Assembly: GCA_964351495.1 (NCBI GenBank)
Contig: CAYGOC010000012.1
Location: 823-64,822 of the forward strand
Direction of reading: 5' to 3'
DNA length: 64,000 nucleotides
Source: an uncultured bacterium
GTDB taxonomy: Bacteria > Chlamydiota > Chlamydiia > Chlamydiales > SM23-39
The translations under genes and the position numbers were made by a program. Every line of letters starts with the position of its first letter. The stretch's first letter is position 1. Under the pieces are notes generated by a model that searched no databases, had not been told where the DNA came from, and worked only from the letters and a program-made list of their open reading frames with translations. Shown here one piece after another: positions 1-64,000 of this stretch.

Positions 1-811
1 TCTCTCCAATTAAAACCCAGCTAGTAAGAGAGGCGAATATAGGACTTAAGAGTCCCATAAAAGAGAGAAAGGTTGCCGTAAATTTTTTTAGCAGAAATCC
101 ATATAGGTTATAGCAAATTAGGTTAGAAAATAGCGTAATGGTAAGCATACCGTAGGAAAAAGAAGCTAGGTTATTTACAGGAAGAGGATTCCAGGAATCT
201 ACAAAAAAAGAGTGGATAAGAGCAAAGAATCCTCCCAAGATCATGATGGATCCGTTTGCATATATGGGAGAGACTTCTTGATCTTTTACAACAAGTCTTA
301 AAAGAACCCATCCATAAACAGAAGCTAAAGCGGCTCCCATAATAGCCAAAGAAGGCCACGATAAAAAACCGATTCCCCCAAAAATTCCCTCCTCTCCTAC
401 TTGGGTATAGAGTACCGGTAAAAACCCTAAAAAACCCACTCCCATGCCAATCCATTTTTGAGGGGTCATTCTTTCGTTAAAGTGAAGATAAGAAAAAAGA
501 GCTGCAAAAAAAGGAGATAGGCTATAGATAAAACAAGTTTTTCCTGCTGTTAGATATTGCAGGCCCCAAAACTCCAAGATATTGGTTAAGTAAATACTTA
601 AAAAACTGAGTATAAAAAGGGAGCAAAGCTGCTTTTTGGTAAGCGAGAAAGATTTTCCTTTAAAAGCCCAGTAAGAAAGTAAAATAGCCCCTGCCAAAAG
701 CATACGAGAACAGGTTAAAAAGATAGGAGAAGTAAATTGCAGAGTCCATTTTCCAATAGGAAAAACACTAGACCAGACCAAATACAGAAAAACAACACTA
801 AAAATACTCAT
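1..811 (-). CDS. DMT/EamA-family transporter, truncated by window edge; resembles the chlamydial SAM/SAH transporter family
   Basis: Not in the ORF track. ATG at 811 gives MSIFSVVFLYLVWSSVFPIGKWTLQFTSPIFLTCSRMLLAGAI..., a hydrophobic EamA-type N-terminus (W-S-S-x-F, R-M-x-L-A-G). Confidence 0.8.
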   Translation of the reverse strand, partial: MSIFSVVFLYLVWSSVFPIGKWTLQFTSPIFLTCSRMLLAGAILLSYWAFKGKSFSLTKKQLCSLFILSFLSIYLTNILEFWGLQYLTAGKTCFIYSLSPFFAALFSYLHFNERMTPQKWIGMGVGFLGFLPVLYTQVGEEGIFGGIGFLSWPSLAIMGAALASVYGWVLLRLVVKDQEVSPIYANGSIMILGGFFALIHSFFVDSWNPLPVNNLASFSYGMLTITLFSNLICYNLYGFLLKKFTATFLSFMGLLSPIFASLTSWVLIGE

Positions 812-975
812 AAAACCTTTTAATTACCGGGTGAAATAGCAATTCTAGTCTCTTTTTCTAAATAAGTTCTAGAGATAATTATCTCTCTATAAGAACAAAT
901 TTTTAAAGATTGCTTTTCTCTTGCTATTACCCCTTTTTTTAGCATATCATTATCTCTTATCGTTTTAAGTATTTT

Positions 976-2835
976 ATGCAAACTATGTCTTATGGGGCCT
1001 GGCCCTCCAGTTTTTCTATAGAAAATCTAGTTTCAAAAAAGCCCTCTTTTAGTTTTTTACAAAAAGAAGGATCTAAACTGTATTGGATAGAAAAAAGGGG
1101 AGAGGAGGGAGGAAGGTCTACTTTATGCTCTCTTGATGTGCAGACAAAAAAGATAAGAGAGGAAACTGTAGGGTATGACTTAAGATGTAGAGTGAATGAA
1201 TATGGGGGATCTCCCTTTCATGTTGCCGGGAATCTTTTGTTTTTTACCGATAGTAGTGGGGCCATTCACATAAAAGAAGAGGGTCTGATACGTCTTTTAC
1301 ATAAAAGCAAAGAGAAACGATACGGCTCTTTTTGTTTTGATGCCAAAAGGAAAAGACTCTATGCCGTATGTGAAGACGTAGTAGAAAACTCACAGAAAAT
1401 TGTCTCTATAGATTTACAAGGAAAAGAGCGTGTTTTAGTAGAGGGACAAGATTTTTATGCTTCTTTGGTTTTAAGTCCCAAGCAAGATAGGCTCGCTTTT
1501 ATATCTTGGAATCATCCTCATATGCCTTGGGATGAGAGCTCTTTGCAGCTTCTATTTTTCTCCTCAGAAGGGGAGGTGGAAAAGGAGGCGTATATTTTAC
1601 AAGAAGAAAATGTATCGGTGTTTCAGCCTTCTTTTTCTGAAGAGGGAGATCTGTATTTTATCTCAGATGAGACCGGGTGGGGAAATTTATACTGCTATGC
1701 AAGAGAAAAAAAAATAGCGCTACTTCCAAAAAAGGTAGAGTTTTCTCAGCCGGCTTGGGTTATGGGGCTTTCTCGATATGCACTTATTCCTAAAGAAAAA
1801 GGGGTAGATGTTTTTTGTGTTTTTACGGAAAAAGGAAGAGATTCCTTGGCTCTTTTTTCAGAAAGAGAAAAATCTTTTCACAAAATAGCAGATACGATTT
1901 TTCAGGCAAGTTATCTTCAGGCAGATGGACAGTATGGGTATTTTGTAGGTGCTTCACCTTCTATAGAGGAATCTCTTTTTGCTATTTCTTGGGAAGGTAA
2001 CAAAAGAAAGCTTCTTGTTTCCTCCTCTGAAACAGAAAGCTTCCCCTTAGGAGAAGAGGTTTTTATAGAAAAACGAGGGGGAGAAAAGATATACGGGTTT
2101 TTCTATCCCCCTCTGAGCTTGTCTTGCAAAGGGCCTCCTTCTGAAAGACCTCCGTTAATCGTAAAATGTCATGGAGGGCCTACGGGGCAGGCTTATAATG
2201 TATACAATAGAGAAATCGCTTTTTGGACTTTAAAGGGGTTTGCTGTTTTAGAGGTAAATTATAGGGGTAGTTCCGGTTATGGAAAAGCCTATCAACAGGC
2301 TCTAAATAAGAACTGGGGCATATTTGATGTGAACGACGTTTGTGATTTGGCTCTTTCCATGGCAGAAAGAGGGCTCGTAGATAAAGATAGGATGGCTATA
2401 AAAGGGAGGAGTTCCGGAGGGTATACGGCTCTTAGTGCAGCTTGCTTTCGAAAGGTGTTTTCTGCTTGTGTCAGTTATTACGGAATTTCTGATTTGGAGG
2501 CTTTAGTAAAAAATGGACATAGGTTTGAGCTTTACTATACCCAAAATTTAGTAGCTCCTTATCCAGAAAAAAAGGAGATATATAAAGAAAGATCTCCTCT
2601 TTATCATACCTCTCATATTACATGTCCTATTTTGCTTTTTCACGGCAAAGAAGACAAAGTAGTTTTACCGGAGCAGTCTCTAGAACTCTATCAGAAGCTC
2701 AAAAAACAAAAAAAAGAGGTGGATCTCTTTCTTTTTGAAGAAGAGGGACACTCTTTTCGCAAAAAAGAGACATTAGAAAAAGCCTTTTTTTTAGAGTATG
2801 AATTTTATAAAACTTGTTTTGCGGTCCCTTCATGA
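976..2835 (+). CDS. S9 family prolyl oligopeptidase / acylaminoacyl peptidase
   Basis: HGGPT, NYRGSSGYG, nucleophile GRSSGG, HGKEDKVV and EEGHSF catalytic-triad motifs; N-terminal propeller region. Confidence 0.92.
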   Translation: MQTMSYGAWPSSFSIENLVSKKPSFSFLQKEGSKLYWIEKRGEEGGRSTLCSLDVQTKKIREETVGYDLRCRVNEYGGSPFHVAGNLLFFTDSSGAIHIKEEGLIRLLHKSKEKRYGSFCFDAKRKRLYAVCEDVVENSQKIVSIDLQGKERVLVEGQDFYASLVLSPKQDRLAFISWNHPHMPWDESSLQLLFFSSEGEVEKEAYILQEENVSVFQPSFSEEGDLYFISDETGWGNLYCYAREKKIALLPKKVEFSQPAWVMGLSRYALIPKEKGVDVFCVFTEKGRDSLALFSEREKSFHKIADTIFQASYLQADGQYGYFVGASPSIEESLFAISWEGNKRKLLVSSSETESFPLGEEVFIEKRGGEKIYGFFYPPLSLSCKGPPSERPPLIVKCHGGPTGQAYNVYNREIAFWTLKGFAVLEVNYRGSSGYGKAYQQALNKNWGIFDVNDVCDLALSMAERGLVDKDRMAIKGRSSGGYTALSAACFRKVFSACVSYYGISDLEALVKNGHRFELYYTQNLVAPYPEKKEIYKERSPLYHTSHITCPILLFHGKEDKVVLPEQSLELYQKLKKQKKEVDLFLFEEEGHSFRKKETLEKAFFLEYEFYKTCFAVPS

Positions 2836-3506
2836 ATGAGCTTCTATTTTTTTCCCATATAGGCATTATGCTTCTTTTCTTAAGAATCACTCTTTTTGGA
2901 AAAAAGCAAGCTTTGGTGACGTTTATTTGCATGAACGCCCTTTTTGCCAATCTTTTTGTAGTAAAGCAGATCTCCCTTTTTACCCTTTCGGTTACCGCTT
3001 CAGATGTTTTTGTGGTAGGTGCTATTTTAGGCGCGAATCTCCTACAGGAATTTTATGGAAAAAAGGAGGCCAAAAAAGCGATTTATCTATCCTTTTTTTT
3101 TCTTTTTATGTTTTTTGTGTTTTCCAAGATCCACTTGGCCTACGCCCCTTCTAAAGAAGATCAAACCCACTTTGCTTTTTCTACCCTTTTTTCTATGACG
3201 CCCAGAATTATTTTTAGCTCTATTTTGGTCTTTTTTTTAGTGCAGAGGATAGATGTAGTTTTTTTCTCTTTTTTACAAAAGGTGTTCCAACAAAAAAACC
3301 TAGGCCTTCGCCTTTTTCTCTCTTTAACGGTTTCTCAGTTTTTAGATACTCTTCTTTTTACCTACACAGCCCTTTATGGATATGTTGCCTCTTTTTTCCA
3401 TATTGTAGGGTTTAGTTTTTTAGTGAAGATGGGGGTTATTGCCTTATCCTCTTTGTTTCTTTCTTTTTATAAAAAATGGATCCCGGAAAAGGTGTATGTT
3501 GAATAG
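2832..3506 (+). CDS. yhhQ: Queuosine precursor/queuine transporter (YhhQ/VUT family)
   Basis: ANLFVVKQI, QEFYGKKEAK, SQFLDTLLF motifs; multi-TM; ATGA overlap with upstream gene; directly upstream of tgt. Confidence 0.88.
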   Translation: MNELLFFSHIGIMLLFLRITLFGKKQALVTFICMNALFANLFVVKQISLFTLSVTASDVFVVGAILGANLLQEFYGKKEAKKAIYLSFFFLFMFFVFSKIHLAYAPSKEDQTHFAFSTLFSMTPRIIFSSILVFFLVQRIDVVFFSFLQKVFQQKNLGLRLFLSLTVSQFLDTLLFTYTALYGYVASFFHIVGFSFLVKMGVIALSSLFLSFYKKWIPEKVYVE

Positions 3507-4629
3507 CTTTCGATTTGAGGTTCTTCATACTTCGAAAATCTCCAAAGCCCGAGTTGGCAGAATTTATACCCCCCATGGAGTCATTGATACGCCGGGCTTT
3601 GTAGGAGTGGGTACCAATGGGGTTTTAAAGGCTTTAGATCAGCAAAAAGTAGAAGAAATAGGCCTTCAGCTTATGTTTTGCAATACCTACCATCTTCTTT
3701 TACAGCCGGGAACGGAGGTTGTGAAAAAAGCAGGAGGGCTCCATAAGTTTATAGGAAGAAACATGCCTATTATCACCGACTCAGGAGGGTTTCAGGTATT
3801 TTCTTTAGCGTATGGATCGGTACAAGAAGAGCTTAAGGGGAAGGGGAAAAAAAAGGGGAATAGCTCTATCATAAAAATTTCTGAAGAGGGAGTCTTATTC
3901 CGCTCTTACCGAGATGGAAACAAGGTTCTTCTTACCCCGGAGAGTTCCGTTGCGGCTCAAAAAGATTTAGGAGCTGATATTATCATCCCTTTTGATGAGC
4001 TTCCTCCTTATCATGTGGAAGAGTGTTCTTTAAAAAAGTCTTTAGAAAGAACTCACAGATGGGAGAAACGTTCTTTAGAGGAGCATCTCAAGAAAAAACA
4101 AAACCAAGCGATGTTTGGCGTGATTCATGGGGGTATTTCTTTAGAACTTCGAAAGCGCAGTTGTAAGTTTTTAACTTCCCTAGATTTTGACGGGTTTTCT
4201 ATAGGAGGGAGTGTTGGAAAAACAAAAACAGAGATGGTTGGCATGCTTCGCTATACTATGGAACATCTTCCTCAAGAAAAACCGATCCATCTTTTAGGCA
4301 TAGGAGATCTTTCTTCTTTAGAAAAATGCGTACCTTTAGGAATCGATACCTTTGATAGTTCTTACCCTACTAAAGCAGCAAGACACGGTCTTTTGTTTTC
4401 GAAAGAAAAAGAGATAAAAATAGAAAAAGCGATCTATCAAAATGACTTTACCCCCATAGAAAAAGGATGCATGTGCTTTACTTGTAAGCACTACACAAAA
4501 GCCTACCTACACCATCTTTTCAAAGCAAAAGAGCTTACCGCTTACACTCTTTCTTCTTTACATAACCTATTTTACATGGTTGAGAAGATGAAAGAGTTTC
4601 GTAGACAAATTCTAGAAGATCAAGTTTAA
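3496..4629 (+). CDS. tgt: tRNA-guanine transglycosylase
   Basis: NTYHL, TDSGGFQVFSL, HLLGIG, DTFDS and CxCxxC/H zinc-binding motifs; start chosen at ATG 3496. Confidence 0.96.
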   Translation: MLNSFRFEVLHTSKISKARVGRIYTPHGVIDTPGFVGVGTNGVLKALDQQKVEEIGLQLMFCNTYHLLLQPGTEVVKKAGGLHKFIGRNMPIITDSGGFQVFSLAYGSVQEELKGKGKKKGNSSIIKISEEGVLFRSYRDGNKVLLTPESSVAAQKDLGADIIIPFDELPPYHVEECSLKKSLERTHRWEKRSLEEHLKKKQNQAMFGVIHGGISLELRKRSCKFLTSLDFDGFSIGGSVGKTKTEMVGMLRYTMEHLPQEKPIHLLGIGDLSSLEKCVPLGIDTFDSSYPTKAARHGLLFSKEKEIKIEKAIYQNDFTPIEKGCMCFTCKHYTKAYLHHLFKAKELTAYTLSSLHNLFYMVEKMKEFRRQILEDQV

Positions 4630-4652
4630 TGACCTCTTTTGAGGTTTTAAAT

Positions 4653-5642
4653 ATGACGGAAAAAGTAAAGAAGATAGCCATCACAGGGGCTTGTGGAAAC
4701 ATTGGGTATAGTCTTATTTTTCCCATAGCAGCAGGCCTTTTTTTAGGAAATAAAACGCCTGTTTCCCTTCACTTGTTAGAGCACGAAAGCATGCTTCCCG
4801 CTTTAAAGGCTTTACAAATGGAGCTAGAAGATTCGTGCTTTCCTCTTTTAGAGGAGGTGAAAATTGGAGAAGATCCTTTTTCTGTTTTTGAGTCAGTAGA
4901 CTATGCTTTTTTGGTAGGGGCAAAGCCAAGAGGCCCTGGGATGGAAAGAAAGGATCTCATTTTTTCCAATGCGGAAATTTTTGCAGAACAGGGAAAAGCG
5001 TTAAATCGGGTAGCTTCCAGGGAAGTACAAGTTTTGGTAGTGGGAAATCCTTGCAATACAAACTGTTTAATAACGATTCATAATGCGCCAAATATTCCTC
5101 CTTCTTCTTTTCATGCGATGACGCGGCTAGATGAAAATAGAGCAAAGGCTCTTCTTGCAAAAAAGCTGCAGGTAAACCAGGGGGAAATTTCAAATGTAAT
5201 CATTTGGGGCAACCATTCTAACACACAGGTTCCCGATGTTTCTCAGGCAATGGTATCGGGGCAAAAGGTATTAGAAAAAATAGCAGATAAGGCGTGGCTT
5301 CAGGGAGATTTTATCACTAGTGTACAGCAAAGAGGAGCCCAAATTATCAAAGCAAGAGGGAAGTCTTCTGCAGCTTCTGCAGCGTATGCCTCTATTCAAG
5401 CTATGCAAAATCTGGCGTTCCCTACGAAAGAGAAGACCTTCTTCTCTTCCGGGACCTATACAAAAGATCTTTCTCTTCCTATAGACCCAGATCTAGTTTT
5501 TTCGGTTCCTTGTATACATAAAGAAGGCAAAATAGAGCCTTTGAGTATTTCTTGGGATCCCTCCTTAGAAGAAAGAATCAGAAGAACAGAAAAAGAGCTT
5601 ATAGAAGAAAGAGATATGGCCTTTTCTTTTTTGGGAAAATAG
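4653..5642 (+). CDS. mdh: Malate dehydrogenase
   Basis: ITGACGNIGY, GAKPRGPGMERKDL, VGNPCNTN, MTRLDENR, IWGNHS; GAGG RBS before ATG 4653. Confidence 0.96.
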   Translation: MTEKVKKIAITGACGNIGYSLIFPIAAGLFLGNKTPVSLHLLEHESMLPALKALQMELEDSCFPLLEEVKIGEDPFSVFESVDYAFLVGAKPRGPGMERKDLIFSNAEIFAEQGKALNRVASREVQVLVVGNPCNTNCLITIHNAPNIPPSSFHAMTRLDENRAKALLAKKLQVNQGEISNVIIWGNHSNTQVPDVSQAMVSGQKVLEKIADKAWLQGDFITSVQQRGAQIIKARGKSSAASAAYASIQAMQNLAFPTKEKTFFSSGTYTKDLSLPIDPDLVFSVPCIHKEGKIEPLSISWDPSLEERIRRTEKELIEERDMAFSFLGK

Positions 5643-5689
5643 CCGAGTTTTGTAAAATCTGTCCTTAAAAGAAGGATTTTTTAAAAGAT

Positions 5690-6469
5690 ATGCAAGAGAT
5701 GTTTAACCGCTCTTTTTCTTTTCTTTTTTCTTATAAGAAGGTTGCTTTTACTTCCCTTTCTATTTTTCTATCCTTTTTACTTTTTTTGTTTTTGCAAAAG
5801 ATCTCCTTCTTAGGAGGTGTTTTCTCCTATTTTTGTTCGCTTTTTCTCATGATTCCTCTTGGAATAATACTTTGTCAAAATTATGCAAAAGAGTTAAAAG
5901 GAAACACTTTTTCCTGGAAAGGGCAGATCCTTTCTTTAGGGGAGTATCTTTTAACGAAGAGTTTATGGGCGCTATTTTTTGTGATATCGGCAGCTGTTCT
6001 TGCTGTAGGGGTTCTTGTATTTCGGTTTTTTCAAAGTCTTTCTTTTTTGCAGGAAACTCTCTCTTCTTTTTTATTTTTTGTTCCCTTTCTACTAGTATTT
6101 CTCTTTGCTTTTTTGGTTTTTTTAAGCCTTTTTCTCCTTTTTTGGATGGTTCCTGAGTGGGCCTTTCAAAAAAAGGGAACTAAAAAGCCTATACAAGAGT
6201 GGTTTATCTCTTTTAAGAAAAATCCCTATTTATATTGTAGCTTCCTTATTAAGGGAAGCTTGCCTTTTCTTTTGACCCTCTTCCTTTTAGAAAAAGCTCT
6301 TTTTTTTACTCATTCTTTTGTGTATACAGAACTTTCTTTTTTAGGAAGATGCATCCAAGATATAGTCATTTCTCTTCTTTTTTCTTTTTTTCTCTCTTTT
6401 TCAGTGATTTTTTTCTTTCATATGGCAACAGAAGCCTTTTACTTTCGAAAGATTTCGAAAAGTTCTTAA
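5690..6469 (+). CDS. Hypothetical multi-pass membrane protein
   Basis: 259-aa ORF with about six hydrophobic segments. Confidence 0.7.
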   Translation: MQEMFNRSFSFLFSYKKVAFTSLSIFLSFLLFLFLQKISFLGGVFSYFCSLFLMIPLGIILCQNYAKELKGNTFSWKGQILSLGEYLLTKSLWALFFVISAAVLAVGVLVFRFFQSLSFLQETLSSFLFFVPFLLVFLFAFLVFLSLFLLFWMVPEWAFQKKGTKKPIQEWFISFKKNPYLYCSFLIKGSLPFLLTLFLLEKALFFTHSFVYTELSFLGRCIQDIVISLLFSFFLSFSVIFFFHMATEAFYFRKISKSS

Positions 6470-6582
6470 AAAGCATAAAAAAAATGAGCTTTTACAGCCC
6501 CTTGGAAAATTAGATTTTTCTGGAAAACAAAGAGGCCTTTTAATTAGGATCTTCCCCATTAACTTAAAAAAGGGGGTATTAT

Positions 6583-7149
6583 ATGGCAGCTATTGGTGGA
6601 CCGGGCACGCAGGGCGCTCATTTTCATCTTGGTCTTTGCCCAGATCCGATGTTTCCTGATAGAGAAGGATTAATAAGGAAAACTACGTTGCAGTTTGAGC
6701 GAAGTAGAATACCATCTGATCGTAATAAGCCAGCCACTAATCTTCAAAAGATACAATTTACATTTTTAGTGGAGAAGGTTTCTGCTCAGTTTGAAGTCGC
6801 TCTTGTAGTTGGACATGAATTATGGACTACAGAGGATCCCTTTGGGTTTTTCGCTCGTGATGTTAGTTCTTTTAATAGTGATGAAAATGATTCTAACCAC
6901 ACTTTCAATGAGAGAAATAAGTTGTTTTCTGTTTTAAATCGAGGTATGAGTCGGGCTATTTTTGCTAGGACAGTTTTATCTTGTTATTTTTATAAGGCAG
7001 AAAAAAACTCTTTAACGGTTTCTGGGGAAGCTTTTGAAGTACCTGTTCTAGTAAAGGAATCTATAGAAGACTTGGACTCAGTTAGAGAAGAGTCTGGGGG
7101 AAGCTCAAAAAAGCAGAAGATATTCAAGGAAGAAAAGAAAGACTCATGA
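6583..7149 (+). CDS. Hypothetical protein, local paralog family A (copy 1)
   Basis: AGGGGG RBS; shares GTQxAxFH, QF(TF)[LM]VEK and IFxR...YFxK motifs with 7549..7944. Confidence 0.7.
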   Translation: MAAIGGPGTQGAHFHLGLCPDPMFPDREGLIRKTTLQFERSRIPSDRNKPATNLQKIQFTFLVEKVSAQFEVALVVGHELWTTEDPFGFFARDVSSFNSDENDSNHTFNERNKLFSVLNRGMSRAIFARTVLSCYFYKAEKNSLTVSGEAFEVPVLVKESIEDLDSVREESGGSSKKQKIFKEEKKDS

Positions 7150-7508
7150 CATCTGTTCAGTCCAATAATGAAAAAGAATCTTATTTTTCTGTTTCGGTTT
7201 TTTTAAAAGAGATTCTTCCTACAAACTCTTATACAAAGTTTACTTGTTTTGAGTGTGACAAGAGCCCTTTGAGTCTAATAAGCGAGAGCTTTTACCCGGA
7301 AGAGGCGGCGGTTTCTTTTACGATAAAAAAAATAGAGGGGTTCTTTTTTGTCTGTTTTACAGCTAGATGTATAGTTCTTCCCTCTTCGGAGGAAGATGGT
7401 TTTGTTACGTTTTTTAACAAACAAATTACCTGCAAGGGGACTGATGAATTAGAAGACTTTACTAAAGAAATAGCTGCCAGAGCCTCTATAGGTCTGTTAT
7501 TTCAGTGA
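7146..7508 (+). CDS. Hypothetical protein, local paralog family A (copy 2)
   Basis: ATGA overlap with previous gene; YPEE...SFxIxK..EGxFxVxF and LxxFxxEIxxR shared with 7549..7944. Confidence 0.7.
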   Translation: MTSVQSNNEKESYFSVSVFLKEILPTNSYTKFTCFECDKSPLSLISESFYPEEAAVSFTIKKIEGFFFVCFTARCIVLPSSEEDGFVTFFNKQITCKGTDELEDFTKEIAARASIGLLFQ

Positions 7509-7548
7509 AAAACTTATAAAAACCTGTAATTTTTTGAGGAGAAACTCC

Positions 7549-7944
7549 ATGACACCTTACGAGGCAAGCGGTACCCAAAGGGCTTTTTTTCACGTTGTGA
7601 TTCCTGTAGGAGAGTTTTTTTCAACTCCAGATCTTGAAGAAGCAGACTTTAAGTATTGCTTTGATAGACCTCCCTATCCGGAAGAGATAGATATGTCTTT
7701 TGCAATAAGAAAAACAGCAGAGGGGAGCTTTTCGGTGCAGTTTATGGTAGAAAAAAAGGAGTTTCATTGTTGTTTTCCTTCTATAAAAGGTGTTTTTCTT
7801 CATAAACAGGATTCTTTTACAAGAGAGTTTACGGTTTTAGATAGGGAAATAGAAAATGTAATCCCTACCTTAAATGCATTTGCACCGGAGATTTTTAACA
7901 GAGTTGGAGAAACTTTTTATTTTAAGAGTGAGAGAGCCTCTTAA
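7549..7944 (+). CDS. Hypothetical protein, local paralog family A (copy 3)
   Basis: GAGGAG RBS before ATG 7549; 3' end duplicated at 9320-9422. Confidence 0.72.
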   Translation: MTPYEASGTQRAFFHVVIPVGEFFSTPDLEEADFKYCFDRPPYPEEIDMSFAIRKTAEGSFSVQFMVEKKEFHCCFPSIKGVFLHKQDSFTREFTVLDREIENVIPTLNAFAPEIFNRVGETFYFKSERAS

Positions 7945-7958
7945 GGGAGGTTTTCTTT
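7856..7958 (+). repeat. 103-bp imperfect direct repeat, copy 1 (gene 3' end plus terminator-like hairpin)
   Basis: Ungapped manual alignment to 9320-9422 with 11 mismatches. Confidence 0.92.
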
Positions 7959-7965
7959 TTTCTTT
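7936..7965 (+). terminator. Possible intrinsic terminator
   Basis: Short hairpin CCTCT-TAAG-GGAGG followed by a T-rich tract; same element at about 9400-9427. Confidence 0.45.
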
Positions 7966-7992
7966 CGCCCCTCTTCCTTTTTGAAAAAGTTC

Positions 7993-9213
7993 TTAAAAAA
8001 GAGAGTTAATACAGGTTTTTAGAAAGTCTTCTATGGGTATACCAGATTTGCCAATGATTAGCGCTTTATAGGGATTATACATTTTCACAAAGCTGTTTAT
8101 TCCGGAAAAATTCTCTTTTTTAGAGGAGCTTTTTACTTCCAAAGCAATGATTTTCTCTCCTTTTTTGAGTACAAAATCAACCTCTTGGTTTTTTTCTCTC
8201 CAGTAAAATAGCTCAATTTGACTGCCCCTTATTTGGTTTAACAAATGAGCTCCTACAGCAGACTCTACGAGCCTTCCCCAGTACTCTTTGTTTTCTTTTG
8301 CCTCTTGCAAGGATTTTCCCATCTGAGCGCTCATTAAAGCTGTATTGAAAACTTGTAGTTTTGGGCTAGAGGTTTTACTTCTTGTCTTTTGCATAGCAAA
8401 CTTAAAAATGCCGGTTATCAGGCCCGCTCCTGATAAAAGTTCTAGATAATGAGCTAGTGTGGTTGTATTTCCGGCATCGTCTAATTGACCAAGCATTTTT
8501 TGAAAAGATAATATTTGAGAAGAGTAAGTACACCCAAGTTGAAAGAGTCTTCTTAGTAAAATGGGTTTATTTACTTGGGTCATAAGAAGAATATCTCTAG
8601 AGATGGTTGTTTCTATTAAAGAGTCATTAATGTAGTTTTCCCATCTGGAAAATTGATTGTTTTGTACAAAAGAAGCAGGTCCTGGATATCCCCCATAAAA
8701 GATAAAAGAATCAATATCCCAAGAAAAAGCAGAGTGCATTTCAGAGAAAAACCAGTGAGTGACGGGAAGAATTTCAAATCTTCCTGCCAAGCTTTCTGCA
8801 AGGCCTTTCTGCATAAGCCAAGGAGAAGAACCTAGAATCAGTACTTTTATATTCTGTTTGGCTTTGGTGTCTTCATCCCAAAGCTTTTTTATCAAAGAAG
8901 ACCATCCGGGAATTTTTTGCACTTCGTCTATGATAAGAAGCACCGGGGTATTATCTTTTGCGAGATCTCTAGCTATCTGCCACTGGGTTTCTATCCAAGA
9001 AAGGTTTTCTAAGGTAGCGGTATCTGCAGAATTATAGTGCGTGGGTATTGAAAGGGTCTCTTCTATCTGGGAGGATATAGTAGTTTTTCCCACTTGCCTT
9101 GGACCTAAAAGAACTTGGATGAATTTTCTCGGTTCTTTTAGCCTATTGATAAGTTCTTGGTAAATCTTTCTATAAATCATGAAAGAATCCTTTTCACTCA
9201 TTATATTGAGCAT
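7993..9213 (-). CDS. AAA_14 ATPase with DUF4143 / C-terminal PD-(D/E)XK-like domain
   Basis: Walker A GPRQVGKT, Walker B IIDEVQ, LGSS, ESLAGR, GGYP, C-terminal EVDFV...ALEVK; true start may be 9201 or 9180. Confidence 0.9.
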   Translation of the reverse strand: MLNIMSEKDSFMIYRKIYQELINRLKEPRKFIQVLLGPRQVGKTTISSQIEETLSIPTHYNSADTATLENLSWIETQWQIARDLAKDNTPVLLIIDEVQKIPGWSSLIKKLWDEDTKAKQNIKVLILGSSPWLMQKGLAESLAGRFEILPVTHWFFSEMHSAFSWDIDSFIFYGGYPGPASFVQNNQFSRWENYINDSLIETTISRDILLMTQVNKPILLRRLFQLGCTYSSQILSFQKMLGQLDDAGNTTTLAHYLELLSGAGLITGIFKFAMQKTRSKTSSPKLQVFNTALMSAQMGKSLQEAKENKEYWGRLVESAVGAHLLNQIRGSQIELFYWREKNQEVDFVLKKGEKIIALEVKSSSKKENFSGINSFVKMYNPYKALIIGKSGIPIEDFLKTCINSLF

Positions 9214-9232
9214 TTTTGCTCAATGCAATGAG
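9197..9232. promoter_or_regulatory. Imperfect palindrome, putative operator of the AAA/DUF4143 gene
   Basis: CTCATT-at-ATTGAGCA-tttt-TGCTCAAT-gc-AATGAG over the start region. Confidence 0.5.
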
Positions 9233-9319
9233 AAAAAATCGATATTTTTTTTAAGTTGTTTACAGTTAAAAAGATATAATTAATAAAAAAGAGCATATTG
9301 TATAAAAAATGGGGGAAAG

Positions 9320-9422
9320 ATGTAATTCCTACCTTAAATGCATTTGCTCTAGAGATTTTCAACAGACTTGGGGAAACTTTCTATTTTAAGAGGGAGGAAG
9401 CCTCTTAAGGGAGGTTTTCTTT
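9320..9422 (+). pseudogene. 3' remnant of a fourth family A paralog (direct repeat copy 2)
   Basis: Translates as VIPTLNAFALEIFNRLGETFYFKREEAS* versus VIPTLNAFAPEIFNRVGETFYFKSERAS* in 7549..7944; 5' part missing. Confidence 0.82.
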
Positions 9423-9475
9423 CTTTTCCCTATTTTGCTACACTTTTTCTCTTAAAGAAGAAGGAAAAGCCTTTT

Positions 9476-10459
9476 ATGAAAATAGCCATAGTGGGGAGCG
9501 GTTTTGCAGGTCTTGCTCTTTCGTATTTTTTAGTAGAGGCTCAAAAAAAATTTTCTATTACCCTTTTTGATCCCAATCCTTTGGGAGGAAACGCCTCTAA
9601 TATGGCGGTAGGTTTAATGCACCCTTACATGGGGATTTTTGCTAAAAAAAGCTTTGAAGCGGAAAAAGCTATGGAAGAGAGCATTCGGCTTTTTCGAGTC
9701 GCTGAAAAAGAGATAGGCTCTTCTGTTTTTTCTGAGAAGGGAGTTTTTAGACCCTTAGTAGAGCAAAGGCAAGAGAGCTCTTTTTTAGCTTTAGCTGAGA
9801 AGGAGCCATTTGTTTCTTGGTGGGATGCAGCAAAAGTAGAAAAACACTTTGGCTCTTTTTTATCTCCCGGTTGTGTTGGAATTTTTTTGGAAAAAGGAGT
9901 TTTGGTTGAGAGTAAAAAATACGTACGAGGCCTTTTGCAGTTTTTAGAAAAACAGGGAGTAAAAAGGGTTTTTCAAAAAGTAAACTCTTTAAAAGAGCTT
10001 TCTTCTTTTGATAAAATCGCTGTATGCAGCGGGGAGCATTCTATGGATCTTGTCCCTTCTCTTTCTTCTTTTTTACAAAAAAGGAGGGGACAAGTTATAG
10101 AAGGGAATCTGCCTTGCAAGCCTTTATTTTGTCCTGTTTTAGGAAGAGGTCACATTACCTTTCAAGGGGAAAGGTGCTTTTTAGGCTCCACTTATGAGAC
10201 TATGGATACAAGTGAAGAAGAATCTACCCAAAAAAGAGAGGAGCTTCTTATAAGAATAGAAAAGTTTTTCCCGAGCGTAAAACAGCTTGAGATAAAAAAG
10301 ATTTGGGTTGGAACAAGGCTTTTTCAGTCTAAAAGCTATCTTCCTTATATTGGGTTTTTAGATGAAAAAACCAGTGTATTGACAGCTTTAGGCTCTAGAG
10401 GACTTTTATATCATGCCTTTTTTGCTAAAAAATTGGCTAAATCTTGGGTGCAAGGATGA
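9476..10459 (+). CDS. FAD-dependent oxidoreductase (DAO/MnmC-like)
   Basis: MKIAIVGSGFAG Rossmann motif, RGQV, GSTYE, LGSRGL. Confidence 0.88.
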   Translation: MKIAIVGSGFAGLALSYFLVEAQKKFSITLFDPNPLGGNASNMAVGLMHPYMGIFAKKSFEAEKAMEESIRLFRVAEKEIGSSVFSEKGVFRPLVEQRQESSFLALAEKEPFVSWWDAAKVEKHFGSFLSPGCVGIFLEKGVLVESKKYVRGLLQFLEKQGVKRVFQKVNSLKELSSFDKIAVCSGEHSMDLVPSLSSFLQKRRGQVIEGNLPCKPLFCPVLGRGHITFQGERCFLGSTYETMDTSEEESTQKREELLIRIEKFFPSVKQLEIKKIWVGTRLFQSKSYLPYIGFLDEKTSVLTALGSRGLLYHAFFAKKLAKSWVQG

Positions 10460-11232
10460 AGCGAGACCATATGCTATTTTTAGGAACCGGGGGATCTATG
10501 GGTGTTCCCGTTATGGGGTGCAGCTGTCCTGTATGTGTCAGTAAAGATCCTTGTAATAAACGGTTTCGCCCTTCTGTTTTGCTCCATATAAAGGGAAAAA
10601 ATATCGTAATCGATGCAGGACCCGATATTCGAGATCAAGTTTTACAGTATGGCATAAATCGATTAGATGGTCTGATCTTAACGCATATTCATTATGACCA
10701 CATAGGGGGAATAGATGAGCTTAGAGCCTTTAACTTTATCCAAAAAGAGGCGATTCCCTGTCTTTCTTCTAAAGAGACCAAAGAGGATTTAGAAAGAACT
10801 AAAAGCCATATTTTCTCGTTTCATGAAGAAACGAAAAAACCCACCAAACTCTCTTTTCAGCTTTTAGAGGAAGAAGAGGGGGAGACTGTTTTTTTAGGGG
10901 TAAAAATAAGGTATACCTCCTTTTTTCAAAAAGAGGTGAAAGTAAATGGATTTCGGGTGAATAATATGGCTTATATATCGGATATAAAAACCTATAAACC
11001 TTCTATTTTTGCTTTTTTACAAGGGGTAGATACTTTGGTTTTGAGTGTATTAAGAGAGGGCTCTTCTCCTTCTCATCTTTCTTTGGAAGAGGGGATTGCC
11101 TTTTCTAAAAAGGTGGGAGCTAAAAATACGTATTTTACCCATATTGCTCATGAAATAGACCATGAAAAGACAAGTAGAAAGCTGCCCCACGGTATAGAGA
11201 TTGCCTATGATGGACTGGAGCTTGCCTTATGA
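10456..11232 (+). CDS. phnP: Metallo-beta-lactamase-fold hydrolase, PhnP-like
   Basis: FLGTGGSMGVP, CxCxxC, THIHYDHIGG, THIAH, AYDG. Confidence 0.88.
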   Translation: MKRDHMLFLGTGGSMGVPVMGCSCPVCVSKDPCNKRFRPSVLLHIKGKNIVIDAGPDIRDQVLQYGINRLDGLILTHIHYDHIGGIDELRAFNFIQKEAIPCLSSKETKEDLERTKSHIFSFHEETKKPTKLSFQLLEEEEGETVFLGVKIRYTSFFQKEVKVNGFRVNNMAYISDIKTYKPSIFAFLQGVDTLVLSVLREGSSPSHLSLEEGIAFSKKVGAKNTYFTHIAHEIDHEKTSRKLPHGIEIAYDGLELAL

Positions 11233-12560
11233 AAAAAGAAGAAAGTTTTAGTGTAAAAGAAGGAAGATTAGAGGACTTTGGACAAAAAGAGAGAGCTCTT
11301 TTAATCGGAGTTTATCCAACTTCAAAAGAAAAAGAAGAGCAAAGAGAGTTTTTAGAGGAGCTGAAAAGGCTTTCTACCACATATGGATTGGATCCGGTGT
11401 CACTTCACCTTTGTCCATTAAGACAAATAAGTGCAGCTACCTTTTTAGGAAAAGGAAAAGTAGAAGAGATAGCTAAAAAGGTGGAAGAAGAAAAGATCGA
11501 TATTGTGGTGATGGATGAAGAGATATCTCCTCAGCAGCAAAAAAACCTTGAGAAAGCTTTTAAAAGGCCTGTCATAGATAGATCAGAGTTAATCTTAGGT
11601 GTATTTGCTAAAAGAGCCCAAACAAAAGAGGCGAAAGTACAAGTACAGCTTGCAAAATATGAATATCAGCTTCCCAGACTGGCTAAGATGTGGGGCCACT
11701 TAGGTAGACAAAGAACGGGAGGAGGCTCCGGAAAAGGAGGAGGCTACTTAAGAGGGGAGGGAGAAAAACAAATTGAAATAGACCGTAAGATTGTAAAAAA
11801 AGAAATCTCCCATCTTAAAAAACAGCTGCAAGAGATTAAAGGGCAAAGGTTAAGGCAAAGAGAGGCTAGAAAAGAAAAAGGGGTCCCCACTTTTGCTTTG
11901 ATAGGATACACCAACGCAGGAAAGTCAACTCTACTAAATGCCCTTACAAAAGCAAATGTATTTGTAGAAGATAAGCTTTTTGCTACTTTAGACACGAAGA
12001 CTTGCCAATATATTCTCCCCTCAAAAGAGAAAATCCTTTTAATCGATACGGTAGGATTTATCCGAAAACTACCACACCATTTAGTAGCTTCTTTTAAAAG
12101 CACCCTAGAAGAGCTTACCTATGCAGACGCTTTTTTACACGTAATCGATGTAGCAGATCCAAGTGCCAAAGAGCAAGCAAAAGTGGCCTTGACCCTTTTA
12201 CAAGAATTTAAGGTACAAGATAAGCCTCTTATTACGATTTTAAATAAAGTAGACTCTCTGCCCCAAAAAGGAGGACTTCCCTCTCTTTTTTATGCCTTAA
12301 AAAATAGCGTGAAGGTGTCTGCTAAACATAAACAAGGCTTTGATAAGCTGGTTCAAAAAATAGAGAAAGTACTCTCCCTATTTCGAAAAAAGGTAAAGCT
12401 TAGGATCCCCCAAAAAGAGTATTCTCTTTTTTGTAAGTTAAAAGAGATAGGAAAAATCTTAGGAGAAATAGAGTATGAGGACAATGATATGGTCTTCAAC
12501 TTAGAGCTTCCTAAAGCTTGGATCGGGAAGGTAAAGCCCTATTTAGAGAAAAAGCACTAG
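11229..12560 (+). CDS. hflX: Ribosome-splitting GTPase HflX
   Basis: GYTNAGKST, LFATLD, DTVGFI, NKVD, GEGEKQIEIDR. Confidence 0.96.
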   Translation: MKKEESFSVKEGRLEDFGQKERALLIGVYPTSKEKEEQREFLEELKRLSTTYGLDPVSLHLCPLRQISAATFLGKGKVEEIAKKVEEEKIDIVVMDEEISPQQQKNLEKAFKRPVIDRSELILGVFAKRAQTKEAKVQVQLAKYEYQLPRLAKMWGHLGRQRTGGGSGKGGGYLRGEGEKQIEIDRKIVKKEISHLKKQLQEIKGQRLRQREARKEKGVPTFALIGYTNAGKSTLLNALTKANVFVEDKLFATLDTKTCQYILPSKEKILLIDTVGFIRKLPHHLVASFKSTLEELTYADAFLHVIDVADPSAKEQAKVALTLLQEFKVQDKPLITILNKVDSLPQKGGLPSLFYALKNSVKVSAKHKQGFDKLVQKIEKVLSLFRKKVKLRIPQKEYSLFCKLKEIGKILGEIEYEDNDMVFNLELPKAWIGKVKPYLEKKH

Positions 12561-13150
12561 AAGAAGTACTTTTTCACCAGGTCTATAACTCCTTTAGCAA
12601 ACATTTGCACCCCAATTAAGCTCACAATCATACCTCCTAGTCTTTCCACCGCTTTTAACCCCTTTTCTCCGATGAATTTTCTCAAATAAGAGGATACTAA
12701 TATGACAGAAAGAGAAAGGGCCCATGCTAAAAAAGCGGCGGCCGCTACGGTAAAGGGATTGCCTAGCTTTTCTGTGTAAACCATTACCATAGCAATAGAG
12801 CCGGGGCCGGCTATTACGGGAATAGCAATAGGAACCACCAAGGGTTCGTGTTTAGGAAGCCCGGAAATATCTGTGTCTTTAGGAAAAATCATAGTCAAAG
12901 AGATAATAAAAAGAAGGATTCCTCCTGAGATGCCAATTACGGAGCTGTCAACTCCTAAAACGGATAAAATCCAGTTCCCGAAAAAAATGAAAAGAAGAAG
13001 AATCGCCAAGGCAATTAAGAGCTCTCGGACAATAATTTTACGCTGTCTTTTGTGATCATAAGGAGCCAAGATAGCCATGAACAAGGGGATTTGCCCCAGA
13101 GAATTTAATATGAAAAAGATTGAAAAAGCTATATTGACGAAGCTAAGCAT
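12557..13150 (-). CDS. MarC family membrane protein
   Basis: VPIAIPVIAGPG and ERLGGMI motifs; six TM segments. Confidence 0.92.
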   Translation of the reverse strand: MLSFVNIAFSIFFILNSLGQIPLFMAILAPYDHKRQRKIIVRELLIALAILLLFIFFGNWILSVLGVDSSVIGISGGILLFIISLTMIFPKDTDISGLPKHEPLVVPIAIPVIAGPGSIAMVMVYTEKLGNPFTVAAAAFLAWALSLSVILVSSYLRKFIGEKGLKAVERLGGMIVSLIGVQMFAKGVIDLVKKYFF

Positions 13151-13375
13151 ACGGTTTTCCTGTTTTTCTAATTTAGAAGATACAGAAAAAAAGCTTTAAA
13201 TTCTACTGAATAGAAGAAAATCCAGAAAAAGAAAGGGGTTTTAAGTTTTTTATTCTTAATAACAAGGAGATTTTTTTTGTGTTAGTAAATTTTTTTAGTG
13301 ACAAACCTTTTAGTTTGAAGTACCATAAAGTTAAAGGTGACGTGCCTTGAAAATAGGAAACGCTTAGGGGGTTTC

Positions 13376-13627
13376 ATGAGATGTATCAGGTTCTTAGCTC
13401 TACTTTTGATTATTGTAGGTGCTCTTAACTGGGGGCTTTGGGGATTTTTCCAGTATGATTTAGTAGCCTCTTTATTTGGAGGACCTTCTTCTGGTCTTTC
13501 TAGATTGATTTACTCTTTGGTAGGAATTTCTGGTTTATACGGGATCAGTTTTTTCTTTCATAGTTGCCATAGCTCTTGTAATAAGGGCGGATGTTGTTCT
13601 CAAAGAGACAATCAAAACAAACAATAG
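13376..13627 (+). CDS. DUF378 family small membrane protein
   Basis: IVGALNWGLWG...DLV...IYSLVG signature; AGGGG RBS. Confidence 0.88.
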   Translation: MRCIRFLALLLIIVGALNWGLWGFFQYDLVASLFGGPSSGLSRLIYSLVGISGLYGISFFFHSCHSSCNKGGCCSQRDNQNKQ

Positions 13628-13669
13628 TATATCATTTTAGAAGGGGTTTTATTACCCCTTCTTTTTTTT

Positions 13670-14536
13670 ATGCAGATTCTTCTTGCAGGCTCTTCCGGTT
13701 TTATAGGTTCGTATCTTCTCTCTTCTTTTACCAAAAGGGGAGATGTGGTGGTATCTTTAAGTAGAAAAGATTTCTTACTAGATACCCAGCTTTTAGCAAA
13801 GAAACTAGAAGGGATAGATGTGGTAATTAATCTTGTCGGAGAGTCTATCTTCTCTTTTTGGACCAAAAAGAAAAAGCAAAGGATTTTACAAAGCCGCCTT
13901 TTTGCTACAGAAAAACTGGTAGAGGCTATGAAGCTTTTATCGGTCAAACCGCAAGTTTTTTTATCTGCTTCCGGTATTGGAATCTATAAAGAAACAGAAA
14001 GCCCTGTCTCGGAAGAGGGAGAAAAAGGAAGCTCTTTTCTGGCTTTTGTATGCAAGGAATGGGAGAAAAAAGCAGAAGAGGCTAAAAACCTGGGAATACG
14101 AACCCTTTTTATCCGTTTTGGAACAGTTTTAGGGAAGGGAGGTTTTTTGCAAAAAGCCTCTTTTCCAGCCAGGTGGGGACTCTTTCCTATCTTGGGAAAA
14201 GGAAACCAGTTTTTTAGCTGGATTGATATAGAAGATCTATTCTTAGCTATCTGCTTTGTTATAAAAAATCCCTCTTTAGAAGGGCCCATCAACTTTTGTT
14301 CCCCTTTTTTTCTCACGCAAAAAAGGGTGGCAGCTGATATAAACGGGGGAAGAACCTTTTTAAGGATACCTTCGTTTTTTATTTCCTTGGCTTTTAAAGA
14401 GATGGGAGAAGAGCTTCTTTTAAAGGGACAAAAAGTAAGCCCGGAAAAACTAGTAAGGGAAGAGTTTTTGTTTAAGACTCCCCGTTTTATAGACTCTTTA
14501 AAAAAGCATGGTATAGGAAAATGGAAAAAAAAATAA
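13670..14536 (+). CDS. TIGR01777-type NAD-dependent epimerase/oxidoreductase (YfcH-like)
   Basis: AGSSGFIG, INLVGE, SASGIGIY, CKEWE, RFGTVL, SWIDIED. Confidence 0.9.
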   Translation: MQILLAGSSGFIGSYLLSSFTKRGDVVVSLSRKDFLLDTQLLAKKLEGIDVVINLVGESIFSFWTKKKKQRILQSRLFATEKLVEAMKLLSVKPQVFLSASGIGIYKETESPVSEEGEKGSSFLAFVCKEWEKKAEEAKNLGIRTLFIRFGTVLGKGGFLQKASFPARWGLFPILGKGNQFFSWIDIEDLFLAICFVIKNPSLEGPINFCSPFFLTQKRVAADINGGRTFLRIPSFFISLAFKEMGEELLLKGQKVSPEKLVREEFLFKTPRFIDSLKKHGIGKWKKK

Positions 14537-15135
14537 ATCCGTGGCTCAGCATTTGGTTTTCTCCTAGAAAAACAGTTCGGTATCTTTTAGATACAAACCC
14601 GAAAAGAGCCTTTTTCAAGCTCTGCTTCATTTCGAGCCTCTCTTTTTTTGTGTATAAGGAGGGCTTTTTTCTCTCTCTTGTTTTTTTAAAAAAACCTCTT
14701 TTCCCTATATATCTTGCTCTTTCTCTTCTCATTTTTTTTGCTGTAGGGATTCTTTTTATTTTGTTTGAGACTACCCTTACCTACCTTTCAGGAAGAATTC
14801 TAAAGGGAAAGGCTTCTTGGATAGAGCTAAGATCGGTTGTTAGCTGGTCTAGACTTCCTCTGATTGTATATATTTTTTTGCCCTTTTTCTTTTTTCCTGC
14901 AATGGTGCGCGACTCTTGGGGTTTTTTGGCTGTTTTAGGGGCTCTTCTTACATTTTTTTCCTGGATAGAATGTGCTGTAATATGGATTGTGGGAGTTTCC
15001 GAAGCGCAGCATTTTTCCAAAAAAAGGGCTTTTGCTAGCCTCTTTCTGAATCTTGCTTTTTACTTTCTCTTCATTACGGTTTTTTTGGGATTGATTATGC
15101 TGGTTTCCAGCTTGTTAAACGGAAGAGGTTTTTAA
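14521..15135 (+). CDS. Yip1-like membrane protein
   Basis: NPWLSIWFSPRKT N-terminus, GKAS...LR...W motif, five TM segments. Confidence 0.75.
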   Translation: MEKKINPWLSIWFSPRKTVRYLLDTNPKRAFFKLCFISSLSFFVYKEGFFLSLVFLKKPLFPIYLALSLLIFFAVGILFILFETTLTYLSGRILKGKASWIELRSVVSWSRLPLIVYIFLPFFFFPAMVRDSWGFLAVLGALLTFFSWIECAVIWIVGVSEAQHFSKKRAFASLFLNLAFYFLFITVFLGLIMLVSSLLNGRGF

Positions 15136-16034
15136 GAGAGGCTTCTTGTAACCTCTTCAAAGGTTTTAAAATGGGTTTTACAAACGCTTTCTAGAGCGCT
15201 AATTCCTTTTTTTAAGGCAATTTCCCTGGCTGTTTCAAAAACCTTTTTAGAGGCGCCTTTAGGTAAAAGAAAACCGGACTCTTCTGAGAGTTTTTCTAAA
15301 GATTGCAAAAAGGTCATCCTCGCTAAAATAGAAGCTGCCGCTACAACAGGATCGCTTTCAGCGCGAACCATTTGCTTTACCTTTAAGGGAAGTCCTTTTT
15401 TTTCTACCATATTTTCTATAATAGACTCATGGGCAAAGCGATCTACAATAGCTAAAGGACTTTGAGTCTTTTGGAAAAGGGCTTCCATACAAGCTACATG
15501 AGCCCATGCTAACAGGATATTTAGGTTTTTCATCTTAGCATAGAGTTCGTTATATTTTTTGGGAAAAAGCACGACAGAATGAGAAACCACAGTCTCTTTT
15601 ATTTTTTTACCCAGTTTCAAAATGGCACTATCAGAAAAAGACTTGCTATCTCTGACTCCCAGTTCAATCAGCTTTTGTATAGAGGAAGTATCTGCAAAAA
15701 CTCCGACAACACAAAGGGGGCCGAAAAAATCCCCTTTTCCCGTTTCATCCGAACCTATTCTAGGAGAGAAATCGGTATTTGCATGGGGATACGTGTAGGA
15801 AAGATTTTGTAAAATTTCCGGTTCTAAATAAAACTCGATAAATTCTTCTTTTTCTTTTCCTTGTACGGTAAGAGCTCCTGAGGTGTATAAAGTAACGGAA
15901 AGCCCTTTTTTTTTGGCTTGAAAAAGCGTATAGGCCGGGATGCTGAGAGAAAAATCTTGAGATAGCAGATCTTGTTTTAGTTTTTCTGCCAGCTTTAGAT
16001 CAATTTTCGTAGAAAAACAGCTTGGTTTTTTCAT
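15132..16034 (-). CDS. rnhC: Ribonuclease HIII
   Basis: N-terminal TBP-like domain (YTSGALTVQG), IGSDETGKGDFFGP, VRDSK, VAAASILAR; start at ATG 16034. Confidence 0.95.
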   Translation of the reverse strand: MKKPSCFSTKIDLKLAEKLKQDLLSQDFSLSIPAYTLFQAKKKGLSVTLYTSGALTVQGKEKEEFIEFYLEPEILQNLSYTYPHANTDFSPRIGSDETGKGDFFGPLCVVGVFADTSSIQKLIELGVRDSKSFSDSAILKLGKKIKETVVSHSVVLFPKKYNELYAKMKNLNILLAWAHVACMEALFQKTQSPLAIVDRFAHESIIENMVEKKGLPLKVKQMVRAESDPVVAAASILARMTFLQSLEKLSEESGFLLPKGASKKVFETAREIALKKGISALESVCKTHFKTFEEVTRSLS

Positions 16035-16142
16035 AGAGGTCCCTTTCCTTCCCTCGATTATAGCGAAAGAAAAGGTTTGCAGAAATGGATTTTGCGCCAA
16101 ATCGAAGAAAAATGGTAAAATGGAGATAAAAAAGGGTTTTTT

Positions 16143-16553
16143 ATGACAGAAGGACTGAAAGAAATAGGAAAAAGGTTTCGTTCTAAAAGGGAGGAAATGC
16201 ATCTTTCTTTAAAAGAGGTAGAAAATGCTACGTCTATTCGGCAAAACTATTTGGAGTCTATTGAAGAGGGGAATTCAGCGCATTTTCTTTCTCCTGTGTA
16301 TACCATTGGTTTTATCAAACAATATGCTACTTTTTTGGGATTTGATGGAGAAAAAATCATAAAAGAATATCCACAAGCTTTTAAAGCTTTAAATCAGGAA
16401 AAACAAAGCTTTGAATATGGTATTGGCACCTTGGAAGTAAGAGGGGCTCATCAAAGAGGGGTAAGAAAAGCGCAAAACTGGTTTTGGTTAGGATTGGGTA
16501 TTTTAGTCATTTTAGGAGCTTGGTATTTTGGAAAGTGGATTGGAGCTTTCTAA
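16143..16553 (+). CDS. rodZ: RodZ-like helix-turn-helix membrane protein
   Basis: HTH (SLKEVENATSIRQNYLESIEEG; GFIKQYATFLG) plus C-terminal TM; divergent from rnhC as in Chlamydia. Confidence 0.82.
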   Translation: MTEGLKEIGKRFRSKREEMHLSLKEVENATSIRQNYLESIEEGNSAHFLSPVYTIGFIKQYATFLGFDGEKIIKEYPQAFKALNQEKQSFEYGIGTLEVRGAHQRGVRKAQNWFWLGLGILVILGAWYFGKWIGAF

Positions 16554-17471
16554 GTGAGGGTTTTTAAGATTTTTTTTCTTGGAATGATCATGGGAGTATG
16601 TGATTTGATTCCGGGGATTTCTGGGGGAAGCTTTGCTTTTATATTGGGATTTTACCCGAGGTTAATTAGTAGCTTAAATGCTTTTAATTTTTCTGAGGTG
16701 CGCTTTTTTCTAAAAAACAAAAAATTTTCAGAAACTGTTTCTTCTTCTTTTTTCTTTTTATTTTGGCTTTTTTTAGGGATGGGATCTGCTTTTGTTTTGC
16801 TTTCTTTTTGGGTAGGATATCTTTTTAAAGATCCCATTTATAGAGTCTATTTATATTCTCTTTTCTTTGGGGTTTTGTTGGGTTCTATTCGGCAAAGAAG
16901 AAAGAGGGTCGTTTTGTGGAATAAAAAACGGTTTCTCTTTTTTCTTTGCGGATTTTGTCTTTCTTTTTCTATTACCTTTTTGCAAGGGGGGGATTTTCTT
17001 TTTTTAGAAGAGAAAGGCTTTTCGGTGTTTTTAGTTTTATCCGGAATGCTTACGGTATTTGCTATGCTTTTACCGGGTATTTCAGGAAGCTATATCCTTC
17101 TTCTTTTAGGAGTGTATATTCCTGCCTTAGAGGCTTTGTCTTCTTTATGGACTTTGCAAAAGGAGGCCTTTTTATTTTTAGGTCAACTAGCTTTAGGGGC
17201 CTTTTTAGGGTTTTTTCTATTTGCGCGTATTTTGACCTTTTTACAAAAAAAACAAGGGGAAAGTGTAGAGGCAAGTCTTCTGGGTTTTTTACTGGGATCT
17301 TTGGGGTTTATTTGGCCTTACGGTTCTTACATACATACTCTTCACAGGGGAACCCAAGTTTCTCTTACGAATCATGAGCTTGTTTTTTCTTTTGTTTTTT
17401 TAGTTTTGGGTTATTTCTTATTACAAAGGACCTCTAAAAAGGGAGAAAAAACGCTTCCTTTAATAGATTGA
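16554..17471 (+). CDS. DUF368 family membrane protein (putative undecaprenyl-phosphate translocase)
   Basis: Duplicated PGISG motifs (DLIPGISGGS, MLLPGISGS); stop codon supplied by the inserted element. Confidence 0.9.
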   Translation: MRVFKIFFLGMIMGVCDLIPGISGGSFAFILGFYPRLISSLNAFNFSEVRFFLKNKKFSETVSSSFFFLFWLFLGMGSAFVLLSFWVGYLFKDPIYRVYLYSLFFGVLLGSIRQRRKRVVLWNKKRFLFFLCGFCLSFSITFLQGGDFLFLEEKGFSVFLVLSGMLTVFAMLLPGISGSYILLLLGVYIPALEALSSLWTLQKEAFLFLGQLALGAFLGFFLFARILTFLQKKQGESVEASLLGFLLGSLGFIWPYGSYIHTLHRGTQVSLTNHELVFSFVFLVLGYFLLQRTSKKGEKTLPLID

Positions 17472-17637
17472 CAGCTCTCCATGGCTAAAGCCAAGGGATT
17501 CCTAATTCACAGAGAACAGCCAGAGGACGTAGCTTGGTTATTGCAAAAACCCAAAGAGGACTTTTACGTTTTTTACAACCCATGTCCTCCGGTCTTACAT
17601 TCTCTCCAAAGGCTTAACTTCCCGAGTGTCCCTCGGT
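17468..17637 (-). ncRNA. TnpB-type omegaRNA (reRNA) scaffold
   Basis: ACCGAGGGACACTCGGGAAG..GCCTTTGGAGAG..GTAAGACC..TGAATTAGGAATCCC..GTCAA pattern; CCGAG/CTCGG hairpin whose GACA loop can pair with terminal TGTC; AGAGAA/TTCTCT and CCGGAGGAC/GTCCTCTGG stems. Confidence 0.78.
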
Positions 17638-17744
17638 TAGACCTTTAAAGGTGGTTAGGATATACCATTTTGGTATCTTTAAAAAAAGGAAAAAAGCGGC
17701 TTATATCCCCACGGGCTAAAGCCGGGGGTTTTAGGCCGTCAGCG
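17468..17744 (-). mobile_element. Non-autonomous IS200/IS605-family element (MITE/PATE), 277 bp
   Basis: Minus strand: target TTAT, then left end with AAAA + CCCCCGGCTTTAGCCCGTGGGG hairpin; right end GAAT + CCCTTGGCTTTAGCCATGG hairpin ending in TCAA; no transposase or TnpB ORF; excision rejoins ATA GAA TAA. Confidence 0.9.
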
Positions 17745-17807
17745 ATAAGCCTCTTGCATAAAAGAATTAGGATCTTTATCCTTCGGCAAAGGAAATAGGG
17801 TGAGATT

Positions 17808-19706
17808 ATGGAGTGTTTGGGCGATTTCATTTTGTTAAAAGAGATAGGAAAAGGGCCTTTTTCTACTACCTATCTTGCAGAACAAAGGTTTATCAAAAAG
17901 ACGTTTGTCTTAAAAGTGATAGAAAAAGAACTTTCTTCTGATGCGTTTTTTTTAGATCGTTTTGAAAGATTAATCTCCTCTATTGCTTCTTTAGATCATC
18001 CCTCGATTGTAAAGGTACACAACATATCTTCGCATGAAGGAACCTACTTTATTGTTATGGACCCTTTTGTAGACTCTGTGGGAGAGACGATGAATTTAGA
18101 TCGGTTTTTAGATCTAAAAGGAAAAGTCTTAACTGAAGCAGAAATAGAGTCTATTTTATTACAAGTAGCTGGGGCGCTTGACTACGCTCACTCTATTTCC
18201 TTTGATGAAGGATATCTAACACACGGCGGTCTGAAGCTTTCTAATTTATTGATAGCGAAAAAAGAGAAAGAGCTAAGAGTGTATCTTTCTGACTTTGGCT
18301 TTTCTAGGATTCTTTCAAAAGGGCTTTGTTTAGCCAGAAAATGTGAAAACTTTTCCTCGGCTCTTCATGAAAAAAAAGAAGGGTTTACCTCAGAAAGAGA
18401 CTACCTATTATACCGCTCTTTTTTGAGAGACCTTCATTTTCTGGCTCCGGAACAAAAAGACTTTGAAGAAGAGGAGGTGCCCGACCCTTCTGTGGATGTT
18501 TATGCTTTTGGAGTTTTAGCCTACTTTTTGATAACAAAAACCTTTCCTGAGGGGTGCTTTGATCTAATTCGGATGGGAAATTTTTCCTACAACCTTTCTT
18601 GGGATCAGCTTGTTTTTAGATGTCTACAAAAAGATCCAAAAAATAGGCCTTCTTCTTTAAGTAAGGCTATGGAGGAGATTCGAAAAGAAAAAAAAGGAAG
18701 CTATCCTTGGAGTGAGATAGGAAAAAAGATAGAAGATGCAATGCAGATGTCTTTTTCTTTCGGAGAAAGAAAAAAGCTTGCAGAAGAAACTAAAGAAACT
18801 CCCAAAGAAACGTCTTTGAAGTTTTATCCTCCTTCTGAAGAATCAAGCCTAAAACCTCTTTTAAAGCCGCAAGAAATTCATAGACCTCAATATGAACCCG
18901 ATCCAGGTGCTATTTTTCAAAGAGAACTTACCGTTTCTAGGTATCAACCTGCAGAAGTAGAGGTAAGAGAAGTCGAGCCTATTTTAACTGAGATGGTAAT
19001 TATACCGGGAGATACTTACTTTAGAGGGAGCAATCACGGTGCAAGAGATGAAATGCCGAGACATGCCGTTCTTTTATCGAGCTTTGCGGTGGACATTCAT
19101 CCTGTAACCAATGAGCAGTTTGTCCGTTTTTTAACCGCCATGGGAGGAGAAAAAGATGGAAATAATAACGATATTATCCGTCTTAGAGACTCTCGTATTA
19201 AAAGAAGTGGAGGAAAGCTGATCATTGAATCTGGGTATACCAAACATCCGGTAGTAGGAGTTACTTGGTATGGGGCTACCGCTTATGCTAAATGGGTAGG
19301 AAAAAGGCTTCCTACAGAGGCAGAATGGGAAGTAGCTTCTTATAGCGGAAAAAAAGACGGGATGATCTATCCGACGGGAGAAGATATAGAAAGATCTAAA
19401 GCCAATTTTTTCAGTTCGGATACCACCTCTGTCATGAGCTATCCTTGTAATGAGTATGGGATCTATGACATGGCGGGAAACGTATATGAGTGGTGTCAAG
19501 ATTGGTATGCATATAACTACTATGATACCTCTATGCAAGAGCCGGAAAATCCGCAAGGACCTTCTCAAGGGGTTTACCGTGTTTTAAGAGGAGGTTGCTG
19601 GAAAAGCTTAAAAGAAGACCTTCGCTGCTCTCATAGAAATAGAAATAATCCCGGGACCGTAAATGGGACTTATGGGTTTCGTTGTGCAACAGATGTCACT
19701 TCCTAA
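17808..19706 (+). CDS. pkn1: Ser/Thr kinase-like domain fused to FGE-sulfatase (SUMF1) domain, Pkn1 type
   Basis: IGKGPFS, VLK, DFG, APE, DVYAFG; C-terminal RLPTEAEWE, DMAGNVYEWC, RVLRGG, GFRC. Confidence 0.9.
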   Translation: MECLGDFILLKEIGKGPFSTTYLAEQRFIKKTFVLKVIEKELSSDAFFLDRFERLISSIASLDHPSIVKVHNISSHEGTYFIVMDPFVDSVGETMNLDRFLDLKGKVLTEAEIESILLQVAGALDYAHSISFDEGYLTHGGLKLSNLLIAKKEKELRVYLSDFGFSRILSKGLCLARKCENFSSALHEKKEGFTSERDYLLYRSFLRDLHFLAPEQKDFEEEEVPDPSVDVYAFGVLAYFLITKTFPEGCFDLIRMGNFSYNLSWDQLVFRCLQKDPKNRPSSLSKAMEEIRKEKKGSYPWSEIGKKIEDAMQMSFSFGERKKLAEETKETPKETSLKFYPPSEESSLKPLLKPQEIHRPQYEPDPGAIFQRELTVSRYQPAEVEVREVEPILTEMVIIPGDTYFRGSNHGARDEMPRHAVLLSSFAVDIHPVTNEQFVRFLTAMGGEKDGNNNDIIRLRDSRIKRSGGKLIIESGYTKHPVVGVTWYGATAYAKWVGKRLPTEAEWEVASYSGKKDGMIYPTGEDIERSKANFFSSDTTSVMSYPCNEYGIYDMAGNVYEWCQDWYAYNYYDTSMQEPENPQGPSQGVYRVLRGGCWKSLKEDLRCSHRNRNNPGTVNGTYGFRCATDVTS

Positions 19707-19721
19707 GTGATCTGTTTTTTC

Positions 19722-19792
19722 TTGGTTTTTCAGCCTTTTAGATGTAAGCTGTCTCCTGTTTTTTAGTAAAAAAAAAGATAAAAATAGGAGAC
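19722..19792 (+). promoter_or_regulatory. Repeated leader 1: sigma66-like promoter plus inverted repeat over RBS
   Basis: TTGGTT-N17-TAAGCT; GTCTCCTGTTTTT...AAAAATAGGAGAC. Confidence 0.6.
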
Positions 19793-19795
19793 TGT

Positions 19796-20107
19796 ATGTT
19801 CCAAGTACAAATAAATTCGGAAAATGTAATAAGTACAATTACGGTAGAAGATCCAGAAGGTCATCTTTTACAAAATAATGATTCTTTTTATATTCAGAAG
19901 TCCTGCTCAGCAGATGATTCTAATAAAGAAATCCACCTTCTATATCAAAAAATGGTAGGTTCTGATCTTTTTGCTTGTTTTGTTTTACAAGAGAAATCAA
20001 AGAAATGCTTTTTTGTAACCGAAGTAAAGTCAATTTCGGGTAGATTTAATGCATGGCTACCAGCTTCAGTTTTGCGAATTGAAAACCAAGAAGAGACCAA
20101 GATGTGA
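19796..20107 (+). CDS. Hypothetical protein, local paralog family B
   Basis: ISTIxVEDxEGxL, LYQ, LFxCFxL and WLxAxVL shared with 21762..22139. Confidence 0.78.
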   Translation: MFQVQINSENVISTITVEDPEGHLLQNNDSFYIQKSCSADDSNKEIHLLYQKMVGSDLFACFVLQEKSKKCFFVTEVKSISGRFNAWLPASVLRIENQEETKM

Positions 20108-20146
20108 CTACACCCTATAAAGAATCTAGTTTTTTCTTTTAAGTGC

Positions 20147-20210
20147 TTGTTTTTTTTTAGTTTTAGGTGTAAATAGTTCTCCTGTTTTTAGCAATCTTCA
20201 AAATAGGAGG
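20147..20210 (+). promoter_or_regulatory. Repeated leader 2
   Basis: TTGTTT-N17-TAAATA; CTCCTGTTTT...AAAATAGGAG. Confidence 0.5.
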
Positions 20211-20215
20211 TTTTT

Positions 20216-20569
20216 ATGTTTGGTGCCTATACAGTACAAAGCCAAGGCTCTGAAAACAGCTTTAGCTTTACTATAGAGGATACAAAAGAGTGTATTCGAG
20301 AAAAGGTCTTTTCTTTATATCAAAAAACAATCACTAAACACTCTTCTTGTCTTTCAGAGGGCTATATGGGTGTTTTTCGTGAATTAGAGCATCATGTTCT
20401 TTTTCAAAAAAACCCGGAAGGTAATTTTTCCTGTTTTACCTTAGAAAAGGTAGCAGGCACCACTTTTTCTGTATTAGAAATAGGTACGGTAGAAAAAGCG
20501 CCGGAGAGAGCTTCTCCAGCTACAGTACTCCGAAGGGATTTTCAGGGAAATGAATCTAAGGAAAATTAA
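20216..20569 (+). CDS. Hypothetical protein, local paralog family B
   Basis: AGGAGG RBS; LEKxxGxxFSVxExxTV...P..AS.A.V..R.F.GN.SK shared with 20665..21003. Confidence 0.78.
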   Translation: MFGAYTVQSQGSENSFSFTIEDTKECIREKVFSLYQKTITKHSSCLSEGYMGVFRELEHHVLFQKNPEGNFSCFTLEKVAGTTFSVLEIGTVEKAPERASPATVLRRDFQGNESKEN

Positions 20570-20593
20570 CATAGGATTTTCAGTTTAAAAGCA

Positions 20594-20661
20594 TTGTGTT
20601 TTTTTTTCTTTTTGTTTAAACTGTCGCTGTTTTTTAGTAAAAAAAAATAAAAATAGGAGAT
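20594..20661 (+). promoter_or_regulatory. Repeated leader 3
   Basis: TTGTGT-N17-TAAACT; CTGTTTTT...AAAAATAG(GAG). Confidence 0.55.
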
Positions 20662-20664
20662 TTT

Positions 20665-21003
20665 ATGTTTGTGGTAGAATTATTAGAGAGTAGACAAGAG
20701 ATGCTTGTTCAAGATCCGCAGAGGCTGTTGGTTGTGGGTGCCGAGTCTTTTTATAGTACAACATTTGAAGACGTCCGGAGTCAGTCAGTTTTAGATGATA
20801 TTTTGACTCCTCAAAAAGTGCAAAAATATTTTCTTTACCAGCTTGCGGAAGAAGGAAAATATCGGCGTGTTTCTCTAGAAAAACAATCAGGAAGAGAATT
20901 TTCTGTAATAGAAGCAATTACAGTGCAAGAAAAGCCATATGCAGCATCTGTAGCTAGAGTGACTGCAAGGGTTTTTGTGGGCAATGATTCTAAGATAGCA
21001 TAA
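20665..21003 (+). CDS. Hypothetical protein, local paralog family B
   Basis: AGGAG RBS; VQDP..LL, FLYQ and C-terminal similarity to neighbours. Confidence 0.78.
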   Translation: MFVVELLESRQEMLVQDPQRLLVVGAESFYSTTFEDVRSQSVLDDILTPQKVQKYFLYQLAEEGKYRRVSLEKQSGREFSVIEAITVQEKPYAASVARVTARVFVGNDSKIA

Positions 21004-21022
21004 GACTTTTGGCTTAAAAGCC

Positions 21023-21095
21023 TTGTGTTTTTTTTCTTTCATCTGTAAAATCCTCTTGTTTTTTTGGTAATTAAACGTAAAAACAAGAGGGTTTT
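21023..21095 (+). promoter_or_regulatory. Repeated leader 4
   Basis: TTGTGT-N17-TAAAAT; AAAATCCTCTTGTTTTT...AAAAACAAGAGGGTTTT (17-bp inverted repeat with one G-T pair). Confidence 0.62.
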
Positions 21096-21434
21096 ATGCA
21101 AGTGTTCAAAGTAACTATACAAGAGAGACCTCAAAATGGAGGTCCTGCTGAGTTTGATTTTTCATTGGTAGATCGCTACGATACTTTACCAAAAGAGGGT
21201 GGTCGGTTTTTATATCTTTCGAAGGCGAAACTTTCTGAAGGTTCTGAAAAGGTGCAGACTTATGCTCTGTTCAAACTAAAAGAGAATGCAGAAAAGTATA
21301 CTCGTTGGGGTATGTATCCTATTCAAGAAGAATACCCTGCTCGTTCCTTTGGTGTAGATATGTCAATAGAAGATGAGTTATCGGAGGAAGACCGATTGAA
21401 GTGTTTTCAAGTTCTACTTTCTCTATCAAGATAG
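21096..21434 (+). CDS. Hypothetical protein, divergent family B candidate
   Basis: Same size and leader as neighbours; weak motif similarity only. Confidence 0.68.
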   Translation: MQVFKVTIQERPQNGGPAEFDFSLVDRYDTLPKEGGRFLYLSKAKLSEGSEKVQTYALFKLKENAEKYTRWGMYPIQEEYPARSFGVDMSIEDELSEEDRLKCFQVLLSLSR

Positions 21435-21453
21435 GAAAAAAAAACGGTTCATT

Positions 21454-21732
21454 ATGCTAGTTTCAGGTGGTTTTTTTGATGGTTTCGGGTCTTTGGAGAG
21501 ATTTGAAACAGGAGATCCTTTCGGTCTTTTAGAAATACTAGAGTGCCCTTGCTCTTATATGTGCTCTTCCTGTTTTAGCCCGGTAGATAAAATAAAAGTG
21601 ATAGCTAAAGACGGTTTTTACTATCAGTACATAGAGGAAGGTTCCCCCTCGTTTTTAAAGGTAGTAAGAAAAATAGAGCAAGATGATACAAGGTATTTTT
21701 TCTTCAAATTAGGAAATCTTTATATCAAATGA
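21454..21732 (+). CDS. Hypothetical protein
   Basis: 92-aa ORF filling the gap within the array. Confidence 0.5.
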   Translation: MLVSGGFFDGFGSLERFETGDPFGLLEILECPCSYMCSSCFSPVDKIKVIAKDGFYYQYIEEGSPSFLKVVRKIEQDDTRYFFFKLGNLYIK

Positions 21733-21761
21733 TAAAAGGTTAGAAAAGACAGGAGTTTTTT

Positions 21762-22139
21762 GTGTATAGAGTAGAAATAACCTCAAAAAAGGGAGAGATA
21801 AGCACGATTTACGTAGAGGATTCAGAAGGGCGTTTGAGAGCTGGCGCTACTTCCTATTATCTGAAGGTGCAAAGTGCATTTTCTCCCAGACCTAGCGAAG
21901 TAAAGCTGCAACATTCTATCAAGGATTTTTATTTTTTGTATCAAGAAAACAAGGGAGAAACGGCCCGTTTTGAAGAAAAAAAATGTGCTCTATTTTCTTG
22001 TTTTCCTTTGAAACAAGGAAAAGACAACCGTTTTTCTATAGAAAACGTATACAAAATTCCGGGAGTCAATAAGGTTTCTTGGCTTGCTGCCAAAGTGCTT
22101 TTAGTAGAAGAGAATCCTCAAGAGTCTAAAGAAGAGTAG
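21762..22139 (+). CDS. Hypothetical protein, local paralog family B
   Basis: GTG start with AGGAG RBS; clear paralog of 19796..20107. Confidence 0.78.
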   Translation: MYRVEITSKKGEISTIYVEDSEGRLRAGATSYYLKVQSAFSPRPSEVKLQHSIKDFYFLYQENKGETARFEEKKCALFSCFPLKQGKDNRFSIENVYKIPGVNKVSWLAAKVLLVEENPQESKEE

Positions 22140-22178
22140 CTCTTCGAATTAACTTTTTCAGAGGATCAATAAGCTTTT

Positions 22179-24053
22179 CTATTTTGTTACAGAAATTAAG
22201 AGTTTGGAGACAGTCCCTTGTAGGGAAAGATAATCTTTGAGCCGATTATCCTCTAATAGAACAGTATAGATTTCTTTGAGCACGATATTTCTTTTGCCTA
22301 TCTTTAGAAGGTGTTCTTGAAGCGTTTCAAAAAGGCTAACAACCTCACTAAAGGGCTTTATTTTGATTAAAGCTTTAAATCGAAGATGCTGTACATCGGC
22401 AGGTATGGATCCAAACTCTTTTTCTATTTCTTCCAATAAAAGAAGGGCCTCCTCATATTTTTCACATAATATCTGTTGTGCAAAAATTTGGGTAAGAGCT
22501 TGCCCTTTAAAAGGCATACCTGGTGAATTTGTAAAATGACTTGTTACCATTTTAGCTTTGTCAAAGCTTTTTATAGATAAAAGCTTTTGAAAAATAGCCT
22601 CTAAAGAGGCTGATTTAACAGCCTGGTCGTCAATTAAGAGAACCTCTTGGGAGATGGCTTCTGCATTTTCTTCTTTTATTATAGCATAATAAATACCTTT
22701 TATAGCGTAGCTATATAGAGTAGAATCTTGTATTTCCTTTGCTAGCGTAAGAGCTTCTTGCTTGTTTATTTCAGCAAGCTTTATAGCTGCTTCTTTAATG
22801 ACTTTTTCTCTTAAGTGGTTTTGGCAAATTTTTTCTTTGAAAAAAAGAGCTTGGTCTACTTTCCCTTTTTTTAATAGAGCCATACAGACGGAAAAGAACA
22901 CTCTTCCACTTATAAATTCATCAGAGATGAGGGAGGTCTTTTCAAGAGTCCTTTCTATGTGACAGTCTTCTACGTTTTCTTGTTGTAGAAGATGAGAAAA
23001 GTGGGCTTCTACAAGGTTGTTTCGTAAATAAGGGTTTTCGATATTTGTTGTCAGTTTGAGAGCTTCTTCCGGTTTTCCCTCTATTAAAAAATTGGAGAAA
23101 GACTCTCGTAGAAAATCTTCTTCGAGTAGATTAGGATCAAAGGGTACAGATTCAAACGGTCCCGTTTCCAAGAAAAGATTTTTGATAATTTGAGCTCTTT
23201 CGAAAATAGAGGAGGCTGTACCATCTGTAGGAAACTTTGTAATATTTTTTACATATCCAGACACATGTGCGTAGCTACCTATTAGCGGATCAGCTTTGGT
23301 TGGTTTTTGTACTCCTCTTTCTTCTTTTAAGATTGTTATTGCCTCATTTCGAATTTTTGGATCTGAGATAAGGTGGAGTGCTTCAAAGAAGTAGATGTCT
23401 GCAGAGATTTTTAAGCTTCTAGTTATTTCTAATAAGACAGAGTCTCTTTCTTCGGTATTTAAAATACTTAAGGCTATTTTAATAGGAGTCTCATAATCTC
23501 CTTGTCTTACCATCGTTGTACAAATATTTATAGTAAGAGGTGGTTTTCCAGAAGAAAAAGGAGTTTCTCCTTTTTTTGTCATATCTAAAGCTTTTGGAAC
23601 CTCGTTTTTTTCTATGAGACTCTCACACACGTCGTAAACAATAACAGGCATTGTAGTAATAAAAAGAGCTTTTCTGGCTATTTTAGAAACGGAAAAAATG
23701 TTCTCAAAAACAGGAGGAAGCGAACGAAACGTAGCTTCTAAGGTTGTGATTTCTTGACCATTATTTTCACTTAAAGATTGTACAAACGGAGCATTTGAGC
23801 CCTGAGTTATAGAAACTGTAACACTTTCATGTAAAGTTTTTAAAACATCGACAACTCTGTGTTTAATAGAGCGCAGTTCTCTTTCTTGGGTCAAGGGATT
23901 AAAAAACTCTCTTTGTTCTAATAAAATAAGAATTTTTTGCAGACTCTCTACTTGGGAATCTTTATGGCCGAGTTTTCCTACCTCTGAAATTAACTCCCGA
24001 ATAAATAGTGCATAGGGTTGAAAGCTTGTACTTTGTGTGGAACTTGTACTCAT
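22179..24053 (-). CDS. Alpha-helical repeat protein, candidate secreted effector
   Basis: S/T-rich N-terminus; paralog of 24268..26082 (TASSxxER, GRVFFS, HLRFxALxxxKPFSEV). Confidence 0.82.
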   Translation of the reverse strand: MSTSSTQSTSFQPYALFIRELISEVGKLGHKDSQVESLQKILILLEQREFFNPLTQERELRSIKHRVVDVLKTLHESVTVSITQGSNAPFVQSLSENNGQEITTLEATFRSLPPVFENIFSVSKIARKALFITTMPVIVYDVCESLIEKNEVPKALDMTKKGETPFSSGKPPLTINICTTMVRQGDYETPIKIALSILNTEERDSVLLEITRSLKISADIYFFEALHLISDPKIRNEAITILKEERGVQKPTKADPLIGSYAHVSGYVKNITKFPTDGTASSIFERAQIIKNLFLETGPFESVPFDPNLLEEDFLRESFSNFLIEGKPEEALKLTTNIENPYLRNNLVEAHFSHLLQQENVEDCHIERTLEKTSLISDEFISGRVFFSVCMALLKKGKVDQALFFKEKICQNHLREKVIKEAAIKLAEINKQEALTLAKEIQDSTLYSYAIKGIYYAIIKEENAEAISQEVLLIDDQAVKSASLEAIFQKLLSIKSFDKAKMVTSHFTNSPGMPFKGQALTQIFAQQILCEKYEEALLLLEEIEKEFGSIPADVQHLRFKALIKIKPFSEVVSLFETLQEHLLKIGKRNIVLKEIYTVLLEDNRLKDYLSLQGTVSKLLISVTK

Positions 24054-24267
24054 ATAAAGACACCATGAACCGAAAGCTTCAAAGTTTTTCCTAGCTTTGG
24101 TCTTTTTTAAGGGTTAGCTAATTTCTTTTAAAAACGTAAGCTCAGGGATTTTGTATTATACAGAAGATTTTTTTAAAGAGATTTTTAGAAATACAGGAGA
24201 AAAGGCCTCTTTTGAGAACCGGAAAAATGGCAGAGGGCTCCTTTTTAAAGAGTAGGAGCCCCTTAAT

Positions 24268-26082
24268 TTACGGTGTTATATTAGAGATAGTTTTTTCAAA
24301 GTTTACTAGATCCTTAAAACGATTTTCTTCTAATAGAAAGGAGTAAATTTCTTGAAGAATTCGATCCCTTTCTTCTTTATTTCTATTTCTTACAAGCTCC
24401 TTTTCAATAGAAGAAAAAAGACTGCAAACTTCAGAAAAAGGTTTTGTTCTAAGTAAAGCTCTAAATCGAAGATGCTCTATGGGAGAGGGGTTTACGATAT
24501 TGTAGAGTGGGCTAAATTCCTTTTCAATTTTTTCTAATACAATAAGCGCTTCTTCGAATTTTTTTTCTGCGATTTGTGTTTCAAAAATCTGCAGTAAAGA
24601 TTTCTTTTTCAAAGGTAGATCTGTGGAGGTAAAGTAAGATAGCAGATTTTCTGCTTCGTCAAAATCTTTTATAGTAAATACGAGCTTTTGAAAAATGGCC
24701 TGAAGAGTCTCTTTTTTAATGCTCGGATTTTCTATGGCAAGAACCTCTGAAATAAGAGCTTTTGCATTGTCTTTTGTTATACTGGCTTCATAGATGCTTT
24801 TTATAATAGCTTTTCGTAAGGAAGGGGGCTCTTTTTCTGCCATTTTAAGAGCCTCTTTTTTATTTTCCTTGGCAATTTCTATCAGGACTCTCTTTGTAAT
24901 ACAATCTCTTAATTCTTGTTGGCAGATTCTTTCTTTTAAGGAAAGGACTCCTTGTATTTCTTTCTTTTTTATCAGAGCTTTACAGGTAGAAAAGAAAACC
25001 CTTCCAACAAGAAAAGGATTAGAAATTAGGTTGCTTGTTTCAATGGCTTGTTCTATCTCGTTTTCCTGTATAAAAAAATCACAAATAGCTTTTAAAAGGT
25101 TGTCTCGTAAAAAACTATTTTTAGAAATAGCTTGAACTACCCTTATAGCTTCTAGGGGGCTCTTGCTTTTTAGTAGCTTTAGGCAAAATCTTCGAAGAAG
25201 ATCTTCTTTTATTAAGATAAGATTGAGCTGCATCTTTTTGCATAGGGGATTTTTTGAAAGAAGATCTACAATGGTTTGAACTCTTTCTAAAACAGAAGAA
25301 GCGGTTTGTTCTAAAGGAGCCTCGCTTAAGGTCTTTATGTAAGAAAATATGTAAGAATGGTTATTTGGTATCGATAAATCTGGGTTACCCGGATTTACAA
25401 TCGGTAACCTTGCTATCAGGGTAGTTCTTGCTTGTTGTTGTTTGCTTTCTTCTGAAATGAGGAAAAGAGCCTCTAGAAAAAGGGTGTTTTTTGCTGCTAA
25501 ACTATTCGCAACTTCTAGTAATACAGAGTCTCTTTTTTCGAGATCTAGTATGCTACAGGCTATTTTAGGGGGTGTTGTATAATCGGCATTTTTAATCATT
25601 TTCTCGCAATTTTGAATAAGAAGATAGGTTTGATCAATAGGAGAATGGGTAGGATCTTCAGCTATGTCTAAAGCTTGGAAGGGTTCTTTTATTTGTATTA
25701 ATTTTTTACAAACATTCGGGATCAAAGAAGGTTTATAATTAGGAAAAAGAACAGCTCTGGTTATCCTAGCTATAGTAAAAATTTTTTTAAGATAATGGGG
25801 TAGAGGAGTTTCTTGAAAAGAGTTTTCTAGAGTGGTTATTAGACTAGAATCTTCTTCTTTTAAAGTTTGTATTACGGCAACAATTCTAGCTCTAATACCA
25901 AAAAACTCTCTTTCTGCAATAGGAAAGAGCCCCTGTTCTATAGAAGAAACAAGACTTTCTAAACGAATTATTTGGCTTTGTAGCGTTTGTCTTTGTGGGT
26001 CTTGAAGGCATTTTAGTTTTTCGATTAAAGTTTGGACAGCCTGTTTTGCTGACTCTGCTCCTATACTTGTACTTGGGCTCAT
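24268..26082 (-). CDS. Alpha-helical repeat protein, candidate secreted effector
   Basis: AGGAG RBS; tandem paralog of 22179..24053. Confidence 0.82.
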   Translation of the reverse strand: MSPSTSIGAESAKQAVQTLIEKLKCLQDPQRQTLQSQIIRLESLVSSIEQGLFPIAEREFFGIRARIVAVIQTLKEEDSSLITTLENSFQETPLPHYLKKIFTIARITRAVLFPNYKPSLIPNVCKKLIQIKEPFQALDIAEDPTHSPIDQTYLLIQNCEKMIKNADYTTPPKIACSILDLEKRDSVLLEVANSLAAKNTLFLEALFLISEESKQQQARTTLIARLPIVNPGNPDLSIPNNHSYIFSYIKTLSEAPLEQTASSVLERVQTIVDLLSKNPLCKKMQLNLILIKEDLLRRFCLKLLKSKSPLEAIRVVQAISKNSFLRDNLLKAICDFFIQENEIEQAIETSNLISNPFLVGRVFFSTCKALIKKKEIQGVLSLKERICQQELRDCITKRVLIEIAKENKKEALKMAEKEPPSLRKAIIKSIYEASITKDNAKALISEVLAIENPSIKKETLQAIFQKLVFTIKDFDEAENLLSYFTSTDLPLKKKSLLQIFETQIAEKKFEEALIVLEKIEKEFSPLYNIVNPSPIEHLRFRALLRTKPFSEVCSLFSSIEKELVRNRNKEERDRILQEIYSFLLEENRFKDLVNFEKTISNITP

Positions 26083-26192
26083 AAAACTCCTAAAAAAATA
26101 ATAATCGCAAAACTTTGCCTCAGTAGAAGGGATTTTTTAAAGAAGTTTTTTGGGTATAGGAATTTTACCTTTATCTTTGTTATCCTTACCTT

Positions 26193-27134
26193 ATGAAAAA
26201 GATATTTCTCTGCTCTCCTAGGGGTTTTTGTGCCGGCGTAGAAAGAGCTATACAAACAGTGGAAAAAGCACTTAAACTCTGGGGACCTCCTATCTATGTA
26301 AAACATGAGATTGTTCACAATCAACATGTAGTAGACTCTTTAAAAGAAAAAGGAGCTGTTTTTATAGAAGATATCCAAAAGGTTCCTAAAGGGAGTCGAA
26401 TAATTTACTCCGCCCACGGAGTCTCTCCTGAGGTAAGAAAAGAGGCCAAAGCAAGGGGTCTTATAGAAATAGATGCTACTTGCGGCCTTGTTACAAAAGT
26501 CCACTCTGCAGCAAAGCGGTTTGCTTTTAAAGGGTATTTTATCTTATTAATTGGCCATAAAAATCATGTGGAGACAATCGGTACCTTTGGAGAGGCTCCT
26601 GAGGTTACCACAATTATAGAAAATGTAGAGGATGTAAAAAAACTTTCTTTTTCAAAAGAGGATAAGCTCTGCTATTTAACCCAGACTACTTTGAGCTTAG
26701 ATGAGGTCAAAGAGATAGTAGAGGAGCTAGAGAAGAGATTTCCTCAAATAGAGACCCTTCCCTCTTCTTCTATATGCTATGCAACTACAAACAGGCAAAG
26801 GGCCTTGATTTCTGTTTTGGATAAGATAGATTCGGTAATTGTAGTAGGAGATGTCACTAGCTCCAATTCAAACCGGTTAAAAGAGATAGCCCAAAAAAGA
26901 AAAATTCCTTCGTATTTAGTACATTCAGAAAAAGAGATAGATCCTGATTTTTTTAAAACTGTAAATACAGTAGCCATCACAGCAGGAGCTTCTACTCCGG
27001 AAGAATACGTAAAAAGATGCATAGATTTCTTAGGGACTTTGGGGTTTCAAGAGATAGAAGAAGTCTTTTTTACAGAGGAAAACATTACCTTTTCTCTTCC
27101 TTCTTTAGTAAATATAGGAACTTCGAGAATCTAA
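26193..27134 (+). CDS. ispH: 4-hydroxy-3-methylbut-2-enyl diphosphate reductase
   Basis: PRGFCAGV, IVHN, SAHG, DATC, QTTLS, ICYATTNRQ, SSNS, TAGASTP. Confidence 0.97.
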   Translation: MKKIFLCSPRGFCAGVERAIQTVEKALKLWGPPIYVKHEIVHNQHVVDSLKEKGAVFIEDIQKVPKGSRIIYSAHGVSPEVRKEAKARGLIEIDATCGLVTKVHSAAKRFAFKGYFILLIGHKNHVETIGTFGEAPEVTTIIENVEDVKKLSFSKEDKLCYLTQTTLSLDEVKEIVEELEKRFPQIETLPSSSICYATTNRQRALISVLDKIDSVIVVGDVTSSNSNRLKEIAQKRKIPSYLVHSEKEIDPDFFKTVNTVAITAGASTPEEYVKRCIDFLGTLGFQEIEEVFFTEENITFSLPSLVNIGTSRI

Positions 27135-27895
27135 AAGCTTTTTAAGAACCGGGATGCCTCCAAAAGCTTTTGGGTATAGGGATCTTTTGGATCAGAAAAA
27201 AGCGTTTCTTTATCAGAGAGCTCTATTTGTTTTCCTCCTTTTAAAACAAGCACGGTATCTGCTAGATGATATGCTTCTGTAAGCTGGTGGGTAATATAAA
27301 CATAAGAGAGGTTTTCTTCTTTTTTTAGTTTTAGCAAAAGAGAAAGAATTTGGGTTTGTATAGAAACATCTAAAGCAGAAAGGGCTTCATCACAGATGAT
27401 ACATTTGGGATTTAAAGCAAGTGCTCTAGCTATAGCGATTCTTTGTTTTTGCCCTCCACTAAACTCATGGGGGTATCTTTTTTTGCAAGAGGAAGGAAGA
27501 AATACTTTTTCTAAAAGGGCATCAATATCTTGAGATAAAACGGGTTTTTTATGGATTAGAAAAGGCTCTTTTAAAAGCTCTTCTACTGTTTTTTTAGGGC
27601 TTAAAGAAGAGGAGGGGTTTTGAAAAACAACCTGTATTTTCTTCCTTAAAGCAGCGCGTTCTGAAAAAGAAAGATCTCGTAGATCTTTCCCTTCAAACAG
27701 GATATTTCCGGAGTTAGGCTCTATAAATCCTAAGATAAGATTTCCTAAAGTAGTTTTTCCCGAACCCGACTCTCCTACTATGGCCAAAGACTCTCCCTCT
27801 TGTATAGAAAAAGAGATTTTCCCTAAAGAAAAGGGCTCCTTTTTTTTAAGAGGAAATGTGTGAATAAGATTGTGTACTTGAAGAAAGGGCTTCAT
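27131..27895 (-). CDS. oppF: Oligopeptide ABC transporter ATP-binding subunit
   Basis: GESGSGKTT, FSGGQKQR, CDEALSALD; start at ATG 27895. Confidence 0.88.
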   Translation of the reverse strand: MKPFLQVHNLIHTFPLKKKEPFSLGKISFSIQEGESLAIVGESGSGKTTLGNLILGFIEPNSGNILFEGKDLRDLSFSERAALRKKIQVVFQNPSSSLSPKKTVEELLKEPFLIHKKPVLSQDIDALLEKVFLPSSCKKRYPHEFSGGQKQRIAIARALALNPKCIICDEALSALDVSIQTQILSLLLKLKKEENLSYVYITHQLTEAYHLADTVLVLKGGKQIELSDKETLFSDPKDPYTQKLLEASRFLKSF

Positions 27896-28853
27896 GAGGG
27901 CTGTCCGGGTGATATTTAAAGCAGGCAACTTTAGCTTCTCCTTTAGCAAAAAAGGGAGGAGGTGCTTCTTTGCAAATCTGCATAGCAAAAGGGCATTTTT
28001 GTATAAAAGGGCACCCTTTAAGAGGGTGTTTTCTTTGAAAAAAGGATTTTTCAATAGAAGGAAAAAGGGGTTTTTCAAAAGAGAGGCTAGCGTTAAAAAG
28101 AGCTTTTGTATAGGGGTGAAGAGGCTCTTTTAAAATAGAAGAAGTCTTTTGTTTTTCTACGATTTTCCCTCCATACATAACAAAAAACCTGCTGCAAATT
28201 TTGGATAAAAATCCCACATCGTGAGAGATCAAAATAAGGGTGGTTGAAAACTCTCGGTGGATTTTATGAAAAAGAGAAAGAAGCTGTTTTTGTAAAAGAA
28301 CGTCTAAAGAAGAGGAGGGTTCATCTGCAATTAATAAAAGGGGATTAGTAGAAAGAGCCATAGCTAAAAGAACCCTTTGTCTAAGCCCTCCACTTAACTC
28401 ATGAGGATAGAGCTCCATTTTTTCTAAAGGAACTTCCATCTCTTTTAGTAAAAAATGGATTTTTTCCAGAGCCTCTTTTTTGGGTAAAATAGCATGATAC
28501 AGCAAAGCCTCTACAAGTTGTTTTTTTATTTTTTTTCTTGGGTTTAAAGATAAAAAAGGGTCTTGAGGAACCCATCCTATTTTTTTATACACCTTTTTTC
28601 GAAAATCTTGGTCCGATAAAGAGGAGATTTCTTCTTGATCAAAGAAACACCTTTTTTGAAAAAATTCCGCTTTTTCAGGCATAAGGCGAAACAAACTTTG
28701 AAATAAAGAGCTTTTCCCGGAGCCGGACTCTCCCACTACTCCGATTATTTCTCCGGGGAAAATAGAGAAACTTACCCTTTGCACAGCATCGGTCTTCTCT
28801 TTTTTACAGACGTATGTAACCGATGCATCTTCTACCTGTAAAAGAGGGGTCAT
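27846..28853 (-). CDS. oppD: Oligopeptide ABC transporter ATP-binding subunit
   Basis: GESGSGKS, LSGGLRQR, ADEP, HPYT, C-terminal CPF..CP..C..VAC. Confidence 0.9.
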   Translation of the reverse strand: MTPLLQVEDASVTYVCKKEKTDAVQRVSFSIFPGEIIGVVGESGSGKSSLFQSLFRLMPEKAEFFQKRCFFDQEEISSLSDQDFRKKVYKKIGWVPQDPFLSLNPRKKIKKQLVEALLYHAILPKKEALEKIHFLLKEMEVPLEKMELYPHELSGGLRQRVLLAMALSTNPLLLIADEPSSSLDVLLQKQLLSLFHKIHREFSTTLILISHDVGFLSKICSRFFVMYGGKIVEKQKTSSILKEPLHPYTKALFNASLSFEKPLFPSIEKSFFQRKHPLKGCPFIQKCPFAMQICKEAPPPFFAKGEAKVACFKYHPDSPHEALSSSTQSYSHISS

Positions 28854-29746
28854 AAAGCCTCCTTAGGATCTAAAAAGTCTCTTAAATAACTTCCTAAAAG
28901 ATTGATAGAAAGCATAAGGAGGGAAATAATAAGAGAGGGAAAAAAAACCCTCCAAGGAAAAAAAGAAAAGGTTCCTATTCCCTCGCCTATCATTCCTCCT
29001 AAACTAGGCGTAGGAGGGGAGATCCCTAAAGATAAAAAGCTTAAAAAAGCTTCTAAAAATATAGCATTTGGAACCGTGAAGGTAAGTGTTGCTAAAATAG
29101 TTCCCCAAAGATTGGGAATGATATGGGAAAATAAGATCCTTTTTTTAGAAGCTCCTAAAGCAATAGAGGCCAACACAAACTCTTTGTACTTGATGGTAAG
29201 GGCTTGTCCTCTTACAGCTCTTGTCATATTGACCCACCCAGAAAAACAAATTGTGAGGAAAACCGCCAAAATCCCTTTCCCTAAAGATACAATAAGTAAA
29301 AGAGCGACTAAAATATTGGGAATGGCATGCAAAATGTCACAAAAACGCATAATGCCCTCATCCCATTTAGCTTTACTGTATCCAGAAAATGCTCCCAGTA
29401 AAACTCCCACTAAAAGGTCCATACAAGCGGCAAAAACACCTATGCTCAAAGAGATCCTAGTTCCATAGAAAACCCGGGTGAAGATATCTCTTCCTAAGTC
29501 ATCGGTCCCCATCCAAAACAAAAAAGAGGGAGCCTCATTAATGTGATTTAAATCTATTTGGTCATAAGTATAAGAAGATATAAGGGGAATCAAAAAAGAA
29601 AAAACTCCTAAAAGGAGCAAAAAAAGAAAAGCAGATCCATACAGGGGTTTTTTTCTTAAAAGAAGAAAAAATCCGGGAGAAGTATTGAGCGTTTCCTTGG
29701 TAAGAGGCTCTTTGTAAAAAAGGGGAGTAAAATTGGAAGGTTTCAC
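28850..29746 (-). CDS. oppC: Oligopeptide ABC transporter permease
   Basis: GTDDLGRDIF, EFVLASIALGAS, HIIPN. Confidence 0.9.
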   Translation of the reverse strand: MKPSNFTPLFYKEPLTKETLNTSPGFFLLLRKKPLYGSAFLFLLLLGVFSFLIPLISSYTYDQIDLNHINEAPSFLFWMGTDDLGRDIFTRVFYGTRISLSIGVFAACMDLLVGVLLGAFSGYSKAKWDEGIMRFCDILHAIPNILVALLLIVSLGKGILAVFLTICFSGWVNMTRAVRGQALTIKYKEFVLASIALGASKKRILFSHIIPNLWGTILATLTFTVPNAIFLEAFLSFLSLGISPPTPSLGGMIGEGIGTFSFFPWRVFFPSLIISLLMLSINLLGSYLRDFLDPKEAL

Positions 29747-30669
29747 GACCTCTCCTGATAGCTGCTTCTTGGATCTAAATAGGTTCTTATAAGGTCTGCT
29801 AAAAATATGGTGGAAAATAAAAACCCACTAAAAAAAAGGATAAGTCCCAAGGTAGTGGTATAGTCTCTTTGTAAGATGCTGGAAACGGTCCACTGTCCCA
29901 GACCCGGAATCGCAAAAATTTTTTCTATAATAAAACTTCCTGTTAAAAGGTAGGCGGCTAAAGGCCCCAAAAAACTAAGCACAGGAATTATAGCAGAAGG
30001 AAGTGCATGCTTACACAAAATAGAAAAAAAAGAGAGTCCTTTAGACTTGGCTAAAAGGATATAATCTTGCTTTAAAACTTCTAAAAGAGAGGAGCTGACA
30101 AGCCTTGCAATATAGGCCATAGGCATAAAAGAAAGAGCTAAAGAGGGTAGAAAAGAAGAAAGAGGTTTTCCCCAAGTGGCAACAGGAAAAAGGGGCCATT
30201 TAATGGCAAAGAAATATTGCAAAAAGGTAGCTACTACAAAGTTAGGTAGAGAAAGCCCCAATGTTATGATGAAAAAGACAAAAAAGCCCCGCTTTTTTTT
30301 CTTGTAAAGAGCAGACAAAACCCCTAAAGAACTCCCAAAAAAAATAGACAGAAAAAAAGCCTGCACTCCAAGACGAGCACTTACGAAAAACCCCTCGAAA
30401 ATGATCTCTTGTACTTTTCTATTGGAATAGATCAAAGAGTGCCCAAGATCAAAAGAAAGACACCCCTTTAAGTAGCGAAAATACTGCTTCCATAAGGGTT
30501 GATCAAGGCCAAAGTGAGAGTATAAATTTTGGAGCGTTTCCTCTGACATAACCTGATCCCCGGAAAAGGGATTTCCAGGCAGCATTTTCATCAAAAAAAA
30601 AGTAGATGTGGCAATCAAAAATAAACAAAGAACAAAGATAGTTGTTTTTTTGATAAAAGTAAAAATCAT
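29743..30669 (-). CDS. oppB: Oligopeptide ABC transporter permease
   Basis: PGNP, GLDQP..QY, DYILLAKSKGL, IEKIFAIPGLG. Confidence 0.9.
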   Translation of the reverse strand: MIFTFIKKTTIFVLCLFLIATSTFFLMKMLPGNPFSGDQVMSEETLQNLYSHFGLDQPLWKQYFRYLKGCLSFDLGHSLIYSNRKVQEIIFEGFFVSARLGVQAFFLSIFFGSSLGVLSALYKKKKRGFFVFFIITLGLSLPNFVVATFLQYFFAIKWPLFPVATWGKPLSSFLPSLALSFMPMAYIARLVSSSLLEVLKQDYILLAKSKGLSFFSILCKHALPSAIIPVLSFLGPLAAYLLTGSFIIEKIFAIPGLGQWTVSSILQRDYTTTLGLILFFSGFLFSTIFLADLIRTYLDPRSSYQERS

Positions 30670-30781
30670 AAAGGCCGCTCTTTATTAAGAATTTTTAAAG
30701 AAAAGAGCCTTTTTTTCAAAGATAAAGATAGCCTTTTTTTTCGATTCTTGTTAGTCTGCTTACTTTTTGAGTAAGGAAGTT

Positions 30782-32170
30782 ATGAAAGGAAAAGAAGTCT
30801 TATATTCTGAAAATAAAGTCCATTTTACCAGTCTGGGCTGCGCTAGAAATTTAGTAGATAGTGAAGTTATGATAGCGCTTCTTTTAAAGTCCGGCTACGA
30901 GCTTACCCCTGTTTTAGAAGAGGCAGACTTTTTGGTAGTCAATACTTGTGGTTTCTTAGAGTCAGCAAGACAAGAAGCTCTAGCTGTTTTTGAGGAGTTA
31001 TTTTCTTATAAAAAAGAAAAGGCAAAGGTAATCGCTGTAGGGTGTATGGTGCAAAAATGTCCTGAGGTGCTCACTACAAAATTCCCTAAAATCCATGCTC
31101 TTTTGGGGTCTGGAGATATGGAAAAAATCGTAGAAGTGATTCAAAAGGATTCTTTTTCGAAAGAGGTCTCTGAAAAAAGAAGTTATCTTCAATGGGGAGA
31201 GGTGCCCCGGTTTGTATCTACCCCCAAACACTACGCGTATTTAAAGATTGCAGAGGGGTGTAAGAAGAAGTGTTCTTACTGTATTATCCCTCATATCAAG
31301 GGGAAGTTAAAAAGCAAGCCGGTAGAGCAGGTGATAAAAGAATTCCGCCTTCTTATATCTCAAGGGGTTTCTGAAGTGATCCTAATTGCCCAAGATCTTG
31401 GGGACTATGGGAAAGACTTACCCGAAAAAAAGAGCTTTTCCTTTCTTTTAAAAGCGCTTTTACAGGAAAAAGGGGATTTTTGGATTCGCCTTTTATATTT
31501 GTATCCCGATGAAATTGATGATGAGCTTATTTCTATCATAGCCTCAGACTCTAGGGTGTGTAGATATGTAGATATGCCTATTCAGCATATAAACGGAGAT
31601 CTTTTAAAAAAGATGCATCGGAAAACCTCCCCGGAAGAGATTTTTAGTGTTATAGAAAAGGTAAGAAAAAGAATTCCTGATATGGCTATTCGAACTAGTT
31701 TAATGGTAGGTTTTCCGGGGGAAACAGAAAAGCAGTTTGAAGAGCTTCTCTCTTTTGTAGAGGCGGTCCGGCTCTCTCAAGTAGGCGTGTTTTCTTACTC
31801 AAAAGAAAAAGAGTCTTTTTCCGCTTCTTTACCCGGACATATTCCGGAAACGGTAAAAGAGGAAAGAAAATCTTTATTAATGGACCTTCTTTTAAAAATA
31901 GCTAGAGAGGAGAATCAGAAAAAAATAGGGAAAAGATACCCTGTTGTTATAGACGGTCCTCACCCCGACTCTTCTTATCTTCTACAAGGAAGAACGGAAT
32001 TTCAATGTCCGGAAGTAGACGGAATCGTCATTTTAAATGACTTTGATGTGGCTCCTGAGGCTTGTAAAAAGTATTTGGTAGAAATCACAGACTACGCAGA
32101 CTACGATCTAATAGGGAAAGTCCTAGCTCCTATTTTGGTAAAAAAGAAAAATCCTTTAGCGCTTGTTTAA
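30782..32170 (+). CDS. rimO: Ribosomal protein S12 methylthiotransferase
   Basis: SLGCARNLVDSE, NTCGF, radical SAM CxxxCxxC (EGCKKKCSYC), TRAM domain with PEVDG. Confidence 0.95.
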   Translation: MKGKEVLYSENKVHFTSLGCARNLVDSEVMIALLLKSGYELTPVLEEADFLVVNTCGFLESARQEALAVFEELFSYKKEKAKVIAVGCMVQKCPEVLTTKFPKIHALLGSGDMEKIVEVIQKDSFSKEVSEKRSYLQWGEVPRFVSTPKHYAYLKIAEGCKKKCSYCIIPHIKGKLKSKPVEQVIKEFRLLISQGVSEVILIAQDLGDYGKDLPEKKSFSFLLKALLQEKGDFWIRLLYLYPDEIDDELISIIASDSRVCRYVDMPIQHINGDLLKKMHRKTSPEEIFSVIEKVRKRIPDMAIRTSLMVGFPGETEKQFEELLSFVEAVRLSQVGVFSYSKEKESFSASLPGHIPETVKEERKSLLMDLLLKIAREENQKKIGKRYPVVIDGPHPDSSYLLQGRTEFQCPEVDGIVILNDFDVAPEACKKYLVEITDYADYDLIGKVLAPILVKKKNPLALV

Positions 32171-32310
32171 ATGGAACTCTTTCATTCTTAAAGACTCTCT
32201 TTTTTTTTCAAAAAAAAGACTTTTTTTATCTTTTCAAAAAAGGGAAGATTTCTAAAAATGGCCGAATAGCCTTTGATTACTTTTAGAGCTAGAAATAAGG
32301 AATAAACCCT

Positions 32311-32622
32311 TTGTATATGCAGCAAGAAGAAGCCCCAGTTTTTTATTTGAACTATCTAAACTATGAGCAACTTCCTCCTCAAAATGGAGATCCTCACGAA
32401 AGGCTAAACTGTTTTTATTTAGCTATTATGGAAGCGATTTTTGCGGGGCAATATTCGGTTGCTTATGAAATCTACCAAGATCTTCTTGCTAAAAAAGCAT
32501 TTTTTCCTTCTTCTGATTCTTATCCTTTTAGGGAAGAGATGGGAGACTTGCAGTTAGAAATAGTAGAGGCTTTACTAGGCTGCGGGCTTAAAGCTTCCAT
32601 GAATGATTTTACTTTTTATTAA
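32311..32622 (+). CDS. Hypothetical protein
   Basis: 103-aa ORF with upstream AAGGA. Confidence 0.55.
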   Translation: MYMQQEEAPVFYLNYLNYEQLPPQNGDPHERLNCFYLAIMEAIFAGQYSVAYEIYQDLLAKKAFFPSSDSYPFREEMGDLQLEIVEALLGCGLKASMNDFTFY

Positions 32623-32718
32623 AAATTCACTCTCTTTTTACATCAAAACTAGAAAAGCTCTTGAATACAAATAAAAAATTTTGTTCACTCAGGACAGATT
32701 CAAAATCAGAGAGAGTGT

Positions 32719-34044
32719 ATGCATTCTACCAAAAAAATCCCTTCCGTGTTGTTGTTTTCTGTATTAGTGGTGTCTTTAGGGGGACTCCTTTTTGGCTTTA
32801 ATACAAGCGTTATATCAGGGGCTTTGCTGTTTATTACCAAACAGTTTTCTTTTTCCACCTTCGATCAAGAACTTATAGTAAGCACCCTTTTAGTAGGGGC
32901 TTTGATAGGGGCTTTGATAGGGGGGTCTATGGCAGATAAGTTTGGAAGAAAGCTGACCCTGTTTTTTACAGTCCTTTTATTTGCTATAGGAGCCTTTTTT
33001 TTAGTGGTAGCAGATATGCTTTCCTCTTTTTTAATAGGAAGGTTTGTTTTGGGGCTTTCTATCGGTATTGTTTCTGTATGCGTTCCTTTATATATAGCCG
33101 AAATCTCTCCTCCCAGGATTAGAGGGGCTTTGGTTTCTTGTAATCAGTTGGCTATCACCATTGGGATTTTAGTAGCCTATCTAGTAGATTACGGCTTTTC
33201 TTCTGACTCTCAGTGGAGATGGATGTTTGCTTTTGCATTTATTCCGACAGCGCTTTTATTTTTGGGGCTTTTTTTTATAAAAGAGACTCCTGGTTGGCTC
33301 TTAGAGCAGGATAAAGAAAAAGAGGCTAAGAAGGTAGCCAAAGAGCTTCATATGGACTTAGGTGTTATTCTGGAGAGAAAAGCTTCTGAGCCGGTAAAGA
33401 AAAAAGGAATTTTTCACCCTTCAGTCAGAATTCCTTTTATCATAGGTATTGGGATTGCTGTATTTCAGCAAATCACAGGAATTAATGTTGTGATTTACTA
33501 TGCTCCTAGAATTTTTCAAGCCGCAGGACTTGAAAGTAGCCAGACCGCTATTTTAGCTACGGTGGGCGTAGGTGTGGTAAACGTTATTATGACCATTATC
33601 GCTTTATGGATTATTGATAGAGTAGGAAGAAGGCCTCTTTTGACGGTAGGGTTAATTGGGATGTTTTTTTCTCTTCTTATTTTAGGGTTTTCTTTTTACG
33701 AAGAGGCTAAAGACTTAGGAATGGCGGCGGTTATTAGCATGGTTGCCTATGTTGCATTTTTTGCTATTAGTTTGGGCCCTGTAGCCTGGCTTATCATTTC
33801 TGAGGTCTATCCTATGAGCATAAGAGGGAAAGCTATGGGAATCGCCGTTTTTGCAAACTGGCTTTCCAACTATGTGGTTTCTTTAACTTTTTTAACACTT
33901 TTAGAAGAGCTTACTACCGCGGGAACTTTTTTGCTGTACGCCACTATTTGTCTTGTAGCTCTTTGGTTTGTAAAAAAATGGGTTCCTGAAACCAAGAATA
34001 AAACCTTTGAAGAGATCCAGCATTTTTGGACAAAAAGGTCTTGA
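32719..34044 (+). CDS. MFS sugar porter
   Basis: DKFGRK, YIAEISP..RG, QQITGINVVIYY, DRVGRR, PETK. Confidence 0.95.
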   Translation: MHSTKKIPSVLLFSVLVVSLGGLLFGFNTSVISGALLFITKQFSFSTFDQELIVSTLLVGALIGALIGGSMADKFGRKLTLFFTVLLFAIGAFFLVVADMLSSFLIGRFVLGLSIGIVSVCVPLYIAEISPPRIRGALVSCNQLAITIGILVAYLVDYGFSSDSQWRWMFAFAFIPTALLFLGLFFIKETPGWLLEQDKEKEAKKVAKELHMDLGVILERKASEPVKKKGIFHPSVRIPFIIGIGIAVFQQITGINVVIYYAPRIFQAAGLESSQTAILATVGVGVVNVIMTIIALWIIDRVGRRPLLTVGLIGMFFSLLILGFSFYEEAKDLGMAAVISMVAYVAFFAISLGPVAWLIISEVYPMSIRGKAMGIAVFANWLSNYVVSLTFLTLLEELTTAGTFLLYATICLVALWFVKKWVPETKNKTFEEIQHFWTKRS

Positions 34045-34092
34045 GGTGCAAATGCTTTTTACGTATGTTCTCTTGTAATTTTAGGAGAGAAT

Positions 34093-35139
34093 ATGGAGCT
34101 TTCAGAAATACTATCTTTACTCGGAAAAGAAGGGGAAGATCTCCTTCAATTTACCTCACAATTTCCGAAAAAACACTTGGCTACCCCCGGTGAAGATTGG
34201 GTAGATAGAATCTTTCTTCCCTCTGACAGAAATATCCGTGTCTTATCTTCTTTGCAAAGACTCTTTTCTACAGGAAGGCTTGCCAATACGGGATATGTTT
34301 CTATTTTACCTGTGGACCAAGGGGTAGAGCATACGGCAGGAGCTTCTTTTTCTATAAATCCGGACTACTTCGATCCGGAAAATTTAGCTCTTCTTGCTAT
34401 AGAAGGAGGATGTAACGCTCTAGCCACAACTTCTGGAGTATTAGGCCTTATAGCGCGTAAATATGCTCATAAGATCCCTTTAATTTTAAAAATAAATCAT
34501 AATGAGCTTCTCTCTTACCCTAATAGCTATGACCAAACTCTTTTTGCTTCTGTTCATAAGGCATATGAGCAAGGTTGCGTGGGAGTGGGAGCTACTATCT
34601 ATTTTGGTTCCTTAGAAAGTAGAAGACAGATTGTAGAGGTATCAAAAGCATTTGAAAAAGCCCATGACCTTGGAATGTTTACTGTTTTATGGTGCTATTT
34701 AAGAAATGATGCCTTTAAAAAAGAACAAGACTTTCATGAAGCCTCTGATCTTACGGGACAAGCAAATCACCTAGGAGCTACTCTTGGAGCAGACATTGTA
34801 AAACAAAAACTTCCCCTAGTAAACGGAGGCTTTAAAGCTTTGAAATTTGGTAAGTCTTCCAAAGAAATGTATGCTCTTACTTCAAATCACCCTATAGATC
34901 TTTGTAGGTATCAAGTAATCAACGGCTATATGGGGAAAATAGGGCTTATCAACTCAGGAGGACCTTCTGGAGAAGAAGACTTACTGCAGGCGGTAAAAAC
35001 GGCTATTATTAATAAAAGGGCCGGGGGTATAGGGCTTATTTCAGGAAGAAAAGCCTTTCAAAAAAAGCTTAAAGAAGGGGTTTCTCTTCTACACGCTATT
35101 CAGGATGTTTATAAAAATAAAAAGATAACCTTGGCCTAA
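34093..35139 (+). CDS. fbaB: Class I fructose-bisphosphate aldolase (DhnA type)
   Basis: [35 protein letters not shown]. Confidence 0.95.
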
Positions 35140-35144
35140 GCTAT

Positions 35145-36977
35145 TTATTCTACCGTGACTGACTTTGCCAAATTTTTAGGTTGATCTATTTCTGTTCCTT
35201 TTTCTTTGGCAATATAATAGGCAAAAAGTTGTCCTGCAACAGAAGAGGGGAGAGTTGCTAGCTCATCGATTGTTTGAGGAAGATAAAAAATGTCATCTGC
35301 AATATTTTTGATTTCTTCTATTCCATAAGGAACAAAAGCCAAAATAGGAGCGCTTCTTGCTTTGGCTTCCATTAAATTAGAGGACATCTTTTCATAGGTT
35401 TGTAAGTTGGCGCAAAAGGCAATAATCGGAAGGTTTTCATCAAGTAAAGCTATAGGTCCATGCTTTAATTCTCCGGCAGGATAGCCGTTTGCGTTGACGT
35501 AGGAAATCTCTTTTAGTTTTAAAGCAGCCTCTAAACAAGTTGCATACATATACCTTCTTCCCAAAAAGAAAAAGTCTTGATATTTGCTATACTTTTTAGC
35601 AAGCGCTTCTATTTCTGAAGCTCTATCTAACACCTGTTTGATTTTTTGGGGAATTTTCTTTAGATGATGCCAGCAGGAAAGGGCCTCTTCTCTACTCAGA
35701 TGGCGAAGCCTGGCCATCATAATGGAAAAAAGATAGAGAACCACTATTTGTGAGGTGAAAGCTTTGGTAGAACACACGCCAATTTCAGGGCCTGCTTTTA
35801 AAAAAATACAGCTATCAGACTCTCTGGTTAAGGTAGAGTTTTTTACATTACAAATACCTAAGATTTTGGCCCCTTTTGCTTTTGCCTCCCTTACAGCTGC
35901 AATGGTATCGGCCGTCTCTCCCGATTGACTAATTGCAATGACCAAGGTTTCTTTGGAAATGATAGGGTTTTTGTAGCGCAGTTCTGAAGCAATCTCTGCA
36001 TAGGTAGGAATGCGAGCTTTTTCTTCCAATAAAGAAGCTCCAATAGAGCCTGCATGCCAAGAAGTACCGCAAGCAACAATTAAAATATGGCTTGTAGCTG
36101 AAAGTTCTTTTGCGGTGAAAAGAAAGTTTTCAAATTCAGCATTACCAAAGTCTTCAGAAAACCTTCCTAAAAAAGCCCTTTGAATGGTTAAAGGCTGCTC
36201 ATAGATCTCTTTTAGCATGAAATGCTCAAACCCCTCTTTAGAGGGAGGTTCATATTCCGATTCGAGCCTTTCTGATTTTTTAAAGATCCTATGTAGGTTT
36301 TTATCAAAAACCGTAATTTCTTTCTTTCTTACCCTTGCTACTTCGTCATTTTTTAGAAAAAAAACATGGAGCGATTTTCCCAAAAAAGAGTTGGGGTCAG
36401 AAGAGATCCAACTTTCTGTTTTTTCTGTATCATATCCGATAGCTAAAGGACTTTCCCTAGTAGCTGCTACAATTTCTTCCGGGCGATCTTTGTGAATTAC
36501 GGCAATAGCTAAAGAGCCCTTCATAACTTTTAGGCTTTTATGAACGGCTTTATACAAATCTCCCTTATAGTGATAAGAGATAAGCTGAGCGATCACCTCC
36601 GTATCGGTTTCAGAGCGAAAGGGGATTCCTTTTGCTTTTAACATCTCTTTTAAGCTTTCGTAGTTTTCGATAATTCCGTTATGAACTAAAGCCAAAGAGA
36701 GACACTCATCAAAGTGAGGATGAGCGTTTTCATAGGAGGGCTTTCCGTGAGTAGCCCATCTGGTATGGCCGATGGCTGCCTCTAAAGAAAAGTTTTTTTC
36801 GATAATTTTGTCTTCTAAAAGGCTAATTTTACTCGAGTCTTTTACAAAGACAAGCTTTCCTTTTTGGATTCCTGCAATTCCGGCAGAATCATAGCCACGG
36901 TATTCCAGTTGTTTGAGTCCTTTAAGACAGATTTGTAAAGGATTTTTATTTCCTGTATATCCGAAAATACCACACAT
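35145..36977 (-). CDS. glmS: Glutamine--fructose-6-phosphate aminotransferase
   Basis: MCGIFG, EYRGYDSAG, HTRWATHG, SQSGETADT, LAKSVTVE. Confidence 0.98.
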   Translation of the reverse strand: MCGIFGYTGNKNPLQICLKGLKQLEYRGYDSAGIAGIQKGKLVFVKDSSKISLLEDKIIEKNFSLEAAIGHTRWATHGKPSYENAHPHFDECLSLALVHNGIIENYESLKEMLKAKGIPFRSETDTEVIAQLISYHYKGDLYKAVHKSLKVMKGSLAIAVIHKDRPEEIVAATRESPLAIGYDTEKTESWISSDPNSFLGKSLHVFFLKNDEVARVRKKEITVFDKNLHRIFKKSERLESEYEPPSKEGFEHFMLKEIYEQPLTIQRAFLGRFSEDFGNAEFENFLFTAKELSATSHILIVACGTSWHAGSIGASLLEEKARIPTYAEIASELRYKNPIISKETLVIAISQSGETADTIAAVREAKAKGAKILGICNVKNSTLTRESDSCIFLKAGPEIGVCSTKAFTSQIVVLYLFSIMMARLRHLSREEALSCWHHLKKIPQKIKQVLDRASEIEALAKKYSKYQDFFFLGRRYMYATCLEAALKLKEISYVNANGYPAGELKHGPIALLDENLPIIAFCANLQTYEKMSSNLMEAKARSAPILAFVPYGIEEIKNIADDIFYLPQTIDELATLPSSVAGQLFAYYIAKEKGTEIDQPKNLAKSVTVE

Positions 36978-36994
36978 AGTTTTTGCCTTTGTTT

Positions 36995-37744
36995 TTAAAG
37001 CCGGATAGCAGATACAGCTAGAAAAAGAGGAAACTCTTTTCTTGCTCTATTTTCTACTTTTCCTTTTTTTCCTACGCTTTCTTTATGAGAACATAACTCT
37101 TTCATATCTTCTATAAAAAAGCCGCTTTGTTTTAAAGCTTGCATAAAGTCTTGAAGGCTAAAATGAAAAGAAATGCTTTGTTTAGAAGGGTCTTTTCCGG
37201 GTTCCATCTGTATGGGCACTTCTAAAAAAGAGAGATAGGAGTCAATTCTTCTGTATTGTAGTTTCTTTCTTTCGTCATACCCCCAAGAAGACTGCCTGGG
37301 GATTCGAAAGCAAGGATGGTTTAATACAAATACGATTTTTCCTGCTTTTTCTATGAAAGGGGCTACCTTTTCTAGGATCTGAAGGGGAGAGGCCATATTT
37401 TGCAAAGAAAGTAAAAAGCAAGCGTGAGAAAACTTTCTATCCAAAGAGATCTTCTTTGAGAGATCTTGAACTAGAAAAGTATGTGTTTTTTCTCGGCTGA
37501 GGTTTATTGCTTGTTTGATCAAAGAGGGAGAAGCATCTAATCCTACATAGCTAGCTATTTTAGGAATGTGCCTTGATAAGATTCCCTGTCCACAGCCTAA
37601 ATCTAAAAGAGAAGACTCTTTATCTAAAGCAAGCATGGATAAAAGAGGGGGTAAAATCACCTTTTGGTGATATTCATGTCCTTTTTGTCCTACTTTTTTA
37701 TGGTAAGAAAAAGCGCTATTTTCCCATGAGGTATCTTTTTTCAT
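36995..37744 (-). CDS. Class I SAM-dependent methyltransferase
   Basis: LDLGCGQG motif I; NHPCFRIPRQSSW; start at ATG 37744. Confidence 0.88.
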   Translation of the reverse strand: MKKDTSWENSAFSYHKKVGQKGHEYHQKVILPPLLSMLALDKESSLLDLGCGQGILSRHIPKIASYVGLDASPSLIKQAINLSREKTHTFLVQDLSKKISLDRKFSHACFLLSLQNMASPLQILEKVAPFIEKAGKIVFVLNHPCFRIPRQSSWGYDERKKLQYRRIDSYLSFLEVPIQMEPGKDPSKQSISFHFSLQDFMQALKQSGFFIEDMKELCSHKESVGKKGKVENRARKEFPLFLAVSAIRL

Positions 37745-37802
37745 AGTTTTCTCAGAAAAGTTTCTATAGAAAAGAATGCGCAAATTTGCTTTTTTTAAAA
37801 AG

Positions 37803-38783
37803 ATGAAAAGTAAAAATCAGATATTAAATCAAAAGGTTTCCGAAGTTGCCTCTAAAGAACACGCTTCTTTACAGATGGAAGATACGGTCTTTGAAGCTTT
37901 GGAAAAGTTACGGAAAGAAAAGTTGTCCGATAAGATCGTCTATTTTTACGTAGTAGATGAGGAAACGTTTTTAAAGGGTGTTGTCTCTACCAGAAAGCTT
38001 CTTTTAGCCAGCCCTGAAAGTAAAATTAAAGAAATTATGGAAAAGGCGGTGGTCCATATTATGGAGACACACACCTTAAAGCAGGCCTTAGAGACGTTTG
38101 CCATGCACAGACTCTTAGCTCTTCCGGTTATCGATTCTGAAGGAAAACTTTTAGGGGTAGTAGATGTAGAGCTTTATATGGAAGAAAACTTCAATGTGGG
38201 GAACTCTTCTCATATGAAAGATGTATTTCAACTTTTAGGTCTTACCTTAGAAGAAAGAGCCTCAACCTGGAGGAGCTATAAACTAAGAATGCCTTGGCTC
38301 TTCTGTAATATGGTAGGAGGCTTTTTTTGCGCGATCATATCAAGAGTTCACGAACAGGTAATTAGTCGCTTTCTAGTATTGGCTATGTTTATTCCCTTGG
38401 TTTTGACTCTTTCTGAGTCTGTTTCTATGCAATCTATGACACAAAGCTTGCAGTTTTTAAGAAAGGCAAAGATCTCTTTTTCTTTTGCTTTCAAAAAAAT
38501 TATAAAAGAATGGAAGACGGTAGGGTTTTTATCTCTTACAGCGGGGCTTTTTGTAGGAATTGTCTCTCTTTTTTGGCAGGAAGGAGGCTTAGCTTCTGCC
38601 ACTATCGGAATTGGAATTTTTGTTTCGGTAATTCTCTCTTCTTCTTTTGGAACGTTTATTCCCATTGTTTTACACGCATTAAAGCTAGATCCTAAAGTAG
38701 CCTCAGGGCCTGTTGTTTTGATGTTTGCAGACGTTTTAACAACCCTTTTCTACTTGACGTTAGCCTCTTACTGGCTACTTTAA
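37803..38783 (+). CDS. mgtE: MgtE-family magnesium transporter (CBS pair plus TM domain)
   Basis: CBS repeats, RMPWL, FIPLV, LDPKVASGP...D; lacks the N-terminal MgtE_N domain. Confidence 0.85.
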   Translation: MKSKNQILNQKVSEVASKEHASLQMEDTVFEALEKLRKEKLSDKIVYFYVVDEETFLKGVVSTRKLLLASPESKIKEIMEKAVVHIMETHTLKQALETFAMHRLLALPVIDSEGKLLGVVDVELYMEENFNVGNSSHMKDVFQLLGLTLEERASTWRSYKLRMPWLFCNMVGGFFCAIISRVHEQVISRFLVLAMFIPLVLTLSESVSMQSMTQSLQFLRKAKISFSFAFKKIIKEWKTVGFLSLTAGLFVGIVSLFWQEGGLASATIGIGIFVSVILSSSFGTFIPIVLHALKLDPKVASGPVVLMFADVLTTLFYLTLASYWLL

Positions 38784-40199
38784 GGGTATTTCCGTTTTTG
38801 ATACCTTCCAACTTTCTTTTTTCTTTTCAAAGATAATTAAAGGAACTAAGACAAAAAGAAAAGACCCTCCCAAAAGAAAAAGCTCATATTGAAGAAGACT
38901 TCCTGTATTAATCTGCTCAGGAGGAACAAACCCTAGGAAAAAAACAAAAATGCAAGAAAAAAGTCCCGCTAAACAGGTAATCCACATGCCTATATTATTT
39001 TTTCCCGGAATTCTATACGCTCTTTTTACCTCAGGTTTTTTATAGCGGAGTTTAATGGCAGAGACGAAAATAATTGCATACAGGATGAGATAGAGTTGTA
39101 CCGTCAAATTGACCAATATCCAATAAGAGCTACTCACATCAGGCATTAAAAGAAAAGCAAGGGAAAGGACTGTTACAAAAGCAGCTTGTACAATCATCAA
39201 AGCGGTCGGCATGCCATATTTATTTACCTTTTGAAAAACAGGGGGCAAGTCTCCATCCAAAGCAGAAGCTAAAATTCCCTTTGTAGGTCCCACTACCCAA
39301 GTGCTCATCATAGAAAAAGCCCCTAAAGCCATGACTACGGCAATAAAAGGAATGGCCCAAGAAAACCCATATTGTTTTAAAAAAAGAGAAAAAGCCTCCA
39401 TAGATCCCCCTACTAAACTGATCTGTTTAAAAGGGACTACAATAGCTACGGCTAAAGATCCTAAAGAAGATAAAACCAAAATCAGAAAAGCAGAGATAAA
39501 AATAGATTTAGGATAATCCTTCTGGGGGTTTTTCACCTCTAAAGCATGTACGGAAGACATCTCCATTCCTGCTAAAGAAAGAAGAATCCCGGAAAAAATA
39601 ACCAGCTGATTTAAGGAAGTCAAATCGGGAAAAAAAGCGTTCCACGTAATAGGAGTCTCAGAAGGGTTTCCTTGAAAGTACCACAAAAATCCTAAAAAAA
39701 TAATTAAAGCGCCGGGAACCAGCGTTCCTACCAAGGCTCCTATAGTAGAGATCCAACCGGACAAAGTCATTCCAAATAAATTGATGATGGTAACTACCCA
39801 AAAAGAGCCCAAAATAACGGTTAGGATATAAGAGGTGTTAGAGGCAAGCTCCGGATTAAATATATAAGCTATGGTAGCAGCCATAAAAGAAAGTATCGTT
39901 GGATACCAAATAACGTTATTAGCCCATTGTAAACATATCGCCAAAAAGCCCATTTTTTCCCCTAGAGCCTCTTTTACCCATACGTAAATTCCCCTTTGGG
40001 GCCAACCCGTCGCCAGCTCTGCTGACACCAAAGATACAGGAATAAAATAGACCAAAGCCGCCAATAGAAAAAAGAAAAGAGAAGAGAGACCGTATAAAGA
40101 GGAAAGAGGAAAATTTTTTATATTACAAATGGCCGTTATGTTGATCATGGTAAGCATGAAAACGGAAATAGTTCTTTTTTGAGGGGAAGACTGTGACAT
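38775..40199 (-). CDS. APC-family amino acid permease/antiporter (GadC/XasA-like)
   Basis: SAELATGWP, GIYVWV, AGMEM, NPQKDYP; about 12 TM segments. Confidence 0.9.
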   Translation of the reverse strand: MSQSSPQKRTISVFMLTMINITAICNIKNFPLSSLYGLSSLFFFLLAALVYFIPVSLVSAELATGWPQRGIYVWVKEALGEKMGFLAICLQWANNVIWYPTILSFMAATIAYIFNPELASNTSYILTVILGSFWVVTIINLFGMTLSGWISTIGALVGTLVPGALIIFLGFLWYFQGNPSETPITWNAFFPDLTSLNQLVIFSGILLSLAGMEMSSVHALEVKNPQKDYPKSIFISAFLILVLSSLGSLAVAIVVPFKQISLVGGSMEAFSLFLKQYGFSWAIPFIAVVMALGAFSMMSTWVVGPTKGILASALDGDLPPVFQKVNKYGMPTALMIVQAAFVTVLSLAFLLMPDVSSSYWILVNLTVQLYLILYAIIFVSAIKLRYKKPEVKRAYRIPGKNNIGMWITCLAGLFSCIFVFFLGFVPPEQINTGSLLQYELFLLGGSFLFVLVPLIIFEKKKESWKVSKTEIPLK

Positions 40200-40338
40200 G
40201 ATTTTTTTTGGTTTTTACAGATTTAACTAATACTTGAGCCCTACAGTATATACAAAAGAAAAATTATTGGCACAAAAAAGAAAAAACTCACTCTCTTTTA
40301 TTTTCTCGAAAAACGTTTTGTTCTAGAATAGCATCCTT

Positions 40339-41682
40339 ATGAGAGAAAGAGAGACGTGGAAGTCTAGAACCGGTTTTATTTTAGCAGCTTTAGGCTCTGC
40401 CGTAGGCTTGGGGAGTATCTGGCGTTTTCCCTATATGGTGGGAGAAAACGGGGGTAGTGCTTTCATTTTTTTATACCTTCTATTTTTAGCTCTTATGGGC
40501 CTTCCTGTTCTTTTAAGTGAGATTGCCATTGGGAAAAAAGCCCAAAAAAATCCTTTTGGCGCTATGAAGAGCGCTTTGGGGAAAAGGGGAGGGTTTTTAG
40601 GGAAAATGTTGATTATAACAGGGCTTCTTATTAGCTCTTTTTATAGTGTAATAGCAGGTTGGACAGTAAGCTATTTTTTTTCTTCTCTTTCAGGAAAAGT
40701 TTCTCTTTTACAAACCTCTTCTAAAACAGCCTTTTTTTTCTCCTCCGTTTCTACCTCTTTTTCTTACTCCCTTTTGTCACATGCCTTTTTCTTGAGTCTT
40801 TGTCTTTGGATTTTAATTTCCGGAGTAAAAAAGGGGATTGAAGCTAAAAGTAAGATCTTGATGCCTCTTTTGTTTTTAGTACTTCTTTTCTTAAGCGTAT
40901 ATGCGCTTTTTCTGCCAGGAGGGACTAAAGGACTTTCATTTTTATTTTCTTTTGATCTCTCTAAGGTAACCCCTACTGTATGGGTAGCGGCTTTAGGACA
41001 GGCTTTTTTTACTTTAAGCTTGGGCCAAGGTACTATGATAACGTATGGAAGTTATCTTCCTAAAAAAGAAGAGATTGTAAAAAGCTGTATCCCGGTTGTT
41101 CTTTTAAATCTATTTTTATCACTTGTTGTGGGAATTGCTGTATATGGGATCGTGTTTTCTTTTCCTATAGAAGTGGACAAAGGCCCTTCTCTTATTTTTG
41201 AAACCTTGCCTTTGGTCTTTTCTTCTCTTCCCTTTGGCTCTGTTTTCTCCTCTCTTTTCTTTTTTTTGGTAGTAATAGCGGCCCTTACTTCAGAGATTTC
41301 TGCTTTAGAACCTGCTATTTCTTACCTAGTAGATGAAAAAGGGTTTTCTAGAAAAAGGGCTAGTGTATATGTGGTAGCCCTTGCCTTTGTTTTAGGGATT
41401 TTTTCTATACTTTCCTTTACTTCCTATAAATATAGCCTTTTTCAAGGGATATCTTTTTACGAGGCCATTTCCTATTTTAGTGTAAATATTTTGGTTCCTT
41501 TGGGAGGGCTTGTAGCTGTTTTGACAACAGGATGGAAATGGAAGAAAAAAATGCTTTTTCAAGAGCTTTCCTGCTCGGAAAAAAGCCTGTTTTCTTCTTT
41601 ACTTATCTTTTGTCTTCGCTACGTAACGCCTCTTTTGATTGTATACATATTTTTTGATTTGCTCTTTTCTTTTAATAGCTAA
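40339..41682 (+). CDS. Sodium-dependent transporter, NSS/SNF family
   Basis: GSAVGLGSIWRFPY, GQAFFTLSLG, TYGSY. Confidence 0.93.
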   Translation: MRERETWKSRTGFILAALGSAVGLGSIWRFPYMVGENGGSAFIFLYLLFLALMGLPVLLSEIAIGKKAQKNPFGAMKSALGKRGGFLGKMLIITGLLISSFYSVIAGWTVSYFFSSLSGKVSLLQTSSKTAFFFSSVSTSFSYSLLSHAFFLSLCLWILISGVKKGIEAKSKILMPLLFLVLLFLSVYALFLPGGTKGLSFLFSFDLSKVTPTVWVAALGQAFFTLSLGQGTMITYGSYLPKKEEIVKSCIPVVLLNLFLSLVVGIAVYGIVFSFPIEVDKGPSLIFETLPLVFSSLPFGSVFSSLFFFLVVIAALTSEISALEPAISYLVDEKGFSRKRASVYVVALAFVLGIFSILSFTSYKYSLFQGISFYEAISYFSVNILVPLGGLVAVLTTGWKWKKKMLFQELSCSEKSLFSSLLIFCLRYVTPLLIVYIFFDLLFSFNS

Positions 41683-41701
41683 CTGAATTAGGCTGTTAAA
41701 T

Positions 41702-41953
41702 ATGAGACTTGCTATAGAATTTGTTCTTCTCTCTTTGGCTACTTTGGGGCTTAACCTCCTAATGAAAAGGTTTGTTCTTGCCAAATGTAACAAAGTAACA
41801 AAAGCTATATTTGCCTTTATTTTAGCAGGGTTCATTCTGTTCCTTTTAAGTCCCTATCTTATAAAAAGCACGAACCCCGCCTGGCTGTTTTTCCCTATGC
41901 TTATTTTGCTCCTCGTAAGAGATCTAAAAGACTCTTTCCAGGAAGGAAAATAA
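41702..41953 (+). CDS. Small hypothetical membrane protein
   Basis: 83 aa with three hydrophobic segments. Confidence 0.55.
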   Translation: MRLAIEFVLLSLATLGLNLLMKRFVLAKCNKVTKAIFAFILAGFILFLLSPYLIKSTNPAWLFFPMLILLLVRDLKDSFQEGK

Positions 41954-41959
41954 AAGCTA

Positions 41960-42292
41960 TTAAATAGGGACAAACATTCTTTTTTTATAGCCTCCACAAC
42001 TGGGGCATTTTTCGTACAAAAGACTTTCTAAGAAAGGCCTTAGAGAAGAAAAACAAGAGGTAAATCTTATAAAGGGAACTTGCAGCTTTTCTCCAATGTA
42101 ACAAGCCGAAAGAAGAAGGGCGGAAAATAGCGTTGCCGGAACAGGTTTACAATAGATATAAGAAACAATCACGCTGCTGGCTAAAAGAGATATTTGCAAG
42201 GCTCTTTTAAATAAAAAAGGGATCTCTTCTTTTATTTCTAAAAATAGTTTTCTAAAATCAATTTCTGGACTTTCTGGATTAACGCGACTCAT
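41960..42292 (-). CDS. Hypothetical membrane protein with C-terminal CxxC
   Basis: AAGGAG RBS; overlaps upstream gene end. Confidence 0.6.
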   Translation of the reverse strand: MSRVNPESPEIDFRKLFLEIKEEIPFLFKRALQISLLASSVIVSYIYCKPVPATLFSALLLSACYIGEKLQVPFIRFTSCFSSLRPFLESLLYEKCPSCGGYKKRMFVPI

Positions 42293-42872
42293 AAAAATCT
42301 CCTTCTTGTTCTAACATAGCGTAAACAAATTTTTTACTTCGGGCATTGATCAGGATAAAATCTCCTCTTCTTAAAAAACTGGAATTGACTCCAATCAGTA
42401 AGGGATCGCCCGCCTTCCAGTCGGTGATTTCAGATCCGGGAAAAAAGCAGATGTTATAAATACTTCCCTCTTTTAAAGTCACAAGACCCGAGGATAGATC
42501 TACCTCCTTTATAGAAGAGCCTCTATTAAATCTAGGATCGGGCGCTAAAGAAAGCGCTACTTCTACAGTTTCATTTACAATCTTATTCTTCAAAGCATAC
42601 GGATAAGAAGAGTTCCAAGAGGTATTTTGTTGGATAAAAACAAGATCTTCTTTTTTCCATTTTCGAAGCCGTTTTTTTTCTTTGGGGTTTACTTCCCACA
42701 CAGATCCATCCTCTAAAAAGACAAGACCTCTGGAAGAAGAAAAATAGAGAACCTCATGCCAAACGCTAACAGGCCTTTCTGCATATAAAGAGAAAAACCT
42801 TTCTACCTTTTTTAAATAAGGAGAGGTAGCTAAAAGCATACAAGGGAAAAAAAGAAGCAAAAACCGTTTCAT
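42279..42872 (-). CDS. Exported hypothetical protein with internal two-fold repeat
   Basis: Signal peptide; GLVFLEDGSVW..WKKED and GLVTLKEGSIY..WKAGD repeats. Confidence 0.75.
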   Translation of the reverse strand: MKRFLLLFFPCMLLATSPYLKKVERFFSLYAERPVSVWHEVLYFSSSRGLVFLEDGSVWEVNPKEKKRLRKWKKEDLVFIQQNTSWNSSYPYALKNKIVNETVEVALSLAPDPRFNRGSSIKEVDLSSGLVTLKEGSIYNICFFPGSEITDWKAGDPLLIGVNSSFLRRGDFILINARSKKFVYAMLEQEGDFYESR

Positions 42873-43038
42873 AAAAATTCCTTAAAGAAATGATTAACTT
42901 TGCAAAAAGGCTACAGCGTAACTTTGATTTTTATCAAGAAAAAATTTTTATTGGCAAAAAGGGGTGTTTATATAGAGGGTTTTCTTTAGAAATAAACCTG
43001 TACTCCTGATAGTCTTGGGATGTTTTTTAAGGAAGCAG

Positions 43039-44274
43039 ATGATCTATTTTTTTGTAGGGATACTTCTTTTTTTTACTCCCTTTTTAGAAGCTAAAGAAAA
43101 CGCTTTAGTAGGTACTTCTGCAAAAAACAGTTCTATAACAAAGCGTTTTCTAACCAAATCTTCTATAGAAGAGATAGAGCAGTACCTATTAGAAAATGAT
43201 AGATTAGATATGGCTCCTTTTAAAGAGCTTTTCAAAGAAGCTATAGAGAAAGAAACGGGGGGTTTTTTTGGGTACCATGCAACCACCATGAAGCACTGGG
43301 TCTTTAATGAAATCATTAAACAAGTTTTAACCCTTAAAGGATACCCTCCTATTCGGGATGATATGTACTTTTTACGAGCACCGCAAGAATATGATGAAGA
43401 TATTGTAGATGTGAAAACTTTTCTATCAAAATGTTTGCAAGGTAGAAATAGGGCTAGCATCATTGAAAAAAAAGAGTTTATTTCTACAGGCTTTTTGAAA
43501 ATTCTAGGTAAAAAGGATCTTTTTTATACTAAAGAGCAGATAGATAAGGTGTTTAAAGCACTTTTAGCTTTTTCCCCTTTTCCTTCAGATTTAAGTAAGG
43601 AGGAAGCAAAGTTATGCTTACTAGATTTTGTAGGAGAGGAGGCCTATCAACTCTGGTTAAGTAGACGTTTTGACTATGATTTTTATAGGGTCTTTTTAGA
43701 GTCTTTAGATATAGATGTCTTGCTACGCTATAGCGCTCTCTATTCTCCTATAGCAGATACAATACCTTGGCAGCAAAAGCTTCTTGTTTCTGTAAACATT
43801 CCTCTTTTTGCCAATTTTACGATTCCTACAGAAAGCACCATTCATGTTTTTATGAAAGGACAGTCTATTGATGAAACTGCCGGGGAGATTTTAGAAGAGG
43901 AAACGGAAAAGTTTTTGCAAATACATGGATTTCCCAAAGAGCTAGGAAAAGAAATTTTCGAAGAGGCCCAAAAGATTACTAACCTACAAAAGGGCATTTT
44001 ATTACAGTTTTTTGATGATTCAGAGTATTCCCATTTAGATCAGCTTTCTTTTATTTGTATGGGATTTAATTCTTTTTCCTTGGAGAAAAGGGTCTCTAGT
44101 TATATAGCCCAGTTTGACCCCGATACAAATATAGGGCAGATACGGCTTCTTATAACAAAAGAGCTTTTAGATCCTACTACTAGTTGGCTTATAGTTAAAC
44201 AGTACGACTTAAGTGAACCTAAGAAAAAAGAAGAGGTTAAAAGGGTTATTAGGCAAAAATTAAATAGAGCGTAA
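43039..44274 (+). CDS. Exported hypothetical protein
   Basis: Signal-peptide-like MIYFFVGILLFFTPFLEA; long ORF. Confidence 0.78.
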   Translation: MIYFFVGILLFFTPFLEAKENALVGTSAKNSSITKRFLTKSSIEEIEQYLLENDRLDMAPFKELFKEAIEKETGGFFGYHATTMKHWVFNEIIKQVLTLKGYPPIRDDMYFLRAPQEYDEDIVDVKTFLSKCLQGRNRASIIEKKEFISTGFLKILGKKDLFYTKEQIDKVFKALLAFSPFPSDLSKEEAKLCLLDFVGEEAYQLWLSRRFDYDFYRVFLESLDIDVLLRYSALYSPIADTIPWQQKLLVSVNIPLFANFTIPTESTIHVFMKGQSIDETAGEILEEETEKFLQIHGFPKELGKEIFEEAQKITNLQKGILLQFFDDSEYSHLDQLSFICMGFNSFSLEKRVSSYIAQFDPDTNIGQIRLLITKELLDPTTSWLIVKQYDLSEPKKKEEVKRVIRQKLNRA

Positions 44275-44330
44275 AAGTCCTCTACCGGGCTTTTCTTTTT
44301 TATTCAGGGTGGATTAGAATCTGGGACGTG

Positions 44331-44807
44331 ATGCGAAAAACTCTTCTCTTTCTTTGTTCTTGTTTCTTTCTATCTGCACAAGAGAGCCCATCTCACCTCT
44401 CTTTTAGGGGAGGAGTTTTTGAGATAGTCCGTCACAACAAGCATCAGACAGAAGAGTTTGGTGTGGAATATAGACCCTCTTTGAACTGGTATACCCTTCG
44501 TCCCTTAATGGGCTTTATGTTTACCGTAAATGGCTCTACCTACCTATACGGGGGAGTAGCTTTCGAGTGGCTCGCAAAGAAACGGGTTCTTTTTGCTCCC
44601 AGCTTTGCTTTGGGGTGGTATAGGCCCGGAGGAGGAAAAAACCTCCATTTCCCCTTGGAGTTTCGGTCCGGTTTTGAGATGGCTTGGCAATTTCGCTCTA
44701 AAGCTAGGATAGGAGCCCAGTTTTATCATATCTCTAATGCTTCTTTAGGTAAGAAAAACCCAGGAGAAGAATCTCTTGTGTTTTTTATTAGCGTTCCTTT
44801 AAATTAA
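44331..44807 (+). CDS. Lipid A 3-O-deacylase (PagL)/acyloxyacyl hydrolase family beta-barrel
   Basis: Signal peptide, alternating beta strands, C-terminal HISNA...NPGEE motif. Confidence 0.82.
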   Translation: MRKTLLFLCSCFFLSAQESPSHLSFRGGVFEIVRHNKHQTEEFGVEYRPSLNWYTLRPLMGFMFTVNGSTYLYGGVAFEWLAKKRVLFAPSFALGWYRPGGGKNLHFPLEFRSGFEMAWQFRSKARIGAQFYHISNASLGKKNPGEESLVFFISVPLN

Positions 44808-44902
44808 TTTGATTTTTTTATAATAAAGTAAAACTGATGGAAATTTTTACTTAAAATTAAAAACTGTTTTGTGTAATTTAATAATTAAACATAGGAACAG
44901 TT

Positions 44903-45871
44903 TTGAGTACCGAGCTCCCTTTTAATCCTTTCCCATTTTTGGTGGGATCTCATAGACAAACGATTTTGGGCTCTTTTTTTACCTGGAAAAGGGGGGTCCG
45001 CTCTAAAACCCACCTTGTAGATCTTCCTGATAAAGATCAGCTAGCTATAGAAGTGGCGATTCCTAAAAAGTGGAAAGAAAAAGATCCTGTAGTGGTCATG
45101 GTACACGGCCTTTGTGGCTCGCACAACTCCCCTTATCTAGTAAGGCTGAGTAAGAAGCTATATAAGACAGGGGTAGCTTCCGTAAGGGTTAACTTGAGGG
45201 GGTGTGGCTCCGGAAGAGGTAGGGCTAAACAGATTTACCATAGTGGAAGATCGGAAGATGTTTTAGAGGTTTTAAAGTATATAAAAGAGTTAATGCCAAG
45301 CTCCCCCGTAACTCTCATGGGTTTTTCTATGGGAGGAAATATAGTCTTAAAACTAGCAGGAGAATTAGGGCCTTTAGGAAGAGAATACTTAAGTAGGGTT
45401 ATCTCTCTTTCTCCTCCTACAGATCTTTATGCGAGTATTCAGCTTCTAGGGACAGAACAGAACCGATTTTATGAGAGATATTTTTTACGTCTTCTCAAAG
45501 CTACTGTTCGCTATCGAGAGAAAAAATTCCCCGACGTTCCCAGGATAGACTTTCCAAGAGATATGAATCTTATGGTTTTTGATGAGATTTATACAGCCCC
45601 TCAAGGGGGCTTTAAAAGTGCTATGGATTACTACGAAAGAGCCAGCTCTGTATGGGTTATTCCTGAGATAGAGATCCCTTGTTATATTTTGTTTGCTGAA
45701 GATGACCCTATTATTTCCTCTACCTCTTTAGATGGAATAAAGCTTCCTCAGAATATACAGGTATTTAAAACCAAGCACGGGGGACACTTAGGATTTTTGG
45801 GAAGTCCATTGAAAGGGCGATTTCATTGGATGGATGAGGTTCTTTTGAAGTGGGCCTTGGAAAACGATTAG
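44903..45871 (+). CDS. Alpha/beta hydrolase, YheT family
   Basis: HRQTI, HGLCGS, GFSMGGN, DDP, GGHLGF. Confidence 0.9.
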   Translation: MSTELPFNPFPFLVGSHRQTILGSFFTWKRGVRSKTHLVDLPDKDQLAIEVAIPKKWKEKDPVVVMVHGLCGSHNSPYLVRLSKKLYKTGVASVRVNLRGCGSGRGRAKQIYHSGRSEDVLEVLKYIKELMPSSPVTLMGFSMGGNIVLKLAGELGPLGREYLSRVISLSPPTDLYASIQLLGTEQNRFYERYFLRLLKATVRYREKKFPDVPRIDFPRDMNLMVFDEIYTAPQGGFKSAMDYYERASSVWVIPEIEIPCYILFAEDDPIISSTSLDGIKLPQNIQVFKTKHGGHLGFLGSPLKGRFHWMDEVLLKWALEND

Positions 45872-47379
45872 TTTGTCTCTGCTTCCGCTTCAGCGGGAGC
45901 ATCTTCTTCTTCTTTTTCTGAAAACTGCTTATTTAAAGTTCTTACAGAATAAACCCAAAACGCTACCGTAACAGCTACAAAAGGAATTAAAAGGGAAGTA
46001 ATGGATAAAACCGATCCTGTACTAGATAGGGTAATTAAAACAACCTGAATCCAGGAAGAGCCCGACTTTCCAAGCCGAGATCCTACCACATCTACCGCTG
46101 CTTTACCTTTTACTTTAGATTCATGGTCTAAAGGAATAAAGGCCATCTCTTTAGTAGGGTCAAAAAAGCAGTGCTTCATCACCTTGCTAATTACATTTTG
46201 AAAGGCTCCGAAAAAGACAATCAAGGCCAATGGGGTGATACTTAAGTAGGTGCTTAAAAAGCCTAAGCGCTCTTGAAAAAGGAGTAACATTAAAAATAAA
46301 AATCCTGTTCCTCCTACTATAATCGGAGTTATTTGAGCACTAAAGTGCCAGCCCAAGATCCGGATTATATTCCCACTTAAAAAGAAGGCTGTAATTAAAG
46401 AGGCAAGTCCTGTGATGGAGATGATTTTCCCAAAAAAGGCCTGGTACTCGTAAGGAGTAGGGTAAGCAAGGCGTAAGTTTGCCTTCCAGCTAACTTCAAT
46501 TAGATTAATAGCAAGACCATACCCTATTACCATCATGGCAAGACATTTTAAAGGCTTGGAAGAAATAATTTTTTTGAGCGCTTGCCCCAGTGATAAGGTG
46601 GTTTTTTTCTCCATTGCAAAAGAGTCTTTAGGAGGAAGGTATTGGGGATTACTCAGTACATTTTTAGTAAGCCAGTAATGTAAAAGCATGGTGATAATGC
46701 CAAATAGCACCACACAACAGATCTGCCACTGAAGGGCATAACAAAAATCAGAAGAGCCATATTTTCTGGCAAAAAACGCAACTAAAGGACCTGTTAAAAT
46801 GGCAGCAGCATCTCCGGCTGCTATGAACAGAGTATAGTAACGCTTCGCTTCTTTTATGGAGTTAATCTGGTTTGCAAACCCCCAAAAAAGGAGAAAAAAT
46901 CCAATCCCTCCCCAAAGCTCTGAGGTTACAAAGAAAAGAGTCTGCATCCAGTTTCGGTAGATAGCAATCCAGTTTTGGTACTTTACTCCTACCTTAGTCA
47001 AAAGCCAGTCAGAGGTTAGGCTGGGAGATAGCAGCTCTTTATTTGGGTATAAAACAAAAGCATACAGTAAAAAGAAAAGTAGAAAAAAGCTTAAAATCCC
47101 GTAAAAAAGAGTAGACCTACGGAACAAGTTGGATAGCTTGGAATAAAAGGCTGTTGCCAAAAAGGCAATAGGGAGAACTACCCATCCTTTTAAGATAGGA
47201 ATTACCTCTGCACCAGAGCCTTTTTCTGTAATTATGAAGGTGTCTTTCAAGGAGAGCAAGATGCTAAAATTGAAAGAAATAAAAAACTTCATGAAAAGAA
47301 GCGGAACAAACTTGCGCAGTTCAAAACCATGAACGGGCCACAGCCTTTTACGCCACTTACTGAAGGGAGGTGTTTCCAT
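45868..47379 (-). CDS. NTT-family nucleotide transporter (ATP/ADP translocase family)
   Basis: ELWG, FWGFANQI, EAKRYY, FDPTKEMAFIPLD, KGKAAVDV..RLGKSG. Confidence 0.95.
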   Translation of the reverse strand: METPPFSKWRKRLWPVHGFELRKFVPLLFMKFFISFNFSILLSLKDTFIITEKGSGAEVIPILKGWVVLPIAFLATAFYSKLSNLFRRSTLFYGILSFFLLFFLLYAFVLYPNKELLSPSLTSDWLLTKVGVKYQNWIAIYRNWMQTLFFVTSELWGGIGFFLLFWGFANQINSIKEAKRYYTLFIAAGDAAAILTGPLVAFFARKYGSSDFCYALQWQICCVVLFGIITMLLHYWLTKNVLSNPQYLPPKDSFAMEKKTTLSLGQALKKIISSKPLKCLAMMVIGYGLAINLIEVSWKANLRLAYPTPYEYQAFFGKIISITGLASLITAFFLSGNIIRILGWHFSAQITPIIVGGTGFLFLMLLLFQERLGFLSTYLSITPLALIVFFGAFQNVISKVMKHCFFDPTKEMAFIPLDHESKVKGKAAVDVVGSRLGKSGSSWIQVVLITLSSTGSVLSITSLLIPFVAVTVAFWVYSVRTLNKQFSEKEEEDAPAEAEAETN

Positions 47380-47538
47380 AAAAAATTACTTTTAAACTAA
47401 ACCACCCATCAGATTGTATCATAGAAAGAGATATTTAAATAAGGTAAAGTTTTGAGAAGCCCCCCCTTTGAGGAAATATTTGACAATTATATAGAATAGA
47501 TTCTTTAATTAGGCAAATATAGAGAATGAGAGGGGACC

Positions 47539-47949
47539 ATGGTTAGGAAAAAGGCAGTCAGAAAGAAAAAAAGCGAAGCCGGATCTATAAAGAAAAAATT
47601 GAAAGGGATAGTAGGAAAGATTTTAACGCGTGTCTCTAAAATGAAAGAAAAGCAGAAACAGAGCCTAGAGAAGATAGCAGTCGCGAATAAAAAACATACC
47701 TCAGCAAAAGATCCGTCTAAAAAACTCTCCCACCTTTTTGATGTAGAAGCGCTTAAAATTCACTCTTTCCGGGTTTTAGAACCTGATATTAAGGCCATCG
47801 TTCCTTTGATGAACCAAGCCTATGGACTATCGTCTGAGGTAGGGGGTAAGGTAAAAAGCGACTACCAAGCTCTTTGTAAGCATTTAAACCAAGGCTTTAA
47901 TCTAGCCCTTTTAGAAAAAGATTTAAAAAAGCTAAACCAGGCTCTTTAA
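47539..47949 (+). CDS. Hypothetical Lys-rich protein
   Basis: GAGGGG RBS; very basic N-terminus. Confidence 0.68.

Positions 47950-64000: not shown

What the first reader, a model, noticed from the sequence alone, without database searches (positions are those of the whole stretch)
17468..17744. Protein-free IS200/IS605 mini-element carrying an apparently intact TnpB omegaRNA
Seen: on the minus strand the 277 bp read as TTAT | left end with hairpin | ~60-bp spacer | ~170-nt structured RNA | right-end hairpin | TCAA, with no tnpA or tnpB. The tetranucleotides at the hairpin feet fit the cleavage sites: GAAT with TCAA, and AAAA with TTAT. Established: IS608 TnpA pairs GAAT with TCAA and AAAG with TTAC, and TnpB guide RNAs derive from the right end with the guide taken from flanking DNA. 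Seen: the scaffold stems still pair (CCGAG/CTCGG, AGAGAA/TTCTCT, CCGGAGGAC/GTCCTCTGG) and the GACA loop complements the terminal TGTC, as expected for the reRNA pseudoknot. Inference: a stand-alone mobile guide-RNA cassette that borrows TnpA and TnpB in trans, with predicted guide starting UCUAUUAAAGGAAGCG and a TTAT-like TAM. If multi-copy, it would be a dispersed guide set in a chlamydial genome.
Basis: partly seen in the sequence, partly recalled or inferred. Interest (0 to 1): 0.85.

Follow-up and report, generated by a model that had tools for sequence, protein, structure and literature searches.

The report
Orphan mini-IS605 element carrying guide RNA
This is a 277-base, gene-less leftover of an IS605-type jumping gene that still carries the folded guide-RNA part of its lost nuclease; such elements are already known in other bacteria, and this copy sits alone in a genome where no enzyme to move or use it was found.

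Summary
Window 17468-17744 (minus strand) is missing, exactly and with nothing else changed, from a same-genus genome. There the joint reads TTAT|TCTATC. The insert lies 3' of TTAT, ends in TCAA, makes no target duplication, and has IS608-like subterminal hairpins.

Its core (17468-17655) is a TnpB omegaRNA scaffold:
- A covariance model built from protein-free copies hits the 3' ends of five intact tnpB genes in related genomes.
- The scaffold keeps a vestigial TnpB C-terminal reading frame.
- 20 of 24 base pairs covary.
- The layout matches the solved ISDra2 omegaRNA.

This genome holds one copy plus three end fragments. No tnpA or tnpB was found. The promoter-like site kept by three relatives' copies was not found here. 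No RNA data exist. It is most likely a stranded relic.

Gene-less IS605 elements that encode omegaRNAs are in print: PATEs, and the H. pylori miniIS605 with HPnc0580. This is a new member of a known kind.

The parts
17745..17748 (-). TTAT: target tetranucleotide for insertion. By the IS605-family rule it is also the expected TAM of the cognate TnpB.
   Evidence: Retained at the empty site in G001. TTAT in 6 of 7 copies that reach the left boundary, TTGT in 1. The TAM role is inferred.
17696..17744 (-). Left end (LE). Imperfect-palindrome hairpin at 17728-17707 with a TTTA loop. Tetranucleotide AAAA (17732-17729) lies at its 5' foot, 16 nt from the cleavage point.
   Evidence: Sequence; conserved across copies. 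IS608 layout taken from passages of PMC3201880.
17656..17695 (-). T-rich spacer and degraded promoter region. It aligns with the TTGTAA/TTGCTA-18-TAAAAT site of relatives' copies. The own copy has TTTTTT and TATATC at those positions.
   Evidence: Alignment. Promoter-like sites in 3 of 3 relatives' copies scanned. None on the minus strand here.
17468..17655 (-). TnpB omegaRNA scaffold (extent of the covariance-model hit). This is the long variant, with an extended inner stem.
   Evidence: R1 hit of 214.5 bits; the model includes this sequence. Homologous hits overlap the stop codons of 5 intact tnpB genes. Covariation.
17622..17636 (-). Helix 1, CCGAG/CUCGG hairpin with loop GGACA (17631-17627). 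It corresponds to stem 1 of ISDra2. The loop is the proposed 5' strand of the pseudoknot.
   Evidence: All 5 pairs change on both sides across 30 sequences. Pseudoknot counts.
17576..17635 (-). Vestigial TnpB C-terminal reading frame (RGTLGKLSLWRECKT...), closed by a stop.
   Evidence: Translation. 11 of 15 residues identical to residues 373-387 of the intact 402-aa TnpB of G024:C146, E 1e-6 for that single comparison.
17501..17612 (-). Long-range stems. CCUUUG (17612-17607) pairs with 17509-17501. AGAGAAU (17605-17599) pairs with 17517-17511. CCGGAGGAC (17592-17584) pairs with GUCCUCUGG (17528-17520). These enclose an apical hairpin at 17567-17543.
   Evidence: Folds. Compensatory changes. 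The interior is variable: long and short variants.
17476..17498 (-). Right-end hairpin. It is the TnpA recognition palindrome at the DNA level and the last stem of the RNA, with a UUUA tetraloop at 17489-17486 (positions -22..-19). GAAT lies at its 5' foot (17501-17498).
   Evidence: Sequence. Helices 6 and 7 covary. ISDra2 has a UUUA tetraloop at -20..-17.
17468..17472 (-). Element terminus GTCAA. TCAA is the right cleavage site. GUC (positions -5..-3) is the proposed 3' strand of the pseudoknot.
   Evidence: Boundary fixed by the empty site. TCAA in 5 of 7 copies. Pseudoknot counts.
17452..17467 (-). Flanking 16 nt (TCTATTAAAGGAAGCG). This would be the guide if the RNA is made and reads through. 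It is antisense to the last codons of the upstream host gene.
   Evidence: Sequence. The guide role is inferred from the family rule. No RNA data.
16554..17471 (+). Host gene, undecaprenyl-phosphate translocase-like (PF04018), 305 aa. The insertion hit its last sense codon: GAA became GAT (E to D). Its stop is now the TGA formed by the element's terminal TCAA.
   Evidence: Pfam 174 bits. The G001 ortholog ends ...PLIE-TAA and the own copy ends ...PLID-TGA, both 305 aa.
17808..19706 (+). Downstream host gene, a Ser/Thr kinase fused to an FGE-sulfatase domain (632 aa). It is not part of the element.
   Evidence: Pfam.

Best explanation
The 277 bp at 17468-17744 (minus strand) are a non-autonomous IS200/IS605-family element of the IS608/IS605 type, that is a PATE or 'mini-IS605'. 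It arose from a tnpB-bearing parent by an internal deletion. The deletion removed the protein-coding part and kept the left end, the former tnpB promoter region, the last ~170 nt of the tnpB region, which encode the TnpB omegaRNA scaffold, and the right end.

It was inserted as single-stranded DNA by a Y1 TnpA acting in trans. It landed 3' of a TTAT inside the last codon of an undecaprenyl-phosphate-translocase-like gene, without target duplication. Its terminal TCAA gave that gene a new stop codon.

In genomes that hold a cognate TnpB, such a cassette would be transcribed into an RNA made of scaffold plus ~16 nt of flank. That RNA would direct TnpB to the TTAT-flanked empty site. This step is inferred from the family, not shown here.

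In this genome the element is a single copy. No TnpA or TnpB was found, and the promoter-like site kept by relatives has decayed. It is therefore most likely a stranded, immobile and non-functional relic.

Shown: the insertion, its boundaries, homology to tnpB 3' ends, and the covarying structure. Inferred: transcription, guide use, the TAM, and present inactivity.
For: 1. A precise empty site in same-genus G001 fixes the boundaries and the target.

2. The family has the same boundaries in relatives. The DNA search hit 14 of 61 genomes. The model search hit 24 of 103 genomes of the family.

3. G028:C24 is a decayed full-length element with the same left and right ends. Its tnpB reading frame runs into the scaffold.

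4. Model R1 was built from 7 cores, 6 of them protein-free. It hits at the 3' ends of 5 ORFs of 356-430 aa. The ORF stop lies 44-50 nt before the end of each hit. All 5 are TnpB by Pfam, carrying OrfB_IS605 plus Cas12f1-like_TNB.

5. The own scaffold still reads RGTLGKLSLWRECKT. That is 11 of 15 residues identical to TnpB residues 373-387 of G024.

6. Structure:
- In the MAFFT alignment of 7 sequences, 6 of 24 pairs show compensatory changes.
- In the model-fitted alignment of 30 sequences, 91.1% of cells are paired against 74.3% in shuffles (0 of 500 reach it). 20 of 24 pairs change on both sides. Slid controls reach at most 56.4%.
- The long variant has 49 pairs, 10 of them compensatory.

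7. The layout matches ISDra2 (passages of PMC10097598).
- Here a 5' hairpin has a loop that can pair with positions -5..-3. In ISDra2, -5..-3 pair with -105..-103 in the stem-1 loop.
- A long-range stem uses positions -36..-34. ISDra2 uses -35..-32.
- The interior stem is variable.
- The last hairpin has a UUUA tetraloop at -22..-19. In ISDra2 it is at -20..-17.

8. Rfam's best hit is HPnc0580, for the own copy (28.9 bits) and for G010:C92 (32.6 bits). HPnc0580 is the RNA of the H. pylori miniIS605 (passage of PMC6531487).

9. Orphan state:
- Pfam Y1_Tnp and OrfB_IS605 gave 0 matches. The TnpB zinc-ribbon family gave 13.6 bits against a cut-off of 26.3.
- tblastn with 6 TnpB and 2 TnpA sequences from relatives gave a best E of 0.12.
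- Apart from the full copy there are only 3 end fragments.
- No minus-strand promoter-like site was found here. A positionally conserved one is present in 3 of 3 relatives' copies scanned.
Against: - No curated RNA family reaches its gathering score.
- There is no expression evidence of any kind.
- The pseudoknot rests mostly on conserved bases: 86.2% paired against 82.2% in shuffles, with 14 of 500 shuffles as high. Those bases are also constrained as the TnpA cleavage site.
- R1 contains the right-end hairpin, a DNA-level feature of the whole IS family. Part of each hit is therefore not RNA-specific.
- Alignment A3 is fitted to the model and the copies are kin, so the shuffle figures overstate support.
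- Promoter scans are consensus matches, with 0.5-0.8 expected by chance per region.
- The genome is a 24-contig assembly, 97.84% complete. Insertion sequences are often left unassembled or unbinned, so tnpA and tnpB are 'not found', not 'absent'.
- All stems of the own copy are still intact. That fits a recent arrival or selection as well as it fits a relic.
- In G010, none of the 6 further R1 hits that I fetched lies next to a tnpB. The link between cassette and cognate TnpB within one genome is therefore thin.
Confidence: 0.8

Rival explanations
1. The cassette is still in use here. It is transcribed and served in trans by a TnpA and TnpB that belong to the same population but were not assembled or binned, for example on small repeat contigs or a plasmid. 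That would make it a working stand-alone guide RNA.
For: All helices of the own copy are intact. Left and right ends are complete. The genome has left- and right-end fragments, showing past family activity. The assembly has 24 contigs and is 97.84% complete. In relative G035, copies sit at contig ends, which shows that such repeats break assemblies.
Against: No tnpA or tnpB signal in any of the 24 contigs. One copy only. The promoter-like site of relatives was not found here. The nearest copy found elsewhere is only 80% identical, so there is no sign of recent spread. In contigs of four DNA runs of one study the element is in place, with no empty-site joint. Contigs drop rare variants, so that last point is weak.
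Confidence: 0.1
2. The element has been taken over by the host. The structured RNA, or the structured DNA, now serves a TnpB-independent role. Examples would be an antisense RNA against the 3' end of the translocase-like gene, or a barrier between the two same-strand genes.
For: The element supplies the stop codon of the upstream gene, and its putative RNA would run antisense into that gene. The structure is intact with no nuclease found in the genome.
Against: Same-genus G001 manages without it at the same locus. No terminator-like site on either strand. No conserved locus association: copies in relatives have unrelated flanks. No expression data.
Confidence: 0.04
3. The core is not an RNA gene. 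Its conservation reflects single-strand DNA structure needed for transposition, or leftover coding constraint from tnpB.
For: IS200/IS605 elements move as single-stranded DNA and need the end hairpins (passages of PMC3201880). Part of the scaffold was once coding.
Against: Compensatory changes occur in internal stems far from the TnpA sites, and in copies that have no reading frame. The architecture mirrors a solved omegaRNA. In IS608 only the subterminal palindromes, guide tetranucleotides and cleavage sites are described as needed. G-U type pairs (U-G and G-U are the commonest types at three columns) fit RNA better than DNA.
Confidence: 0.04

Closest known systems
Helicobacter pylori miniIS605, a non-autonomous element carrying the non-coding RNA HPnc0580 (Rfam RF02269)
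   Same: It is a gene-less IS605-type element that contains a structured small RNA. RF02269 is the best Rfam hit for the own core (28.9 bits, covering helix 1 and the following ~75 nt) and for a 72%-identical relative (32.6 bits). A passage of PMC6531487 states that the miniIS605 contains HPnc0580.
   Different: Both hits are below the gathering score of 37, so it is not a member by Rfam's rule. The host phylum differs. The target here is TTAT; that IS608 uses TTAC is from PMC3201880. I found no paper that calls HPnc0580 an omegaRNA (2 papers hold the name).
PATEs (palindrome-associated transposable elements) of IS605-family elements in Geobacillus stearothermophilus, Meers et al. 2023 preprint PMC10055086
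   Same: Minimal elements with left and right ends and no protein genes. The authors say they 'often encode omegaRNAs' that must be acted on in trans by TnpB encoded elsewhere (passages).
   Different: In that genome many copies coexist with tnpA and tnpB. Here there is one copy and neither gene was found. I saw passages only; Extended Data Fig. 2e and the supplements were not available.
ISDra2 TnpB omegaRNA (reRNA) of Deinococcus radiodurans, cryo-EM structure, PMC10097598
   Same: The order of elements and their positions counted from the 3' end match: a 5' hairpin whose loop can pair with -5..-3, a long-range stem at about -35, a variable internal stem, and a last hairpin with a UUUA tetraloop near -20.
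   Different: I tested no sequence similarity. The scaffold here is ~170 nt against 116 nt, because the inner stem is extended; the short variant in relatives is ~125 nt. The ISDra2 TAM is TTGAT against TTAT here. The triple helix and non-canonical pairs cannot be judged from sequence.
IS608 of H. pylori (TnpA mechanism), PMC3201880
   Same: Insertion 3' of a tetranucleotide without duplication. The right end closes with TCAA. There are subterminal imperfect palindromes, each with a 4-nt guide at its 5' foot. Here AAAA faces TTAT where IS608 has AAAG facing TTAC: the change C to T is matched by G to A.
   Different: The distances differ slightly. The cleavage site is 16 nt from the left-hairpin foot against 19 nt, and 8-9 nt from the right-hairpin foot against 10 nt. 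There are no tnpA or tnpB. That the IS608 right guide is GAAT is recalled; it is not in the text I read.

Membership tests
IS200/IS605-family non-autonomous element (PATE / mini-IS605) | Insertion 3' of a specific tetranucleotide, no target-site duplication, precise boundaries | tested here: met
   The empty site in G001 reads TTAT|TCTATC. Exactly 277 bp are extra in the window.
IS200/IS605-family non-autonomous element (PATE / mini-IS605) | Subterminal imperfect palindromes at both ends, with the right end closing in the cleavage tetranucleotide (TCAA in IS608) | tested here: met
   Hairpins at 17728-17707 and 17498-17476, with TCAA at 17471-17468. Both are conserved and covary across copies.
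IS200/IS605-family non-autonomous element (PATE / mini-IS605) | Four-base guide at the 5' foot of each palindrome that matches its cleavage site | tested here: inconclusive
   AAAA and GAAT stand at the expected places. Most relatives have AATA at the left end with the same TTAT target. The pairing rules are partly non-canonical, so sequence alone cannot settle it.
IS200/IS605-family non-autonomous element (PATE / mini-IS605) | No protein-coding gene inside | tested here: met
   Only ORFs of 42-61 aa overlap the element. 0 of 3 match Pfam at E <= 0.1.
IS200/IS605-family non-autonomous element (PATE / mini-IS605) | Related copies with the same ends, and autonomous relatives with tnpA or tnpB | tested here: met
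   Copies in 14 of 61 and 24 of 103 genomes. A decayed parent in G028:C24. Intact tnpB with a homologous 3' end in 5 genomes. tnpA in G010 and G028.
IS200/IS605-family non-autonomous element (PATE / mini-IS605) | A TnpA in the same cell that can mobilise it | tested here: not met
   No Y1_Tnp match in G000. tblastn with 2 TnpA sequences from relatives gave nothing at E <= 1. This bears on present mobility, not on what the element is.
TnpB omegaRNA (reRNA) | Encoded at the 3' end of tnpB, overlapping the ORF end and running to the right-end boundary | tested here: met
   Met through homologues. R1 hits span the stop codons of 5 intact tnpB genes and 1 decayed one. The own copy keeps a vestigial TnpB frame.
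TnpB omegaRNA (reRNA) | Conserved secondary structure supported by covariation | tested here: met
   6 of 24 pairs compensatory. 20 of 24 pairs change on both sides, with 91.1% of cells paired. 10 of 49 pairs compensatory in the long variant.
TnpB omegaRNA (reRNA) | Pseudoknot between the nucleotides just 5' of the guide and the loop of the 5' stem | tested here: inconclusive
   GAC(A) pairs with (U)GUC in 86.2% of cells against 82.2% in shuffles (14 of 500). Slid controls reach at most 44.8%. Few changes are on both sides. The topology equals that of ISDra2.
TnpB omegaRNA (reRNA) | Transcript exists and carries ~16 nt of flank as guide | not testable with these tools
   No listed run is on record as RNA.
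TnpB omegaRNA (reRNA) | Binds TnpB and directs cleavage next to the TAM | not testable with these tools
   This needs biochemistry. No TnpB was found in this genome.
Rfam RF02269 (HPnc0580) | Score at or above the gathering threshold of 37 bits | tested here: not met
   28.9 bits for the own copy and 32.6 bits for G010:C92. No hit at E <= 1 on 8 further loci, which include tnpB-linked copies.

The most novel reading that the evidence does not exclude
Orphan omegaRNA cassettes may persist with intact structure in small genomes of this family of intracellular bacteria that have no TnpB found (this genome; G035 has many copies and only a TnpB remnant). They would persist because the RNA has a TnpB-independent use. 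Here that could be an antisense transcript over the 3' end of the translocase-like gene whose stop codon the element now supplies. Alternatively they could act as pre-laid guides that bias where an incoming TnpB-bearing element is kept.
Probability: 0.05. Interest if true: 0.55.

Novelty: new member of a known kind. Interest (0 to 1): 0.25.

Why it matters
The finding is ordinary for the field. Gene-less IS605 derivatives that keep the guide-RNA module are described in Geobacillus and, in effect, in H. pylori.

It still has three modest uses.

1. It is a clean, base-resolved example of such an insertion. There is an empty site in a sister species, and the stop codon of a host gene was replaced by the transposon end.

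2. It defines a covarying omegaRNA family. A covariance model built here finds it in 24 of 103 related genomes, with long and short variants. The family is linked to five intact TnpB genes that could be tested as compact RNA-guided nucleases with a short TTAT-type TAM.

3. It suggests that Rfam's H. pylori sRNA family HPnc0580 is the 5' part of a TnpB omegaRNA. I found no paper that states this link in the searches run.

Tried and rejected
Rfam at gathering thresholds found nothing in the element.

The plasmid collection, searched by blastn in distant mode with the core, gave no match.

Sequencing runs: no RNA holder was listed. Five DNA metagenome runs from two studies hold the stretch. One may be the source of this DNA, and one holds only 0.06 of the sampled words.

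Laying contigs of four runs of one study showed the element in place with 0 other letters and no joint. Both junctions are bridged in X1 and X3. In X4 each junction is bridged by a separate contig. In X2 only the left junction is bridged by 31 letters or more. Contigs cannot show rare excision, so this gives no evidence either way.

The weak TnpB zinc-ribbon hit at G000:C3:1889-1948 (13.6 bits) lies near a right-end-like match. I suspected a decayed tnpB. Reading it shows a small CxxC...CxxC protein downstream of a solo right-end hairpin, in the wrong order for tnpB followed by a right end. Rejected.

The full-length elements of G010 with tnpA and tnpB (C39, C80, C91, C89) were candidate parents. 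They share only the general right-end pattern, and blastn finds no match to the element at E <= 1e-3. They are other family members, not the parent.

Ten further model hits (6 in G010, 3 in G035, 1 in G028) were fetched to look for tnpB upstream. None of the 10 has one. The single tblastn line is a 17-residue match inside the scaffold.

RF02269 was tried on 8 more loci, including tnpB-linked copies. It gave no hit at E <= 1. Only sub-threshold RAGATH-18 and HgcC hits appeared.

A REP/RAYT-type repeat, a native sRNA or riboswitch, and a terminator were considered. They are rejected on the empty site, the homology to tnpB 3' ends, and the absence of a terminator-like site.

Chlamydial origin was not verified by name for this genome. 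The window encodes an NTP/NDP exchange transporter (433.6 bits). In addition, 3 of the 5 titled contigs that carry the long-variant core are titled 'Chlamydiae bacterium'.

Papers: I read passages only, in find mode, of PMC10055086, PMC8322730, PMC6531487, PMC10097598, PMC3201880 and 10.64898/2026.09.24.754181. All other titles were seen as search listings only. No supplements or figures were seen. Extended Data Fig. 2e of Meers et al. may show PATE omegaRNAs in more detail.
Full report
**What is there**

Read on the minus strand, the sequence runs as follows:
- TTAT at 17748-17745.
- A left end with the imperfect palindrome CCCC-C-GGC/TTTA/GCC-CGT-GGGG at 17728-17707, preceded by AAAA.
- A T-rich spacer.
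- A ~170-nt core.
- A right-end palindrome TCCC-TT-GGC/TTTA/GCC-AT-GGAG-A at 17498-17476, preceded by GAAT.
- GCTG and TCAA, ending at 17468.

The element lies between two plus-strand host genes. One is an undecaprenyl-phosphate-translocase-like protein (PF04018, 305 aa, 16554-17471). The other is a Ser/Thr kinase fused to an FGE-sulfatase domain (632 aa, 17808-19706). Nothing inside the element codes for protein. Only ORFs of 42-61 aa overlap it, and 0 of 3 match Pfam.

**It is an insertion, with boundaries known to the base**

The window is G000:C12:823-64822. The same-genus genome G001 has the two flanks joined directly. Window 16501-17467 aligns to L015 534-1500 (71%). Window 17745-19000 aligns to L015 1501-2752 (78%).

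On the minus strand the G001 joint reads ...CCTTAT|TCTATCAAAGG. So the element went in 3' of TTAT, with no duplication.

On the plus strand the G001 gene ends CCT TTG ATA GAA TAA (PLIE*). The window's gene ends CCT TTA ATA GAT TGA (PLID*). The insertion split the last sense codon, and the reverse complement of the terminal TCAA provides the new stop. The protein keeps 305 residues.

**It belongs to a family of mobile mini-elements**

A DNA search of 61 genomes (G000 and 60 relatives) hit 14, G000 included.
- Full-length copies: G034:C69 (80% identity), G010:C9 (76%) and G010:C92 (72%).
- Partial copies cut by contig ends in G010.
- The 3' two-thirds in G053, which is in another family of the same order.
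- Many separate left-end and right-end matches in G028 and G035.

In the alignment of 9 copies (A1) similarity begins at the target tetranucleotide. This is TTAT in 6 of 7 rows that reach it, and TTGT in 1. Similarity ends at the right terminus. This is TCAA in 5 of 7 rows, TGAA in 1 and TCAC in 1. The flanks are unrelated.

This matches the IS608 scheme as I read it in passages of PMC3201880:
- Cleavage and insertion occur 3' of TTAC.
- The right end closes with TCAA.
- There are subterminal palindromes.
- Four-base guides stand at their 5' feet, with the left guide AAAG.

Here AAAA faces TTAT, so the C-to-T change in the site is matched by a G-to-A change in the guide. Most relatives have AATA there with the same TTAT target, so I rate this feature as consistent, not proven. 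That the right guide of IS608 is GAAT is my recollection; the word is not in the text I searched.

**The core is the omegaRNA module of tnpB**

Four lines of evidence support this.

1. A decayed full-length relative. G028:C24 has the same left and right ends with a frameshifted tnpB between them. The tnpB frame (...DRDINAAKNILTVGLAGLAFGENGRLGIENSM*) runs straight into the sequence that aligns with the core of the mini-elements.

2. A covariance model. I built model R1 from 7 cores (6 protein-free copies and the G028:C24 3' end) and searched 103 genomes of the family, G000 included. 24 genomes have hits. Of the 30 hit loci I could inspect, 5 have an ORF of 356-430 aa whose stop codon lies inside the hit, 44-50 nt before its end. 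All 5 are TnpB by Pfam, with OrfB_IS605 plus Cas12f1-like_TNB, and 3 also have HTH_OrfB_IS605. The 157-aa G028 remnant matches too. One more ORF (L062, 158 aa, open to the contig start) looks like a TnpB C-terminus but was not tested.

3. A vestigial reading frame. The window's scaffold, read in frame, gives L*RSNRGTLGKLSLWRECKTGGHGL*. RGTLGKLSLWRECKT matches residues 373-387 of the intact 402-aa TnpB of G024:C146 at 11 of 15 positions (E 1e-6 for that one comparison). The RNA module is therefore a piece of a former tnpB 3' end.

4. Rfam. Its best sub-threshold hit is HPnc0580 (RF02269). It scores 28.9 bits at 17558-17648 on the minus strand and 32.6 bits on G010:C92, against a gathering score of 37. 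[quoted passage not shown] PMC8322730 lists HPnc0580 among uncharacterised sRNAs from the 2010 transcriptome. So the closest curated RNA is itself the RNA of a mini-IS605.

**Structure**

- On a MAFFT alignment of 7 cores, RNAalifold predicts 24 pairs, 6 with compensatory changes. An example is CCGAG/CUCGG against CCGUC/GACGG, CCGCG/CGCGG and CCGUG/CACGG.
- On the model-fitted alignment of 30 hits, 91.1% of cells pair against 74.3% in shuffles (0 of 500 reach it). 20 of 24 pairs change on both sides. Sliding the partner by 1-3 columns drops pairing to 43-56%. The alignment is fitted to the model and the copies are related, so these figures lean towards the structure.
- Six long-variant copies give 49 pairs, 10 compensatory, including the CCGGAGGAC/GUCCUCUGG stem.
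- The interior of that stem is the variable part. G028:C24, G010:C10 and the G035 copies replace ~55 nt with a short hairpin.

**Comparison with a solved omegaRNA**

Passages of PMC10097598 describe the ISDra2 omegaRNA as a 116-nt scaffold with four stems and a pseudoknot.

| Feature | ISDra2 | This element |
|---|---|---|
| Pseudoknot | -5..-3 pair with -105..-103, inside the stem-1 loop | GUC at -5..-3 can pair with GAC in the loop of the 5' hairpin |
| Long-range stem (stem 2) | -35..-32 with -81..-84 | AGG at -36..-34 pairs with CCU of GCCUUUGG |
| Inner stem (3b) | Flexible | Variable (long and short variants) |
| Last hairpin | UUUA tetraloop at -20..-17 | UUUA loop at -22..-19 |

The pseudoknot itself is only compatible. 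86.2% of cells pair against 82.2% in shuffles (14 of 500 as high), and slid controls reach at most 44.8%. Variation is mostly one-sided (A or G opposite U), and the bases double as the TnpA cleavage site.

**State in this genome**

G000 has 1,492,400 bases in 24 contigs and is 97.84% complete.
- It holds one full copy and three fragments: a solo right-end hairpin at C3:~2196-2232, a right-end remnant at C8:~70310-70365, and a left-end remnant at C1:~106594-106630.
- Pfam Y1_Tnp and OrfB_IS605 find nothing. The TnpB zinc-ribbon family finds 13.6 bits, below the cut-off of 26.3, in an unrelated small protein.
- tblastn with 6 TnpB and 2 TnpA sequences from relatives gives a best E of 0.12.
- Three of three relatives' copies scanned have a promoter-like site, TTGTAA or TTGCTA, 18 nt, TAAAAT. 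It ends 3 nt before the first base of the model hit. The own copy has TTTTTT and TATATC at the aligned places, and the scan finds nothing on its minus strand. These are consensus matches, with 0.5-0.8 expected by chance per region.
- The nearest copy found elsewhere is 80% identical.

Together this points to an old, stranded insertion. Because insertion sequences are often unassembled, tnpA and tnpB are 'not found' rather than 'absent'.

**Relatives**

G010 has 11 model hits and both tnpA and tnpB. None of its 4 tnpB loci is among the model hits, and none of the 6 further hits I fetched has a tnpB upstream. G035 (99% complete) has 7 hits, several at contig ends, only a 27.8-bit TnpB remnant, and no tnpA match. 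Cassettes clearly outnumber cognate nucleases in these genomes.

**What is known, and novelty**

Meers et al. (preprint PMC10055086, passages) report gene-less PATE-like IS605 elements. [quoted passage not shown] The H. pylori miniIS605 with HPnc0580 is an older case.

My searches for HPnc0580, miniIS605, PATE with TnpB, and Chlamydiae with IS605 or TnpB turned up no description of this family in chlamydiae, and no paper equating HPnc0580 with an omegaRNA. Those are small additions.

**Verdict**

It is a new member of a known kind, of low to moderate interest.

Noticed in passing
window 17469-17471 (plus strand); L015 1502-1504: The transposon end supplies the stop codon of the host translocase-like gene. 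TGA comes from the element's TCAA and replaces the ancestral TAA, which came from the TTAT target. The last residue changes from E to D and the length stays at 305 aa.
   Followed up: yes
Rfam RF02269 against window 17558-17648 (-) and L025 1596-1694 (-): The H. pylori sRNA family HPnc0580 aligns with helix 1 and the next ~75 nt of this TnpB omegaRNA scaffold. HPnc0580 is therefore probably the 5' part of the omegaRNA of the miniIS605. I found no paper that says so.
   Followed up: partly
G000:C3:2196-2232, C8:70310-70365, C1:106594-106630 (all minus strand): Three solo end fragments of the same IS family lie elsewhere in the genome: two right ends closing in TCAA and one left end after TTAT. 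They are traces of earlier activity in this lineage. The C8 fragment lies beside sequence that looks like a tRNA gene; I did not check that with a tRNA tool.
   Followed up: partly
L060 (G094:C108) 1689-1896 (+): A HEARO RNA (RF02033, 137.2 bits, above the gathering score of 83) starts about 30 nt after the end of a model hit at 1501-1658. From recollection, HEARO is the IscB-type guide RNA. Two different guide-RNA modules therefore seem to sit side by side.
   Followed up: no
L035 (G010:C80) 1327-1446 (-): A group II intron D1-D4 domain (RF01999, 93.9 bits) lies directly downstream of an intact 354-aa tnpB, where the omegaRNA and right end would be expected.
   Followed up: no
G035: C7:6-242, C32:24-87, C25:12-75, C31:19523-19586, C29:3532-3671: A ~237-bp short variant of the mini-element is multi-copy in G035 and sits at several contig ends. 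That genome shows only a TnpB remnant and no tnpA match.
   Followed up: partly
window 45868-47376 (-): An NTP/NDP exchange transporter (TIGR00769, 433.6 bits, above its cut-off) is encoded here. Together with the 1.49-Mb genome this fits an obligate intracellular lifestyle.
   Followed up: no
L033 1730-1796; L065 1552-1616; L070 1542-1585; L061, L062, L079, L070 (HgcC): Sub-threshold Rfam hits to RAGATH-18 (26-28 bits, gathering score 44.9) and HgcC (21-23 bits, gathering score 50) fall on the tnpB 3' ends of relatives. They hint that these curated families are also TnpB guide-RNA relatives.
   Followed up: no
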